The translations under genes and the position numbers were made by a program. From an uncultured Lichenihabitans sp. (GTDB lineage: Bacteria > Pseudomonadota > Alphaproteobacteria > Rhizobiales > Beijerinckiaceae), in NCBI GenBank assembly GCA_964243405.1, contig CAXTFJ010000005.1, forward strand, positions 9,882 through 73,881: a stretch of 64,000 nt of DNA. Direction: 5' to 3'. The notes under the pieces were generated by a model that did no database searches, was not told the origin of the DNA, and worked only from the letters and a program-made list of their open reading frames with translations. Positions 1-64,000 of the stretch are shown here, in pieces. Within the stretch, counting starts at the first letter, position 1. Each line of letters begins with the position of its first letter.

Positions 1-551
1 TGCGGCAGCAACGCCGCCAGCTCCGTCGCATCGCTGGCCACCCGGATGCCGCGGCCTCCGCCGCCGGCCGCGGCCTTGATCATCACGGGATAGCCGATAG
101 CCGCCGCGAAACTCGGAGCCGTTTCGAAATCCTCCAGCACGCCGTCGCTACCGGGCACCACGGGCACCCCGGCCGCGACCGCGGCCGTCTTGGCGGCGGC
201 CTTGTCCCCCATGGTGCGAATGGTTCCGGGCGTCGGGCCGATGAACACCAGCCCCGCGTTCTCGACCGCCTGGGCGAAACCGGCGTTCTCTGCCAGGAAC
301 CCGTAGCCGGGGTGGACGGCGTCGGCGCCGCTCTCCACTGCCGCGCGCAGGATCGCCTCGACGTTCAGGTAGGACTTGGAGGCCTGCGGCGGCCCGATCT
401 CGATCGCCGCATCCGCGAGTTTGACGGCCAGCATGTCGGCGTCCGCCCCGCTGTAGACCTGCACGGCGCGGCAACCGAGCGCGTGCGCGGCGCGGATGAT
501 GCGGACCGCGATCTCCCCCCTGTTCGCGATGAGGATGGTTTGCAGCGGCAC
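1..551 (-). CDS. Biotin carboxylase (ACC/urea-carboxylase-type BC subunit), N-terminal part; runs off the window edge
   Basis: Manual translation from GTG 551: MPLQTILIANRGEIAVRII...HPGYGFLAENA...MGDK...YPVMIKAAAGGGGRG, all hallmark BC motifs. Confidence 0.93.
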   Translation of the reverse strand, partial: MPLQTILIANRGEIAVRIIRAAHALGCRAVQVYSGADADMLAVKLADAAIEIGPPQASKSYLNVEAILRAAVESGADAVHPGYGFLAENAGFAQAVENAGLVFIGPTPGTIRTMGDKAAAKTAAVAAGVPVVPGSDGVLEDFETAPSFAAAIGYPVMIKAAAGGGGRGIRVASDATELAALLP

Positions 552-556
552 GGCTG

Positions 557-799
557 TCAGGTCTCGATGTCGACCAGCGGCTGCCCCGCCATCACGGCGT
601 CCTCGTCCTCGACGTGAAACCGGACGACGCGCCCCGCCACCTCGGCGGCCACCGCCGTGAAGGACTTCATCACTTCCACGAGCCCGAGCGTGTCGCCCAC
701 CGCCACGGCGTCGCCCACCTCCTTGAACACCGGCTGGTCGGGCGCGGGCCTGCGATAGAAGGTGCCGGGGAGCGGGCAGGGCAGCGTGGTCGTCGGCAT
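557..799 (-). CDS. Biotin carboxyl carrier protein (short, lipoyl/biotinyl domain only)
   Basis: MPTTTLPCPLPGTFYRRPAP...GLVEVMKSF; the E-x-M-K biotinylation motif is present. ATG 799 chosen over the longer ORF call. Confidence 0.92.
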   Translation of the reverse strand: MPTTTLPCPLPGTFYRRPAPDQPVFKEVGDAVAVGDTLGLVEVMKSFTAVAAEVAGRVVRFHVEDEDAVMAGQPLVDIET

Positions 800-912
800 G
801 GAGGCTCCGGATGCAGCGCCGCCGCCCCTGCAGGGTTCGTGCCGCCGACCGGGCGCTCGCGACCGGTCCCGTTCTTGCCTGATCCCGGCCAAACGCGCGG
901 AAAGGGGTGGCG

Positions 913-1635
913 ATGACGGTCTCGATCAACTGCGACATGGGCGAAGGCTACGGCCTGTTCAGGATCGGCGACGATGAGGGCATCATGCCGTTCATCACCA
1001 TCGCCAACGTGGCCTGCGGCTTCCACGCCTCCGACCCGAGCGTCATGCACCGCACCGTGCGGCTCGCCAAGCGGCACGGCGTCAAGGTCGGCGCCCACCC
1101 CTCCTTCCCCGACCTCCAGGGCTTCGGGCGCCGCGAGATGAAGATGGGGCGGGACGAACTCGTCGACTGCATCGTCTACCAGGTGGGCGCCCTGAAAGCC
1201 TTCCTGGACCTCGAAGGTTTGGCCCTGAACCACGTCAAGCCGCACGGCGCCCTTTACGGGGTCGCGAGCCGCGACGCCGAGGTCGCGGAGGCGGTCGCGG
1301 AAGCCGTGGCGGTCTTCGAGGTCCCGGTGCTCGGCATGGCGGGCACGGTCCACGAAACCGTCTACGCCGCCAAGGGCCTGACCTTCATCCCCGAATATTA
1401 CACGGACCTCGACTACACGGACGAGGGACGCCTGATCATCACCCGCGAGCACGAGGCCAAGGACCCCGTCGAGGCCGCGCGGCGTGCCGTGCGGGTCGCG
1501 ACGGACGGGCTCGCGACCTCGGTCGGCGGGCGCGAGTTCCCGGTCCGGGCGGAATGTTTCTGCATCCATTCCGACACCCCGAACGCGGTGGCGCTGGCGC
1601 GGGCCGTGAAGGACGCGCTGCAGCCCTGGATGTGA
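913..1635 (+). CDS. pxpA: 5-oxoprolinase subunit A / LamB-YcsF family
   Basis: INCDMGEGYG, ANVACGFHASDP, GAHPSFPD, HVKPHGALY and CIHSDTP motifs; AAAGGGG RBS before ATG 913. Confidence 0.93.
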   Translation: MTVSINCDMGEGYGLFRIGDDEGIMPFITIANVACGFHASDPSVMHRTVRLAKRHGVKVGAHPSFPDLQGFGRREMKMGRDELVDCIVYQVGALKAFLDLEGLALNHVKPHGALYGVASRDAEVAEAVAEAVAVFEVPVLGMAGTVHETVYAAKGLTFIPEYYTDLDYTDEGRLIITREHEAKDPVEAARRAVRVATDGLATSVGGREFPVRAECFCIHSDTPNAVALARAVKDALQPWM

Positions 1636-1638
1636 CGG

Positions 1639-2340
1639 TCAGCCGTTCAGGATCGCGAAGGCACGCACGGGTGAGCCCGAGCCTCCCTTGACCTTGAGCG
1701 GGACGCCGAAGAACTGGAACTCCCCCGCGCCGAGCAGGGCTTCGAGGTTCACCAGCCATTCCCAATGGCTCATGCCGAGGTCGCGGCACAGGCGGTGCTG
1801 GGCGAAGATGTCGTCGGTGGGCTTGTCGGTGGACGGCCCCTCGACGCCTTGCATGCGCGAGCCTCGGTCGTGGAGCCAGCGCGTTGCCTCGACCGTGAGG
1901 CCCGGGTTCTTCCACACGGAGTCGAGCGAGGGATAGGTCCGGGCGTGGAACCCCGTGCACAGCAGCACGATGTGGCCGTCCACCTTGAGGCCGGCGCGCT
2001 CCTCCGCGGCTTCCATGTGGGTCGCCGTGATGTCGCCGAGGTCGGGCACGTGGCGCAGGTCGAAACAGACCGCCTTGCCGAAGAACAGGTCGAGCGGCAT
2101 CTGGTCGACGGGCGCGCCGTCCGGCCCGGTGTGGCGGAACGCATCCACGTGGGTGCCGACGTGGTCGAGCATGGCCAGGAAATTGGTTTGGAACGTCATC
2201 GGGTCGCCCGGAACCCCCAGCCCCAGGGCCCGGCTGTTCTCGTGCGTCAGGTGCTCCGTGATGACCGGGCGCTGAAACAGCTTGTGGGCCGGCATGTTGT
2301 CTTCGAGGGTCAGGCTGAGGTCGATCACCCGTTGCGGCAT
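1639..2340 (-). CDS. Cyclase family metal hydrolase (kynurenine formamidase-like)
   Basis: IDLS N-terminus, HVGTHVDAFRH (HxGTHxDxxxH), E-x-LxNL and GGSGSPVRAFA. Confidence 0.92.
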   Translation of the reverse strand: MPQRVIDLSLTLEDNMPAHKLFQRPVITEHLTHENSRALGLGVPGDPMTFQTNFLAMLDHVGTHVDAFRHTGPDGAPVDQMPLDLFFGKAVCFDLRHVPDLGDITATHMEAAEERAGLKVDGHIVLLCTGFHARTYPSLDSVWKNPGLTVEATRWLHDRGSRMQGVEGPSTDKPTDDIFAQHRLCRDLGMSHWEWLVNLEALLGAGEFQFFGVPLKVKGGSGSPVRAFAILNG

Positions 2341-2371
2341 GCACAGCTCCTCAAGAAGGCGACCCGGGACC

Positions 2372-3400
2372 TCATACGGCCGTCAGATAGGGCGCGAAAC
2401 TGCGCGGCCGCTCGATGATGGCCACGATCTTGAGCTGCGCGATGGAGCGCTTGCAGGCGGCCGCGAGGTGGTCGCGCCACCATTCCGCGGCGGCCCGCGC
2501 CGACCCGTTCAACAGCAGGTCGATGGCGATCCGCAGTTCGGACACGGCGGTCTCGTCGTGCGGCAGGCCGAGGCGGTCGAGCGAGCGGGCAACCGCTTCG
2601 AGCGGCATAAGGTTGTGCCCGATCGCGTCTGCCAGGGCCTCGTTGCGGGTGCCCAGGACGCAGATTTCAAGGAAGTCGCGGAACAGCGAGGGCGCGTCCA
2701 CGCCGGGGTCGCCGTCGTGCCCCTCGGCACCGGACGCCCGGTCGCGCAGTTCGAGCAGCCTGGAGCGATCGATCGACGGCGCGGCCTCGGCCAGGGCCGC
2801 GGGTTCGAGGACGGCGCGCAAGGCGTAGCGGTCCTTGATGATCTTCGCGGTGAGGGGGCCGGCGATCCAGCGCGCCTGGAGCTTGCGCAGCAGCCCGCGC
2901 TCCTGCAACCGCCCCAGCACGTCGCGCACGACGGTTCGGCTGACCCTGTAGTGTTCGGCCAGTTCCGCCTCGACGATGCGGAACTGGCCGAACACGACGC
3001 AGCCCGCCACCTCGGCTTCCACGTCCGCCGCGATGCGTTCCCATGAGCCGCGCGCTTGCAGCGCCTCGTCGACGTCGTCGGACACGAGTAGGCCGAGCTC
3101 GCGCAGATCCGTCCTGATCGGCCGCAGTCCCGCCCCGGGCTGCCCCACGAGGAAGCCGCGGCCGTCGAACCGGTGGACCAGCTTGTCGCCTTCGAGGCGC
3201 CGCAAAGCCTTCTGGACGGGCGCGCGGCTGGTCTGCAGCAGGCCCGCGAGCGGCATTTCCAGCAGCACCAGGCCGCGGGGGAACCGGCCCTGCTGGATGT
3301 TGGCGCGCAGCACCCGGTGGACGAGCTCGTGTCGCTTCTCGAAACGCACTTCGGCGCCGGCGGCGCGATCCAGGACATCCGAAGGGGGGTCGTGCCGCAT
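2372..3400 (-). CDS. GntR-family regulator with two tandem wHTH domains plus FCD domain
   Basis: HTH1 ...LLQTSRAPVQKALRRLEGDKLV...GRGFLV; HTH2 ...EAELAEHYRVSRTVVRDVLGRLQERGLL; FCD-like C-terminus. Confidence 0.88.
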   Translation of the reverse strand: MRHDPPSDVLDRAAGAEVRFEKRHELVHRVLRANIQQGRFPRGLVLLEMPLAGLLQTSRAPVQKALRRLEGDKLVHRFDGRGFLVGQPGAGLRPIRTDLRELGLLVSDDVDEALQARGSWERIAADVEAEVAGCVVFGQFRIVEAELAEHYRVSRTVVRDVLGRLQERGLLRKLQARWIAGPLTAKIIKDRYALRAVLEPAALAEAAPSIDRSRLLELRDRASGAEGHDGDPGVDAPSLFRDFLEICVLGTRNEALADAIGHNLMPLEAVARSLDRLGLPHDETAVSELRIAIDLLLNGSARAAAEWWRDHLAAACKRSIAQLKIVAIIERPRSFAPYLTAV

Positions 3401-3638
3401 GCGTCAGGAACGTCGTTTGTGTGCAGTCGTATTGAACACTATGGCCGGATGTGCCTTGCAGGCAAGAATAAGGTTCAAACAAATCCTGTGCAGAATGCCG
3501 TGCCTTTGGGCGGCGGGCGCCCACTAGATGGCCTTGCGTACAAAAGACGTTGTTTCTAGGCTAGCGGACGTTCGGCTTCCAGTCGGTGGGCAGCGCTTGC
3601 GGTCAGCCACCAATCGTTTCGATGCAGGCTCCAGCGCC

Positions 3639-4721
3639 GTGTTGCGCATCGAGGGCGTGTCGAAGAGCTACGGGCCCAAGCTCGCGCTCGACGACGTCAC
3701 GTTGAGCTTGGCGGACGATTGCTACGTGGCTCTCCTGGGATCGAGCGGCTCGGGCAAGACCGTCCTGCTGCGCGCCATTGCGGGCTTCGAAACGCTCGAC
3801 CGGGGTAGCGTGATGCTGAGGGGGCAGCCGCTGGCGAGCGTCCCCGCGCACCGGCGCAGCATCGGCTTCGTGTTCCAGAACTTCGCGCTGTTTCCGCACC
3901 TGTCGGTAGAGCAGAACATCGGCTTCGGGCTGCGCAACCGGGCCGAGGGGGCCTTGGCGCCAAAGGTGGTCGCCGACAGGGTCCGGGCCATGGTCCAGCT
4001 GGTGGGCCTCGCGGGATTGGAATCGCGGGCCGTGACGCAGATCTCCGGCGGCCAGCGCCAGCGCGTAGCCCTCGCCCGCACGCTCGTGACCGAACCCCGG
4101 CTGGTTCTGCTCGACGAGCCCCTGGGCGCGCTCGACGCCAACCTCCGCACCCGGATGTGCGGCGAGCTCCGCCGCATCCGCGAGAGGCTCGGCGTGACCT
4201 TCCTTCACGTGACGGGCAGCGAAACCGAGGCTCTCGCGATGGGCGACGAGGTGGTCGTGCTCGACGAAGGCCGGATCGCCCAGGTCGACGCGCCCGACGT
4301 CGTCTACGGACGGCCCGCGGATGCGCGCGTGGCGCGGTTCCTCAACTGCTACAACCTGTTCAGGGGCCGTTCCGGACCGACGGGTTTCGAAGCCGAAGGG
4401 GCCGTGCTGCCCGTCCCCACGGGTCGTGGCGGGTCGAATGAGGCCGTCTACGCGGTGCGCCGCGACCTCATCCTGGTCCGCGACCCCGCCGCGGCCGCGG
4501 CCCCCGACGAAGGGCGGATCGCGGCCGAGTTCGTGACGAGCGAATATTCCGGTCCGTCCGTCACCTCCTTCTTCCGCCTCCCAAGCGGCGCGATCGTCAC
4601 GGTGGACGACCACCTGAGCCACCGCGCCGTGCCCTCGTTCGAGCCCGGGCACCGCTACGACCTGGCGTGGAAGCGGGACGACGCCCTCGTGCTCGGCTCG
4701 GGCCGCGAGCGGCGCGCATGA
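3639..4721 (+). CDS. ABC transporter ATP-binding protein (PotA/MalK-like) with atypical H-loop
   Basis: GSSGSGKT, VFQNFALFPH, ISGGQRQR and LLDEP present; H-loop reads VTGSE. Start uncertain (GTG 3639 preferred; ORF open from 3528). Confidence 0.9.
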   Translation: MLRIEGVSKSYGPKLALDDVTLSLADDCYVALLGSSGSGKTVLLRAIAGFETLDRGSVMLRGQPLASVPAHRRSIGFVFQNFALFPHLSVEQNIGFGLRNRAEGALAPKVVADRVRAMVQLVGLAGLESRAVTQISGGQRQRVALARTLVTEPRLVLLDEPLGALDANLRTRMCGELRRIRERLGVTFLHVTGSETEALAMGDEVVVLDEGRIAQVDAPDVVYGRPADARVARFLNCYNLFRGRSGPTGFEAEGAVLPVPTGRGGSNEAVYAVRRDLILVRDPAAAAAPDEGRIAAEFVTSEYSGPSVTSFFRLPSGAIVTVDDHLSHRAVPSFEPGHRYDLAWKRDDALVLGSGRERRA

Positions 4722-5620
4722 CAGCGATCAGCGACACCGCCCTCGCGACCCCGGTTGCGAGCGCTCCCGCGGTCCGCGGCAACGCCACGCCCTATTGGCT
4801 CATCGCCCCGGGCGTCCTGTGGATGCTCCTGTTCCTCGTCCTGCCCATCGCGATGATGGTCTACGTGTCGTTCTGGACGCAGACGACGTTCAGGATCCAG
4901 CCGATCCTCACCACCAAGAGCTGGCAGACCTTCTTCAGCAGCCCGACCTACCTGGGTGCGCTGTGGACGACGGTCCGCATCTGGCTGACGGTGCTCGCCG
5001 CCACGGTGGTGGTGGGCTACCCGACCGCGCTGTTCGTCGGCCTCCTGGTCCGCAACAAGACGGTCGCGACCGCCCTGCTGGTGCTGTGCGTCATCCCGTT
5101 CTGGACGTCCTTCCTCATCCGCGTGCTCGCCTGGCGCCCGATGCTGGGCGAGCAGGGCGCGATCAACATCATCCTGCAAGACCTTCACCTGATCTCGCAG
5201 CCGATCAGCGCGCTGCTGTTCACGGAACTGTCGGTGGTGATCGGCATGACGCAGATCTACTGCGTCTTCATGGTGGGGCCGATCGCCTTCACCCTGGGCC
5301 GCATCGATCCCAACGTCATCGAGGCGGCCCAGGACCTCGGCGCCAGCTTCTGGCGCATCTTCCGGACAATCATCTTCCCGCTCAGCCTGCCGGGTGTGGT
5401 CACCGGCGCCATCTTCGTGTCGGTGATGGTCTTGGGAGAGTTCGCCACCGCCGCGGCGCTATCGGGCCGCAAGGTCAACCTGCTGGGCAACATCATCGTG
5501 ACGCAGGTGGGCTCGCTCAAATGGGCCTTCGCGGCCGTGGTGGGCGTGGTGCTGACGCTGGTGATGGGCGCGGTCGTGGCGGGCCTGCTCCGGCTCGTCG
5601 ACCTCAGGCGGGAGCTCTAG
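4718..5620 (+). CDS. ABC permease (PotB-like)
   Basis: Multiple TM segments and EAAQDLGA EAA loop; ATGA overlap with the upstream gene. Confidence 0.92.
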   Translation: MTAISDTALATPVASAPAVRGNATPYWLIAPGVLWMLLFLVLPIAMMVYVSFWTQTTFRIQPILTTKSWQTFFSSPTYLGALWTTVRIWLTVLAATVVVGYPTALFVGLLVRNKTVATALLVLCVIPFWTSFLIRVLAWRPMLGEQGAINIILQDLHLISQPISALLFTELSVVIGMTQIYCVFMVGPIAFTLGRIDPNVIEAAQDLGASFWRIFRTIIFPLSLPGVVTGAIFVSVMVLGEFATAAALSGRKVNLLGNIIVTQVGSLKWAFAAVVGVVLTLVMGAVVAGLLRLVDLRREL

Positions 5621-5625
5621 CGCCA

Positions 5626-6471
5626 ATGCGCGCCCCGGCCCTAAAACCCGCCCTCGCGGTCTACACCGCCCTGTTCCTGCTGTTCCTCTACGGCCCGATG
5701 CTGGTGCTCGCCATCCTGTCGTTCCAGACGGGACCCGAGGGCGGACCGCAATTCCCCATCGTCGAATGGTCGACCTACTGGTACCGCGACCTGTTCGGCC
5801 TCAACCCGCCCTCGCGCATCGCGCCCCTGCCGATCCGGGACGGGCTGTTCCGGTCGCTGACGCTCGCGCTCGCCACGACGGTGGTCTCGACCACGCTGGG
5901 GGTGATGTCCGCCCAGGCCTTCCGCGAGCGGTTCAGGGGGTCGGGCGCAGTCTTCTACCTCATCGTGCTCGGCATGATGGTGCCCGGCGTGCTCGTGGGC
6001 CTCGGGACGGCGCTGCTCGCCAACACGTTGGGCATCGACCGCGCGTGGTGGAGCACGTCCTTCGTGCTCCACGTGGTCTACACCTACCCCTTCGCCTTCC
6101 TGGTCATGCTGGCGATCTTCAACCGCTTCGACCCGACGGTCGAGGAGGCCGCCTGGTCGCTCGGCGTCACGCCCCTGCGGACCTTCAGGACCGTGACGTT
6201 CCCCCTGATCTTCCCCGGCGTGCTGTCGGCGATGCTGTTCTGCTTCACGCTGTCCTACGACGAGTTCGCGCGCACGCTGTTCACGTCGGGCCGCGACCTG
6301 ACGCTGCCGTTGGCGATCTACGGCACGTTCTCGGTGGAGATCCACCCCAACATCTTCGCCTTCGGGGTCCTCACCACACTGTTCTCGCTGGCGCTGCTCG
6401 CCGTCTACGCGGCGCTGATGACGCTGTCGGTGCGGCGCGCCCGGCGCGTCCTGGTCCAGGAGGAGGCGTGA
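5626..6471 (+). CDS. ABC permease (PotC-like)
   Basis: TM segments, EEAAWSLG EAA loop, FTLSYDEF and TLPLAIY. Confidence 0.92.
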   Translation: MRAPALKPALAVYTALFLLFLYGPMLVLAILSFQTGPEGGPQFPIVEWSTYWYRDLFGLNPPSRIAPLPIRDGLFRSLTLALATTVVSTTLGVMSAQAFRERFRGSGAVFYLIVLGMMVPGVLVGLGTALLANTLGIDRAWWSTSFVLHVVYTYPFAFLVMLAIFNRFDPTVEEAAWSLGVTPLRTFRTVTFPLIFPGVLSAMLFCFTLSYDEFARTLFTSGRDLTLPLAIYGTFSVEIHPNIFAFGVLTTLFSLALLAVYAALMTLSVRRARRVLVQEEA

Positions 6472-7208
6472 TGGCCGTCAAGGGCGTGGCGATCGTCACG
6501 GGCGCGGGCTCTGGCATCGGGCTCGCCATCGCGGCGCGGCTCGCGCGCGACGGCTACGCGGTCGTGGTGAACGACCTCAGGCCCAAATCCGCCGAGGCCG
6601 CGGTGGCGGCGATCGTCGAGGCGGGCGGCTCGGCGGTCGCGGCACCGGGCGACGTGTCGCGCGAGGCGGACGTGGCCGCGATCGTGGCCGCGGCCGACGC
6701 GCTCGGGCCCTGCACCCTGCTCGCCAGCAACGCGGGCTTCGTCCACCAAGCCCGGTTCGTGGACCTCACGGCCGCCGATTGGGACCGGATGTTCGCGGTC
6801 CACGTACGCGGCGCCTTCCTGACCGCTCACGCGGTTCTGCCGGGCATGATCGCGCGGGGGCGCGGCAGCATCGTCTTCACAGCCTCCCAGCTGGGGCAGA
6901 TCGGCGGGGTCGAGCTCACCCATTACAGCGCCGCGAAGGCGGCCCTCATCGGACTCACCAAGTCGCTGGCGCGCGAGGTCAGCGCGCTCGGCGTGCGGGT
7001 CAACGCGGTCGCGCCCGGGCCCATCAACACGCCGCTGGTCAAGGACCTGTCGGAGGACTGGCGGCGCGCCAAGGCAGCCGAGCTGCCCCTGGGTCGCTTC
7101 GGCGAGCCCGAGGACGTGGCCGCCACCGTCGCGTTCCTGGCCTCCGACGAGGCTCGGATCTACGTGGGCCAGACGCTCGGCCCTAATTCCGGGGACGTGA
7201 TGCTGTGA
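6471..7208 (+). CDS. SDR oxidoreductase (FabG-like)
   Basis: TGAGSGIG, SNAG, YSAAK and VNAVAPG. Confidence 0.92.
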   Translation: MAVKGVAIVTGAGSGIGLAIAARLARDGYAVVVNDLRPKSAEAAVAAIVEAGGSAVAAPGDVSREADVAAIVAAADALGPCTLLASNAGFVHQARFVDLTAADWDRMFAVHVRGAFLTAHAVLPGMIARGRGSIVFTASQLGQIGGVELTHYSAAKAALIGLTKSLAREVSALGVRVNAVAPGPINTPLVKDLSEDWRRAKAAELPLGRFGEPEDVAATVAFLASDEARIYVGQTLGPNSGDVML

Positions 7209-7215
7209 GGGCGCC

Positions 7216-7968
7216 ATGCGGACGGTTCTGATCACGGGCGCGGGCATCGGCATCGGCCGGGCCACCGCGCAGGCCTTCGCCAAGGCGGGGTACCGGGTGA
7301 TCGTGACCGACATCCTGGAGCGCGACGGCGCGGAGGTGGCGGACGGCATCGGGGCCGAGGGCGGCACGGCCGAGTTCCACCCGCTCGACGTCAGCTCCAC
7401 CCTTGACGCGGACGCGCTCGTCGCGAAGGTCGAGGCGGCCCACGGGCCGCTCGACTGCATCGTGGCCAACGCCGGCATCGCGCACCGGGTGCCGCTCGAC
7501 CAGCTCACCGACGCCAAATGGGACCACACCTTCGAGGTCGACCTGAAAGGCATGCTGCGCGTCATCCGCCCGGCCGTGCCCGCCATGCGCCGCGCGGGCC
7601 GCGGCACGATCATCTGCCTGTCCTCCATCATGGGGGTGGCCTACGGCTGGGACGAGCACGTCGCCTATTCTTCCGCCAAAGCGGGCGTGGTGGGCCTCGT
7701 GCGGGGGCTCGCGGTGGAACTCGCGCGCTCGGGCCTTCGCGTGAACGGCATCGCGCCCGGCTACGTGCGGACCGCGCAGCTGCTGTCCGAGGAGCACTCG
7801 CTGGGGCCTGCGGGCGCGGAGGCGGCTCCCGCCTTCATTCCGATGGGTCGGCTCGGGGAGCCGGGCGACATCGCCGACGTGGCGCTGTTCCTGGCTTCCG
7901 ACGCCGCCCGCTACATGACGGGGCAAGTGATCGCGGTCGACGGCGGTCTGCTGGTCGGCCGGTACTGA
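7216..7968 (+). CDS. SDR oxidoreductase
   Basis: TGAGIGIG, ANAG, YSSAK and VNGIAPG. Confidence 0.92.
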   Translation: MRTVLITGAGIGIGRATAQAFAKAGYRVIVTDILERDGAEVADGIGAEGGTAEFHPLDVSSTLDADALVAKVEAAHGPLDCIVANAGIAHRVPLDQLTDAKWDHTFEVDLKGMLRVIRPAVPAMRRAGRGTIICLSSIMGVAYGWDEHVAYSSAKAGVVGLVRGLAVELARSGLRVNGIAPGYVRTAQLLSEEHSLGPAGAEAAPAFIPMGRLGEPGDIADVALFLASDAARYMTGQVIAVDGGLLVGRY

Positions 7969-7989
7969 AACGACAAAGGAGATCAGGCG

Positions 7990-9222
7990 ATGACAGACAG
8001 GCATTTCGACCGACGCACGCTTCTGAAAACCGGAGCAGGGGCCGCCGCGCTTGCGCTGGGCGGGGGCACGCCGCTTCTGTCCTCGCGCCGCGCCTACGCG
8101 GCCGCGAGCGCGGTCGGCAACGAGCAGCTCCGCACCATCGGCCTGTCGGTCACGGTGCAGGACCGTATCCTGGCCGATTTCAAGAAGGAATCGGGTGTCG
8201 GCTCGACCTCGGGCACCGCCGCGACCTTCCCGGACGCCCAGACCAAGATCCTGTCGGGCTCCAAGGATTACGATTGCTGGGAAACAATCGGCGAGCGCCT
8301 GCCCGCCGTGGTCCAGACCAACAACATCGACGCGCTGCCGGTGTCGGAGGTGAAGAACTGGGCCAACATCCGGGACACGTTCACCAAGGCCAATCCCAAG
8401 TGGGATTCCAAGGCGCAGATCACCGGCCAGATCTGGGCCGACGACGCCCATACGAAGCTGTGGATGGTGCCGGCCGTCTACAATTACGACTCGATCGGCT
8501 ACAACCCCGACAAGCTTTCCGCCGAGGAGGCCAACAGCTGGACGGCCATCTTCGACCCCAAATACAAGGGCCGGTCGGGCCTCAACACCGATCCGCTGAT
8601 CGCCTTCGGCCAGGCGATCCTGGCCATGACGTCGCTGAAGCTGCTCGACGCCAAGAACCCGGGCAACCCCACCAAGGAGGAGATCGAGGAAGGCGCCAAG
8701 TTCCTGATCTCCAAGAAGAAGGATGGCCAGTTCCGCGCCCTGTGGGGTGACTTCGGCGAGCTCGTCAACCTGCTGGCGTCGGGCGAGATGGTGGTGTGCG
8801 ACGCCTGGCAACCCGCCGTCATGGCCGTCAAGGCGCAGGGCAAAGCCTGCAAGTACGCGGTTCCGAAGGAAGGCTATCGCGCCTGGTCGATCGGCCCCTC
8901 GATGATCGCCGGCACGCCCAACAAGGACGCTGTGCTGGCCTACGCGGACTATTGGCTGTCGGGGCCGCCCGGCATCACCGTTTCGGAGCAGGGCTACTAC
9001 TCGCCCTCGACCAACATCCAGAAGGTGATGGACCCGGACCGATACGCCTTCTGGTACGAGGGCAAGCCCTGGAAGGGCGCCACCGACCGCGGCATCAAGG
9101 AAGGCGACCTGCGCGACGGCGGCTCGCTCCCCGAGCGCGCCGCCCACGTGGCCTACTGGCACCAGTGGCCGGACGAGTACGACATGCTCATCTCGAAGTG
9201 GGACGAGTTCCTCAACGCGTGA
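7990..9222 (+). CDS. ABC substrate-binding protein (PotD/PotF-like fold) with Tat signal
   Basis: DRRTLLK twin-arginine signal; SWTAIFDP and PKEGYRAW motifs; AAAGGA RBS. Confidence 0.9.
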
Positions 9223-9249
9223 CGGTTCTGCCCTGACGCCAGGGTGCCG

Positions 9250-9278
9250 CCCTTCTCCCGCGTCCCGTGGGAGAAGGG
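9250..9278. repeat. Perfect 10-bp inverted repeat (REP-like or mRNA-stabilising hairpin) after the SBP gene
   Basis: CCCTTCTCCC-N9-GGGAGAAGGG with no U-tract, between the SBP and ATPase genes. Confidence 0.6.
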
Positions 9279-9293
9279 AATTTGGAGCTTCCC

Positions 9294-10394
9294 TTGACCT
9301 ACGATCTCGAGCTGATCGGCGTCGGCAAGACCTACGACAGCGGCGCCCCGGCCGTGATCGACTTCGACCTCACCGTGACCAAGGGCGAGTTCGTGGCCTT
9401 CCTGGGCCCGTCGGGCTGCGGCAAGACCACGACGTTGCGCATGATCGCGGGCTTCGAGCGGATCACGCGGGGCGACATCTTCATCCGCGGCAAGCGCATC
9501 AACGACCTGCCGCCCGAACGCCGCCCGACCTCCATGATCTTCCAGAACTACGCCCTGTTCCCGCACATGAGCGTGCGGCGCAACGTGGGCTACGGGCTGG
9601 AGGTCAAGGGGCTCGCCAAGCCCGAGCGCGACCGCAAGGTCGATCGCATCCTCGACACGCTGGGGCTCGCCGAGGTGGCGGACCACAGGCCCGACCGGCT
9701 GTCGGGCGGCCAGCGGCAGCGGATCGCGCTGGCGCGCGGCCTCGTGGTGGAGCCAGACATCCTGCTGCTGGACGAACCCTTGGGCGCGCTCGACGCCAAC
9801 CTGCGCCACGCCATCCAGGCGGAACTCAAGCTGCTGCAGGTCAACCTCGGCATCACCTTCATCTTCGTGACCCACGCGCAGTCCGAGGCGCTGACGATGT
9901 CGGACCGCATCGTGGTGATGAACGGCGGCCGCATCGAACAGGTGTCCTCGCCGCGCGATCTGTATACCCGGCCGAAGACGCGCTTCGTGGCCCAATTCAT
10001 CGGCCGCAACACGATTTTGACCGGCGTGCTGGACAGCGTCGACGGCGGGCTCGGCCGCGTCAGCACTCCATTCGGCCGTTTCACGGGCGTCGCGGACGGC
10101 GCCGTCAAGCCCGGTGCTGCCGCGTCGCTCGTGGTGCCGGCCGAAGCCTTCACCATGGCGGCCGCGGAGGCGGGCGCCGCGGAAGCGGACGGCAACGCGG
10201 TCGACGCGCGGATCGAAACGCGCGACGTGGTCGGTCCCATCGTGCGGTTCCAGCTTGCCGTTCCGGGAGGCCAGCAGGTCGCGCTGGAAGGCCATATGGG
10301 GCGCTACGGCGGGAGTTTCGCGGCCGGCTCGCCGGTCCGCGTGTCCTGGAACGCGCAAAGCGCTACCGTGATCCCCAGTGCGGAAGCGGCCTGA
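9294..10394 (+). CDS. Second ABC ATP-binding protein (PotA-like)
   Basis: [22 protein letters not shown] and VTHAQ; TTG start with GGAG RBS (ORF open from 9267). Confidence 0.92.
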
Positions 10395-10420
10395 GCCGCC
10401 CGCGTCACCAGGAGGAAGAG

Positions 10421-11302
10421 ATGCCCAAAGAGATCCTGTGCGGGTTCGGGGTCGATGTCGACGCGGTGGCGGGCTGGCTCGGCTCCTACGGCGGCGAGGA
10501 CTCGCCCGACGATATTTCCCGCGGGCTGTTCGCGGGCGAGGTGGGCAGCCCGCGGCTGCTCAGGATGTTCGAGCGGCTCGGCCTCAAGACGACCTGGTTC
10601 ATCCCCGGCCATTCGATTGAGACGTTCCCGGCCGAGATGCAGGCGGTCGCCGATTCTGGCCACGAGATCGGCATCCACGGCTACAGCCACGAGAACCCGA
10701 TCGCGATGACGCGCGAGCAGGAGACCGAAATCCTCGACAAGTGCATCGAGCTCGTCACCAAGCTGTCGGGCAAGCGCCCGACCGGCTACGTGGCGCCCTG
10801 GTGGGAGTTCTCGACCGTCACCAACGAACTGCTGCTGGAACGCGGCATCAAATACGACCACTCGCTGATGCACAACGACCACCAGCCCTACTACGTCCGG
10901 GTGGGCGACAGCTGGACCAAGATCGACTACGCGGGCAAGCCGTCGGACTGGATGGTGCCGCTCAAGCGGGGGGTGGAGACCGACCTGATCGAGATCCCGG
11001 CCTCGTGGACGCTCGACGACCTGCCGCCCATGATGTTCATCAAGAAGGCGCCCAACAGCCACGGCTTCGTCAACCCGCACGACATCGAGCAGATGTGGCG
11101 CGACCAGTTCGACTGGGTCTACCGGGAATACGACTACGCGGTGTTCCCCATCACCATCCATCCCGACGTGTCGGGCCGCCCGCACGTGCTGATGATGCTG
11201 GAGCGGCTCTACGCCCACATGATCTCGCATCCGGGGGTGCGCTTCGTGACCATGAACGAGATGGCCGACGACTTCGCGAAGCGCTCGCCGCGCGCCAAGT
11301 AA
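10421..11302 (+). CDS. Polysaccharide deacetylase (CE4) family protein, PuuE/HpPgdA-like
   Basis: [24 protein letters not shown] and [11 protein letters not shown]. Confidence 0.9.
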
Positions 11303-11366
11303 GTTTTCAGCCGAGACCGTCCGCCCGCGCGGGCGGGAAGCGGAACCGAGCGGGGGAGGGCGGCTC

Positions 11367-11693
11367 ATGTGCGCGCTATGCGGCGTTCTCGGCGGCTCGG
11401 AGCACTGGGCGGACGCGCACGACCGGCCCGGCGCCTTCACGCGGAACACGGGGCCCGTAGAGCGGCGGCGCGAGCGCGCGCGGCGCGTCGCGCGGGCCAA
11501 CGACCTGCTGGGACCCCTCGGCCTGACCCTGGGGGACTGGCAGGGCAGCGCCTACCTGCTGTCGACCCGCACGGGTAAGACCGAGATCGTCGACACGCTG
11601 GCCCACCTCTGGGCCTCGGCGGAACGGCTGCTCGGCCGCCCGGTCGACCCGCTCGACCCCGTTTGGCTGGGCCGCCTGGAGGCGCGCGGGTGA
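11367..11693 (+). CDS. Hypothetical 108-aa protein with N-terminal CxxC...HW
   Basis: MCALCGVLGGSEHW; GC-rich codon usage; GGGGAGG RBS; GTGA overlap with the CobW gene. Confidence 0.8.
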   Translation: MCALCGVLGGSEHWADAHDRPGAFTRNTGPVERRRERARRVARANDLLGPLGLTLGDWQGSAYLLSTRTGKTEIVDTLAHLWASAERLLGRPVDPLDPVWLGRLEARG

Positions 11694-12700
11694 GCGGGGT
11701 CCCGCCCCGCACGCCCGTGGTCCTGCTCACCGGCTTCCTCGGCTCGGGCAAGACGACGCTGCTGGCCCGCCTGCTCAGGGACCCGGCCCTGTCCGACAGC
11801 GCGGTGCTGATCAACGAGTTCGGCGAGGTCGGGCTCGACCACCACCTGCTGGAGCGGGTGGACGAGACCACCGTGCTGCTGAAGTCCGGGTGCCTGTGCT
11901 GCACCGTGCGGGGCGAACTCGCGACCGCCCTGCGCGACCTGCACTCCCGCCGCACGCGGGGCCTCGTGCCACCGTTCCGCCGCGTGGTGCTGGAAACGAC
12001 GGGTCTCGCCGACCCGCTGCCGGCGCTCACCACGATCGCGGCCGAGCCGGTGCTGCGCCATCATTTCCGCGTGGGCGCCGTGGTGACGACCGTGGACGCC
12101 GTCAACGCGCGCGACCAGCTCCGCCGCCAGCCCGAGAGCGTCAAGCAGGTCGCGGTCGCGGACAGGCTGGTGCTGACCAAGACGGACCTGTGCGGTGAAG
12201 CGGAGGAGGCGGCCGTCGTTCTCGCCCTGCGCACCCTCAACCCGGACGCGCCGATCGTGACCGTCGCGGACCTCGACGCCCAGGCGCTTCTTTCCGATCC
12301 GTCGGCCGCCGCGGGCTTCAGCGAGTTCCGATGCCTGCCGATCGCCGTCGACAGTGGAGCCACGAGCGCCGAGCGCCACGGTGGGTCCGTGGCCTCCCTG
12401 TCGCTGGTGATCGAGGCGCCGCTCGACTGGACGCTGTTCGGCCTGTGGCTCAGCCTGCTGCTGAGCCGTCACGGCGACCGCGTGCTGCGCGTCAAGGGCC
12501 TGCTCAATATCCAGGGCGCCGTCGGGCCGGTGGCGGTGCACGGCGTTCAGAGCCTCGTCCACGTGCCCACCCACCTGGCCGCCTGGCCCGATGCGGAGCG
12601 CAGCTCCCGCCTCGTGTTCATCACCCGCGACCTTGCGCCCACCCTCATCGCCCGCTCGCTGCAGGCCTTCGGGGTGACGCCCGTGCCCGTTCCCGCCTGA
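11690..12700 (+). CDS. COG0523/CobW-family metallochaperone GTPase
   Basis: GFLGSGKTT, NEFGE, GCLCC, ETTGLADP, LTKTD and RVKGL CobW C-domain. Confidence 0.93.
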   Translation: MSGVPPRTPVVLLTGFLGSGKTTLLARLLRDPALSDSAVLINEFGEVGLDHHLLERVDETTVLLKSGCLCCTVRGELATALRDLHSRRTRGLVPPFRRVVLETTGLADPLPALTTIAAEPVLRHHFRVGAVVTTVDAVNARDQLRRQPESVKQVAVADRLVLTKTDLCGEAEEAAVVLALRTLNPDAPIVTVADLDAQALLSDPSAAAGFSEFRCLPIAVDSGATSAERHGGSVASLSLVIEAPLDWTLFGLWLSLLLSRHGDRVLRVKGLLNIQGAVGPVAVHGVQSLVHVPTHLAAWPDAERSSRLVFITRDLAPTLIARSLQAFGVTPVPVPA

Positions 12701-12701
12701 C

Positions 12702-13889
12702 GTGGGGATCCCCGCGAGGCGACCCCGGCTGCGCGTGCTCGGCACGGAGATCACCCTGGTCGAGCCGCTGCGACGGCAGGCGGAGCGGGACCTCGGCATC
12801 GACCTCGTCTTCGAGACGCTCGACTTCCCGTCCGCGCAGCGCAAGGCCGCCGTCGAGCCGGGCAGCTTCGACATCTACGACCAGTGTTTCCACAACCTCG
12901 ACATCGTCTGGTTCTGGCGCGCGATCCAGCCCATCGCGCTCGATCGGATCGCCTGCTGGGGGGACGTGAGCGACCTCACCAAGGCCGGCCGCCTCGGGCC
13001 GCAAGCCTCGACCGGGCGCGGCGACGCTCCGGTGAAGAAGCTCTACGTCCAGCCGGACCATTCGCTCGGGTCGGCGCGGACCGACCGCATCAGCATGCTG
13101 CCGACCGTGCACAACCTCGATTCCTTCGCCTACTGGCCCGACCTGTTCGGGGACCGGCGGCCCGAGGCGGCGAGCTGGGGGTGGCTGTTCGACCGGGAAG
13201 CCAAAGGGTGCCTCGCGCTCGTCGACGAGCCGGCGATCGGCGTGTTCGACGCGGCGCTGGCGCTCGAAGCCCGGGGTGAGGTCGCGTTCGACGATATCGG
13301 CAACCTGTCAATCGCGGAGATCGACAGGTTGATGGCCCTGCTCTGGGGCTATCGCAAGGACGGGCATTTCTCGGGGTTGTGGCGCACGGCCGAACGCGCC
13401 GCCGCCAGCATGGTGGCGGGCAAGGCGCGCATCGGCAGCATGTGGTCGCCGGGCATCGCGGCGGTGATGCGGGCCGGCCGGCAGGTGGTCGAAGCCGTGC
13501 CGCGGGAGGGCTATCGGGCCTGGCACAGCGGCCTGTGCCTGTCCGCGCGGCTGACGGGCGAGGCGCTCGACACGGCCTACCGCTACCTGAACTGGTGGCT
13601 CGACGGCGCGGCGAGCGCCGTCATGGCGCGACAGGGCTTCTACATGTCGGTGCCCGAGCGGGCGCGAGCCCGCATGAAGCCCGCCGAATGGGCCTACTGG
13701 TACGACGGCAAGCCGGCCTCGACCGATCTCCCCGGCCCCGACGGGCAAGCCATGATCGGGGCGGGACGGTCGCGACCCGGAGGCTCCTACTGGGAACGGG
13801 CGAGCCGCATTTCCGTGTGGAACACCACGATGGACGAGTACAATTACCTCGCGCGCCAATGGGCCCAGTTCGCCGCTTCCTTCGATTGA
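12702..13889 (+). CDS. Substrate-binding-protein paralogue without a recognisable signal peptide
   Basis: Aligns by eye along its length with 7990..9222 (PREGYRAW, YWYDGKP, GGSYWER, DEY) but starts directly in the mature domain. Confidence 0.82.
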   Translation: MGIPARRPRLRVLGTEITLVEPLRRQAERDLGIDLVFETLDFPSAQRKAAVEPGSFDIYDQCFHNLDIVWFWRAIQPIALDRIACWGDVSDLTKAGRLGPQASTGRGDAPVKKLYVQPDHSLGSARTDRISMLPTVHNLDSFAYWPDLFGDRRPEAASWGWLFDREAKGCLALVDEPAIGVFDAALALEARGEVAFDDIGNLSIAEIDRLMALLWGYRKDGHFSGLWRTAERAAASMVAGKARIGSMWSPGIAAVMRAGRQVVEAVPREGYRAWHSGLCLSARLTGEALDTAYRYLNWWLDGAASAVMARQGFYMSVPERARARMKPAEWAYWYDGKPASTDLPGPDGQAMIGAGRSRPGGSYWERASRISVWNTTMDEYNYLARQWAQFAASFD

Positions 13890-14158
13890 GCGTCCCGGGG
13901 CACTTTCCGGTCCGTTTCGGCACGGGGTCGTCGTGTGCCGGGCAGACGACCGAGCGGATGGCCATGACCGGAGCCCTGGCAGGCAGACGCACGGTACCCG
14001 TCGCCACCCGGGTCGTCGAAAAGCCGTTCGACAACGCGCTCTGCCTGCCGGTGGGCGAAGCGTTCCAGCGTGGTTGTGGCGCAAGGCGCGTCGCGCGTCG
14101 CCTTGGCATCGGCCGTGCTACGGCGAAGGCCGATCCATCTGTTTCGTGCAGGACGACC

Positions 14159-15355
14159 ATGCCCACCGTCGAGACCAAACGCCTCCTCGCCGATCTGGAT
14201 CACCTGCGCACGATTGGCGCCTTCAAGACCGGCGTGCACCGGCCGACCTTCGGGCCCGAGGACATGGAAAGCCGACGCTGGCTCATGGCGCAGATGGACG
14301 CCGTCGGACTCGAGCCCATTCTGGACGGCATCGGCAACGTCATGGGACGGCATCGCGGACCTGGCCCGCATCTCCTGGTGGGCAGCCACATCGAGACGCA
14401 GAACCAGGCGGGCTGGCTCGATGGCGCGCTCGGCGTCATGACGGCGCTCGCTTTGGCCCGGGCCGGGCTCGCGGTCGACGTTTGCGCCTACGCGGACGAG
14501 GAAGGCCACTGGGGCAACATGATCGGCAGCCGCAGCCTGGTGGGCGACCTCGCGGAGGACGACATCGACCGCGCGCGCAATCGCGAGGGCGTTCCCCTGC
14601 GCGATGCCCTGGAAACCGCAGGTCTGGCCGGCTTGCCGCGCCTCGCCCTCGAAGGCGACCGCTACCGGGGCGCCCTCGAGCTGCACATCGAGCAGGGCAC
14701 GCAACTGGAGGGCAGGGATCTCCGGATCGGGGTTGTCACCGGGATCGTGGCGATCCGCCAGTTCAAGATCGTGGTCGAGGGCCAGCAGGACCATACGGGC
14801 GGCACCACGATGGCGGAGCGGCGCGACGCCGCCCTTTCGGCCGTGCGGCTGATGGCGGCGATCGACATAGAATTCCCCAGGGTCTGCGGTGAACGCAGCG
14901 TGTGGACCACCGGCCGCATCCTGGTCGAACCCAACCAGCCGATGATCATTCCGGGCCGCTGCGAACTCTCCTTCTCGTTCCGCGACCTTTCCGAAACCGT
15001 GATGGACCGGATGGAAGCCTGCCTTCGCGCGCTGGTGCGCGAGAGCGTCCGGCGCGAACGCTGCGCGGTCACGATCGAAGAGGTCAGCCGGCTGAAGCCG
15101 GAACTCTGCGACGGCCGCATCGTCGAAGCGTTCGAGGCCTCGGCGCGGGACCTCTGTCCCGGCGCCTGGCAGAGGATGCAAAGCGGCGCGTTGCACGACA
15201 GCCAGGTGCTGGCGCGCCGCGTGCCGATGGGCATGCTGTTCGTCCCCTCGATCGGCGGCATCAGCCACCATTGGACCGAGGACACCAGGCGCGAGGACCT
15301 CGAACTCGGCTGCCAGGTCATGGCCGGAGCCGCGGAACGTCTGTTGGCGCGCTGA
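14159..15355 (+). CDS. M20 Zn-dependent amidohydrolase (allantoate amidohydrolase/N-carbamoylase family)
   Basis: GSHIET, DGALG, DEEG, ELHIEQG, DHTGGTTM, SGALHD, GGISHH; ATG 14159. Confidence 0.92.
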   Translation: MPTVETKRLLADLDHLRTIGAFKTGVHRPTFGPEDMESRRWLMAQMDAVGLEPILDGIGNVMGRHRGPGPHLLVGSHIETQNQAGWLDGALGVMTALALARAGLAVDVCAYADEEGHWGNMIGSRSLVGDLAEDDIDRARNREGVPLRDALETAGLAGLPRLALEGDRYRGALELHIEQGTQLEGRDLRIGVVTGIVAIRQFKIVVEGQQDHTGGTTMAERRDAALSAVRLMAAIDIEFPRVCGERSVWTTGRILVEPNQPMIIPGRCELSFSFRDLSETVMDRMEACLRALVRESVRRERCAVTIEEVSRLKPELCDGRIVEAFEASARDLCPGAWQRMQSGALHDSQVLARRVPMGMLFVPSIGGISHHWTEDTRREDLELGCQVMAGAAERLLAR

Positions 15356-15627
15356 CGGGGGGCCGGTGACCGTACTAGGAGGTTCGCTGCCCTCCCCGTC
15401 GATCGCGAGCGGGGTGGGTTGATCTGAAAACCTTCCAAGCCCGAGGGTCCGTCCGGGATGGCCTGGCTCATGCGCCCCACGCGGCTTCGGAGCCGGTCGA
15501 GCGGGTCGCCCGCGGGCAAGGGAACGCGGCCCGAGGCCGGATTTGTCCGACTTTCGGATGATTGCACGAACCGCCCCGCGGCTTACGGTTCGGCAAGGAT
15601 GTGCCTCGTCCGGTGAGGGACTTCAGG

Positions 15628-16869
15628 ATGAACGTGCTCGTGAACTCGCAGGACCGTTCGCTCCGGGACCGCGCCAAGGCGGTCGTGCCGGGGGGCATGT
15701 GGGGCCACATGAATGCCGCGGCGCTTCCGGAAGGCTACCCGCAGTTCTTCGCGCGGGGCGCGGGCAGCCGGGTGTGGGACGTCGACGGCAACGAGTACGT
15801 CGACTTCATGTGCAGCTGGGGACCGGTCATCCTCGGGCACCACCATCCCGAGGTCGACGAGGCGGCTCTAAAGCAGCTGGCGCTGGGCGACTGCCTCAAC
15901 GGGCCCGGCGAGGTCATGGTCCAGCTCGCCGAACTCATCGTCGAGATCGTCCCGCACGCGACCTGGGTGCAGTTCCAGAAGAACGGCACGGATGCCACCA
16001 CGACGGCGGCCACGGTCGCGCGCGCCGGCACCGGACGCCGCAAGATCCTGGTCGCGCGCGGCGCCTACCACGGCGCGGTGCCGTGGTGCTCGCCCTCGCT
16101 GGTGGGCGTCACGGCCGAGGATCGCGCCCACATCATCCCCTACGAGTACAACGACGTCGACAGCCTCCGGAACGCCTGCGAGCAGGCGAAAGGCGACCTC
16201 GCCGGCATCATCGTGAGCGCCTTCCGGCACGACTACGGCTTCGACCAGGATCTGCCGAGCCGGGCCTTCGGCGAAGCGGCCCGCGCCGCGGCCGACGCGG
16301 GGGACGCGGCGCTGATCGTCGACGACGTGCGCGCCGGGTTCCGCCTCGACCTCGGCGGCAGCTGGGAAACGATCGGGGTGCGGCCGGACCTGTCGGCCTG
16401 GAGCAAGTCGATCGCCAACGGGTTCGCGCTTGCCGCGGTCACGGGCAACGAGCGCTTCCGCGAGCCGACCTCGTCCATCTTCACCACCGGCTCGTTCTGG
16501 TGCTCGGCCGTCTCGATGGCGGCCGCTTTCGCGACGCTGACGGCGCTCCGGCGCGACGACGGCCCGGGCCACATGGCCCGCATGGGTGGGAAACTGCGCG
16601 ACGGCCTCGCCGACCTCAGCCGAACCTACCAGATGCCGATCCGCCAGACCGGGCCGGTGCAGATGCCGACCGTGCTGTTCGACGACGACGCCGACCGCCG
16701 CAAGGGCTTCGCGTTCTGCTCGGCGACGGTCCGGCAGGGCGTCTACTTCCACCCCTTGCACAACATGTTCCTGTCGGCTGCCCACACGGCGGAAGACATC
16801 GACCGCGCGCTGGAGGCCGCCGAGCACGGCTTCAAGGCGGCGCGTACCGTCGCCCCCGCGCACGACTGA
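15628..16869 (+). CDS. Class III PLP aminotransferase (GSA aminomutase-like)
   Basis: WDVDGNEYVDFMCSWGP, KNGTDAT, YHG, DDVRAGFR and WSKSIANG (PLP lysine). Confidence 0.92.
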   Translation: MNVLVNSQDRSLRDRAKAVVPGGMWGHMNAAALPEGYPQFFARGAGSRVWDVDGNEYVDFMCSWGPVILGHHHPEVDEAALKQLALGDCLNGPGEVMVQLAELIVEIVPHATWVQFQKNGTDATTTAATVARAGTGRRKILVARGAYHGAVPWCSPSLVGVTAEDRAHIIPYEYNDVDSLRNACEQAKGDLAGIIVSAFRHDYGFDQDLPSRAFGEAARAAADAGDAALIVDDVRAGFRLDLGGSWETIGVRPDLSAWSKSIANGFALAAVTGNERFREPTSSIFTTGSFWCSAVSMAAAFATLTALRRDDGPGHMARMGGKLRDGLADLSRTYQMPIRQTGPVQMPTVLFDDDADRRKGFAFCSATVRQGVYFHPLHNMFLSAAHTAEDIDRALEAAEHGFKAARTVAPAHD

Positions 16870-16922
16870 GGGATCAACCCCTCGCTCGACCTTCCCCTGC
16901 CCGAAGCCCTTGGAGACCACCG

Positions 16923-18527
16923 ATGGCCTACCCGCTCCGATCCCTGATGGCGTCCGCCGCTTCCGTCCTCGGGTTGGCCGCCGCCGTCGCGTTAGCGTCG
17001 CCGGGCCTGGCCTGGGCGGCCGACGACTCGATCGTCGTGGCGCGCGATATGGATATAAACTCGCTGGATCCGGCGCGCGCCTATTGCGACACCTGTCAGA
17101 TCTATCTCTCCGCGGTCTACGACACGCTGCTGACCCTCGGACCTGACAACAAGACACTGGTGCGCGACATCGCCGAGAGCTGGGAGGTGAGCCCGGACGC
17201 CACGACCTTCACTTTTCACCTGAACCCGAACGCGAAATTCTCGGATGGATCCCCAGTCAAGGGCGATGACGTCAAATGGTCGCTCGATCGGCTGAAGTCC
17301 ATCAAGGGCGGGGCTGCCTATTTGATGGACACGCTCAAGTCCGTCGAGGTCAAGGACCCCGAGACCGTGGTGATTACCACCACGGTGCCGAATTCAGAGT
17401 TCTTGGGCATACTCGCGGCCACCTATTGCGGCATCATCAATTCCAAGTTGGCCTCGGCACATGGCGCGAACGCCAAGGACGATGCCTCGACGAGCGATAC
17501 GGCTGACAGCTGGTTTCTCGCGAATTCCGCCGGAAGCGGCGCCTTTACGCTCGAAAGCTACAAGGCCGACGACACGATCCGCCTGAAACGCAATGACGGT
17601 TATTGGCAAACGAAAGCCAATGTTTCAGGTGTCGTTCTTAAGCAGACCGCCGATGCCGTGACCCAGGCCCAGATGCTGCAATCGGGGGCAGCCGACATCG
17701 CGATGCAGGTCGACCCCGACACTGCGAAGAGCATCCACGACGAGAACGTCGTGTTCAAGACCGTGCCCTCTTTCAATTTCATCTATGCGGCTATGAGCCC
17801 GATCGCCAAGGGCGCCGAGATGCTGAACAAGCTCGAAGTGCGCCAGGCGATCGCGCTTGCCATCGACTACCAGGGCGCGATCGACTTTGCGGTCGGCGGC
17901 CAGGGCAAGCTGCAGCCCGCCCCGCTCGCCAATGGCTATCCTGGCTCGGCTGGCCTGCCGGCACCGACGACTGACGTCGCCAAGGCCAAGGATTTACTTG
18001 CCAAGGCTGGCTATCCGAACGGCTTTGCGCTTGACACAGAATTTCCGGCGCAGAACGTCTATGGGGTCGACCTATCGCTGCTGGCCCAAAAACTTCAGCA
18101 GGATCTCGCCAAGGTTAACGTGAAGCTGAACCTCAAGCCGGTTACGTATAATGTCTGGTCGGCGGATGTCGTGGCGCCCGGTATTCCGTTCACGATGACC
18201 TATTGGGCGCCTGACTATTACGGCAGCGCGCAATACATTCAGTATTTCGCCATGATCGAAACGTCGCCCTGGGGTAAGCAGGCTGGCGTTGGGAAAACCG
18301 CTGGTCTCGACGGCAAGGATCAGGCCGCATTGCTGGATAAGGCCCTCGCGGCTAAGCCGGCCGATGTCGATACGGCTTACAAGGCCAGTGCCACGAAGAT
18401 GATCGACGACAAGATCGTGCTGCCGGTCGTCAGCCCGGACCTGGTGCTCGCCTACCGCAGCGGCATCGGCGGCGTCCGCTACAGCGCCTGCTGCAACCTG
18501 CCGCTCGTCGAGGTCACCAAGCGTTGA
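16923..18527 (+). CDS. ABC substrate-binding protein family 5 (DppA/OppA-like)
   Basis: Sec signal ending AWA, SLDP, AESWEVS, FSDGSP and GSGAF motifs. Confidence 0.92.
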   Translation: MAYPLRSLMASAASVLGLAAAVALASPGLAWAADDSIVVARDMDINSLDPARAYCDTCQIYLSAVYDTLLTLGPDNKTLVRDIAESWEVSPDATTFTFHLNPNAKFSDGSPVKGDDVKWSLDRLKSIKGGAAYLMDTLKSVEVKDPETVVITTTVPNSEFLGILAATYCGIINSKLASAHGANAKDDASTSDTADSWFLANSAGSGAFTLESYKADDTIRLKRNDGYWQTKANVSGVVLKQTADAVTQAQMLQSGAADIAMQVDPDTAKSIHDENVVFKTVPSFNFIYAAMSPIAKGAEMLNKLEVRQAIALAIDYQGAIDFAVGGQGKLQPAPLANGYPGSAGLPAPTTDVAKAKDLLAKAGYPNGFALDTEFPAQNVYGVDLSLLAQKLQQDLAKVNVKLNLKPVTYNVWSADVVAPGIPFTMTYWAPDYYGSAQYIQYFAMIETSPWGKQAGVGKTAGLDGKDQAALLDKALAAKPADVDTAYKASATKMIDDKIVLPVVSPDLVLAYRSGIGGVRYSACCNLPLVEVTKR

Positions 18528-18558
18528 TGGAGGCCTAGGCACCGGAGGAGCCGGCGGG

Positions 18559-19575
18559 ATGCTCAGGATCGTGCTGCGGCGCCTGCTCGTGATGCCGTTC
18601 CTGATCGTGGGCATCATCACCGCGACCTTCGTGCTCGCGCAGTTCACCAAGGGCAATCCGCTGGTGTCGATCATCGGCGCCCGGTCGCTGGACAACCCCG
18701 AGATCGTGGCGGCCGCCAAGGCCCGCTGGGGGCTCGACCGCTCGGTTCCCGAGCGCTACGCGATCTACGTGGCGAACCTCGCGCGGGGCGACATGGGCAC
18801 GTCGTTCCGCACCAAGCAGCCCGTGCTGACCGACCTCGCGCAGCGCCTCCCCGCCACGCTCGAACTCGTCACCTGCGCCATGATCGTGGGCGTGGTGACG
18901 GGGATCGGGCTCGGCGTGGTTTCGGCGCACTTCAGCGGCGGCCCGGCGGATCACGCGGCCCGGTTCGTCGCCCTCGCGGGCTCGTGCATCCCGATGTTCT
19001 GGCTCGGGTTGCTCGCGCTGTTCCTGTTCTCCGTGCAGACCCACGTCCTGCCGGGACCGGGGCGTCTCGATATCCGCTCGGCGCCGCCGCCCGCCATCAC
19101 CGGCTTCCTGCTCGTCGACACGCTGCTCCACCGCGATGGCCAAGCCTTCGGCGACGCCCTGCGCCACCTCGTCCTGCCGTCGGTCGTGCTGGGCTGGTCG
19201 GTGACGGGCATCGTGTCGCGCATGGTGCGCGCCGGCATGCTCGACGTGATGGGCCAGGACTTCATCGTCATGGCGCGCGCCAAGGGCGCCGGCGCCGTCC
19301 GCGTCCTCCTCCGCCACGCCCTGCGCAACGCCCTCATCCCCACGCTCACCATCCTGGGCTTCACCTTCGCCTACCTGATCACCGGTTCGGTGCTGGTTGA
19401 AACGATCTTCTCGTGGCCCGGCATCGGGTCCTACGCGGTCGACGCGGCCCGCTCGCTCGACTACCCGGCCATCACGGGCGTTACGATCATCGGTGGGCTC
19501 GGCTTCCTGCTCGCCAACCTGGTGACCGACATCGCCTACGCCGCGGCCGACCCCCGCATGCGCGCCGCGGCTTGA
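18559..19575 (+). CDS. Peptide/nickel ABC permease (DppB-like)
   Basis: GDMGTS, ARAKG, ETIFSWPGIG and DPR. Confidence 0.93.
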   Translation: MLRIVLRRLLVMPFLIVGIITATFVLAQFTKGNPLVSIIGARSLDNPEIVAAAKARWGLDRSVPERYAIYVANLARGDMGTSFRTKQPVLTDLAQRLPATLELVTCAMIVGVVTGIGLGVVSAHFSGGPADHAARFVALAGSCIPMFWLGLLALFLFSVQTHVLPGPGRLDIRSAPPPAITGFLLVDTLLHRDGQAFGDALRHLVLPSVVLGWSVTGIVSRMVRAGMLDVMGQDFIVMARAKGAGAVRVLLRHALRNALIPTLTILGFTFAYLITGSVLVETIFSWPGIGSYAVDAARSLDYPAITGVTIIGGLGFLLANLVTDIAYAAADPRMRAAA

Positions 19576-19580
19576 CCGCG

Positions 19581-20453
19581 GTGTCCGCCACCGCGATCCC
19601 CGCGCCCGGGCGGCGCAGCATCGTGACCCGCTTCGGTGGCCGCCTGAACTGGCGGTCGATGCCCGTCGTGCTGTCCGCGGTGCTGGTGCTCGGCTTCGTC
19701 GCGGTCGCCGTCACGGTGCCGTACTGGACGCCCTACGATCCCATCGGCCTCGCGGGTCGGCGGCTGCAGCCGCCGTCGGGGGCGCACTGGTTCGGCACCG
19801 ACGCGCTGGGGCGCGACGTGCTGACCCGCACGCTCTGGGGCGCCCGCTACTCGCTGCCGATCGCGGTTCTGGTACTCGCGGTCGGCGTCACGATCGGGGT
19901 CGTGGTCGGCGCCGCGGCGGGCTTCGTGGGCCGCTGGCTCGACACCGTCCTCATGCGGCTCGCCGATGTCACGCTGGCCTTCCCGCCCGTGCTGCTGGCC
20001 ATGGCGATCGCGGCCTCGCTCGGCCCCGGCCTGGTCCACACCGCGGTCGCGCTCATCATCGTGTGGTGGCCGATCTACGCGCGCCTCATGCGGGCGCAGG
20101 TCCTCAACGTGCGCGAACTCGACCATGTCGACGCGGCGGTCGTGTCGGGGGTTCGCCCAGCCCGCATCCTGTTCAAGCACATCGTACCGCTCTGCTGGAG
20201 CCCGATCCTGGTCAACACCACGATGGACGTGGGCCAGGTCATCCTGCTCGCGAGCGGGCTGAGCTTCATCGGCCTCGGCGCCCAGCCCCCCACCCCCGAG
20301 TGGGGCCAGATGATCGCCGAGGGCGCGTCGAACTTCTACTCGTGGTGGATCGCGCTCGGGCCGGGCCTCGCGATCTTCCTCATCTCGCTCGCGTCCAACT
20401 TCCTGGGCGACGGCGTGCGCGACCTCATCGATCCGCAGAAGAACTCGGCGTGA
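19581..20453 (+). CDS. Peptide/nickel ABC permease (DppC-like)
   Basis: [23 protein letters not shown] and [11 protein letters not shown]; GTG start 19581. Confidence 0.92.
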
Positions 20454-21456
20454 GCGGGACCTCGAAGCTTCTTCTCGAGGTGCGTGGCCTGCGTGTCGCG
20501 CTGCCCGGCCGCGGCGTCGAACGGGTCGCGGTCGACAACGTCGATTTCGAGGTCGCCCGCGGCGAGGTGCTGGGCCTCGTGGGCGAATCCGGGTCGGGCA
20601 AGAGCCTGTCGATGCTCGCCGTCATGGGCCTGCTGCCGCGCGGGCTGCGGGCGGGGGGCTCCGTCCGCTTCGACGGAGAGCAGATCCTGGGCGCCCCGAG
20701 CGCCGGATGCGGGCCTTGCGCGGCCGCCGCATCGCCATGGTGTTCCAGGACCCGATGACCGCGCTCAACCCCGTGCTGACCGTCGGCGCGCAGATCACCG
20801 AGGCCGTGAAGCTGCACAACCCGCGGCTGTCGGGGCGCGAGCGCAGGGCGCGGGCGGTGGAACTGATGGAGCTGGTCGCGATCCCTGCGGCTGAGCGGCG
20901 CTTCGACCAGTTCCCGCACGAGTTCTCCGGCGGCATGCGCCAGCGCGTCGTCATTGCGATCGCGGTCGCCAACGATCCGGACCTGCTGATCGCCGACGAG
21001 CCCACCACGGCGCTCGACGTGACGATCCAGGCGCAGATCGTCGAGATCCTCCACCGCCTCCGGCGCGACAAGGGCGTGGCGGTGGTGCTGATCACCCACG
21101 ACCTCGGCCTGGTGGCGAGCCTCGCGGACCGGATCACGATCCTTTACGCCGGGCGGGTGGCCGAGCGGGGCGCGATCGACGACGTCTTCGCGCGGCCGCG
21201 CCACCCCTACACGGCCGGGCTCCTGGCCGCGGTCCCCTCGGTCGAGACGGAGGTCGCGCGCCTGCACGCGATCGACGGCGCCCCGCCATCGATCACCGCC
21301 CGGCCGACCGGATGCCCCTTCCATCCGCGCTGCGCCTTCGCGCTGCCGGTGTGCGGGGAGCGCGACCCCGCCTACCAGCGTTTCGGAGACACGATGGCGG
21401 CCTGCCACCGCGCCGCCGACATAGACCCGATGGCGGAAGCGGCGCATGGCCTCTGA
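20450..21456 (+). pseudogene. Peptide ABC ATPase (DppD-like) with -1 frameshift at 20694-20697
   Basis: GESGSGKS lies in one frame and MVFQDP, SGGMRQR, DEPT and HPYT in another; adding one C to the C4 run restores GAPERRMR. Sequencing error is possible. Confidence 0.85.
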
Positions 21457-22435
21457 TCCGGCGGGAGCCCTGCTCCGGGTCGAGGACGTCCGCGTGGATT
21501 TCCCCGTTCTCGACGGCCTGCTCTTCAAGCGCCGGGTCGGCACGATCGGGGCCGTCGCGGGCGTCTCGCTGGCGCTGGCGCCGGGCGAAACCCTCAGCCT
21601 CGTGGGTGAATCCGGCTGCGGCAAGTCGACCCTTGCCCGCGCGATCGTGCGGCTCGGCACGCCGAGCCGGGGCCGCATCCTGTTCAAGGGCGTCGACCTC
21701 GCGGCGCTGTCGCCGGCCGCCATGCGGCCCTACCGCAAGCACCTCCAGCTCGTGTTCCAGAACCCTTACGCGTGCCTGCACCCGCGCATGACGGCCGGCG
21801 ACATCATCGCCGAACCGCTGCGGATGCTCGGGCTCGACCGGCGCGAGCGCGCCGCGCGGGTGGCGCGCGCCATGGCTCGCGTGCAGCTGCTTCCCGAGCA
21901 GGCGGAGCGCTACCCCTTCGCGTTCTCGGGCGGCCAGCGCCAGCGGATCGGTATCGCCAGGGCGCTCGCCGTCGACCCCGAGGTCGTCGTGCTGGACGAG
22001 CCCGTCTCGGCGCTCGACGTGTCGGTGCAGGCGGGCGTCCTGAACCTGCTCAAGGACCTGCAGGTCCAGCTCGGCATGGCCTACGTCTTCATCGCCCACA
22101 ATCTGTCGGTCGTGCACCACATCTCGGACCGCGTCGCGGTCATGTACCTGGGCAAGGTCGTCGAGACCGCGCCGCGCGACCGGCTCTACCGGCATCCCGC
22201 CCACCCCTACACCGAGGCGCTGCTTTCGGCCGCGCCGGTACCCGATCCGCCGCGCGAGCGGCAGCGCCGGCGCATCGTCCTGACGGGGGAGATCCCGTCT
22301 CCCGCCGACCGGCCGACCGGTTGCGGCTTCCGCACCCGCTGCCCGCGGGCCAACGCGACCTGCGCCGCCGTCGAGCCCCCGCCACTCCCGGTCGCGGAGG
22401 GACACCTCGTCAGCTGCCATTACCCGTCGCGGTAG
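21446..22435 (+). CDS. Peptide ABC ATPase (DppF-like)
   Basis: [27 protein letters not shown] and C-terminal Cys cluster. Confidence 0.93.
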
Positions 22436-22486
22436 GAACGGGCGGTACGATCCCTGCATGGGACCCCGGCACCGTGGAGGGAGATC

Positions 22487-23212
22487 ATGCTCCGGTCGAT
22501 CGATCCTGCACACCCCGCGTCGGACCCACGCGTGGAGGAGGTCCAATGCTTCGCGCGCGGCGCGTTGCGCGCCTCGTCCTGCATCTTCTACTGGACGGAC
22601 GAGTCGCTCGAAATGCAGGACGCGAACCTGTCCGGCATGTCCCCCGCCATGTTCGAGGCCTATCGCGACGGGATGGACAAGTGCGATCCCCTCAACATCC
22701 CGCGCCTGGTCGGGTCGGGGAAGCGGGTGTCGACCCTGAGGGTCGACCGCGACCTCGCTCCCCCCGACGACCTCAACCGGTACGAAAGCTACCTGAACCA
22801 GGGCGGGGTGCGCGACGTCATAGACCTCATGTTCTGGCGCGGCGGTGTCGCCTTCGCGGGTCTCGGGCTTCTCAAGAACGACGGCGACCCTCCGGTCTGC
22901 CCGGACACGCTTTCGCTCGCCACGACCATGCAGCGCTACATCGAGTTCACTTTCGCGAGCCACCCTCGGGTGCAGGACCGGGTTCTGCACCGCGACCTCA
23001 AGCGCAGCTATTTTTTGACGCAGCGCGAGATCGAAGTCAGCGAATTGGTTCGGCGCGGCTGCACCAACCACGACATCGCCGAGGAGCTCGGCATCGGGCT
23101 GCCGACGGTCAAGACCCACATCATGCGCATCTTCGACAAGCTCGGTATCGAGAACCGGGCCTCTCTCGCCGCAAGGCTCGGGCTGCTGGCGGGAACCGGA
23201 GGGCGCGCCTAG
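22487..23212 (+). CDS. LuxR-type C-terminal HTH regulator with uncharacterised N-terminal sensor domain
   Basis: LTQREIEV...GCTNHDIAEELGIGLPTVKTHIMRIFDKLG. Confidence 0.88.
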   Translation: MLRSIDPAHPASDPRVEEVQCFARGALRASSCIFYWTDESLEMQDANLSGMSPAMFEAYRDGMDKCDPLNIPRLVGSGKRVSTLRVDRDLAPPDDLNRYESYLNQGGVRDVIDLMFWRGGVAFAGLGLLKNDGDPPVCPDTLSLATTMQRYIEFTFASHPRVQDRVLHRDLKRSYFLTQREIEVSELVRRGCTNHDIAEELGIGLPTVKTHIMRIFDKLGIENRASLAARLGLLAGTGGRA

Positions 23213-23453
23213 CGCTACTGAGGCAGGCCAGCGGCAAGGCGGTCCGATCGGAAAACAACGACCTGCACGACGAGCTCGCCAGCCGGCTCGCCGAACTCAG
23301 GCTGGGAGAGCGCGTCGTGCCCGGCCCGAGGCAGGCGCGACCCGCTTCGGGGCCGCCGTCGAGACCCTGTGGTCGCCGCGGACGCAAAGTTCGACAGGCT
23401 CGTACCGCCCCGGCTCGTCCGCAGCGCCGCGGCGTTCCGCGACGGGCGCGGGC

Positions 23454-24410
23454 TCACCGCGGCAGGGCGAAGAGGTCGATCAGCAGCGTGTTGGCCGCGA
23501 GCAGGATGACACCCGTCAGCGCTTGGACCCTGATGACGCCGTAGCGGTCCGGCAGCTCCAGGAGCGCCGCCGGCACGATGTTGAAGTTCGCCGCCATCGG
23601 CGTCAGCAGCGTGCCGCAGAACCCCGACAGCATGCCGAGCGCGGAGACCGCCACCGGGTCGGCGTGGAACCGCGCCACCAGGACCGGCAGGCCGATGCCC
23701 GCGATCATCACGGGGAAGGCCGCAAACGCGTTGCCCATCACGATCGTGAACAGCGCCATGCCGAGCGTGAAGGCCAGTGTCGCGACCAGGCCGCTCGTCA
23801 TGGGCACGTGGTCGGTCACGAGCGCGGCCACGACCTTGCCGACGCCCGCCAGCGTGAACACGCCGCCGAGCGCGGCCAACAGCTGCGGCAGCACGGCCGC
23901 CCAGCCGACACTGTCGATCAGCCGCCGCCCCTCGTGCAGGGGCGCCGCGAGCGGCGGACGCAGTATCGCGAGGCCCACCGCCAGCGCGCAAAGCACGCCA
24001 AGCGCGAGCGCGATCAGCGTCGCCTGCGCGGGGTCGATCAGGGCCGCGCCGCCGATCCGAATATCCTTCAGGAAGAGGGTGCCGAGCACCGCGACGGCCG
24101 GAATGACCAGGGCGGGCACGACCAGGCGATTGCCCAGGCGTGCGGCGCTCGCGGCGCGCTCGGCCGGGCTGGTGGTGCGGACGGGGCCGGGCCGCAGGCC
24201 GCCGAAGCCCGCCACCGCGACCATGACCAGCAGGAGCGCGCCGTCCGCCGCGTCGGGCAGGTGCGAGCCGAGCAGGAAGGTGACCGCGTAGGCGCCCCAG
24301 AAGATGGCGCTGCGCCAGCGCCGCGGGTTGGCGCGGTCGAGCGCGTGCTGGAGTGCGAAGGCGCCGAACATGAGCCCGGCCAGGATGTAGACCTGCTCCA
24401 GCCCGATCAC
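23454..24410 (-). CDS. DUF979 membrane protein (5-oxoproline transporter-associated)
   Basis: LPQLLAALGGVF, MGNAFAAFP and TPMAANFNIVPAALLEL. Confidence 0.9.
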   Translation of the reverse strand: MIGLEQVYILAGLMFGAFALQHALDRANPRRWRSAIFWGAYAVTFLLGSHLPDAADGALLLVMVAVAGFGGLRPGPVRTTSPAERAASAARLGNRLVVPALVIPAVAVLGTLFLKDIRIGGAALIDPAQATLIALALGVLCALAVGLAILRPPLAAPLHEGRRLIDSVGWAAVLPQLLAALGGVFTLAGVGKVVAALVTDHVPMTSGLVATLAFTLGMALFTIVMGNAFAAFPVMIAGIGLPVLVARFHADPVAVSALGMLSGFCGTLLTPMAANFNIVPAALLELPDRYGVIRVQALTGVILLAANTLLIDLFALPR

Positions 24411-25078
24411 GCTCGGGCCTCCCGGGCGCGCTTCAGGCGGCGGTCGAGCAGCAGCAGGCGCGCGCCGTGCACCCCGAAGGCGAGCACGGCGGTGGGCACG
24501 GCCCAGAGCGCGAGACTGAGCGGCTCGACGGCGATGCCGTTCTGCCCCAGCACGCCCTTGATCAGCAGGATGGAGCCGATCGCGACGAAGATGTCCTCGC
24601 CGAAGAACACGCCGATGTTGTCGACCGCGGCCGCGTTGGCGCGGATGGTCATGCGCGTGGCCTCGTCGAGCGGGCCGTCCTTCTCGGCGACGGCCTCCGC
24701 CATGGGGGCGATCAGCGGGCGCACCATCTGGGCGTGGCCGCCGATCGAGGTGAGGCCGAGGGCGGCCGTGACCTGGCGGAACAGCAGGTAGGCGAGCAGG
24801 AGCCGTCCGACGGTGGCGGCCTGGACGCGGGCGATCAGCGTCTGCGCCCGCTCGCGCAGGCCCGCGCGCTCCAGCAGGCCGATCACCGGCACCACGAGCC
24901 AGATGACCGCGACGTAGCGGCTGGTCACGAAGGCGTGGCCGAGGGCGGCCAGCACGGCGAGCGGCCCGAGCCCGGCCGCGAGGCCCGTCGCGAAGGCCGC
25001 GGCCGCGACCACCAGCAGCGGGTTGATGCGGGCCGCGAGCCCCGCGACCATGACGGCGATTCCCGACAAGACAAGCAT
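24407..25078 (-). CDS. DUF969 membrane protein (5-oxoproline transporter-associated)
   Basis: NPLLVV, GLLERAGL, GGHAQMVRP and DNIGVFFGED. Confidence 0.9.
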   Translation of the reverse strand: MLVLSGIAVMVAGLAARINPLLVVAAAAFATGLAAGLGPLAVLAALGHAFVTSRYVAVIWLVVPVIGLLERAGLRERAQTLIARVQAATVGRLLLAYLLFRQVTAALGLTSIGGHAQMVRPLIAPMAEAVAEKDGPLDEATRMTIRANAAAVDNIGVFFGEDIFVAIGSILLIKGVLGQNGIAVEPLSLALWAVPTAVLAFGVHGARLLLLDRRLKRAREARA

Positions 25079-25282
25079 GACCCGTGCCCCTCCGTTCGCG
25101 CCGCGGCTCCGCGACGGCGGTGACGAGCGAAGCACGGCGGGTGCCAGAAGGACCGCGTCGACGCGAGCGGCCTCTCAGCCCTGCGCTATCAGCTGCCGCC
25201 GGCATGCTGCCATGTCTGCTCGCGGGTCGCATGCTTTTGACCAAGCACGAGTCGCATTCCTGGCCTTCGTTGGCCTTGCCGA

Positions 25283-26515
25283 TCAGCTGTCCAGGTGATT
25301 GCGGCAGACCCGGCCGCCTTGCATCACGACCCGCAGGTTAGCGCGGGGCTCGGCCAGGAGGGCGACGTTCTCCAGCGGGTTGCCGTCGACGGCGATGAGG
25401 TCGGCCAGGGCGCCTTCCCGGACCACGCCGACCTTGCCGTCCATGCCGATGAGCTTCGCCGCGACCGTGGTGGCGCTGGCCAGCACATCACGGGACGGCA
25501 GCACGCGGGCGCGGATCGCGAACTCCTCGCACTGCCGCTCATGCGACTCGCCGAGCAGGTCCGTCCCGTAGGCCATCGTCACGCCGGCCGCGTGCAGCAG
25601 GCCCAGGCTGTCCATCCCGGAGCTGCGGACGTCGGCGATCTTGGCGACGCTTTCCGGCGGGAAGCCGAACCGCGCCCCGTCCTGCGCCAAAGCTTCGTAG
25701 ATCACGAGCGTGGGGACCGCGACGGCGCCGGCCGCCGCGGCCAGGGCGGCCGCCTCCGCGTCGATCACGTTGCAATGCTCAAGCGAGTGCACGCCGCAGC
25801 GCACGGCCCGCTTGATGGCCTCCGCGGTGTACAGGTGGGCGGCGACATAGGTCTGCGCGTCGGCCGCCTCCTCAACGATCGCGGTGATCTCATCGACCGA
25901 GTAGCCGATCCAGGCCACGGGGTCCGTCGGGCTGCCCACCCCGCCGTTGGCCATGATCTTGAGGAAGCGCGCGCCCTGGCGGAGCTCCTGCCGGGCGGCG
26001 CGCCGCACCTCGTCGACCCCGTCGGCCACGCGGCCCAAAGCGCCGAAGTTCGCGCGCCAGCGGTAGGGGTCGTGCGTGTCGTGGCGAGGGCGGAAATCCG
26101 TGTGGCCGCCCGTCTTCGACAGGGCCTTGCCGCACACGATCAGCCGCGGCCCCTCGGCCAAGCCCTGCTCGACCGCCTCGGCGAGGGCGTAAGGGGCGCC
26201 GCCCACGTCCCGGACGGTGGTGAAGCCGCGGTCCAACATGCCGCGCATGATCGGCAGGCTGCGCAGCACCGCGGTGACCTCGGGCAGCTGGGCGTTCGCC
26301 GACAGGTTCAGCATGCTGGCCACGACGTGGACGTGGCAGTCGATCAACCCGGGCATGAGGGTCAGGCCGCGCAGGTCGATGACGCGCCGTCCCTCGGCGG
26401 GCTTCGCGGCAGCATCGAGGTCGCGGATGATGCCGTCCTCCACGAGCACGTTGCCGGGACGCGGCTCGGGAAGCGTGGCGTCCACCACGAGCGCATTGGC
26501 GAACAGGACCTGCAT
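25283..26515 (-). CDS. Amidohydrolase superfamily protein (prolidase-like subgroup)
   Basis: PGLIDCHVH, GFTTVRD, KIMANGG, SLEH, YGTD and GALADLI. Confidence 0.9.
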   Translation of the reverse strand: MQVLFANALVVDATLPEPRPGNVLVEDGIIRDLDAAAKPAEGRRVIDLRGLTLMPGLIDCHVHVVASMLNLSANAQLPEVTAVLRSLPIMRGMLDRGFTTVRDVGGAPYALAEAVEQGLAEGPRLIVCGKALSKTGGHTDFRPRHDTHDPYRWRANFGALGRVADGVDEVRRAARQELRQGARFLKIMANGGVGSPTDPVAWIGYSVDEITAIVEEAADAQTYVAAHLYTAEAIKRAVRCGVHSLEHCNVIDAEAAALAAAAGAVAVPTLVIYEALAQDGARFGFPPESVAKIADVRSSGMDSLGLLHAAGVTMAYGTDLLGESHERQCEEFAIRARVLPSRDVLASATTVAAKLIGMDGKVGVVREGALADLIAVDGNPLENVALLAEPRANLRVVMQGGRVCRNHLDS

Positions 26516-26552
26516 GGATCGACTCCTTGGCGTGCGTCCTAAGGAAACGGGA

Positions 26553-28421
26553 TCAGCCGGGCGCGGCGGCGCCGGCGGGGGCCGGCGCCTCGTCCGGCAA
26601 GGGCATGCCGGCCATCAGGCGCAGCAGGTCCATCTCGTCCACCTGCGCGGCAGTCCGCTCCATCGCGACCCGCCCCAGGCGAAGGACGACGATGCGGTCG
26701 GCCACGCCCAGCACGGTCCCGATGTCGTGGGAGATGAGGATCACGCCGGTGCCCGCGTCCGCGATGCCGCGGATGAGATCCAGGACGGCCGCGGTCTGGT
26801 GCACACCGAGCGCCGCGGTCGGCTCGTCCAGAATCACGACCTTGACGTCCGGGTGGACGGCCCTCGCAATCGCGACGGCCTGCCGCTGGCCGCCCGACAG
26901 GTCGGTGACCAGGGTGTCCTGCGAGGGCAGGTTGACGCCGAGCCTGGCGAGCCGTTCCGCCGCGATGCGCCGAGCCTGGCCGTCGTCGCGCGCGGGCAGG
27001 AGGCCGAACATCGTCGTCGTGGGTTCCTGCCCGAGCATCATGTTGTGGGCGACGCTGAGGTTCGGACACAGGGCGAGGTCCTGATAGACGGTCTCGATGC
27101 CGCGCTCCCGCATCTGCGCCGGGCTGTGGACCGGGACCGGGGCGCCGCCCACGGCCACCGTACCGGCGTCGGGCGCGATCGCCCCGGAGAGGATCTTGAT
27201 AAGGGTCGACTTGCCCGCTCCGTTGTCGCCGAGCAGGCAGACCACCTCGCCGGGACGCACGTCGAGATCGGCATCCGCGAGCGCCTGCACGGCGCCGTAG
27301 CGCTTGGCGAGACCCCGGGCCGTGAGGATCGGCGCGCGGTCGCTCAGGCCGGGGGCGCTGCGGTGGCGGGGCCGTTGCACCACGGCCCGGCTTTCGCTCA
27401 CCCCTTCCCGCTTGGCGGCGATGGACGCCTTGGTGCCGAGGAAGCGCCTGCGCTGGACCAACTGGTCGGCCCCGAGCGCGAGCAGCAGCAATATGCCCCG
27501 GCTCGTGTCCTGAAAGAAGAACGGCAAGCCGAGGAACACCAGGCCGGCGTTCAGGATCGCGATGGCCGCGATGCCGTACAGGATGCCGAGCGGCCGGCCG
27601 GACCCGCCCGTGAACGCCACCCCGCCGAGGATCACCGCGGTCAGCACGCCGAATTCGAAGCCGGTGCCCGCGGTGGGCGAGCCGATCCCCAGGCGCGCCG
27701 TGGTCAGCACGGCCGCGACCGCCACCATCAGTCCGTTGAACCCGAAGGTGGCGAGCACGGTCGCGTCGGCCGGGATGCCGCTCAGCCGCGCGGCAAGCGT
27801 GTTGCCGCCGATCGCGTAGAGCCGTAGGCCGAACCGCGTTCGGGTCAGGCCGTAGGCCGTGGCCCCGAACAGCGCCAGCGTCACCACGACCGGCGTCCGG
27901 ACAGGGCCGATGCTACTCCGGCCCACGGCCACGAAGCCGGTCGGCAGGCCGCCGATCGTGTCGCCGTTGGTGACGAAGAATGCGACGCCCCCGAAGATGA
28001 TCATCGTCGCGACCGTGACGATGATGGGCGAGATCGCCAGCGCCCGGACCAGCAGCCCATTGGCGAGCCCGAGCAGCAGGCCGGCCGCGGCCGCAGCCGC
28101 GCCGCTGCCCGTCACGACGGCGAGCTTCGCCACCGCGACACCCACCAGCGCGTAGAGCGTTCCGATCGACAGGTCGATGTTGCCCGTGATGAGAAGGCAC
28201 GCCGTCCCCAGCGCCGCGATGCCCAGCGCGGACGAGTTCAGCGCGATGCTGTTCGCGTTGGCCACCGTTCCGAAGCTGGGGAACGCGACCGAGAAGCCCG
28301 CCGCCAGGAGGATGGCGATGGCGAGCAGGCCGGTGCGGCTGCCCGCGCTGCCCGGCTGCATGAAGGATGGCTGCGCGCGGGGCCGCTGGAACGGCGCGGC
28401 CATCGCGCGAGGGTCAGACAT
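26553..28421 (-). CDS. Fused sugar-type ABC permease (RbsC-like) plus single ATPase domain
   Basis: N-half has IDLSIG, RLYAIGGN, FEFGVLTAVILGG; C-half has GDNGAGKSTL, YQDLAL, LSGGQRQ, LDEPT and ISH; one continuous frame. Confidence 0.88.
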   Translation of the reverse strand: MSDPRAMAAPFQRPRAQPSFMQPGSAGSRTGLLAIAILLAAGFSVAFPSFGTVANANSIALNSSALGIAALGTACLLITGNIDLSIGTLYALVGVAVAKLAVVTGSGAAAAAAGLLLGLANGLLVRALAISPIIVTVATMIIFGGVAFFVTNGDTIGGLPTGFVAVGRSSIGPVRTPVVVTLALFGATAYGLTRTRFGLRLYAIGGNTLAARLSGIPADATVLATFGFNGLMVAVAAVLTTARLGIGSPTAGTGFEFGVLTAVILGGVAFTGGSGRPLGILYGIAAIAILNAGLVFLGLPFFFQDTSRGILLLLALGADQLVQRRRFLGTKASIAAKREGVSESRAVVQRPRHRSAPGLSDRAPILTARGLAKRYGAVQALADADLDVRPGEVVCLLGDNGAGKSTLIKILSGAIAPDAGTVAVGGAPVPVHSPAQMRERGIETVYQDLALCPNLSVAHNMMLGQEPTTTMFGLLPARDDGQARRIAAERLARLGVNLPSQDTLVTDLSGGQRQAVAIARAVHPDVKVVILDEPTAALGVHQTAAVLDLIRGIADAGTGVILISHDIGTVLGVADRIVVLRLGRVAMERTAAQVDEMDLLRLMAGMPLPDEAPAPAGAAAPG

Positions 28422-29574
28422 TCGTCTGCTGCCAGGCTTCACGCCAATCGTGGGCGGTATGCTCCTCGTAGCTCGTGTTCCCCCAGAAGCCGGCGTAGAT
28501 CTTGAAGCGGTCCGAGTTGTAGAGCGCCTTCAGGTCGCTGATATCCCTGCGATATTGCGTGACGCCGGCGCTCGACTCGATCAGCACGTTGCCGCCCGGC
28601 ACCGTGATGCCCATCGGCACGCTCTTGCCGTCCAGCCAGTCCCTCGCGAACTTGGCGAGCGCGTAGCACATTGGTTCGAACGGGAGGACCAGCCCGGCCC
28701 GCAGGACGCTGCCCTTCTCGATCAGCGAAAGCTCGGCCTCGGTCGGGTTGCCGACCGACATGTAGATGTCGTCGCCCGTCTTGCCCGCCGCCTCCATGGC
28801 GCCCACGGCGCCGCCCATGACGTCGAACGGCCCCACCACGACGTTGAGGTCGGGATAGCGCTGCAGCAGCGTGCTCATGGTGGCGTAGCCGCCATCCGGC
28901 GTGGCGGCTTGCGGGGTTTCGTCGGCGACGAGCTTGATCCCGGCCTGCGCGAAGGCTTCGCGCACCGCCGCGTCGCGCGGCAGCAGGAAGGCGGTCCTGG
29001 CGTTGTTGAGATAGGCGACCCGAGGGTTTCCGCCGCCCTTCTCCCTGATCCACTTGATCGCGGCCTGGGCCTGCCGCGTTCCGGCCGCCGTCTGGCTGCC
29101 GTTGATCTGCATGGTGCAGGGATAGCCCGCGACGTTGGCGCAATTGATGCTCGCATCGAGAGCGCGTCGCAGCATCGGCGCCTCGGCTTCGAGGTTGGTG
29201 ACAAAGGAATAGAACAAGCCCACGCCGCGGTTCAGCAGCAGCGTCCCTTGCTCGACCACGCTTTCGGCCGTGCCGTTGCCCGCGGCGCTGATGAAGTCGA
29301 GGCCCCAGTCCTGCGCACCCTGGCGGATGGCGTCGTTGATCGACTTGTTCAGCCCTTCGGGCGTCGGGCTGAGTGCGCCGACCCGCGCCGGCAGACCCTG
29401 GGGCGCCTTGCCTCCGGGGCGGTTCGGGTCGAAAGGTCGGAGCATGATCGGAGGGTCGGCCCAGGCCAGTCCGCCGCCCATCGACGCGAGCGAAACGCCG
29501 AGCGCCGCAGCGCCCGCTCCGGCCAGGAGATCGCGCCGCGACGGAGGATAGGGTGATCCGCGCCCGAGCTTCAT
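28414..29574 (-). CDS. Sugar-type (periplasmic binding protein class I) substrate-binding protein with Tat signal
   Basis: SRRDLLA twin-arginine signal; context beside the RbsC-like permease. Confidence 0.8.
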   Translation of the reverse strand: MKLGRGSPYPPSRRDLLAGAGAAALGVSLASMGGGLAWADPPIMLRPFDPNRPGGKAPQGLPARVGALSPTPEGLNKSINDAIRQGAQDWGLDFISAAGNGTAESVVEQGTLLLNRGVGLFYSFVTNLEAEAPMLRRALDASINCANVAGYPCTMQINGSQTAAGTRQAQAAIKWIREKGGGNPRVAYLNNARTAFLLPRDAAVREAFAQAGIKLVADETPQAATPDGGYATMSTLLQRYPDLNVVVGPFDVMGGAVGAMEAAGKTGDDIYMSVGNPTEAELSLIEKGSVLRAGLVLPFEPMCYALAKFARDWLDGKSVPMGITVPGGNVLIESSAGVTQYRRDISDLKALYNSDRFKIYAGFWGNTSYEEHTAHDWREAWQQTNV

Positions 29575-29656
29575 GCCACTCTCCCTCACCAATCACAGCC
29601 GATAGCGCGACCGCTTCGCGTGACCGCTGCAGAATAGTTTGCAAGATTGAGGCCGA

Positions 29657-30574
29657 ATGACAAAAGCCGCAACGGAAATTGTCGGAACGGACGGACAGCT
29701 CCCGGTTGAAGACTGGCTGCGCCAGGTGAGCGGCGGCCGTTCCCTGTCGCGCTCGACCCACGACGTGTTGCAGGCCGCGATCAGCAATCCGGAGATCGCA
29801 TCCTACGCCTCGGCTGCGGACCTCGCGAAGGTGGCCGGAGTGAATGTCGCGACCGTGACGCGGGCCGCCCAGGCGATCGGCTTCAGCGGCTGGCCGGACC
29901 TGCGTCAGGAGATCAGGGCCCGCTATCTCGGCACCTTGAGCGCCCCGGAGGTCGCCACCGTGCACGGGTCCCGCTCCACGGGACGCCCGTTCGACGATGC
30001 GCTGAGCCGCCACATCGAGGCCCTGAACGCGATCCGCAAAACGCTCGACCGTCGCGCGGTGCAACACTTCGCCCGCGCGATGGCGGCGGCGGACCGGCGC
30101 CTCATCGTGGCCTCGGGCAGCTTCGTGGCGGTCGCCAAGGTCCTGGCCCACAACGCGAGCCTCGCGGGCTACCGCTGCGACCTGCTCGACGACCCGGCGA
30201 CGGTCGCCAACGCCATCGCCGACCTCGGGCCGTCCGACGTGCTGGTCGCGGTCACGTTCTGGCGCCTGTTCAACGCGACGATCACCGCGGCGCGGCAGGC
30301 GCGGGCGCGGGGCGCCACGGTCTGCGTGCTGTCCGACCGAGCGAAATCGCCGATGGCCGACCTCGCCCACCACCTGCTCGTGGTGCCGGCCGAGGGCACG
30401 TCATTCTTTCCCTCGCCGGTGCCGGGCCTGGCGGTGGTCGACGGACTGTGCGCCGAGCTCGGCACCCTCGACGCCGCCCGCACCGCCCGGTCGATCGCCG
30501 CCGCGGAAGCGCAGTGGCAGGCCTTCGACCTCCTCCACTTCAACGCGAGGGAGCGCTCGCGGGAGGACGGCTAG
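29657..30574 (+). CDS. MurR/RpiR-family regulator (HTH + SIS)
   Basis: SAADLAKVAGVNVATVTRAAQAIGFSGWPDL plus SIS-like C-terminal half. Confidence 0.9.
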   Translation: MTKAATEIVGTDGQLPVEDWLRQVSGGRSLSRSTHDVLQAAISNPEIASYASAADLAKVAGVNVATVTRAAQAIGFSGWPDLRQEIRARYLGTLSAPEVATVHGSRSTGRPFDDALSRHIEALNAIRKTLDRRAVQHFARAMAAADRRLIVASGSFVAVAKVLAHNASLAGYRCDLLDDPATVANAIADLGPSDVLVAVTFWRLFNATITAARQARARGATVCVLSDRAKSPMADLAHHLLVVPAEGTSFFPSPVPGLAVVDGLCAELGTLDAARTARSIAAAEAQWQAFDLLHFNARERSREDG

Positions 30575-31373
30575 CATCCTTGCCGGCCAGGATGTCGCCG
30601 ACGGCTTCCGCGAAGGCCCGCGGCTCTTCCATCATGAGGAAATGGCCGACGTTGTCGATCGTGCGAATGGTGATGCGGTCGCGGTACCGGGCTTCCGCGG
30701 CCTCCTTCAAGAACAGGCGGGCGTTGACGACCGACACCGGGACGCGGCACCGGGCGAGGCTGCCTTCGAGGTCCCAGCGGAGGAACGCCTCCATCGCCGG
30801 TATCGCGAAATCCGGCCGCGCAGCGGCCATGACGTCCGCGACGTAGGTGGCGAGACCCGCATCCCATTCCTCGCGAAGATAGGCCCTGATCATCGTCCGG
30901 ACGGTGGGCGGGAAGTTCTCGCGGTAGGGCGGCAGCGCGGACGAGATGATCGCCTCGTCGACGCGCTCGTAGAATTCTGGGTGGGTTAGGCTTTCGCAGC
31001 CGATCACCCCCACCACCCGGTCCGGGCAAAGCGCCGCGACCTCGAGCGCCACCGCGCCGCCCATGGAATGGCCGATCAGCGTGACGCCGCGCAGGTCGAG
31101 GCGCTCGATCACGGCCCGGACGTCGCGGGCGAAGTCCCCCATCGTCCAGTCGCGGGTCCCGGCGGTGGACGACCCGAAGCCCGCGAGATCCAGCGATACC
31201 ACCCGGCCGTGCCGCGCCAGAAAGGGGATCGTGCCGTCCCACAGGGTCTGGATGCAGGCCCAGTCCGGCAACAGCACGAGCGCCGGTCCCGACCCGGCGT
31301 AGTCGCGGTAGGCGATCGCCGCGCCGTCGAACGAGGCCACGGTTTCCATCTGCGGGCTCTGGACAGGACTCAT
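30540..31373 (-). CDS. Alpha/beta-fold hydrolase
   Basis: LDLAGFG, GHSMGG nucleophile elbow and GHFLMMEEP. Confidence 0.9.
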   Translation of the reverse strand: MSPVQSPQMETVASFDGAAIAYRDYAGSGPALVLLPDWACIQTLWDGTIPFLARHGRVVSLDLAGFGSSTAGTRDWTMGDFARDVRAVIERLDLRGVTLIGHSMGGAVALEVAALCPDRVVGVIGCESLTHPEFYERVDEAIISSALPPYRENFPPTVRTMIRAYLREEWDAGLATYVADVMAAARPDFAIPAMEAFLRWDLEGSLARCRVPVSVVNARLFLKEAAEARYRDRITIRTIDNVGHFLMMEEPRAFAEAVGDILAGKDASRPPASAPSR

Positions 31374-31420
31374 GGGGTCACCTCCTCTTGCTGACGGTCC
31401 CTCTCCGAGGTGCCGGCGTG

Positions 31421-32422
31421 TCAAACCAGCTGGAAGCCGTGCGCGAGCGGATCGCGGTCGTCGACGTAGATCGTGTTGTGGCCGGTGACCTGGGCCCAGC
31501 CCGCCACGCTCGGCAGGATCGCCTCCCGGCCGCCGACGTCGGCAGCCCCTTCAACTCGGCAGTCGAACAACGTGCCGATGATGCTCTCGTGGATGAAGGC
31601 GTCGCCGACCGCGAGGCGCCCCTTGGCCACGAGTTGCGCCATGCGGGCCGACGACCCCGTTCCACAGGGGGAGCGGTCGATCGCCTTGTCGCCGTAGAAG
31701 ACCGCGTTGCGGGCCTGGGCCCTCGGGTGCCGGGGTTCGTCGCACCACATCACGTGGCTCACGCCGCGGATGCGGGCATCTTCCGGGTGGACCGGCGCGA
31801 GCTTGGCCTCGGCCGCGGCCCGAACGAGCGGGCTGAGGCGGAGGATCTCGCCGGCCGGCATGGCGTCGAGACCCGTCCAGGCACGCTGCGGCTCGACGAT
31901 CACGTAGTAATTGCCGCCGTAGGACAGGTCGACCGTCAGCGCACCGAGGCCCGGCACGTCGAGCTGCACTTCGGCCGCGTGCAGATAGCTCGCGACATTG
32001 AACAGTCGGACCTGGTCGACGCGGGACCCGGTTTGCGCGTATTCGACCACCACTCGACCGGCCGGAGCCTCGATCGCCAGGCGGCCGGGTTCCCGCGGCG
32101 TGACGAGGCCCTCCTCGATCACCGTCGTGACCGTGCCGATCGTGCCGTGCCCGCACATGGGCAGGCATCCGCTGACCTCGATGAAGAGGACGCCAAGGTC
32201 GCAATCGTCGCGCGACGGCGGGTAAAGGATCGAGCCGGACATGACGTCGTGCCCCCGCGGTTCGAACATCAGCGCTCGGCGGACCCAGTCGTGGTCGCGC
32301 AGGAAGATCTGGCGCTTCTCGGCCATGGGCACGTTCGGCAGCAGCGGGCCGCCGCCCGCCACGACCCGGACGGGATTGCCGCAAGTGTGGGCGTCGACGC
32401 AGAAAAAGGTGTGGCGGGCCAT
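31421..32422 (-). CDS. 4-hydroxyproline epimerase (proline racemase family)
   Basis: DAHTCGNP, EPRGH, MCGHGTIG and DRSPCGTG; the Cys/Cys pair is intact. Confidence 0.93.
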   Translation of the reverse strand: MARHTFFCVDAHTCGNPVRVVAGGGPLLPNVPMAEKRQIFLRDHDWVRRALMFEPRGHDVMSGSILYPPSRDDCDLGVLFIEVSGCLPMCGHGTIGTVTTVIEEGLVTPREPGRLAIEAPAGRVVVEYAQTGSRVDQVRLFNVASYLHAAEVQLDVPGLGALTVDLSYGGNYYVIVEPQRAWTGLDAMPAGEILRLSPLVRAAAEAKLAPVHPEDARIRGVSHVMWCDEPRHPRAQARNAVFYGDKAIDRSPCGTGSSARMAQLVAKGRLAVGDAFIHESIIGTLFDCRVEGAADVGGREAILPSVAGWAQVTGHNTIYVDDRDPLAHGFQLV

Positions 32423-32438
32423 CGTGCCTCGGGCGGGT

Positions 32439-33713
32439 TCAGCGGAAACGGTCAATCGAATAGGGGGCGAGGTCGATCGCGGGCGGGCGCCCGGCGACGA
32501 GGTCGGCGACGAGCCGGCCCGTGGTCGCGGCCTGGGTCAGGCCGAGGTGGCCGTGACCGAACGCGTAGACCACGCCCGGGTTGGACGGCGAGGGGCCGAT
32601 CACCGGCAGGCTGTCGGGCGTCGCCGGGCGGTGCCCCGCCCAGGCGGTGCCGCCCGCCGTCCTGAGACCGGGCAGGTAGCGCTGGGCCAGCGTCGCGAGC
32701 GCGCGGGAGCGGCGGTGATCGGCAGGAGCGTCCAGGCCGCCGAACTCGGCCGAGCCACCGACGCGCAGGCCGCAGCTCAAGGGTGTCGCCACGAACTTGC
32801 GTTCGGCGAAGATCACCTCGCGCCCGAGCGCGACGCCGGGGTCGGGCAGCGTCGTGTTGTAGCCGCGCTCGCTTTCGAGGAGCACGGGATCGCCGACCTG
32901 CCGGGCCAGCAGCCCCGACCAGGCGCCCGCCGCGATCACGATCCGCTCCGCCGCCAGCGTTTCGCCATCCCGGAGCTCCAGGTGGACTCTGCCGCCGTCG
33001 GGGGCGAGCACGCGGTCGACGGTGCCGGCCACGACCGCGGCGCCGTTCCGCCTGAGCCAGCCTCGCAAGGCCTCGACGAGGCGGCGGGGATCGCTCACGT
33101 GCGACCATTGCGGCGTGAACACGGCGCGCCGGACGATGGGCCCGAGCGCCGGCTCGAGAGCGCGGGCCGCCTCGCCCGTCATCGGCTCGACCGCGATCCC
33201 GAAGGAGCGCTTGAGGTCCCAATCGGCGGTGTCGCGCTCAAACCCGCGTTCGCTCTCATAGACGGTCAGCGCGCCCACCCGGTGCAACTCGCCCGATACG
33301 CCGGCTTCCGCCAGCATGGGCAGGAGGTCGTCGTAGGTCCGGGCGTTCAGCGCCGAAAGCGCCGCCGCGATCCGCCTCGCTTCGCCGGGCCGGGCGGCCT
33401 TCGCGAAGCGGATCAGCCAGGGCAGGAGCTTGGGCGCGTGGCGCGGGCGGACTGCCAACGGTCCGAGCGGATCGAACATCCAGCCCGGCAGGCGCCAAGC
33501 CAAGCCGGGCGCCGAGATGGGGCTCACCTCGGTGACCGCGATACCACCGGCGTTGCCGAACGAAGCCTTGTCGCCGTCCGGATCGCGGTCGACCACCATC
33601 ACGGCGGCGCCGGCCCGCCGGAGGTGGTAGGCCGTCGCCAGGCCGACGATCCCGGCGCCGACCACGATGACCGAGAGTTCCCCCACAAGAAGCGCCCGAG
33701 AAGGTTGCGTCAC
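32439..33713 (-). CDS. FAD-dependent D-amino-acid dehydrogenase (probable cis-4-hydroxy-D-proline dehydrogenase)
   Basis: GAGIVG, ASFGNAG, GHRPATPD and FGHGHLGLT; adjacent to the epimerase. Start uncertain. Confidence 0.85.
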   Translation of the reverse strand: MTQPSRALLVGELSVIVVGAGIVGLATAYHLRRAGAAVMVVDRDPDGDKASFGNAGGIAVTEVSPISAPGLAWRLPGWMFDPLGPLAVRPRHAPKLLPWLIRFAKAARPGEARRIAAALSALNARTYDDLLPMLAEAGVSGELHRVGALTVYESERGFERDTADWDLKRSFGIAVEPMTGEAARALEPALGPIVRRAVFTPQWSHVSDPRRLVEALRGWLRRNGAAVVAGTVDRVLAPDGGRVHLELRDGETLAAERIVIAAGAWSGLLARQVGDPVLLESERGYNTTLPDPGVALGREVIFAERKFVATPLSCGLRVGGSAEFGGLDAPADHRRSRALATLAQRYLPGLRTAGGTAWAGHRPATPDSLPVIGPSPSNPGVVYAFGHGHLGLTQAATTGRLVADLVAGRPPAIDLAPYSIDRFR

Positions 33714-33724
33714 GCGATGATACA

Positions 33725-33738
33725 GTAGATTGGATACA
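33725..33738. promoter_or_regulatory. Candidate GntR operator, copy 1 (GTAGATTGGATACA)
   Basis: 13/14 identical to 34578..34591; lies upstream of the dehydrogenase-epimerase unit. Confidence 0.6.
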
Positions 33739-33773
33739 AAGCTAGCCCGCGTTTTGCTTCGCTCGCGGTTCCG

Positions 33774-34463
33774 TCAGCCCGCTCGACGGTGCTCCCGCAG
33801 CGCCGCCGCCAGCGCCCGGCCGGCCTTGAGGATGTGTTTGCGCAAGGAGGAAACGGCGGCCTTTGCGTCGCCGGCCTCGCAAAGACGCAGCAACTCGCGG
33901 TGCTCGGACTCGGCTTCCGCGACCGCGCCGGGCCCCGTGATCTGCAATTGCAGGCGGATGTAGCGGTCGGTCTTCAGGTTGACAGCCTGGATGAGGCCGA
34001 GGGTCTGGACGCGGCCGGCCCCCTCGTAGAGGCTGCGGTGGAACGCCCAGTTCAGCGCCCCCCAGCGGGCCACGTCTCCCCGTTCGTAGGCGTCTTCGAG
34101 CTGCGTGAGGACCTCCCTCGACGCGGCAGCGTGCTCGGCCGTCAGGCGAGGAATGGCGTGGGCCAGGACCTCGCATTCGAGGATCGCGCGCAACTCGAAC
34201 AATTCGCTGATCTCCTCGATCGGCAGGGCGGTGACGATCGCGCCCTTGTGCGTGTGCATGGCCACGAGGCCGGCCGCCTCGAGTTGGCGCAGGGCTTCGC
34301 GGACCGGCATGCGGCTGACGTCGTACTGCTCGGCCAGCATCTCCTGGACGAGCGGGTCGCCCTCCTTGAACTCCCCGTTCAGGATGCGCTCCTGTAACGA
34401 TTGCGCCAGCGTTTCGGGGAGGCTCTGCCGCTTGATCCTCAGGCGCGACCGTTCGTTGAGCAT
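33774..34463 (-). CDS. GntR/FCD regulator of the hydroxyproline unit
   Basis: LAEQYDVSRMPVREALRQLE and LNWAFHRSLY. Confidence 0.92.
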   Translation of the reverse strand: MLNERSRLRIKRQSLPETLAQSLQERILNGEFKEGDPLVQEMLAEQYDVSRMPVREALRQLEAAGLVAMHTHKGAIVTALPIEEISELFELRAILECEVLAHAIPRLTAEHAAASREVLTQLEDAYERGDVARWGALNWAFHRSLYEGAGRVQTLGLIQAVNLKTDRYIRLQLQITGPGAVAEAESEHRELLRLCEAGDAKAAVSSLRKHILKAGRALAAALREHRRAG

Positions 34464-34577
34464 CGCTCGCCTTCGTTCGCCGGAGCATCGCGCCCGACCT
34501 TGTGGACCGTCTGGCAGAGTAGCATCGACACCGGGCCGATGTCACTCGCTGACGATGGACGAAGCAGCCCGGCGACT

Positions 34578-34591
34578 GTAGATTGGATCCA
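34578..34591. promoter_or_regulatory. Candidate GntR operator, copy 2 (GTAGATTGGATCCA)
   Basis: Second copy of the motif, upstream of the DapA-like gene. Confidence 0.6.
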
Positions 34592-34625
34592 TAAATGCAT
34601 TGCCTACCGCTTAGAGGATCATGAG

Positions 34626-35534
34626 ATGACTACCTGGACAGGGGTGTTTCCGGCCGTTACCACCAAGATGACCCGCGACGGCGCGGTTGACCTGGAAGCC
34701 ACGCGATCAAGCGTCGACCGCCTCATCCGTAACGGCGTGTCAGGCGTGATCATGCTGCCGATGCTGGGCGAAAACGCGTCCCTCACCATGGCCGAGCGGG
34801 AATCCGTGCTGCGAGCCGCAGTCGAGGTCGCGGAGGAGCGCGTCCCCGTGCTGTCGGGGCTGGCCGAGATCACTCACGATACGGCCCGGGCGCACGCCCG
34901 CGCCTACCAGGACTTCGGCGCGCAGGGCCTGATGGTCTTCCCGAGCCTCGGCTACAAGACCGACCCGCGCGAAACCGCGGCCTGGTACAAGGGCATCGCG
35001 GAGGCGAGCGACCTGCCGATCATGATCTACAACAACCCGCTCGCCTACGGCGTCGACGTGACGCCGGCGGTGCTCGACGCCCTCGCCGACGTGCCGCGGA
35101 TCGTCTGCATCAAAGAGGAAACCGGAGACATCCGCCGGGTCACGGACATCTTCGTCGCGTGCGGGACGCGCTTCAGTGTTTTCTGCGGCGTGGACGACCT
35201 CATCGTGGAGAGCCTCGCGCTCGGCGCGACGGGTTGGGTGTCGGGCATGGCGAATGCGTGGCCGGCCGAGTGCGTGGAGTTGTTCACGCTGTGCCAACGG
35301 AACGACTACGAGGCGGCGCGCGCGCTCTACCGTGTCCTGACGCCGTCCTTCCACCTGGATACGCACGTCAAGCTGGTCCAATACATCAAATTGGCGGAGC
35401 ACCTCGTTTATGGCGCGCCGGAACACACCCGGGCCCCGCGCCTGGCGCTGATCGGCGAGGAGCGCGAAGCCGTCGCGAACACGGTCCGCGCCGCGATCGC
35501 GGCCCTCGCCGCCCGGGCCGGCAGCCGATCTTGA
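34626..35534 (+). CDS. DapA-like protein (probable 1-pyrroline-4-hydroxy-2-carboxylate deaminase)
   Basis: GVFPAVTT, MLGE, IYNNP and CIKEETGD; context of epimerase plus dehydrogenase. Confidence 0.85.
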   Translation: MTTWTGVFPAVTTKMTRDGAVDLEATRSSVDRLIRNGVSGVIMLPMLGENASLTMAERESVLRAAVEVAEERVPVLSGLAEITHDTARAHARAYQDFGAQGLMVFPSLGYKTDPRETAAWYKGIAEASDLPIMIYNNPLAYGVDVTPAVLDALADVPRIVCIKEETGDIRRVTDIFVACGTRFSVFCGVDDLIVESLALGATGWVSGMANAWPAECVELFTLCQRNDYEAARALYRVLTPSFHLDTHVKLVQYIKLAEHLVYGAPEHTRAPRLALIGEEREAVANTVRAAIAALAARAGSRS

Positions 35535-35705
35535 AGTCGCCGCCCCGCAAACTGGGAGCGGACGTACGCTGTTGGGCGAGGCCCGAACTCGCCGACGTGA
35601 CGAACGGGGAGCGAAGCCGAACGTCGGCTTTCGGGCGCCATGCCAACGGCAGCTTTCCAATCCAACTTGGTCACCCGCCGCGGCGCTGGGCCGCCGCGGC
35701 CTTCC

Positions 35706-36040
35706 TCACGGGTCGGTCTGCTCCGACGAGGCCGGGGCATCGTCCACCTCGATGCCGACATGGCGAACGGTGCTCTCCAGCTTCGCGTGGCCGACCAGGA
35801 ACTGGCACGCCCGCAGGTTGCCCTGGCGCTTGTAGACCAGCGCCACCTTCGTTCGGCGCAGGCTGGGGGTGCCGTAGGCGGCCCGGTCCAGGCCGGCCAA
35901 CGCGACCCGGTCGTCGACGAGGCGGCCGTACCGGCACGGCTGCGGCTCGGGACCAGCCAGTCGGCCGAGCGCAGGCCGCGCTTCTTCAGCTACGCGGTGA
36001 GGGCGTCCCGTGTCGGGTCGGTCAGCTCGAAGGGCACGGG
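35706..36040 (-). pseudogene. Degraded tyrosine recombinase (C-terminal fragment)
   Basis: FELTDPTRDALTA*LKKRG... and YGTPSLRRTKVALVYKRQGNLRACQFLVGHAKLESTVRH in different frames; catalytic His and Tyr positions altered. Confidence 0.8.
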
Positions 36041-36167
36041 CTACGCTCTTACCCCGCGCGCTCGATTGCGACCCACTGGCCCGCGCCAAAATCTGCCCCT
36101 GGTTCGACGCCAGCTTGCCGACGGTCAGGCCCCAACCGACGGTCGGGCCGGAGTCGAGCCGACCTGG

Positions 36168-37127
36168 TCACGGCGCCATCGCTCGGCTGACGTTGCTGCC
36201 CTCGGCAAGGCTGTTCGGCATCAGAGTGGACCGCTTTTGGCCTATCAATTCGGCGACAAGTGTCACCGCCGCATCCATGTCGGTCCGGCGGTGCCGGACG
36301 AGGTGGAGCGAGACAGGAGCAATCGCGATGGGAACGGCGCGCGACGTCAGCCGCACGGCAGCGGTGCTGGCGATGACGGGCGCCGGAAAGGTGCCCACCA
36401 AGTCGGTGTGACACATGAGCTCCAGCGCGTGGAGGAAGGTGGGCGCGACGACGGCGACCCGCCGGCTGCGTCCGATGCGCGTCAGGGCCGCGTCCACCGA
36501 CCCTCGCGGGTCACCGCGGCCCGACACGACGACATGCGGAAACGCCAGCCAACGGTCGACGTCCAGGGTCTCGGCCACTGCCGCCGGATGATCGTGTCGC
36601 ATGAGCACCGCATAGGAAGAGGTGCCGAGCGGCTCGGTTCGCAGCGACGCGCCGAAAAAACGTGCGACGGTCACGACCAGGTCCACTTCGCCGCGCTCGA
36701 GCCGCTCGACCTCGTCGCCGGCGTGCCAGGGATGGAAGATCAGATCGATGCCCGGGGCCCGCTTCGCCAAGTCCACCGCCAGTGCAGCGCTCAGCGCGGC
36801 GGCGGGGACGTCGGGTGCGATCAGCCGCACGGCGCCGCGAAGGTCGGCCACGTCGGGCGGCTCGGCCGCAACGATGGCGGCCAGCTCGGCGAGAGCGGCT
36901 CGCAACGGGTCGCGCATCGCGTCGGCACGAGGTGTCCGACGAAGGCCGTTGGGCGGAGAGCGCACCAGCAGCGGGTCGTCGAACAATGTTCGCGCGCGTG
37001 CCAACGCGTTCGAGGCCGCCGGTTGGGACAACCCGAGCCGCTCCGCGGCCCGGCCGACATGCGCCTCATCAAGGAGCGTGTCGAGGATCACGAGCAGGTT
37101 GAGATCGACGTTGCGAAGCTTCACCAC
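36168..37127 (-). CDS. LysR-family regulator
   Basis: NVDLNLLVILDTLLDEAHVGRAAERLGLSQPAASNALAR. Confidence 0.93.
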   Translation of the reverse strand: MVKLRNVDLNLLVILDTLLDEAHVGRAAERLGLSQPAASNALARARTLFDDPLLVRSPPNGLRRTPRADAMRDPLRAALAELAAIVAAEPPDVADLRGAVRLIAPDVPAAALSAALAVDLAKRAPGIDLIFHPWHAGDEVERLERGEVDLVVTVARFFGASLRTEPLGTSSYAVLMRHDHPAAVAETLDVDRWLAFPHVVVSGRGDPRGSVDAALTRIGRSRRVAVVAPTFLHALELMCHTDLVGTFPAPVIASTAAVRLTSRAVPIAIAPVSLHLVRHRRTDMDAAVTLVAELIGQKRSTLMPNSLAEGSNVSRAMAP

Positions 37128-37207
37128 GTGAATGACGTATCATAAGAAAAATCATTTCGACAAATGTCCGCGGTGTCGCCACTTCGGTGCCGATCAGGAG
37201 ACCGCGC

Positions 37208-37789
37208 ATGACCACCGTGCTGCTGCTCGCGCATCCCGACTTCGGCGCCTCGCGCGCGAACCGTGCGTTGCTGTCCGGATTGGCCGATACGCCCGGCCTG
37301 GAAGTGACCGAGCTTTACGCGCTCTATCCCGATGGCCGGATCGACGAGCCGGTCGAACGCGAGCGGTTGCTTCGCGCCACCCGGCTGGTGTTCCAGTTTC
37401 CGCTGCAGTGGTATTCAACCCCCTCGCTGCTGAAGCAATGGGAAGACGCGGTCCTGACGCCGCTCTTCTACCTGCAGCCGGAGGTCGCCGCGTCGACGGC
37501 GGGCCTGCCGTTCTTCGCGGCGACCACGACGGGGGGACCGCAGGCAAGCTACCGGCCCGGCGGCACGGCCATGACGATCGACGAGCTGTTCGCGCCGTTG
37601 AAGGCGACGGCGCGCAAATGCGGCTGGACGCCGTTCGCCGTGCACGACGTGCGCAATCTCGACGACGCGTCGCTGGCGCGCGCGGGGAAGGATTACCGCT
37701 CCGCACTCCTGTCGACACCGATGCTCGAGCGGCGAGCCACGGGCGTGGAGCAAGGTTTCGGGGACGCCGCGGCGTTCTCATCAAGGTGA
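37208..37789 (+). CDS. NAD(P)H-dependent flavodoxin-fold oxidoreductase (KefF/MdaB-like)
   Basis: LLAHP, LVFQFPLQWYSTP and TTTGG. Confidence 0.85.
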   Translation: MTTVLLLAHPDFGASRANRALLSGLADTPGLEVTELYALYPDGRIDEPVERERLLRATRLVFQFPLQWYSTPSLLKQWEDAVLTPLFYLQPEVAASTAGLPFFAATTTGGPQASYRPGGTAMTIDELFAPLKATARKCGWTPFAVHDVRNLDDASLARAGKDYRSALLSTPMLERRATGVEQGFGDAAAFSSR

Positions 37790-37963
37790 CACGGCGCACG
37801 GTGCGGCGGTACGAGATCTCCATCGGGCAGGACGTGCTGGACGACCGCCGCCGGCGACTGGACCTGTTTCGGGGGCCTCCCCTCGTCGAGCATCTTCGCG
37901 GCGAGGGAAGAACCCGAGCTGCTGGCCGAGGACATTCGCGCCTTCTTCAGGACGCTGCGCTGA
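37786..37963 (+). pseudogene. Epoxide hydrolase remnant: N- and C-termini joined after an internal deletion
   Basis: YEISIGQDVLDDRRRRL (EHN-like start) followed, in another frame, by FAAREEPELLAEDIRAFFRTLR* (typical end). Confidence 0.7.
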
Positions 37964-38013
37964 CGCAGGGCCGGACCACACCCATGCCGCGAGGCGGCGA
38001 ACGGAGCAGACAC

Positions 38014-38742
38014 ATGCACTTGGTCGATCAGACTCTGGTCGTGGTGGGCGGAACGTCCGGCATCGGCCTGGCGACCGCTCATGCCGCCGCCGAGGCCGGC
38101 GCGCGCGTCGTGGTCGTGGGGCGAACCCGCGACAAGCTCGATCGCGCGGTCGCGGCGCTCGGCGGCAGGGCGCGTGGCGAACTGGTCGACGCGTCCGACC
38201 GCGACGCACTCGATGGCTTGTTCGCGCGCACGAAGCGGCTTGACCACCTGGTGATCGCCGCCTCCGGCGGCGTGGGCGCGGGCCCGTTCGGCACGCTGAC
38301 CCGCGACGCTCTCGCGAGGGGCTTCGAGGGCAAGTTCTGGGTGCAGTGGCAGTGCGCGCAGGCGGCCCTGCCTTACCTGTCGGAACGGGGCTCCATCACC
38401 TTCGTCACCGCCAATTCGGCGCGCACGGGCAATCCCGGCACCTCGGGCCTGGCCGCCATCAACGGGGCGCTGGGCGCGATGGTCCTGCCGCTCGCGCACG
38501 AGCTCGGCCCTGTGCGCGTCAACGCCGTGTCTCCGGGGGTGATCGACACGCCCTGGTGGGACAGGCAGCCCGCGGAGTTGAAGCAGCATGTCTTCGCGCG
38601 GGTGGCCGCAACCGCACCCGCGCGGCGCATCGGCCGCCCGGACGATGTCGCGGACGCCGTCGTCTTCCTGGCTGGGAACGGCTACGTGACCGGGGTGATC
38701 CTCGATGTCGATGGCGGCATACGGGGTGTCGCTCTTCAGTAG
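38014..38742 (+). CDS. SDR oxidoreductase (atypical; NGAL in place of YxxxK)
   Basis: GGTSGIG and VRVNAVSPGVIDTPWW. Confidence 0.88.
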   Translation: MHLVDQTLVVVGGTSGIGLATAHAAAEAGARVVVVGRTRDKLDRAVAALGGRARGELVDASDRDALDGLFARTKRLDHLVIAASGGVGAGPFGTLTRDALARGFEGKFWVQWQCAQAALPYLSERGSITFVTANSARTGNPGTSGLAAINGALGAMVLPLAHELGPVRVNAVSPGVIDTPWWDRQPAELKQHVFARVAATAPARRIGRPDDVADAVVFLAGNGYVTGVILDVDGGIRGVALQ

Positions 38743-38835
38743 GATGGACGTGACGTCGCGCGCTGACCGGTCGTGGACGACGGGGCCGGGGTGAGGGTTG
38801 TCAAGCCGCGCCGAATGAGCTGTTCGGTCCCGCAG

Positions 38836-39020
38836 TGTAATGGTGCATGCTCATTCCCGACTCGTCAGGAGGAGGATGCCCTATGGCACGCGTGCTCCAC
38901 GGCAGCGCCCGAACGTCGATCTCGCGAACGAGAGTGGCTACGACGCGGTCCGGCGCGACGCCCGGGGCCGGCGGCGCGGGTTTCCTTGGGCATCAAGGCC
39001 CGAAACCCGCCAAGCATGGA
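38836..39020 (+). mobile_element. IS481-family left-end remnant
   Basis: 5'-TGT end, then AGGAGGATGCCCTATG and MARVLHGSART (IS481-type N-terminus), decaying afterwards. Confidence 0.6.
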
Positions 39021-39053
39021 TGACCTTTTCAGCGCAGCAGGAAAGGCGCGACC

Positions 39054-40709
39054 TCAATCATCCGAGCGCAGGCGGTCGGGCAGAAGCTCGCTCGCCTGCT
39101 CCAGGACCGGGTAGGCGGCGGCCGCGACGAGGTGGGAGTTCACGGATTTGAGGTCGCGCAGCAGGTCAAGCGGAAGCGCGCTCGTTTCCGCGGGGTCGAG
39201 ATGCTCCCGCCGCAGCCGCATGAGATGCGCCACCGTGGCCCGGTTCTCGATATCGCGGAACACCCGCTTCTCGTTGGCCAGCATGCGGGCGGCACGCAGG
39301 TCCCCGGTCACGAACAGGCTCCCGGCCCGGCGCAGGTTGGCGAGCAGGCGATCGGTCAGGTCCAGCAGGTCCGCCTTGCCGTCCTCCGAGAAGGCGAGAC
39401 CGCGCTTCAGCTTCTTCGCCACGAGGTTCAGGAGGTTGCGATCGACGATGTCACCAGCCTGCTCGATGTTGGTGGAGAAGATCAGGACCTCGGTCGCGCG
39501 CCGGTGGTCCGCCTCGCTCATGGCTTCCTCGTCGATCGAGACCAAATAGGTCTTGATCGCGACGTTCAGCTTGTCGAGGATGTTGTCGATCCGCTTGCTC
39601 TCGCTGATCAATCGCCGGTCGGGTCGCTCCAGGACGTCGCGAAAGCCCTGGAGCTGGCTTTCCAGCACGTCGCTCATCCGCAGCGCTTCGCGGACCGCGC
39701 CCCCGATCGCCACCACGGGCGTGTCGCGGGCGTTGGGATCCAGATAGAGGGGCCGCGCCGGATCGTTCTCAGCCACGCGCGACGGCAGCCAGCGCCGCAG
39801 CACCGCCGCGTAGGGCCCTAGGACGGGGAACCAGGCGAGGGCCAGCGCGACATTGAACAGGGTGTGAAAATCGGCGACCGCGCGGGCGTTGTTGGGCTCG
39901 ATCATCGCCATCCAGCGCCCGAGCCAAGGAAGGGTCGCAAGCGCGAGAGCCACGCCGGTCAGGCGATTGAAGAGGTTGCCCAGTGGCAGCCGACGCGCGG
40001 CCGGGTCGATCCCCGTCGCACCCTCCAGCACCGGATTGACGGCGGTGCCCAGATTGGCACCCAGCACCAGCGCGAAGGCCGCGTCCGGCGGCACGGTCCC
40101 CTGGGCCGCGAACGACATGACCAGGAGGACGACCGCCACGCTGGAGTGGGCCGCCCAGGTCAACCCCGCGGCGAGCAGCACGTCGAGGACGGGCTGGGTC
40201 GAGATCGCGCCCAGGAGCACGCGCAGGTTCGGCTCATCTTCGTAGGGTTCGAGCAGGGCCAAGAACTGGTGCAAGGCCATCAGCAGCAGGCCCAGCCCGA
40301 TCAAGACGCGGCCGAAGTCCTTCTTGCCCGCCGTCAGCTTCCGGAACATCACGAAGCCGACCAGGACCAGAGCCGGCGCCACTTCCGCGACGTCGAAGGA
40401 CAGGAGTTGGACGATCAGCGTGGAGCCGACGTTGGCGCCGAGCATCACGGCCAGCGCGGGGACGAGGTCGACGAAGCCGCCCGCCGTAAAGCCCGTGATC
40501 ATGAGACCCGTTGCGGTGCTGCTTTGCAGGATGGCGGTGACGCCCAGGCCCGCACCGAACGCCGTCGCCCGGTTGCGAAGCGCCTTCGTCAGAACCGCGC
40601 GCAGTTTGGCGCCGAACGCGCGCTGGATGCCGGTCTGGACCATGTGGATACCCCAGAGCAGCAGCGCGACCGAGCCGGCCAGGTCCACGGCGGTCAGGGG
40701 AAGGTTCAA
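39054..40709 (-). CDS. Na/Pi cotransporter family protein with C-terminal PhoU-like domain
   Basis: LQSSTAT, LGANVG, HSSVA and LGANLGT repeats; IEQAGDI PhoU-like tail. Confidence 0.92.
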   Translation of the reverse strand: MNLPLTAVDLAGSVALLLWGIHMVQTGIQRAFGAKLRAVLTKALRNRATAFGAGLGVTAILQSSTATGLMITGFTAGGFVDLVPALAVMLGANVGSTLIVQLLSFDVAEVAPALVLVGFVMFRKLTAGKKDFGRVLIGLGLLLMALHQFLALLEPYEDEPNLRVLLGAISTQPVLDVLLAAGLTWAAHSSVAVVLLVMSFAAQGTVPPDAAFALVLGANLGTAVNPVLEGATGIDPAARRLPLGNLFNRLTGVALALATLPWLGRWMAMIEPNNARAVADFHTLFNVALALAWFPVLGPYAAVLRRWLPSRVAENDPARPLYLDPNARDTPVVAIGGAVREALRMSDVLESQLQGFRDVLERPDRRLISESKRIDNILDKLNVAIKTYLVSIDEEAMSEADHRRATEVLIFSTNIEQAGDIVDRNLLNLVAKKLKRGLAFSEDGKADLLDLTDRLLANLRRAGSLFVTGDLRAARMLANEKRVFRDIENRATVAHLMRLRREHLDPAETSALPLDLLRDLKSVNSHLVAAAAYPVLEQASELLPDRLRSDD

Positions 40710-41171
40710 CGTCTTGCGGCTCCAGGGTTGGGATCAACGGCGACATGCGCCGTGAATGAGGGGAACGCCTCCAAGCTCGAGGCGTTCGACCCTTCTGACC
40801 CAAACGCGAGCGGAACAGAAGCCTCCCGTATGAGGGAGGGACGCGTGGACACTCGGGTCAGCGAGCCTCGACCAAGGGTCTGACACCCTCGTGATTACGG
40901 ACCGCAGGCAAAGGACTTGTGCGCGCTATCGAAGGGCGCTTCGGACGAGAGCACGGGGCGAGGAGTGGAGCTTTCGACGACGCCGGCTTCCGTGCGACAT
41001 GCAATGAAGTCCCTCAATGAGCGTTGACGACGCTTGTGGACTAGGGTGCCGGTTGCGCACTGATCCCACGCTACGCACCAAGAGCTGCCATTGGCATGCT
41101 GCCAAGTCCACTCATGCGCAGGTGATGCTTCAGGCAGCTTGCCGAGGGGGGAGATCGCCGCAAGCGACGGT

Positions 41172-41931
41172 TCACTTGCCGCCCGTGACGTCGAGGAACG
41201 TGCCGGTGACGAAGGATGCCTCGGCGCCGGCCAGCCAGAGGATCGCCCGTGCCACCTCCTCTGGCTGGCCGCCCCGCCCCATCGGGATCGAGTCCTTGAC
41301 GCGGTCCACCCGTCCCGGCTCTCCACCGCTCGCGTGCATCTCGGTGTAGATGTGGCCGGGGCGGATGCAGTTGACCCGTATGCCGTCCCGCGCGACTTCC
41401 TTGGCGAAGCCGGTCGTGAAGGTCTCGACCGCGCCTTTCGACGCCGCGTAGTCGACGTACTCGTTCGGGCTGCCGAGCCGGGCCGAGGCCGACGAGATGT
41501 TGACCACGGCGCCGCCGCGACCACCGAACCGCGTGGACATCCGCTTCACGGCCTGCTGGGCACAGCATCGGGCCCATGGCATTGACCGCGAACATGCGCC
41601 GCATCCGCTCGAAGCCGAGATCTTCGAGCCGGGACTGCTGCGCCAGGATTGCGGCGTTGTTCACCAGCACATCGATCCGGCCGAACGTCCGATCGATCGC
41701 GGCGAAGAGGTCGGCCACCTGCGCCGGATCGGCGCTGTCGGCGCGCACCGCCAGGGACCGCCGCCCGGCCGCTTCCACATCGGACGCCACGGCGCGCGCG
41801 GCGGCTTCGTTGGACGCGAAGCTGATCGCGACGTCGTAGCCTCGCGTCGCGGCGAGCCGCGCGGTCGCGGCGCCGACGCCACGACTGCCGCCCGTGATCA
41901 GGATGACCGGCACCTGCGAAGTGAGCTCCAT
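41172..41931 (-). pseudogene. SDR (YgfF-like) split by a 2-bp deletion near 41560
   Basis: TGGSRGVG/NNAA lie in one frame and NISS, YAASKG, VNCIRPG in another. Confidence 0.82.
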
Positions 41932-42265
41932 ATCGCGAACCTTCATGCTGCTGTGAGGAAAGATCGGGGCGAGGGTCCTCGGCAGACCGGCGCAGATGCG
42001 GCCGACGCGTCAGCACCGCATCCGTCAGGATGCGCGTGCGCGGGGCACGCGGCCGGTAAGCTTCGTGATCGGGTTGCCTTTGAAGGGCTTAGGTCGCCGG
42101 CTGCGGCGTGAAGGGCGGTCGAGGTCGCCATACCGCGATGATAAGCAGGGTGGACGTTTCGACCAGCCCGTCATTGCTCACGCTACGCGTCAGCTTTCCT
42201 CACGCGACCCACCGATCGCCCATCGGCGCTCGATGCGCCGTGCGTCTTCGAGATCGCCGCTCGAA

Positions 42266-42370
42266 GTGAGGCCGGCGGCAACGTCGATATTCAGGAGCGG
42301 GAGAGGTCCGATGCCGAGCCCGTCCTGGACAGCCTGTCGCGTGACGAAGAAGTGGTCGAACACGCGACGG
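42266..42370 (-). pseudogene. LysR (GcvA-like) substrate-binding-domain fragment
   Basis: Manual translation VFDHFFVTRQAVQDGLGIGPLPLLNIDVAAG. Confidence 0.55.
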
Positions 42371-42383
42371 GGCCGTCCCGCGA

Positions 42384-42580
42384 GATGAAGGCGAGAAGGG
42401 GTTCGCAGGCGGCCTTTGCCACGATGATCTCAACCGGATCTATACGACCAACGCCGAACATGACTCGATCTTCCGACGCTACATGGACAGTAGCTTCGAG
42501 ATTTTGTTGCGTGATCCTCGCCTCGTTTGGCCGGATAGCGTCTTTTCCACGCGCACGCATCTTTATGCGACGCTCGCAGT
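42384..42580 (+). pseudogene. Major royal jelly protein/yellow-family C-terminal fragment
   Basis: Manual translation EKGFAGGLCHDDLNRIYTTNAEHDSIFRRYMDSSFEILLRDPRLVWPD..HLYAT. Confidence 0.6.
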
Positions 42581-42602
42581 CTCACGTTGGACGAAGATCA
42601 GT

Positions 42603-43757
42603 TCAGTTTTTGGTTGTTTCTCCTATGTCGAGGGCAACCGGAAGCTGGATAGCTGTTTTTTCGAAAACTCCCGTGTCCAGTCTGGAAAGAATAGCGGTTG
42701 CGCTGCAATGTCCGATCTCATCGGCGTTCGACTTGACGGTGGTCAGCAGTGGGCTGACATAGTTCCGGAACGTGAAGTCATTGTAACCCGTGACTTGAAC
42801 CACGTCAGGAACGCGGATATTGCGCCGATCTAAAACCCGAAGCGCCGCGATCGCAATCTGGTCGTTGGCCCCCATGATGACGTCCGGTAGAGGAACGCCA
42901 TCCAGCGCCTGATTGATCGCCTTGGCGGTCGCCGCAAAGTCCCTTTCGTCACAGGTGACCTTGGAAAAGGTGCACGCCTCGGCGAGAACGGACCTGATGC
43001 CTCGCTCGCGTCGCTCGATCGCCGGCCAATTGCGGGAGGGCGCGACGAACAGGATGCGCTTCGCGCCCTGCCCGATAACGTGTCTAGCCAACATCTGCGC
43101 GCCGCCGACGTCGTCCTGGTAGATCGCGCAAGCATCGTCCAGGTGATACGACGGCTCGTCCTGCACCACGATGACGGGGAGGTGCAGCTCACTCAACAGC
43201 TGGTATGACGCATCCCTCGTGGTCTTGGGTCCGGACGTGATGATGACGAAGGCATCGACGCCGATCGGCCGGTGCAGGAACCTGCTGAAGTCCTCCATCG
43301 AGCTGCAGCCTCTGACGGTCAGGCCGTAACCCGGCTCGATCAGCGCGTTGCTGAGGCCTGTCGCGACCTCCGTCGTGAAGGGGTCCGACAGGAAGTTGGG
43401 ATTGGGATCGACGATCACGAGACCGATGGCGAACTCCCGGTTGAGCTTGAGGCTGAGCCCGCGTCTCTGAGGCTGGTACCGCAGCGTCTTGATCGCGGAC
43501 TCGATCATGCTCCGTGTCTTCGCCCCGACCTCGCCCGTTCGCCCATTGACGACGTAGGAAACCGCCGCAGCCGACACGCCGGCCAGCTTCGCGACGTCCT
43601 GCAAGGACGAGCGGTGCACGGTCCGTTTCGGCTTGATCGTCTCGGGCGCGCCGCCGTTGATGGCCGAAGCATGGTCCCGGTCGATCACGGACGCCTCCGG
43701 AGCGCCTCGCTGGGTCGCCGCTGCGGTTTCTTTGAGCTTTCGCGCGCCCAATACCAT
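42603..43757 (-). CDS. LacI-family regulator
   Basis: SLQDVAKLAGVSAAAVSYVVNG, LRYQP, NDQIA, VTGYND and LTTV; start uncertain (possible GTG near 43619). Confidence 0.92.
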   Translation of the reverse strand: MVLGARKLKETAAATQRGAPEASVIDRDHASAINGGAPETIKPKRTVHRSSLQDVAKLAGVSAAAVSYVVNGRTGEVGAKTRSMIESAIKTLRYQPQRRGLSLKLNREFAIGLVIVDPNPNFLSDPFTTEVATGLSNALIEPGYGLTVRGCSSMEDFSRFLHRPIGVDAFVIITSGPKTTRDASYQLLSELHLPVIVVQDEPSYHLDDACAIYQDDVGGAQMLARHVIGQGAKRILFVAPSRNWPAIERRERGIRSVLAEACTFSKVTCDERDFAATAKAINQALDGVPLPDVIMGANDQIAIAALRVLDRRNIRVPDVVQVTGYNDFTFRNYVSPLLTTVKSNADEIGHCSATAILSRLDTGVFEKTAIQLPVALDIGETTKN

Positions 43758-44130
43758 CCCCTTCCGTGTGTTCCGGAGTCACGCCGCTTGCGTAGGACCT
43801 ATCCCGCCAGGAGGTCGGTTCGTTCCGGCGGTCCTTTTGTCCCGGCCGGACACGTCGAGGCCTCGGCGCGATGTAACGGCACCGCGCCTGCGACCTCTCT
43901 TGCCCGGTCCACAAAGCTCCTCGCCGGCCCTCAGCCGCCTATTCCCGGGATAGGTCCTAAGCGGGGAACACTCGATCGCGCAAGCCGGTCTCGGACGGCC
44001 CACGACTGCACCGCACGGCACGGTCGGCAACGACGCGAGCGCGCCTGAAGCGGTGATCACGACGATGCCGCGCCTCCCAAACCTGCTCGCAACCTGCACG
44101 TTGCGCAAGCGGGATGGGAGGACGAGGCGC

Positions 44131-44170
44131 TTGACGGGCCCGAGGGCGCCAGCCTACTTTAACGATTAAG
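44131..44170 (+). promoter_or_regulatory. Candidate promoter (TTGACG...TACTTT) with overlapping LacI-type operator CTTTAACGATTAAG
   Basis: -35-like TTGACG at 44131; the motif at 44157..44170 matches the reverse complement of 47394..47407 at 13/14. Confidence 0.55.
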
Positions 44171-44188
44171 TTTTGGAGAACGGCACTC

Positions 44189-44845
44189 ATGTTCGACTTC
44201 AAGCAGCTCAAGAGCGAACTCTATTCGGCCGTGCTGTCCGATGTCATGGATGAATTTGGGCTGATGAACCAAGCGATGCGTCCCTTTGTTCGCCCTGTCG
44301 ACGACGCGCTGATCATGATGGGCCGGGCCCGCACCGGGCTGTTCGCTGAAACTTACGCGGTCCGCGACGGGGAGAACCCTTACGAGATCGAGATCGCGCT
44401 GCTTGACGACCTCAAGCCCGGTGATGTCGCGGTTGTGGCCTGCAACGGCCCAACGACCCGGATCGCACCTTGGGGCGAGCTCCTCACCACCGCTTCCATG
44501 GCACGCGGCGCCGTGGGATGCGTGACGGACGGCTTGGTCAGAGACCTCCGCCACATCAAGCGTCTGGACTTCCCCGTCTTCCACGGCGGCATAGGCCCGC
44601 TGGACAGCCGCGGGCGCGCCCGCATGATAGAGATGGATACTCCGGTCGAGTGCGGCGGCGTGGCGGTCAGGTCCGGGGACATCGTCTTCGGCGACATCGA
44701 TGGTGTCGTGGTCATCCCCGAAGAAAAATCGGAGGAAATCATCGAGCGCGCGAGGAAGAAGGTCAAGAGCGAGAACCACACCCGCGACGAACTCAAGCAA
44801 GGTCGTCTTCTTCGAGAAGTGTACGAAAAGTACGGCGTTCTCTAG
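44189..44845 (+). CDS. RraA/HMG aldolase family protein
   Basis: LSDVMD, APWGELLT, DGLVRD and VFGDIDGVVVIP. Confidence 0.9.
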   Translation: MFDFKQLKSELYSAVLSDVMDEFGLMNQAMRPFVRPVDDALIMMGRARTGLFAETYAVRDGENPYEIEIALLDDLKPGDVAVVACNGPTTRIAPWGELLTTASMARGAVGCVTDGLVRDLRHIKRLDFPVFHGGIGPLDSRGRARMIEMDTPVECGGVAVRSGDIVFGDIDGVVVIPEEKSEEIIERARKKVKSENHTRDELKQGRLLREVYEKYGVL

Positions 44846-44848
44846 CGT

Positions 44849-45529
44849 ATGTTACTCGGGTTCGCGGGCGCGGCGATCGCGCTGGCCGCGCGGTCCCGCA
44901 ACAAGCTCCAGGCCCTGGCGGCGGAGCTCGGGGATCGCGCGTCGGTGGTGGTGGGCGACGTCGGCGACAGCGTCTCCTGCGAGGCGATCGTGCCGGCCGC
45001 GGTCCGCGCCATGGGCGGGCTCTACGTCGCGGTCTGTTCGGCCGGGATCATCGAGCCCTGCCCGCTCGCCGAGCTGACCCTCGACGCCTTCCGTCGGCAC
45101 GTCGATGTCAACCCGACCGGCAACTTCGTCGTGGCCCGGGCGGCCGCGCTCCACATGCGCGACCACGGGGGCGGCTCGCTCGTCAGCGTCGCGTCGGAAC
45201 TGTCGCACGTCGGCATGGCGCTCTACGTGCCCTACTGCGCCGCCAAGGCAGGTGTGCTGGGGCTCACCCGGGCGCTCGCGGCCGAGATGGCGCCGACCGC
45301 CAGGGTCAACGCGCTCAGCACCGGCCCGGTCGACACGCCGATGCTGCGGGCCGAGCTCGACTGGTTCGGCGGCACCCGGGAGGTGCTGGACGCCGCCATC
45401 GACCGCGTGCCGCTGAAGCGCTTCGCGACCGCCCGGGAAGTGGCCGAAGCCGTCTTCTTTCTCGCCGTCGACGCCCGCTACGCGACCGGCAGCACGCTCC
45501 GGCTGGACGATGGAACCACGATCATCTGA
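44849..45529 (+). pseudogene. SDR lacking its N-terminal Rossmann glycine motif (5'-truncated)
   Basis: YCAAK and RVNALSTG present; no TGxxxGIG and no RBS spacing after the upstream stop. Confidence 0.65.
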
Positions 45530-45538
45530 GGGGAAATC

Positions 45539-47314
45539 ATGACGGCTCCGGACGGCACCGTGTGGGATTACATCGTCGTCGGCGCGGGCTCGGCGGGGTG
45601 CGTGGTCGCCAACCGCCTGTCGGCGGACCCGGCCAGCAAGGTCCTGCTGTTGGAAGCGGGCGGCTCGGACAAGTCGATCTTCATCCAGATGCCGGCCGCC
45701 ACCTACGTCAACGGGATCGGCAATCCCAAATTCGACTGGATGTACCGGACCGAGCCCGATCCCAGCCTGGGCGGCCGCGGCGAGGTCTGGCCCCGCGGCC
45801 GGGTGATGGGCGGCTCCAGCTCCATCAACGGCATGCTCTACATCCGCGGCTTCCCGCAGGACTACGACACCTGGCGCCAGCTCGGCAACGTCGGCTGGGG
45901 CTGGGACGACGTCCTGCCCCTGTTCAAGCGCCAGGAGGACAACGCGCGCGGGGCTTCCAGCCACCACGGCGAGGGTGGCCCGCTCAAGGTGTCGGACCTG
46001 CGGGACCCGCACCCGCTCGCCCGCGTGTTCCTCGACGCCGCGGCGCGCTGCGGCTATCCCTACAACCCCGACCTCAACGGGCCGCAGATCGAGGGCTTCG
46101 GCTACGTCCAGGCCACCCAGGTCAAGGGCTGGCGCTGCAGCGCGGCGCGGGCCTTCGTCGACCCGGTGCGCGGGCGTCCCAACCTGACCGTCTCGCGGCG
46201 CAGCACGGCCCGGCGCATCCTGATCGAGAACGGGCGTGCGGTCGGGATCGAGGCGACCGTCGGCGGCGAGCGCCGGACCTTGCGGGCGGCCGGCGAGGTC
46301 GTGGTCTGCTGCGGCGCGATCGCGTCCCCGCAACTGCTGATGCTGTCGGGCATAGGCGACCCCGACGAGTTGGGCCGGCACGGGATCGCGGTGGCCGTAG
46401 CGCGGCCGCAGGTCGGGCGCAACCTCCAGGACCACCCCGGCCTGGGCATGACCTACGCGGTCGGCGTGCCGACCTTCAACAGCGATATGGCGCGCTGGAA
46501 GCAGGTCATCCACGGTGCCAACTGGCTGCTGCGCGGGCGCGGGCCCGGCAGCACGCCCGACGCCCACCTGATCGGCTTCATCCGGTCCGACCCGGCCCAG
46601 GACGTGCCCGACATCCAGGTCCACATGACGCCCGCGGGCTACCGGATGGCGGGAGAAGGCGAACTGGTCCTCAAGGAAGACTCGTTCACGCTCCTGGTCA
46701 GCGTCTGCCGTCCACTCAGCCGGGGGCGGATCCGCTTGAGGAGCGCGGATCCCGGCGCCGCGCCCGTCATCGAGAACCGGCTATTCGGCGAGCGCGGCGA
46801 CCTCCTCCGGCTCGCGCGCGGGGTCCGCGCCGCGCGCGACATCGTCCGGTGCGAGCCGCTGGCACGCGCCGTGCGCCACCCAATTGAACCGGATTGGGTC
46901 GACGTGTCCGACGAGGAGACCGTCTCCTACCTCGTCGCCCGCGCCAGCACGATCTACCACCCGGCCGGGACGTGCCGGATGGGGGTCGACGACCACGCCG
47001 TGGTCGGGCCCGACCTGCGAGTGCGCGGCGTCGCTGGCCTGCGCGTCGCCGACGCGTCGATCATGCCGCTTGTGACCTCGGGCAACCTCAACGCCCCCTG
47101 CATGATGATCGGCGAGAAGGCCGCGGACCTGGTCCTGAACCGGGACCGGCCACGGCACCAACCGTCGCCGAGCCGAGCCGAGCCGAGCCGTGCCGCTTCG
47201 CGCCGCGGGGAGCGAAGCCCATTCCGGCTGAGGCCGCCCGCGTCCTGCCTCCGCGGCGAGCAGACGGCCTCCCCGCCGGGCACCGGCCTGCCGGGTAAAA
47301 CGCTATCCCGCTGA
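45539..47314 (+). CDS. GMC oxidoreductase (choline dehydrogenase-like) with low-complexity C-terminal extension
   Basis: GAGSAG, GGSSSING, GRNLQDH, YHPAGTCRMG and GNLNAP. Confidence 0.92.
   Translation: MTAPDGTVWDYIVVGAGSAGCVVANRLSADPASKVLLLEAGGSDKSIFIQMPAATYVNGIGNPKFDWMYRTEPDPSLGGRGEVWPRGRVMGGSSSINGMLYIRGFPQDYDTWRQLGNVGWGWDDVLPLFKRQEDNARGASSHHGEGGPLKVSDLRDPHPLARVFLDAAARCGYPYNPDLNGPQIEGFGYVQATQVKGWRCSAARAFVDPVRGRPNLTVSRRSTARRILIENGRAVGIEATVGGERRTLRAAGEVVVCCGAIASPQLLMLSGIGDPDELGRHGIAVAVARPQVGRNLQDHPGLGMTYAVGVPTFNSDMARWKQVIHGANWLLRGRGPGSTPDAHLIGFIRSDPAQDVPDIQVHMTPAGYRMAGEGELVLKEDSFTLLVSVCRPLSRGRIRLRSADPGAAPVIENRLFGERGDLLRLARGVRAARDIVRCEPLARAVRHPIEPDWVDVSDEETVSYLVARASTIYHPAGTCRMGVDDHAVVGPDLRVRGVAGLRVADASIMPLVTSGNLNAPCMMIGEKAADLVLNRDRPRHQPSPSRAEPSRAASRRGERSPFRLRPPASCLRGEQTASPPGTGLPGKTLSR
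47168..47190 (+). repeat. Pentanucleotide tandem repeat (CCGAG)x4 plus CCG
   Basis: ccgagccgagccgagccgagccg read directly. Confidence 0.85.
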
Positions 47315-47368
47315 TTTCGCCGAGTAAAATTCTGGAAGCAAGAAAACTCGCGCGCTTGCTCATTGCGC

Positions 47369-47408
47369 TTGACGCGTTTGGGGAAACATCTAGCTTAAAC
47401 GTTAAAGC
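47369..47408 (+). promoter_or_regulatory. Candidate promoter (TTGACG...TAGCTT) with imperfect palindrome GCTTAAACGTTAAAGC
   Basis: AACGTT-centred palindrome typical of LacI operators, 40 bp upstream of the SBP start. Confidence 0.6.
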
Positions 47409-47447
47409 AACCCGACCGACGCGGTTGCCATGCTTGGAGGAGAGAAC

Positions 47448-48557
47448 ATGGCCATCCCTTCCGACTCTGTTTGTCTCTCCCGCCGCAGCCTCCTGAAAGC
47501 CGTACCTGCGGCTGGGGCTGCAGCCTTGCTCGCGGGCGCGCCGCGGGCCCGCGCGGCGGGTGAGGAGATCACGATCTTCACCTGGGAAACCTATCAGGAT
47601 GACGACTGGCTGAAGGAGTGGACCGCCAAGTCGGGCATCAAAGTCAACGCGATCCGGACCGGATCCGCGGACGAGATGTACGCCAAGCTCCGCTCGGGCG
47701 CCGTCGAAGCCGACATCGTCTACTTCGACATCGGCTCGATCCCCCGCTACGTCGAAGCCAACCTCATCGCGCCGGTCGACGTCGGCAAGGTGTCCAACGC
47801 CTCCAGCATCACGTCCGGGCTGAAGTGGCAGGACCGCTGCACGGTCGGGGGCAAGGTCATGGCCATCCCCTACAATTGGGGAACCCAGCCCCTGATGTTC
47901 AACACGAGCGCCGTCCCGCCAAAGCCGGATTCGTGGGCAGTGCTGTGGGACAGCAAATACGCCGGCAAGGTCAACCTGCCGGACGCGTCCGACATCAGCA
48001 TCCCCATGGTGGCCCTCTACGTGGGCGCCAAAGACCCTTACAACCTCTCCGACGCGGAGTTCGACAAGGTCGCCCAGGCCCTTAGGGACCTGCGGCCGCA
48101 GTTGCGCACCATCGCACGCGGCTTCGACGACGCGACGGTGATCTACGCGTCCGGCGACGCGGACCTGGGCTATTGCCAGAACATCTCGGAAGTCTTCCAA
48201 CTCCAGGGCCAGGGCAAGCCGTTCGACTACGCCTTTCCCAAGGAGGGCACCCCGACCTGGATCGACTGCGCGATCCTGACCAAGAAGGGGGCGGGCCGGC
48301 AGGTCGTCTACGATTTCATCAACGAGAACCTGACGCCGGCCTGGCAGGCCCGCTTCATCAAGACGTCCCTGAACAACGGCGTCCTGAGCGCCGCCACGGC
48401 CACATCGGCTGGCGTGCCGGAAGACGTGCTGAAGAAAACCAATATCCCGGCGCAGAACGATCCGGCGTTCTGGAGCAAGATGTCCCTGCTCCAGAATCCC
48501 AACAACCTCGACCGGCGGCTCGAGATCTGGAACGCCTTCAAGGCCGGCACCCTCTGA
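47448..48557 (+). CDS. PotD/PotF-like substrate-binding protein with Tat signal
   Basis: SRRSLLK, IPYNWG, SWAVLWD and PKEGTPTWID. Confidence 0.9.
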   Translation: MAIPSDSVCLSRRSLLKAVPAAGAAALLAGAPRARAAGEEITIFTWETYQDDDWLKEWTAKSGIKVNAIRTGSADEMYAKLRSGAVEADIVYFDIGSIPRYVEANLIAPVDVGKVSNASSITSGLKWQDRCTVGGKVMAIPYNWGTQPLMFNTSAVPPKPDSWAVLWDSKYAGKVNLPDASDISIPMVALYVGAKDPYNLSDAEFDKVAQALRDLRPQLRTIARGFDDATVIYASGDADLGYCQNISEVFQLQGQGKPFDYAFPKEGTPTWIDCAILTKKGAGRQVVYDFINENLTPAWQARFIKTSLNNGVLSAATATSAGVPEDVLKKTNIPAQNDPAFWSKMSLLQNPNNLDRRLEIWNAFKAGTL

Positions 48558-48577
48558 GCAACGCGGGAGGCCACGCC

Positions 48578-49726
48578 GTGCAGAGCGCTTCCCTGACCAC
48601 CGACCGCTCCACCGAGGCCGGGATCGAGAGCCTGTCCGCGCCCGTGGGCGCGGCCGGCACCGTACGGCTCGAGGGCGTGTCCAAAACCTATGCTGGCGCA
48701 ACCAGCGTGGCCCTGCACCCCATCGACCTCGGCATCCGGGCCGGCGAGTTCTTCTCGATTCTCGGGCCGAGCGGCTCCGGTAAGACAACCACGCTCCGGC
48801 TGATCGCGGGTTTCGAGCGGCCCGACACGGGCGCGGTCGTGCTGGGTGGCGAGGATGTGACCGCCCGCCCGCCGAACAAGCGAGACGTCAATACCGTCTT
48901 CCAGAACTATGCCCTGTTTCCGCACCTCACGGTGGCGGCGAACATCGCCTATCCGCTGCGGATGAAGGGGATCGCGGGCGGTGAGGTCCGGCGCCTTGTG
49001 GCCGAAGCGTTGGAACTCGTCGAAATGGTGGGCTTCGAGACGCGACTGCCCCACCAGCTGTCGGGCGGCCAGCGGCAGCGTATCGCGCTTGCCCGCGCGC
49101 TTGTGGGCCGCCCCAAGGTGCTGCTGCTGGATGAGCCGCTGGGCGCGCTGGACCTGCGGTTGCGCCAGCAGATGCAGCACGTGCTCACCTCGCTGCAGGC
49201 GCGGCTCGGCCTCACCTTCGTCTACGTCACCCACGACCAGGGCGAGGCGCTGTCGATGTCGGACCGCGTAGCGGTGATGAACCACGGCCGCGTCGAACAG
49301 ATCGGTACGCCCGAGGACCTTTATTACTCGCCCCGCAATGACTTCGTGGCCGGGTTTGTGGGCAAGTCGAACCTGCTGGATGTGCAGGTCCGCACCAGCG
49401 GCGAGCGGTTCGAATCGGCGGTCGCGGGCCGCGCCTTCGCGCTGCCCCAGGCCACTTGCGAGGGGAGGGCCAAGCTCGTCGTGCGGTGCGAAAATGTCGC
49501 CCTGTCGGCGGAGCCCGCGGCGGACGACGCCCTCTGCCTGCCCGGCACGGTCCGGGACGTGCTGTTCCTGGGGACGGCCCTGGAAGTGTCGCTGGATTGC
49601 GGCGGCACCGACCTTGTCGCCCTGGTGCCGGCACGGCGGGAACGGGCGCTGGCGGCCGGCGACACCGTGTGGTGCTGCGTCCAGGCGAAAGACATGGTGG
49701 TGCTCCATGACCAGCACACCGTCTAA
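48578..49726 (+). CDS. PotA-like ABC ATPase
   Basis: [22 protein letters not shown] and VTHDQ. Confidence 0.93.
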   Translation: MQSASLTTDRSTEAGIESLSAPVGAAGTVRLEGVSKTYAGATSVALHPIDLGIRAGEFFSILGPSGSGKTTTLRLIAGFERPDTGAVVLGGEDVTARPPNKRDVNTVFQNYALFPHLTVAANIAYPLRMKGIAGGEVRRLVAEALELVEMVGFETRLPHQLSGGQRQRIALARALVGRPKVLLLDEPLGALDLRLRQQMQHVLTSLQARLGLTFVYVTHDQGEALSMSDRVAVMNHGRVEQIGTPEDLYYSPRNDFVAGFVGKSNLLDVQVRTSGERFESAVAGRAFALPQATCEGRAKLVVRCENVALSAEPAADDALCLPGTVRDVLFLGTALEVSLDCGGTDLVALVPARRERALAAGDTVWCCVQAKDMVVLHDQHTV

Positions 49727-51461
49727 TCTCTACCTCCCGGCAGGACGCAAGCTGTCGCCGCCAAAAGTCCGCTGGCCCGCGGCCGCCACCGCGGCACGCT
49801 GGCCCGTCTACGCTTGGCTCCTCGCCTTCGTGGTCGCGCCCAACCTCCTGCTGCTGCTGACGAGCTTCATGCACGCATCTGGCGGCGTGGTGGTCTACGT
49901 GCCGACGCTTGCCAACTATGCCTCGGTGTTCACGTCCCGCACCGTGCAGGTCCTCGCCTTCAAGACGCTGCTCATGTCCGCGGGCGCGGCGCTGCTGGCG
50001 ACCATGATCGCCTATCCGATGGCCTATGCGATCAGCAGGCTGCTGCGGGGCGGCAAGACCGTGGCGGCCGTCATGGTCGTGATCCCCCTCTGGATCAGCC
50101 TGCTCATGCGCGACTTCGCCTGGCGCGTGATCCTGGGCGAGCGCGGCCTGCTCAACACCGTCCTGGTGCAGGGCGGCGTGCTCGCCAAGCCGAGTTCCCT
50201 CTTCCTGTACACGCCTTGGTCCGTGGTGCTCACGCTGACCACTGTCGCCATCCCCTACGTCTTCGTCGCCGCCTACACGGCTATCGAGCGCGTCCCGTTC
50301 AGCCTAGTGGAGGCCGCCCGCGACAACGGCGCGTCCCCCCTGCGTACCTTCACGACCGTGGTTTGGCCCCTGACGCGGCAGGGCACGGCGATCGGCATGG
50401 CGCTGGCCTTCCTCATATCGGCGGGCGACTACGTCACGCCCTCCATGGTGGGCGGCATCGACGGCACCACGCTCGGCATGGTGGTCTCGTCGCAGTTCGG
50501 CATCGTGGGCAACTGGCCGCTCGGCTCCGCGATGGCCGTCTATCTCCTCGCGCTGGTGGTCGCGGTGCTGGGCGTGCTGTTCGCCTGCACCCGCTCGGAA
50601 GGTGTCCTCACCGAAGTGGATGCCGGCGCGGCGCCGCACGTCGTCCGGTGGAGCGGACTGAGCGCTCCGGGCAAGCTCGGCCGGGTCGCGGGCCGGATAG
50701 CGCTGGGGCTGCCCTACCTGCTGCTCTACGCGCCGCTGGCCGTCATCGGCCTGTTCTCGTTCAACGACGCCACCACGCAGTCGCTGCCGCTCAAGGGACT
50801 CACTCTGCGATGGTACCTGGGTCTCCCCGCCGACGGCAGCCTCCTCGACGCCCTGTGGCGCACCCTTGAACTCGCCTTCACGGCGACGGCAATCGCCGCG
50901 GTGGTGGGCACGGGCTTCGCCTTCGTCTTCGCCGGCTGGCCCGGACGCGTGTCGGCGCTCGTGGGAGGTCTTGTGGCGCTTCCACTCGCGATCCCGGGTG
51001 TCGTGCTCGGCATTTCCATGGTCATGGCCACCTCCGCGCTCGGCCTGCACCCCGGTATGGGCCGGCTCGTCCTCGGGCACCTCGTTTTCGTGATGCCGGT
51101 GGTGATGCTCGTCGTGTCCGCGCGGCTGCGCCGGGTCGATCCGAGTTTTGCGCTGGCCTCCAGGGACCTCGGCGCCGGGCTCTGGCAGACGTTCTGGAAG
51201 ATCCAGCTGCCCATGGTCCGCGGCGCGGTTATCGGCGGGGCGCTGCTGGGCTTCACGATGTCGATGGACGAGGTCGTGGTGACCCTTTTCCTCAGCGGCG
51301 CGCAGCCGACGTTGCCCGTCTACGTGTGGAACCAGACGCGCTTCGGCTTCACACCGTCGGTGAACGCGATCTTCTCCTGCGTCGGCGTCGTCTCGCTCGC
51401 ACTGATCGTCGCGGCGCAAGTCCTGATCACACCGGCGGGCAGCCGCACCAAAGGCCCTTGA
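49707..51461 (+). CDS. Fused double ABC permease (PotB-like + PotC-like)
   Basis: Two EAA-type loops (EAARDNGA; ASRDLGA) in one continuous frame. Confidence 0.88.
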   Translation: MTSTPSNLYLPAGRKLSPPKVRWPAAATAARWPVYAWLLAFVVAPNLLLLLTSFMHASGGVVVYVPTLANYASVFTSRTVQVLAFKTLLMSAGAALLATMIAYPMAYAISRLLRGGKTVAAVMVVIPLWISLLMRDFAWRVILGERGLLNTVLVQGGVLAKPSSLFLYTPWSVVLTLTTVAIPYVFVAAYTAIERVPFSLVEAARDNGASPLRTFTTVVWPLTRQGTAIGMALAFLISAGDYVTPSMVGGIDGTTLGMVVSSQFGIVGNWPLGSAMAVYLLALVVAVLGVLFACTRSEGVLTEVDAGAAPHVVRWSGLSAPGKLGRVAGRIALGLPYLLLYAPLAVIGLFSFNDATTQSLPLKGLTLRWYLGLPADGSLLDALWRTLELAFTATAIAAVVGTGFAFVFAGWPGRVSALVGGLVALPLAIPGVVLGISMVMATSALGLHPGMGRLVLGHLVFVMPVVMLVVSARLRRVDPSFALASRDLGAGLWQTFWKIQLPMVRGAVIGGALLGFTMSMDEVVVTLFLSGAQPTLPVYVWNQTRFGFTPSVNAIFSCVGVVSLALIVAAQVLITPAGSRTKGP

Positions 51462-51536
51462 ACGCACGGCCCGGCGAGGGAGATCGCCGGACTCGCATCG
51501 CCGGACCCAGAGGCGGATAAATCCCGTCCCGGACAC

Positions 51537-52616
51537 ATGAGGGAAACCCGCTTGACCATAGAACAATCGCCTTTCGGCACCCACGCGGGAAAGCCGGTCA
51601 CCGCCTACAGGCTGTCGAACGCGAATGGCTTGTGCGCGAGCCTGATCGACTTCGGCGCGCGCCTGACGCAGATGGTCGTCCCCGACAAAGCGGGTACGCC
51701 GGCCGACATCGTGCTGGGCTTCGACGACCTCGCGGCTTACGCGGCGACGGACACCTATTTCGGCGCGACCTGCGGACGCTACGGCAATCGCATCGCGGGC
51801 GGTCGCTTCATGCTCGACGGGACAACCGTCCAGGTCACCGTCAACGAGGGGCCGAACCACCTGCACGGTGGCCGGGTCGGCTTCGACAAGCACGTCTGGG
51901 ACGCTCAACCGGACGAGGCCCGAAACGCCGTCACCTTCTCGCTCGCCTCGCCGAACGGCGACGAGGGATTTCCCGGTACCCTGAAGCTGCAGTCCACCTA
52001 CCAGCTGACCGACGACGACCGGCTGCTGATCACCATGACGGGCACGAGCGACAAGCCGACGATCCTCAACATGGTCCACCACTCGTATTGGAACACGGCC
52101 GGTGATGCATCGGGCGACGTGTGCGGCCAGCTCCTCACGGTTCACGGCGACTTCTACACGCCCGTCGACGAGCAACTGCTCGCCACCGGCGAGATCCTTG
52201 GCGTGGTCGACACCCCCTTCGATTTCCGGACCGAGAAGGCGATCGGGCAGGACATCGGATCCATCGCCAACGCCGGCTTCGGACGCCTGTCGGGAGAGGG
52301 CGGCGGCTACGACCACAACTGGGTGCTGAACGGCTTCGGGCCTGGCCTGCGGCCGGTGGCGACGTTGCGGGACCCGGTTTCCGGCCGCGGCTTCACCCTC
52401 GCCTCGACGGAGCCGGGCGTGCAGATCTACACGGGCGGCTACCTGAGCGCCGCGGTGACCGGCAAGGGCAGCAAACCCTATTGCAAATACGCGGGCGTCA
52501 CCTTCGAGACCCAGAAGTTCCCGGGCTCGCCCACCTTCGCCCACTTCCCGTCGACCCGGCTCGATCCCGGCGACACCTACCAGCACCGCATGGAACTCCG
52601 CTTCTTCGCGCGCTGA
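51537..52616 (+). CDS. galM: Aldose 1-epimerase (mutarotase)
   Basis: GRYGNRI, NHLHGG, HSYWN, GYDHN and FETQ. Confidence 0.92.
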   Translation: MRETRLTIEQSPFGTHAGKPVTAYRLSNANGLCASLIDFGARLTQMVVPDKAGTPADIVLGFDDLAAYAATDTYFGATCGRYGNRIAGGRFMLDGTTVQVTVNEGPNHLHGGRVGFDKHVWDAQPDEARNAVTFSLASPNGDEGFPGTLKLQSTYQLTDDDRLLITMTGTSDKPTILNMVHHSYWNTAGDASGDVCGQLLTVHGDFYTPVDEQLLATGEILGVVDTPFDFRTEKAIGQDIGSIANAGFGRLSGEGGGYDHNWVLNGFGPGLRPVATLRDPVSGRGFTLASTEPGVQIYTGGYLSAAVTGKGSKPYCKYAGVTFETQKFPGSPTFAHFPSTRLDPGDTYQHRMELRFFAR

Positions 52617-52629
52617 CCGGAGGCCACTC

Positions 52630-54345
52630 ATGTCCGAAGCAAACACCTACGACGCGATCGTCATCGGCGCTGGCCACAACGGCCTCGTTTGCGCCAACTA
52701 CCTGGCCCGGGCCGGGCTGAAGGTCGTGGTTCTCGAGGCCCGTCACGTGATCGGCGGCGCTTGCGTGAGCGAGGAGCTCGTTCCGGGTGCGACGTGGTCG
52801 TCGGCGTCCTTCATCCAGGGCATGCTGCGCCCGGAAGTCATGGCCGACCTGGAATTGGCGAAATACGGCCTCGTTTCGAAATCGCCCGACACGCAGGGCT
52901 TCGCGCTGTGGCCGGACGGCGACCACCTGTTCCTGTACAAGGACCTCGACCGGACGCTGGCCTCCATCAACAAGCACAGCCCCGGCGACGGTGAGAACTT
53001 CCTGCGCTTCGCCTCGCGCATGAAGCGGTTCGGCGACGTGACGCGCGACGTGCTCCTGTCGGAGCCGCCGACGCGGTCGGAGTTCATCAAGCTGTTCGAG
53101 GACGAGGGCGAGCAGGAGCTGCTGCAGGACTTCGTGTTCTCCTCGGCGCGCGACCTCACCGCCAAGTACATAAAATCCGAGCGGCTGCAGGGCTACATGA
53201 CGTTCCTGGGCATGGTATCGACCTGGGGCGGCCCGTCCACGCCCGGCACCGCCTATGTCTACGGCTACCACGCCCAGGGCGAATACGACGGCGTGCTGGG
53301 GCGCTGGGCGCTACCCGTGGGCGGCATGGGCGCAATCACGCGAGCGCTCGCGGCGGGAGCGGTGGCGCACGGCGCGGTGATCCGCACCGATGCGCCGGTG
53401 GAGAGCGTCCTCGTGCGTGGCGGCGCGGCCGTGGGCGTGGCCCTGCGCTCGGGCGAGGAGTTCGAGGCGCCCCTGGTGGTCTCCAACGCCGACCCCAAGC
53501 GGTCGTTGACCAAGTTCCTCGACCGGAAGCTGCTGCCCGACCGCGTATGGAAGGCGGCCGAAGCCATCGACCAGCGGGGATCGATGGCGCGCATCCACCT
53601 GCTGATCGACGAACTGCCCCGCTACGTGGGTTTCGACCGCACAATGGTGGGCCCGGAGCACCAGTCGCACACCATCCTGGGCGCCACTCCCGAGATTTAC
53701 GAGAAAGCCTGGGAAGCGCAGCGGCGCGGTACCTTCGCGGATGAATACGTGATCGAGGCGTTGATCCACTCGGTCACGGACCCCTCTGTTGCGCGCGAAG
53801 GTCAGCACACGCTGAGCCTGGGCGTTCAGCAGCTGCCCTGCGAGCTCGCCGATGGGACGTGGGACGACCACAAGGAGGCCTGGGCCGACAAGGTCGTGGA
53901 CACGCTCTGCACCTACGCGCCCAACCTCAGGAATCACATCCTGGGCCGCTGCGTCCTGTCCCCGCTCGACTGGGACCAGGAGTACAACCTGACCGGCGGC
54001 AACATCTTCCAGGCCTCGATGGTGGGGCTCGACCAGCTCATGGACGCGCGCCCCTCCTGGGCCTGCGGCCACTACAGGACGCCGATCGCGAACTACTACC
54101 TGTGCGGCGCCGGAACGCACCCGGGCGGCGGCGTCACCGGGGCGCCCGGCCACAACGCCGCCGCGCGCATTCTCGCCGACCTCCGGGGCGAGCACGACGT
54201 GCGGCAGGTCCGCACGCGCGCCGGTGGCAAGACCATGATCGACAGCATCATGGAGACCGGTCTCGGCCAAAAGCTCGGCTACCAGATCGCCAAGTCGCGC
54301 GGGCTGCGATCGCTGACGAGCCAGTTCTCGAAAACCAAGCGCTGA
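52630..54345 (+). CDS. Phytoene-desaturase-like FAD oxidoreductase (COG1233)
   Basis: IGAGHNGL, GGMGAIT, GGNIFQ and GAGTHPGGGVTGAPG. Confidence 0.88.
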   Translation: MSEANTYDAIVIGAGHNGLVCANYLARAGLKVVVLEARHVIGGACVSEELVPGATWSSASFIQGMLRPEVMADLELAKYGLVSKSPDTQGFALWPDGDHLFLYKDLDRTLASINKHSPGDGENFLRFASRMKRFGDVTRDVLLSEPPTRSEFIKLFEDEGEQELLQDFVFSSARDLTAKYIKSERLQGYMTFLGMVSTWGGPSTPGTAYVYGYHAQGEYDGVLGRWALPVGGMGAITRALAAGAVAHGAVIRTDAPVESVLVRGGAAVGVALRSGEEFEAPLVVSNADPKRSLTKFLDRKLLPDRVWKAAEAIDQRGSMARIHLLIDELPRYVGFDRTMVGPEHQSHTILGATPEIYEKAWEAQRRGTFADEYVIEALIHSVTDPSVAREGQHTLSLGVQQLPCELADGTWDDHKEAWADKVVDTLCTYAPNLRNHILGRCVLSPLDWDQEYNLTGGNIFQASMVGLDQLMDARPSWACGHYRTPIANYYLCGAGTHPGGGVTGAPGHNAAARILADLRGEHDVRQVRTRAGGKTMIDSIMETGLGQKLGYQIAKSRGLRSLTSQFSKTKR

Positions 54346-54388
54346 GCCGAAGCTGCCGCGAGCCGGACCCCGACGAAGGAGACAACAG

Positions 54389-55171
54389 GTGGAACGTGAG
54401 ATCCTCGCCAACGGGGCGCGCTACCCGAGCCTGCGCGACAGGGTCGTGTTCGTGACGGGCGGCGCGTCTGGCATCGGGCGCAGCATCGTCGAGCACTTCC
54501 ACGACCAGGGCGCCCAGGTCGCTACCGTCGACATCGCCGAGCAGGCCGGCCGGGAGTTGGCCGCGACCTTGGGCGCGCGCGGCGGCCACGAGCCCTATTT
54601 CGAGGCCTGCGATCTGCGCGACGTTGACGCGCTCGGCGCCGTTATCGCGCGCGTGGGCGACACGCTCGGCCCGGTCACGGTTCTCGTCAACAATGCCGGC
54701 AACGACGACCGCCACACGCTGGATGAGGTGACCCCGGCCTATTTCGACGATCGGGTCGCGGTGAACCTCAAGCACCAGCTCTTCGCCGCCAAGGCCGTCC
54801 GCCACCAGATGCGGGCGGCGGGCGGCGGCTCGATCATCAACTTCTCGTCCATCACCTGGATGGTGGCCGACGGCGACTGCCCCGTCTACGTGACCTCCAA
54901 GGCCGCCGTGGTGGGCCTCACGCGGGCGCTCGCCACCGAACTCGGGCCCGAGAAGATCAGGGTCAACGCCATCGCGCCCGGTTGGGTAATGACGGAGCGG
55001 CAGGTATCGCTGTGGCTTGACGAGAAGGGCGACCAGCAGATCGACGACCGCCAAGCCCTGAAGGGTCGCCTGCACTCCCCCGACATTGCCCGCATGGCCC
55101 TGTGGCTCGCGGCCGACGACAGCCGGATGTGTTCCAAGCAGACGTTCATTGTTGATGCAGGATGGATCTAA
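54389..55171 (+). CDS. SDR, aldose (xylose-type) dehydrogenase-like
   Basis: TGGASGIG, NNAGNDDRH, YVTSK and GWVMTERQ. Confidence 0.85.
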   Translation: MEREILANGARYPSLRDRVVFVTGGASGIGRSIVEHFHDQGAQVATVDIAEQAGRELAATLGARGGHEPYFEACDLRDVDALGAVIARVGDTLGPVTVLVNNAGNDDRHTLDEVTPAYFDDRVAVNLKHQLFAAKAVRHQMRAAGGGSIINFSSITWMVADGDCPVYVTSKAAVVGLTRALATELGPEKIRVNAIAPGWVMTERQVSLWLDEKGDQQIDDRQALKGRLHSPDIARMALWLAADDSRMCSKQTFIVDAGWI

Positions 55172-55329
55172 TACCAAGCTGCGCTGATCACGACCAAAAC
55201 CGCGACCCGTGAGTCAGATCGGACGCATGTTGGTATGGGCAGGATCTTCGCATTTCCCAACCCGGGCTTTTCGCCGCCTCCCTCTACGGACTTCGGTTGA
55301 CCGAGGAGGGCTGTCACCGCTCCGCCGCA

Positions 55330-55660
55330 AGAACGACGTGGTCGCGATCGACCCCAGCGAGGAGCCCCGCGCGGGCGACCCGGTCGTCCTCTTCATAAAG
55401 GCAACGGACGGCCGCGTTGTCGTCGAGTGTGTGCGGCTCACGCTGGACATCATGCCGGGGCTCTCTTTCGCAGTCGATCGTGCGCCCGCTCGGACATCAT
55501 GCCGGTCGTCACCCTTCGGACGCTCACGCCTCGGCGGGGCTACGCGATGCCGACGCGCACGGGTGGGCTGTCCACGCGGGGGAGACACGCGCCCTCGGAT
55601 CTCGTCAGGGTGGCAGCTACCTGAAGGTCGAGGCCGTCCACTACATCATCGGCGCCGAAC
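55330..55660 (+). pseudogene. Probable S24/phage-repressor C-terminal remnant
   Basis: DVVAIDPSEEPRAGDPVVLFI...DGRVVV and, in another frame, KVEAVHYIIG. Confidence 0.4.
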
Positions 55661-55826
55661 CCCGGTGCCCGAACCTCATCGTCGACAAGCGCAACGAGGT
55701 GGATGGGTAGGTTACCCTGGCTTCCGAAGCCCGGCCGCGGTCGTGCGGCCGGCTTCAGCCTGCCTCCCATGCGCTTCCCAAATCGAAATCGTCGGAAGCA
55801 GAAAGGCCAAATTCTTCAATGAAAAC

Positions 55827-55903
55827 TGGCGCGCTCGAAGAGATTCGAACTCCTGACCCCCAGATTCGTAGTCTGGTGCTCTATCCAGCTGAGCTACGAG
55901 CGC
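55827..55903 (-). tRNA. tRNA-Arg(ACG)
   Basis: GCGCTCG acceptor stem, CCAGA-CT-ACG-AA-TCTGG anticodon arm, GTTCGAAT T-loop and encoded CCA. Confidence 0.97.
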
Positions 55904-56210
55904 GCGCTCCGAAACCAAGACGCAGCACGGTTCCGATCGCCGCTAGGTAGCGGCTCCGGCGCGAGTTGGCAACAACGAAACAGGAGCTGTGGTCGGCGTC
56001 GCGCCCTCCGAATCGCGCGTTCCTGGTGGTGGAACAACCTTGGCGCAGACCGGCGATGCCCTTGGTACCGCGTCAGCCGAAAGAACGACCGTGCCCGCCC
56101 GCCCCAACCCGGGTTCGGAGACGTCGCCGGTTACCCCTGGCCTTGCACCCCACTGAGGGATTTGTTAGACGGGCCGCCTGCTGGAGCCGGGATCCCCGCT
56201 TCCAGGTCTT

Positions 56211-56295
56211 GCGGCCATGGCGGAATTGGTAGACGCGCTAGCTTGAGGTGCTAGTGGGGAGACCCGTGGAGGTTCGAGTCCTCTTGGCCGCACCA
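56211..56295 (+). tRNA. tRNA-Leu(GAG)
   Basis: GCGGCCA acceptor stem, CTAGC-TT-GAG-GT-GCTAG anticodon arm, long variable arm, GTTCGAGT and CCA. Confidence 0.97.
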
Positions 56296-56303
56296 CTCTG
56301 ATT

Positions 56304-57410
56304 TTATCCTATTGTTTTCATTGACGTTTTGTCGCTCGCTCCCGCACCTGACAATGAGGTGCGGGAATAGAGGTCGCCCGTTCGTTCTCCGGCGGACATC
56401 TTCGACATCGCTTCGATCGCAAGCCGACGCCTGTTGGCCGCCCGCGTGTAGAGCGCCGCCATGCCGCCGCCGTGCCAGCCGAAGATGGCCTCGAGCTGCG
56501 CCTCGCTCGCGCCGTTCTCAGCCGCGCGCGTCGCGCCCAGCTTGCGCAGGCCGTGAGCCGATCCGCTCACCCCTGCCGCGTTGCACGTGTCCCGGAACCA
56601 GTTGCCGAACGACTCCTTCGTCATTGGGCGGCCACCCGCGCCGGTGATGAACGCGAGGTCGGTCGAGGGCGCAGCCGCAAGACTGGTCGCGAGCTCGGGA
56701 AGCACGGGCAGGACGACGACCTGACCGGTTTTCGCCGTCCGAAACGTGATCACGCCGTCCCGGAGATGCTGACGGCCGAGCTGCGCGAGGTCGCCGCGGC
56801 GCAGGCCGGTATAGAGGGCCAGATCGAACGCCAGGCGCTCGCGCGTGCCGAGAGGCCAACGGGCCTCGAAACGGACGACCTCGTCTTCCGTCCACACCTT
56901 GAAGCCTTCCGTGCGGGGCTTGACGGCCTTGACGCCCTCGGTCGGGTCGGTCGTCACATGATCCGCGCCATAGGCCCAGCGGAACAGCCCGCGCATTGCG
57001 TCGAGGAAATTCTTCGCCTGGAACGGCGTGTCCTTCCGGCGATCGACGCCCGCCTGCACGGCCTTGCGGGTAATGGCCGCGAACGGCTTGTCGCCCGATT
57101 GGTCGAGCACATGCCGGAAGATGGCCTCGCGCTGCTTGCGCGTCGCCATCGACAGAACCATCCACGCCTGGGTTTCACGGTAGCGTTCGATCAGCCACTT
57201 CAGCGAGCCGGTCGGCGCACGCTTGCTTGCCGTGGTCGGCAGGTCGCCGGCCACGGCTGCCCTGTAGGCTTCATCGAAGGCCGGAGTGCCGTAGTCCGCC
57301 TTGATCCGTATGCGCGGGCCCCGATTCACGCGGACGTACCAGACGAGCGTCCCGTGGCGTGTGCGTTCGTGCTGGAGGTGCGGAGGGCGGGGACGGGGCA
57401 TGTCACCCAT
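56304..57410 (-). CDS. int: Tyrosine recombinase/phage integrase
   Basis: YTGLRRGD (R), TAK (K), HGLRK (HxxR), FGW and ALYTR (Y); N-terminal arm-binding-like region. Confidence 0.95.
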   Translation of the reverse strand: MGDMPRPRPPHLQHERTRHGTLVWYVRVNRGPRIRIKADYGTPAFDEAYRAAVAGDLPTTASKRAPTGSLKWLIERYRETQAWMVLSMATRKQREAIFRHVLDQSGDKPFAAITRKAVQAGVDRRKDTPFQAKNFLDAMRGLFRWAYGADHVTTDPTEGVKAVKPRTEGFKVWTEDEVVRFEARWPLGTRERLAFDLALYTGLRRGDLAQLGRQHLRDGVITFRTAKTGQVVVLPVLPELATSLAAAPSTDLAFITGAGGRPMTKESFGNWFRDTCNAAGVSGSAHGLRKLGATRAAENGASEAQLEAIFGWHGGGMAALYTRAANRRRLAIEAMSKMSAGERTGDLYSRTSLSGAGASDKTSMKTIG

Positions 57411-57592
57411 CACAGCACGATGTCCTGCTCGGGCTCAACGCTTGTCCAGCGGCTCGTCTTGGTGCCGGGAGTGCGGACGATGCGGATCGTACCGTCCGGC
57501 GCGACCTCGACGGCATAGTCCGGTCCGGCTTGTTCCGCCGCCCGCAAGGCCCGGCGCAGGTCCGCGACGGTGAAGCGGGCAGGGCGGTTCAT
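57410..57592 (-). CDS. Excisionase-like small protein
   Basis: MNRPARFTVADLRRALRAA...VEVAPDGTIRIV; overlaps the int start, the classic RDF position. Confidence 0.65.
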   Translation of the reverse strand: MNRPARFTVADLRRALRAAEQAGPDYAVEVAPDGTIRIVRTPGTKTSRWTSVEPEQDIVL

Positions 57593-57665
57593 CCGAGGCG
57601 CTGCCCTTCCCGCTCGACCATGGCCGTGAGACCCCGGAACGGCGTGAGCTCCCGATGAAGGTGTC

Positions 57666-58043
57666 TCACGCACGCCCTCCCGCCGGCGCGTTCAGGAAAT
57701 GGTGCTCCAGCCGCTCGCGAAAGGCGGTGGCGGCGATCTCCGTCGCGACGCGGACGTCCTCGTCCGTGCCGTGAAACGCGCGGAACGTGCTGTCGATGGA
57801 CCGCAGCAGGTCGACGCCCCTCGCCTCGGGATAGGCCTCCACCCATTCCAGAAGCTCGCGGGCCTGGTCCGGCGAAGCCTTGGCGACGACCGCGTCCATT
57901 TTCAGGAAGACCTTGTCGGCGAGGTCCGCCGCGACAGCCCGGAAGTAGTCGTGCACGAGCTCACGGCCCTTGCCGGCGCGGCAGGCGTCCTCGATGCGGG
58001 GCAGGAAGTCGGCCAGGACCCGGTTGAGCGAGTTGGTTTCCAT
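57666..58043 (-). CDS. Phage hypothetical protein (125 aa)
   Basis: GGGAGG RBS; coupled to the upstream gene; host-like codon usage. Confidence 0.7.
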   Translation of the reverse strand: METNSLNRVLADFLPRIEDACRAGKGRELVHDYFRAVAADLADKVFLKMDAVVAKASPDQARELLEWVEAYPEARGVDLLRSIDSTFRAFHGTDEDVRVATEIAATAFRERLEHHFLNAPAGGRA

Positions 58044-58375
58044 CAGTGCAGCCCTCCCGTGTTTGGCTGCAGCGACGTGCGATCCCGCTCCGCAAGAAAG
58101 CCAAGGTGATCGAGGAAGGCGTGGCCCATGATCCACCAAGCCCGCGCCGTCACGCCCTCGTCGGGCAGGTGAGAACAGCCCGCGTTCTCCCGCATGGTGC
58201 GGAAGGCGCTGTCGATCAGCCATCCGAACGTGTTGAGGACCGCATCGCCGGTCAGCTGACTTCCGCCGCGCACTTGGTGGTACACCCCGCTCGCGATGGA
58301 ACGAGCAGCCACGCGGCTCATGTGATCGACCTCGGCCAGGGTGAGCCGGTCGTCGGTCGGGACGGCGCGGCGCAT
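58043..58375 (-). CDS. Phage hypothetical protein (110 aa)
   Basis: Stop/start overlaps on both sides. Confidence 0.7.
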   Translation of the reverse strand: MRRAVPTDDRLTLAEVDHMSRVAARSIASGVYHQVRGGSQLTGDAVLNTFGWLIDSAFRTMRENAGCSHLPDEGVTARAWWIMGHAFLDHLGFLAERDRTSLQPNTGGLH

Positions 58376-59460
58376 TAGGCGGCCTGATCGGCAAGCTGAG
58401 CCGTCAGGTTCGCGTCGGACCCCTCGGCATCATGCGCGACCGCGCGCCCCCCGGCCAAGTCGGGCCGGAACGGGTTGAAGCGCTCGTCCATGTTGAAGTC
58501 GGCGTCGAAGACCTTGCCCGATAAGCCGGTCGCCGCTTCGAGGGCGCCCCTGATCGAGTAAAGCAGTCGGTGGAGCGAGCGGTAGACCCCTCCTGCCGCA
58601 TGCTGATCCCTGGGCTCGCCCGACACGTAGGCCCACAGTTCTTCGACCCGGCCGGCCGCCAGCGCGATTTGAACCAAGCCATCCTGCAGCGAGGTCGCTT
58701 CCAGGTGCGACGCGTGCTGTTCCAGGGTGCGCAGCTGATCCCAGGCGTGGTCCGCGCGTTCCTTCTCGTCTCGGGACTGCTGGTCCGACCCGATGCTGTC
58801 GTAGCGCTCGTGCTCGCGATCAGCGCGACGCATCTCGCCGGCGAGGCGCTGCAGCTCGGTGGCGGGCTGCCGGTCGGTCGCGAGCGGCGGAGCGGCGGGC
58901 GACTCGGGTTTCGCGAACCGCGCCGGGCCCGCATAGCCGGGCAGCAGTGCCCGGAACTCGAAGTCGCGGCGAGGGATGCGGTCGAGACCGGCGGCGGCCA
59001 GGATATCGTCGATCAGGTTGCACGCGGGGCGCGTGTCGCCCGCGGCGTTCTCGGTCCACCAGTCGGCTTGGCTCCAGGTGAGGATCCTTGCCTTTAAGCC
59101 GATCTCGCGAAGGGTGCGGGCCGGGATGGACTGCACCTCGTCTTGAATTTCGGCCAGAATGCGGTTCGCGTGCTCGTCGGCCGTCCTGACGATCTTTCGC
59201 TCCTCGTCGGTGTTGGCCGCGTCCTCCGCACTGCCCGTCGCGTACCAGAACAGGACCGCACGGTCGTAGGCGACGTTCAGGTCGAGCAGGCGCTGCTCGG
59301 GCGTGCGGAACAGGTGGACGGGCGGTCGACCGAGATCCAGGTCGGGCGCGGGGGTGGTCGGCTGGTCGGCGGCGGGACGGAAAGTCGGCGTGCCGTTGCC
59401 GGGCGGCGTGGAGCCAGTCAGGTGTTCGACGATCGGGGCGGACTTGGTGCGGGTGGCCAT
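58375..59460 (-). CDS. Phage hypothetical protein (361 aa) with two related helical modules
   Basis: IPARTLREIGLKARIL and LEATSLQDGLVQIALA segments; coupled to the downstream gene. Confidence 0.75.
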   Translation of the reverse strand: MATRTKSAPIVEHLTGSTPPGNGTPTFRPAADQPTTPAPDLDLGRPPVHLFRTPEQRLLDLNVAYDRAVLFWYATGSAEDAANTDEERKIVRTADEHANRILAEIQDEVQSIPARTLREIGLKARILTWSQADWWTENAAGDTRPACNLIDDILAAAGLDRIPRRDFEFRALLPGYAGPARFAKPESPAAPPLATDRQPATELQRLAGEMRRADREHERYDSIGSDQQSRDEKERADHAWDQLRTLEQHASHLEATSLQDGLVQIALAAGRVEELWAYVSGEPRDQHAAGGVYRSLHRLLYSIRGALEAATGLSGKVFDADFNMDERFNPFRPDLAGGRAVAHDAEGSDANLTAQLADQAA

Positions 59461-59497
59461 GGGGAAGCGGCCTTGGGGGCTGGAGGGCGGGAAGGGT

Positions 59498-59701
59498 TCA
59501 GGGCCGGGCAGCAGCGACGTGGACGTGGCGCGGTGCCGGGTCGGCGGGACAGGCGACGCAGTAGGCCGCGCACCAGAAGCCCAGGAGGGCGAAGGCCACG
59601 ACGGCCTCGTGCAGGTCGATGCCGAGGCGGCGGCGGGTCGGCGGGCGCAGCAGGAAGCCGTGGTGGGCCGGGCTGGCGGCAGGCAAGGGTCGGGCGTTCA
59701 T
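59498..59701 (-). CDS. Small hypothetical protein with one hydrophobic segment
   Basis: AVVAFALLGFWCAAYCVAC; co-oriented with the early operon. Confidence 0.45.
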   Translation of the reverse strand: MNARPLPAASPAHHGFLLRPPTRRRLGIDLHEAVVAFALLGFWCAAYCVACPADPAPRHVHVAAARP

Positions 59702-59800
59702 CGAAACGGGCTCCGCTTGACGGGGGTGGCAGAATCGGGGTGAGACGGGCGCCGTCCGGAGCGGGCCGGCGGCGGGGTGTCAGGTCATGCGGGGGCGGCA

Positions 59801-60040
59801 GTGACGCCGGAGGACGCAAGGCGGCGGCTCGCCGCGAAGCGGAACAACGAGAACGTCAGGCTCTTCGCGACACTGATGAACAACCTGTCCGTAGGGTCGA
59901 TCGTCGCCGGCGTGCTGTCGCCCGTGATGGCGGGGCGGACGGCATCCTGGGTGACCGACCTCGAACTGGTGTTCACGGCCTTCGCGCTCCATATTGCGGG
60001 TCAGGTGGCTTTGCGGCTCTTTCTCAAGAGCGAGGACTGA
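59801..60040 (+). CDS. Small two-TM membrane protein (counter-oriented)
   Basis: NENVRLFATLMNNLSVGSIVAGVLSP...LVFTAFALHIAGQVALRLFL; start uncertain (59777 or 59801). Confidence 0.7.
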   Translation: MTPEDARRRLAAKRNNENVRLFATLMNNLSVGSIVAGVLSPVMAGRTASWVTDLELVFTAFALHIAGQVALRLFLKSED

Positions 60041-60045
60041 TCGCG

Positions 60046-60177
60046 ATGGATTGGAACAGCTTGGCTCTTCCGGTCATGGCTCTCGCAACGGGCGCCCTGG
60101 CCTTCGCCTACGTCTGGATGCGGTCGAGGGCCTTTGACCGGAAATACGGGCACCGGCCGCCGGTCGCGGGCGAGTAG
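60046..60177 (+). CDS. 43-aa single-TM peptide (below the ORF-track cutoff)
   Basis: MDWNSLALPVMALATGALAFAYVWMRSRAFDRKYGHRPPVAGE*; GAGGA 9-13 nt upstream. Confidence 0.65.
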   Translation: MDWNSLALPVMALATGALAFAYVWMRSRAFDRKYGHRPPVAGE

Positions 60178-60546
60178 TCACCCGGGGCGGAGGAGCGCCA
60201 CTTCGGGCAGCTGACCTATCCGAGACGGCGAGACGCAGCGCTCAAGGGTCGAGCGCAGAGCCGCGATGGCCGCGACGCACTCCTGCTCGCCGAGACAAAG
60301 CTCCACGCACGGATGGGCGGGCTGCTCCACGACCGCGCGGCGTTCCGCGCTGTCGAACTTGCGCGCGATCGCCCGCAGCGCTTCGGCGATGGCTTGGGCC
60401 TGAGGTTCACCCAGCCAGAGCGGAACGTCGACCGGGTCGGAGTGGTCCTTCCGCGCGACCTTCAGCAGCTTGTCGATGGCGCTGGCGACCGTGCCAGCGT
60501 CTACCAAGGGCAGGGCGTCAGAGTGGGAACTGGGCGGGGGCAGCAT
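60178..60546 (-). CDS. Phage hypothetical protein (122 aa)
   Basis: GAGGG RBS; co-oriented with the early operon. Confidence 0.55.
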   Translation of the reverse strand: MLPPPSSHSDALPLVDAGTVASAIDKLLKVARKDHSDPVDVPLWLGEPQAQAIAEALRAIARKFDSAERRAVVEQPAHPCVELCLGEQECVAAIAALRSTLERCVSPSRIGQLPEVALLRPG

Positions 60547-60553
60547 CGCGCCC

Positions 60554-60739
60554 TCACGCCAGGATGATGCGGGCGCCGACGCCGCGGATGCGGACGACGC
60601 GGCCGAGGGCGACCAGCTCGCGCACGGCAGCCTCGAAGGCGTCGACGGCCATCTTGAGGGCGGACCGGAGCGGGAGCGTGCGGGCCTCGCCGTTGAGCAG
60701 GCGGAGGCGGGAGACGATCAGGAGGGCGTTGGGGGACAT
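60554..60739 (-). CDS. Small hypothetical protein (61 aa), first gene of the leftward early operon
   Basis: Lies directly downstream of the left operator pair. Confidence 0.5.
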   Translation of the reverse strand: MSPNALLIVSRLRLLNGEARTLPLRSALKMAVDAFEAAVRELVALGRVVRIRGVGARIILA

Positions 60740-60785
60740 GGGCTGGGCTCATCGCGGGTTAGTGACTACATTCCCAACTTGTCTT

Positions 60786-60817
60786 ATGCGTATGCGGATG
60801 TCAATGCGAACGCGGAT
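60786..60817. promoter_or_regulatory. Left operator pair (OL-like) flanking a minus-strand TTGACA
   Basis: ATGCG-TATG-CGGAT at 60786 and ATGCG-AACG-CGGAT at 60804; tgtcaa at 60799-60804. Confidence 0.75.
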
Positions 60818-61635
60818 TATTTTTCCGGGTACGAAATGTACAAGACTTTTCGCAGCCACACCGCCTTGATTCCAGAAACGGGGCCGCCCAGCGTAACTAC
60901 GGTGTGATGAGAGGTATTATCTGAATGGAACAGACGTCCAATAAATGATCTTCCATCGTCGAGCAATATCAAACTAAGCGCGCCATAAAGATCTCTGAAT
61001 AAAGATTTTTCTAATAAATCAATGTAGAATACACATGACTCATCTAAAATGGGATAATAAGAGCCATGATCAAAGACTAAACCAACCATGGTCCTTGTAA
61101 AATCTGGTGGTGCTTTTGCTAGAGAATGGCCCCACCCACCTTTGGCTTGGAGATAATCCTCTATCTCCTGCCTGTAAGCAGTTCCATCTTTAGATTTTTC
61201 GTCATCGTCTAAAATCCAAAACGTTCTTGCAGCATCCTCCATCAAATCTACTACGGGGTGAGTGCTTTTCTTTGTGCGTGATCCTAGAACCTTCTCAACT
61301 TCGTAGAAATTGACTTTGCCGCCGGCATCAACTCCACCAAGGACCGGAATATAGACTGGACCAGGCTTTTCCGACCAGCGAAATACGTCATTAAAGCCAT
61401 CTATCAGCCCAATCTCAATTCTACGCTCTTTAGAGAAAGACATAAGAGCTTGTAAATTCTCCAGCGTCGGCTCTGACCCGTTCTCCCAGCGAGATACGCT
61501 AGCTTGCTCGACACCAAGTTCTTGCGCGAATTCAGCTTGCGTAAGCTTCACGGCTTTACGAAGCTTCCTAATCCGCTCCGGCAGGCCTTGAGCCTCGTCC
61601 ATTTCGAATTTCGACCTTTTCATACGAAATAGCAT
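60817..61635 (-). CDS. CI-like repressor (XRE HTH + degenerate S24-like domain), AT-rich
   Basis: RIRKLRKAVKLTQAEFAQELGVEQASVSRWENG; IPVLGGVDAGG; start at 61635, 61623 or 61602. Confidence 0.88.
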   Translation of the reverse strand: MLFRMKRSKFEMDEAQGLPERIRKLRKAVKLTQAEFAQELGVEQASVSRWENGSEPTLENLQALMSFSKERRIEIGLIDGFNDVFRWSEKPGPVYIPVLGGVDAGGKVNFYEVEKVLGSRTKKSTHPVVDLMEDAARTFWILDDDEKSKDGTAYRQEIEDYLQAKGGWGHSLAKAPPDFTRTMVGLVFDHGSYYPILDESCVFYIDLLEKSLFRDLYGALSLILLDDGRSFIGRLFHSDNTSHHTVVTLGGPVSGIKAVWLRKVLYISYPEK

Positions 61636-61767
61636 ATACCGTCTCGGATTAAATCCCAATCCGCATCCACATAGCTTGAAGTGGTTCTCGCTTTTATATA
61701 TACGACGGCGGATAAGAGCGCCACGGTAGGATCCGTTGAACCCAATCAAGCACATACGTAAGCGGAT
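61636..61767. promoter_or_regulatory. Right operator array (OR-like), four copies of the ATRCG-N4-CGGAT motif
   Basis: Copies at 61636, 61659 (reverse orientation), 61700 and 61754. Confidence 0.72.
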
Positions 61768-61972
61768 TTTCGGCGTCCTCCAGCGCGACTTCGCGTCAGT
61801 GGCAGGCGTTTCACAGGGCACTGTTTCCCGATGGGAGAAGGGTGAGTTTGAACCCACCAGAGTTCAGCTCGCAAATATTCGGGAAGAGGCTCGTCGGCGA
61901 GGCCTTCCCTGGAACGATGCTTGGTTTTTCGATCCTACGCCGTCTCCCATTGCAGAAACTCCGACGATATGA
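61736..61972 (+). CDS. Cro-like XRE HTH protein
   Basis: QRDFASVAGVSQGTVSRWEKGEFEP; divergent from the CI-like gene; TTG start with GGTAGG RBS. Confidence 0.88.
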   Translation: MNPIKHIRKRIFGVLQRDFASVAGVSQGTVSRWEKGEFEPTRVQLANIREEARRRGLPWNDAWFFDPTPSPIAETPTI

Positions 61973-62391
61973 ATTCCTCCTTCTCGCCGGTCCCCGCCCA
62001 CCCCCCAACGGCTCAACCGGGCCCGATCCTGAACCGCCGCCGACTCCTGGCCTTCCTTGGCCTCGCGCACGCTGCAGCCCCCGCGCTGGCTAAGGCCACC
62101 CTGGGCGCGCCCGACAACTTCGGCTTCGCCGCCGCCCCCTCGGCCTTGGACCGGTCCACGAGCAACCTAACCCTCACGGTCGACCACGGCCTGGACTTCG
62201 AACGGTTTGAACGCATTCTTGCCGAAGACCGAGCACTGCTCGAAGCAGCAGGGTTGGGCGGCCACTTCCCCAAAGCGAGCGAGCCGTTTCCCTCAGGTGC
62301 GCAGAATGCGCCGGCTAAGCGGATCGGCTTCGACGCCGCCCCGGCGCCCGGCGCCGCGTTCCTGTTCGACGACGTCGGGAGCGGCCCGTGA
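61969..62391 (+). CDS. Hypothetical protein with a twin-arginine-like segment
   Basis: ATGA overlap with cro; NRRRLLAFLGLAHAAAPALA. Confidence 0.55.
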   Translation: MNSSFSPVPAHPPTAQPGPILNRRRLLAFLGLAHAAAPALAKATLGAPDNFGFAAAPSALDRSTSNLTLTVDHGLDFERFERILAEDRALLEAAGLGGHFPKASEPFPSGAQNAPAKRIGFDAAPAPGAAFLFDDVGSGP

Positions 62392-62681
62392 CAGCCTACG
62401 CATCCCGGTCCCTGTCCAACGCGGTTCGGCCGGTCTCGCGCTCCCCAGCGCGTCCCGGCTCCCCGTTTCTGCCCTTCGGTCGCGCCGCCAAGCGCGTCTG
62501 TGCCCATCACCGTCGCGCCCTGTCCACCAAGACCATCGCGACCGTGCTGCCCGTCCATGTGCTGTGCGCCCTCCATCAGCCCCCGTCGATGTCCCCAACA
62601 TCGCAGAAAGGCTGTCGCGAATGCGCTCCAAGTTCCCGTTCTCGTTTCGTTGCGTCGCTCATCCCGGGGATGCGGCCATGA
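62388..62681 (+). CDS. Hypothetical basic protein (97 aa)
   Basis: GTGA and ATGA overlaps on both sides. Confidence 0.4.
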   Translation: MTAYASRSLSNAVRPVSRSPARPGSPFLPFGRAAKRVCAHHRRALSTKTIATVLPVHVLCALHQPPSMSPTSQKGCRECAPSSRSRFVASLIPGMRP

Positions 62682-63079
62682 CCACTCAAATCTCCTTCGA
62701 CCTGCAAAGCCTCGCCCGCAGCACCGCCGAACCGGTCAGGCCCGGCGAGAGCATCGGTGCCCAGATCAACAAGGTCTGGGAACGGTGGGGCCGGCCGCCG
62801 TTCTGGCGGGTGAAGGCCGCTTGGTACGGCGAGGCGGGCTGTTTCAGCGCCGCCGCCGCGCGCGACATCCAGGACCGCTTCGTCCGCTGGCGCAAGGCCG
62901 AGGCTCGCCGCGCCGCGTCCGCCGCCCAGACCGAAACCCTTTTGCGCGCCCAGCGGGAGCGCGAGCAACTCGAGGCCACGCGAGATGCGATCCGAACCCA
63001 GCTTGCCACGATCGAGCGCCAGCTCAGCCTCGCCGACGCTACCCTACGCCTTTCGCGGTCTCCGGACCTGGATCGGTAG
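62678..63079 (+). CDS. Phage hypothetical protein (CII-position, coiled-coil C-terminus)
   Basis: PFWRVKAAWYGEAG and helical tail; alternative start at 62621. Confidence 0.65.
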   Translation: MTTQISFDLQSLARSTAEPVRPGESIGAQINKVWERWGRPPFWRVKAAWYGEAGCFSAAAARDIQDRFVRWRKAEARRAASAAQTETLLRAQREREQLEATRDAIRTQLATIERQLSLADATLRLSRSPDLDR

Positions 63080-63281
63080 GCGGCTGGTGGGGTCGTCCAT
63101 GCGGCACACGGCCATCGCGGAGCGCCGGCTCGCCTGGTGCTGGCGAGTGGCACCTTGGCTCTTTCCCGAAGATCCAACCCCAACACCGTCGAAAGCCACG
63201 GAGTTAGGGCCGTGACAGCTGCCTCTCCCTGCATCGCAGTCGCGATCCTGCTCGCCGTCATACTGGTGGCCTGCCCATGAG

Positions 63282-63520
63282 GTGCATCGGTTGAGGCCCG
63301 AGCCCGAGGATCTGCTGCGCGAGTACGCTCACGCGCTGGTGGTCGCGCAGCTCGAGCGTACCCGCCGCGCGTGGGCTCGCGTGCGCCGGGCGTGGGACCG
63401 CTATTTCGGCGCGCTGATGACGAGCCCGGCCGAGGCTCATGCCCAGCACAAGGCGGCACTGGCCGAGCGGTCGCGGCGTCACATCGACCGCGATGACGTA
63501 CCCCCCCCCCCCGTTCGGGT
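63282..63520 (+). CDS. Small phage hypothetical protein; 3' end uncertain because of the poly-C tract
   Basis: EDLLREYAHALVVAQLERTRRAWARVRRAWDRYFG; the frame stays open to 63704 across the primase frame. Confidence 0.45.
63501..63512 (+). repeat. C12 homopolymer tract
   Basis: Read directly. Confidence 0.9.
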
Positions 63521-63522
63521 GA

Positions 63523-64000
63523 GGGTCTTACCTCGTTACCGCGCCCACTCTCGTCACGATCGCCCGCGCGCTCGGCGGGCAGATCATAGGCCGGCAGGTG
63601 CTGGCGCCCGGTCCTGGCCACTCGCGCAAGGACCGGAGCCTGAGCGTCCGCCTGTCGGTCCAGAGCCCGACCGGCTTCATCACCTTCAGCCACGCCGGCG
63701 ATGACTTCGCGTTCTGCCGCGACTACGTGGCCGGCAAGCTCGGCCTGCCGCTCGACGACTGGCGGTCGCGCCGGCAGCCCCTGTCACGCCCGGCGCCGGC
63801 CAGCGCAGCCGCGCGTCATGAGGACGACACCGCAGAGCGGATCAACCGCGCGCTGGGCCTCTGGAGCGAAGCGCGGGACCCGCGCGGCACGGTCGTCGAA
63901 ACCTACCTTCGGTCCCGCGGCCTGATGCTGCCCGACGAGGTCGCACTCCAAGCGCTGCGCTTCCACCCGGCCTGCCCGTGGCGAGACGAGGCGCGGGGCG
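63523..64000 (+). CDS. Primase-like (TOPRIM-associated N-terminal region), no in-frame start, runs off the window
   Basis: Manual translation IARALGGQIIGRQVLAPGPGHSRKDRSLSV...LWSEARDPRGTVVETYLRSRGL...LRFHPACPW, open to 64000. Confidence 0.75.

Follow-up and report, generated by a model that had tools for sequence, protein, structure and literature searches.

Organization of the immunity region

The window (the whole 64-kb stretch of DNA analysed here) corresponds to G000:C5:9882-73881 and contains the left end of an integrated element, marked by a tRNA-Leu(GAG) gene and the tyrosine integrase gene that directly adjoins it (Table 1). From the integrase, a leftward operon of unknown genes leads up to a repressor gene, and to the right of the repressor, as far as the contig end, lie a Cro-like gene, small ORFs, and genes for a DUF7146-Toprim primase, a VapE-like protein, and a DEAD-box helicase. 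The repressor, a protein of the CI type labelled P0001, has an N-terminal HTH domain followed by a linker with an Ala-Gly pair, an insertion of ~51 residues, and an S24-like core. The annotated start codon may not be the one in use; an alternative ATG at 61623 or 61602 may be the true start (the alignment with the P22 C2 repressor begins at residue 16).

Table 1. Coordinates of the features discussed in the text (window positions unless a locus is named)
Feature	Position (strand)	Basis or remark
tRNA-Leu(GAG)	56211-56295 (+)	Left end of the integrated element
Tyrosine integrase, directly adjoining tRNA-Leu	56304-57413 (-)	Left end of the integrated element
Low-GC immunity cassette (repressor with operators on both sides, then cro)	60745-61975	Composition; ~1.2 kb
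Two exact 14-bp operator-like sites	60786-60817	Overlapping or beyond the stop codon of the repressor, and a short way upstream of leftward gene 60554-60739
CI-type repressor gene (P0001)	60817-61635 (-)	272 aa as annotated; coordinates include the stop codon
Predicted S24-derived beta core, residues 164-268	60832-61146 (-)	phmmer, BLASTP and fold matches
Gly233 codon GGA (SFIGRL), general-base lysine column	60937-60939 (-)	Alignment
Ser192 codon TCT (DHGSYYP), catalytic-serine column	61060-61062 (-)	Alignment
Unique insertion of ~51 aa, residues ~113-163	61147-61299 (-)	Alignment; two long low-confidence helices predicted
Ala104-Gly105, LexA/CI scissile-bond position, in IPVLGGVDAGGKVNFYE (VDAGG)	61321-61326 (-)	Aligned to the family motif VPVVGYVGAG
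Cro/C1-type HTH domain, residues 22-65	61441-61572 (-)	Pfam HTH_3 1.9e-13; P22 C2 repressor 2.7e-5
Candidate operator cluster, repressor-cro region	61636-61767	Exact sites 61700-61713 and 61754-61767; one-mismatch sites 61636-61649 and 61653-61672
Divergent Cro-like HTH gene	61736-61972 (+)	78 aa; Pfam HTH_3 6.3e-7
Repressor of the Lichenihabitans MAG G030	L024:7544-8272, G030:C39 (-)	GC ~0.50; beside a Cro 52% identical to the window's Cro

The repressor gene has a GC content of 0.451 and a GC3 of 0.43, whereas the adjoining genes range from 0.65 to 0.74 in GC and from 0.82 to 0.97 in GC3. Within the gene, GC is 0.505 in the HTH segment, 0.425 in the insertion, and 0.428 in the core, and the cro-like gene has a GC of 0.55 and a GC3 of 0.54. 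The GC content steps at ~60745 and ~61975, in each case within a few tens of bases, and both steps fall where the flanking genes end. Calculated from base composition, the probability that a frame of 272 codons would stay open by chance at 45% GC is ~2e-7, and we consider that coding has been maintained. The initial annotation had described a CI-type repressor, AT-rich against GC-rich flanks, and both parts of this description hold, the composition by the values above and the identity by the HTH_3 match, the S24-homologous C-terminal core (see below), and the adjoining divergent Cro.

Searching the window for the near-palindromic pattern ATCCG-N4-CG-N-AT returned four exact matches, all four of them in the repressor module, and these 14-bp operator-like sites are absent from the related elements described below. 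Sites at either end of the repressor gene are consistent with a functional dimeric repressor acting over both early operons. The region has what is found in CI/Cro-type switches, namely an HTH repressor, a small Cro gene of the HTH type that diverges from it, and operator-like sites in several copies. Downstream of cro, the ORF at 61921-62391 (+) begins with a twin-arginine-like signal (RRRLLAFLGLAHAAAPALA) and has a 41% identical homologue in the closest related element (G015, see below); a secreted protein would be unusual in an early phage operon.

The repressor is an orphan at the level of the whole protein. Its exact sequence forms a singleton cluster in NCBI/ENA, no close homologue was found among ~15 billion proteins, and a word-indexed search with the whole sequence returned the repressor itself as its sole match. 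A protein search of a phage database matched residues 18-117, that is, the HTH and the linker.

The C-terminal domain and its catalytic residues

Scans of the repressor with Pfam and PHROGs recognised the HTH as its sole domain, and a direct scan with Peptidase_S24 (PF00717) gave no match even at E ≤ 5. In an exhaustive phmmer search with residues 85-272 against 1.84 billion representatives, only three proteins were significant, among them P0002 (E 8.4e-7) and P0003 (E 4.6e-4), both of which are HTH-S24 repressors, with the motifs GDSM and VVFKRL in the former and GNSM and VYVKKL in the latter. P0002 itself matches PF00717, and a pairwise BLASTP comparison of P0002 with the C-terminal domain of P0001 gives 4e-15. 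The S24 homology of P0001 is therefore transitive, through the PF00717-positive P0002, and does not come from a direct Pfam match.

To place the catalytic residues, the repressor and 120 family members from a profile search were brought into one alignment of 121 sequences. The scissile Ala is present in 120 of the 121 and the Gly that follows it in 116, and the column of the catalytic serine holds Ser in every sequence, S192 of P0001 included. The general-base column holds Lys in 119 of the 121, and P0001 is the only sequence with Gly there. A family HMM built without P0001 reproduces this register, placing 'LvKkl' over 'FIGRL' so that the lysine falls on G233, and in the alignment of the Cro-linked modules described below, GRRFIKTI of the Phyllobacterium Cro partner aligns with GRSFIGRL of P0001 with the lysine in the same register. 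Near-invariant family residues around the serine are altered as well (R189->D, G190->H, L193->Y). Measured against the Peptidase S24 family, P0001 thus has the serine and the Ala-Gly pair and lacks the general-base lysine.

The spacing between the Ala-Gly strand and the core also sets P0001 apart, being ~60 residues in P0001 only and 7-10 residues in the other sequences of the alignment. No homologue of the insertion responsible for this spacing was detected in the exhaustive search of the 1.84 billion representatives, and neither Gly233 nor the insertion was found in any homologue. As judged from these alignments, the C-terminal domain is a divergent S24 derivative that keeps the Ala-Gly pair and the serine, is without the lysine, and carries a unique insertion. 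The initial annotation had read the same residues from the letters, with a retained Ala-Gly site and serine, a glycine codon (GGA) at the general-base position, and extra residues between the Ala-Gly site and the core. Each of these is borne out by the family alignment, in which A104-G105 and S192 lie in conserved columns, G233 lies in the lysine column, and the extra residues correspond to the segment of ~51 aa that is unique among the 121 sequences.

Self-cleavage of LexA and CI requires a Ser-Lys dyad, and Slilaty and Little reportedly found in 1987 that the LexA substitutions S119A and K156A abolish cleavage.

Structure models

Mean pLDDT in the AlphaFold2 models of the repressor is 77 over the full length and 74 in the model of the C-terminal part. 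The HTH is modeled with confidence, the core is beta-rich, the loop around Ser192 has a pLDDT below 50, and the insertion forms two long helices of low confidence. In a fold search of BFVD, the best matches were phage XRE/CI repressors (E 1e-5 to 2e-4, TM 0.40-0.57). When the C-terminal model was searched against the PDB, the sole whole-domain match, amid Sm-fold noise, was the C-terminal fragment of lambda CI (2ho0), whose E of 0.085 is not significant, and in the PDB fold search with the full-length model and the PDB sequence searches, HTH matches dominated. These fold searches give moderate support to an S24 ancestry of the core.

Cassette exchange and the related Cro-linked modules

A search with the adjoining 133-aa protein identified related elements in 13 other genomes, 12 of which belong to the same genus. 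The closest of these, G015, shares 59% identity with the left neighbour (o122), 41% and 62% with the right neighbours (o156 and o133, respectively), and 79% with the helicase. The corresponding slot of G015 is occupied by a Cro unrelated to that of the window and by a repressor of 146 aa that consists of an HTH only (GC ~0.6), and the DNA similarity between the window and G015 stops at 60413 and resumes at 62355. Exchange of the cassette, which the initial annotation had proposed, is supported because the related elements, in the same genus, combine homologous flanks with a different, non-homologous repressor/Cro pair in the same slot, and because the GC borders are sharp. On this comparison, the operators, the repressor, and cro form a mosaic unit that has been exchanged among related prophages.

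The Cro protein leads to a different set of relatives. Cro homologues with 51-57% identity adjoin repressors in other Alphaproteobacteria, and the Cro family was found beside repressors in 10 other loci. The modules identified by the Cro-based search come from Azospirillum, Afipia, Phyllobacterium, Aquamicrobium, Mesorhizobium, other Hyphomicrobiales, and one metagenomic contig. Among the eleven modules defined by Cro, eight have canonical repressors with Ala-Gly, Ser, and Lys, one has an HTH-only repressor, and the remaining two are those of P0001 and G030. The nearest relative is the P0002 module on the metagenomic contig (L030), in which the repressor is 32% identical to P0001 over the full length and the Cro 55% identical to the window's Cro, with the same divergent arrangement and similar intergenic repeats (AT-R-CG ... 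CG-N-AT). In contrast to P0001, however, P0002 is canonical, with the serine in GDSM and the lysine in VVFKRL; it matches PF00717, is without the insertion, and has a GC of 0.58. Since eight of the eleven modules, including this nearest relative, keep Ala-Gly, Ser, and Lys, the loss of the lysine in P0001 is a derived state, and by this distribution it arose within the family of Cro-linked modules.

The G030 repressor, from a Lichenihabitans MAG, has an HTH that is 44% identical to that of P0001 and a C-terminal domain that BLASTP shows to be homologous (2e-10) to the S24 type of Azospirillum. In this repressor, A-E replaces Ala-Gly, Gly replaces the catalytic serine, and Arg replaces the lysine, and an hhalign comparison of the family profile with it gave an alignment confined to the HTH through the cleavage-site Ala. 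Read in this way, G030 is a second, independent loss of self-cleavage residues in the same genus.

The genome of the window also encodes a canonical HTH-S24 paralogue, P0005 (L004:4817-5398; G000:C30), which has both Ser and Lys and adjoins a VRR-NUC-like ORF. The P0005 family is widespread in Hyphomicrobiales, mostly as proteins of ~189 aa, and P0005 could be either a conserved regulator of the host or the repressor of another prophage.

Extent of the prophage

The search for the right end of the element with 24 nt found no attR. A 16-nt search gave one candidate, a 15/16-nt copy of the tRNA-Leu 3' end at C55:24620-24635, where there is no tRNA, and by arithmetic ~0.1 such repeat matches would be expected by chance in this genome. 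Contig C55 (G000:C55:1-24635; L029, L028) encodes a Nu1/gpA terminase, capsid E, sheath, tube, tape measure, baseplate J, and Mu gp46/gp48; these make up a complete myovirus morphogenesis module, which ends ~0.9 kb before the attR-like repeat. The prophage, which starts at window position 56296, probably has its right end (attR) at the C55 repeat. The join of contigs C5 and C55 rests on the 15/16-nt repeat and is tentative; in an empty-site check of two relatives, the orthologues of the right flank of C55 were not beside tRNA-Leu. Because the morphogenesis genes lie on C55 directly before the attR-like repeat, the element is in all likelihood not a satellite but a complete prophage of the myovirus type whose sequence is spread over contigs. 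The initial annotation had likened it to satellites, a comparison that does not fit an apparently complete prophage with terminase, capsid, sheath, tube, and baseplate genes on C55, as far as the tentative join holds. The setting is that of an integrated temperate phage, with the tRNA-Leu and integrase at one end, the replication genes, and the C55 module.

Some further genes of the element deserve mention. Beyond the window, at L003:12580-13194 (G000:C5:78579-79193; minus strand), lies a second strongly AT-rich gene, which encodes a protein of 204 aa and has no Pfam or PHROG match. The N-terminus of this protein carries a zinc-ribbon-like motif (CxxC...CxxC), and the protein also has a hydrophobic segment and a tail rich in Lys and Ser. 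The AT-rich gene adjoins a gene for a 109-aa HTH protein (phrog_2104) at the contig end, and the two may be a moron or a defence/toxin-antitoxin-like pair. In the VapE-like gene, a short run of N (XXXX) at L003:9290-9300 (G000:C5) makes the frame appear as two separate ORFs, an artefact of assembly or masking and not a real disruption.

Predicted function and induction of the repressor

We propose, with a probability of roughly 0.65, that P0001 is a CI-type repressor conferring immunity for a temperate phage that has integrated at tRNA-Leu(GAG) of an alphaproteobacterium in the Lichenihabitans/Lichenibacterium group, that it cannot undergo Ser-Lys self-cleavage because its lysine is gone, and that the prophage would be induced by some other route. 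In the mechanism that we envisage, the repressor would dimerise through its S24-fold domain, bind the operators in that form, and repress both the leftward and the rightward early operons. The step that follows draws on the established Ser-Lys mechanism of LexA and CI together with the absence of the lysine: RecA-stimulated self-cleavage would not be possible, and DNA damage would probably not be a direct off-switch. If self-cleavage through the lysine is lost, derepression needs another route, for which the candidates are an antirepressor or protease encoded by the unassembled part of the prophage, by a co-resident phage, or by the host, or else dilution or degradation of the repressor. The helical insertion, which lies beside the strand of former cleavage, might offer a surface to such a partner or support additional oligomerisation. 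As a counterpoint to the proposed loss of cleavage, the retained Ser192 and Ala-Gly pair could reflect a residual or altered chemistry.

The initial annotation had named an antirepressor among the possible inducers. This part of its proposal found no support in the assembled parts of the prophage, where neither an antirepressor nor an ImmA-like protease was recognised by Pfam or PHROGs, small ORFs included, and where the alpha-type SOS box GTTC-N7-GTTC is absent from the element part of the window and from C55. One GTTC-N7-GTTC box was found at L003:12400, beyond the window and not upstream of a gene. With part of the prophage unassembled, the missing antirepressor and SOS box are weak evidence against an alternative route of induction.

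Several other explanations were weighed against this proposal. The prophage might be defective or permanently silent and the repressor a relic within it, with an S24 domain that is decaying and no dedicated induction route, as could be suspected from the repressor's orphan status, the many near-invariant family positions that are altered, the fragmented assembly, and the failure to find an induction factor. We regard this as unlikely, however, since the frame stays open over 272 codons in stop-rich, AT-rich DNA, the four exact operator-like sites are preserved, the HTH is well conserved, and the Cro, integrase, replication, and morphogenesis genes are intact. Another view, that the C-terminal domain does not derive from S24 and that the Ser/Lys alignment is a coincidence, could appeal to the missing direct PF00717 match and the non-significant PDB fold search. 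It is highly improbable in view of the phmmer (8.4e-7) and pairwise (4e-15) matches to the PF00717-bearing P0002, the identical register in four independent alignments, the BFVD matches to phage CI repressors, and the homologous Cro partner and gene arrangement shared with the P0002 module.

It is also conceivable that P0001 is still cleaved at Ala104-Gly105, either with another base (for example His190 or a lysine of the insertion) or in trans by a canonical S24 protein. The Ala-Gly pair and the serine are kept, conservation outside the HTH is highest in the cleavage strand, and the paralogue P0005 on contig C30 would provide a Ser and Lys pair for trans cleavage; Kim and Little are said to have described, in 1993, intermolecular cleavage for LexA, CI, and UmuD. 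Nevertheless, the near-invariant residues around the serine are altered too, the loop that carries it is predicted with low confidence, and the relatives have no conserved alternative base, so that we hold continued cleavage to be quite improbable. His190, two residues before Ser192, is the sole obvious candidate for a substitute base and an unlikely one, and we know of no precedent for trans cleavage between proteins that are only ~25% identical. A further reading, to which we give similarly little credence, takes the domain to be rebuilt as a sensor: the Ala-Gly strand and Ser192 would serve as a latch in the inactive cleft, and the two-helix insertion would dock an inducer or a trans-cleaving S24 partner. 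Were this so, the losses in P0001 (K->G) and G030 (AG->AE, S->G, K->R) would suggest selection in a lichen-associated lineage, exposed to UV and desiccation, with the uncoupling of prophage induction from a chronically triggered SOS response as the suggested selected trait. Our preferred reading remains that of a dimeric immunity repressor without self-cleavage.

Comparison with known repressors

Degenerate self-cleavage in phage repressors is already known, and the current view of lysogeny control is unchanged by our analysis; P0001 would join the known SOS-uncoupled CI repressors as a clean example from nature. Its particular features are that, of the Ser-Lys-Ala-Gly apparatus, the lysine alone is lost, that an insertion lies beside the former cleavage strand, that the cassette borders are very sharp in composition, and that a second, independent loss of catalytic residues occurs in the same genus. 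Its ancestry is directly readable, since the closest relatives with a homologous Cro keep the full apparatus, and the comparison of the elements shows an immunity cassette of ~1.2 kb moving among prophages of one genus. A question raised by such S24 domains is whether they are dimerisation relics or receptors for other induction signals.

With lambda CI, P22 C2, and LexA, P0001 shares the succession of an HTH, a linker strand with Ala-Gly, and an S24 core, as well as the column of the catalytic serine, and it also resembles these systems in its divergent Cro and in having operators on either side of the repressor gene. It differs from them by the Gly in place of Lys, by the helical insertion of 51 aa, and by the missing direct Pfam S24 match, and unlike them it is not expected, by its residues, to cleave itself. 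A second group for comparison is formed by N15 CB/AntC, Gifsy, and 186 CI/Tum, which are likewise phage immunity repressors that do not respond to RecA through self-cleavage, as we infer for P0001. N15 CB keeps a vestigial S24 fold. The N15-type repressors, however, have lost all catalytic and cleavage residues, whereas P0001 keeps Ser and Ala-Gly, and in contrast to N15/AntC-type systems, no antirepressor or LexA-controlled gene was recognised in the parts assembled here. Beyond the fold, the N15, Gifsy, and 186 families have no sequence relationship to P0001.

Repressors of this general behavior are common and well documented: many cI repressors do not cleave themselves and are inactivated by antirepressors or other proteins, as in N15 and in the Gifsy phages (PMC3121763), and 210 of 271 cI repressors were predicted to be non-autoproteolytic (PMC10432266). 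The repressor Rep021 of the mEpimmI coliphage keeps the catalytic site without the Ala-Gly pair, and its lysogens are reported not to be UV-inducible (PMC11893012). It resembles P0001 in being a CI-type HTH and S24 protein with a partly degenerate self-cleavage apparatus and is at the same time its mirror image, for P0001 has kept the Ala-Gly pair and the serine and has lost the lysine.
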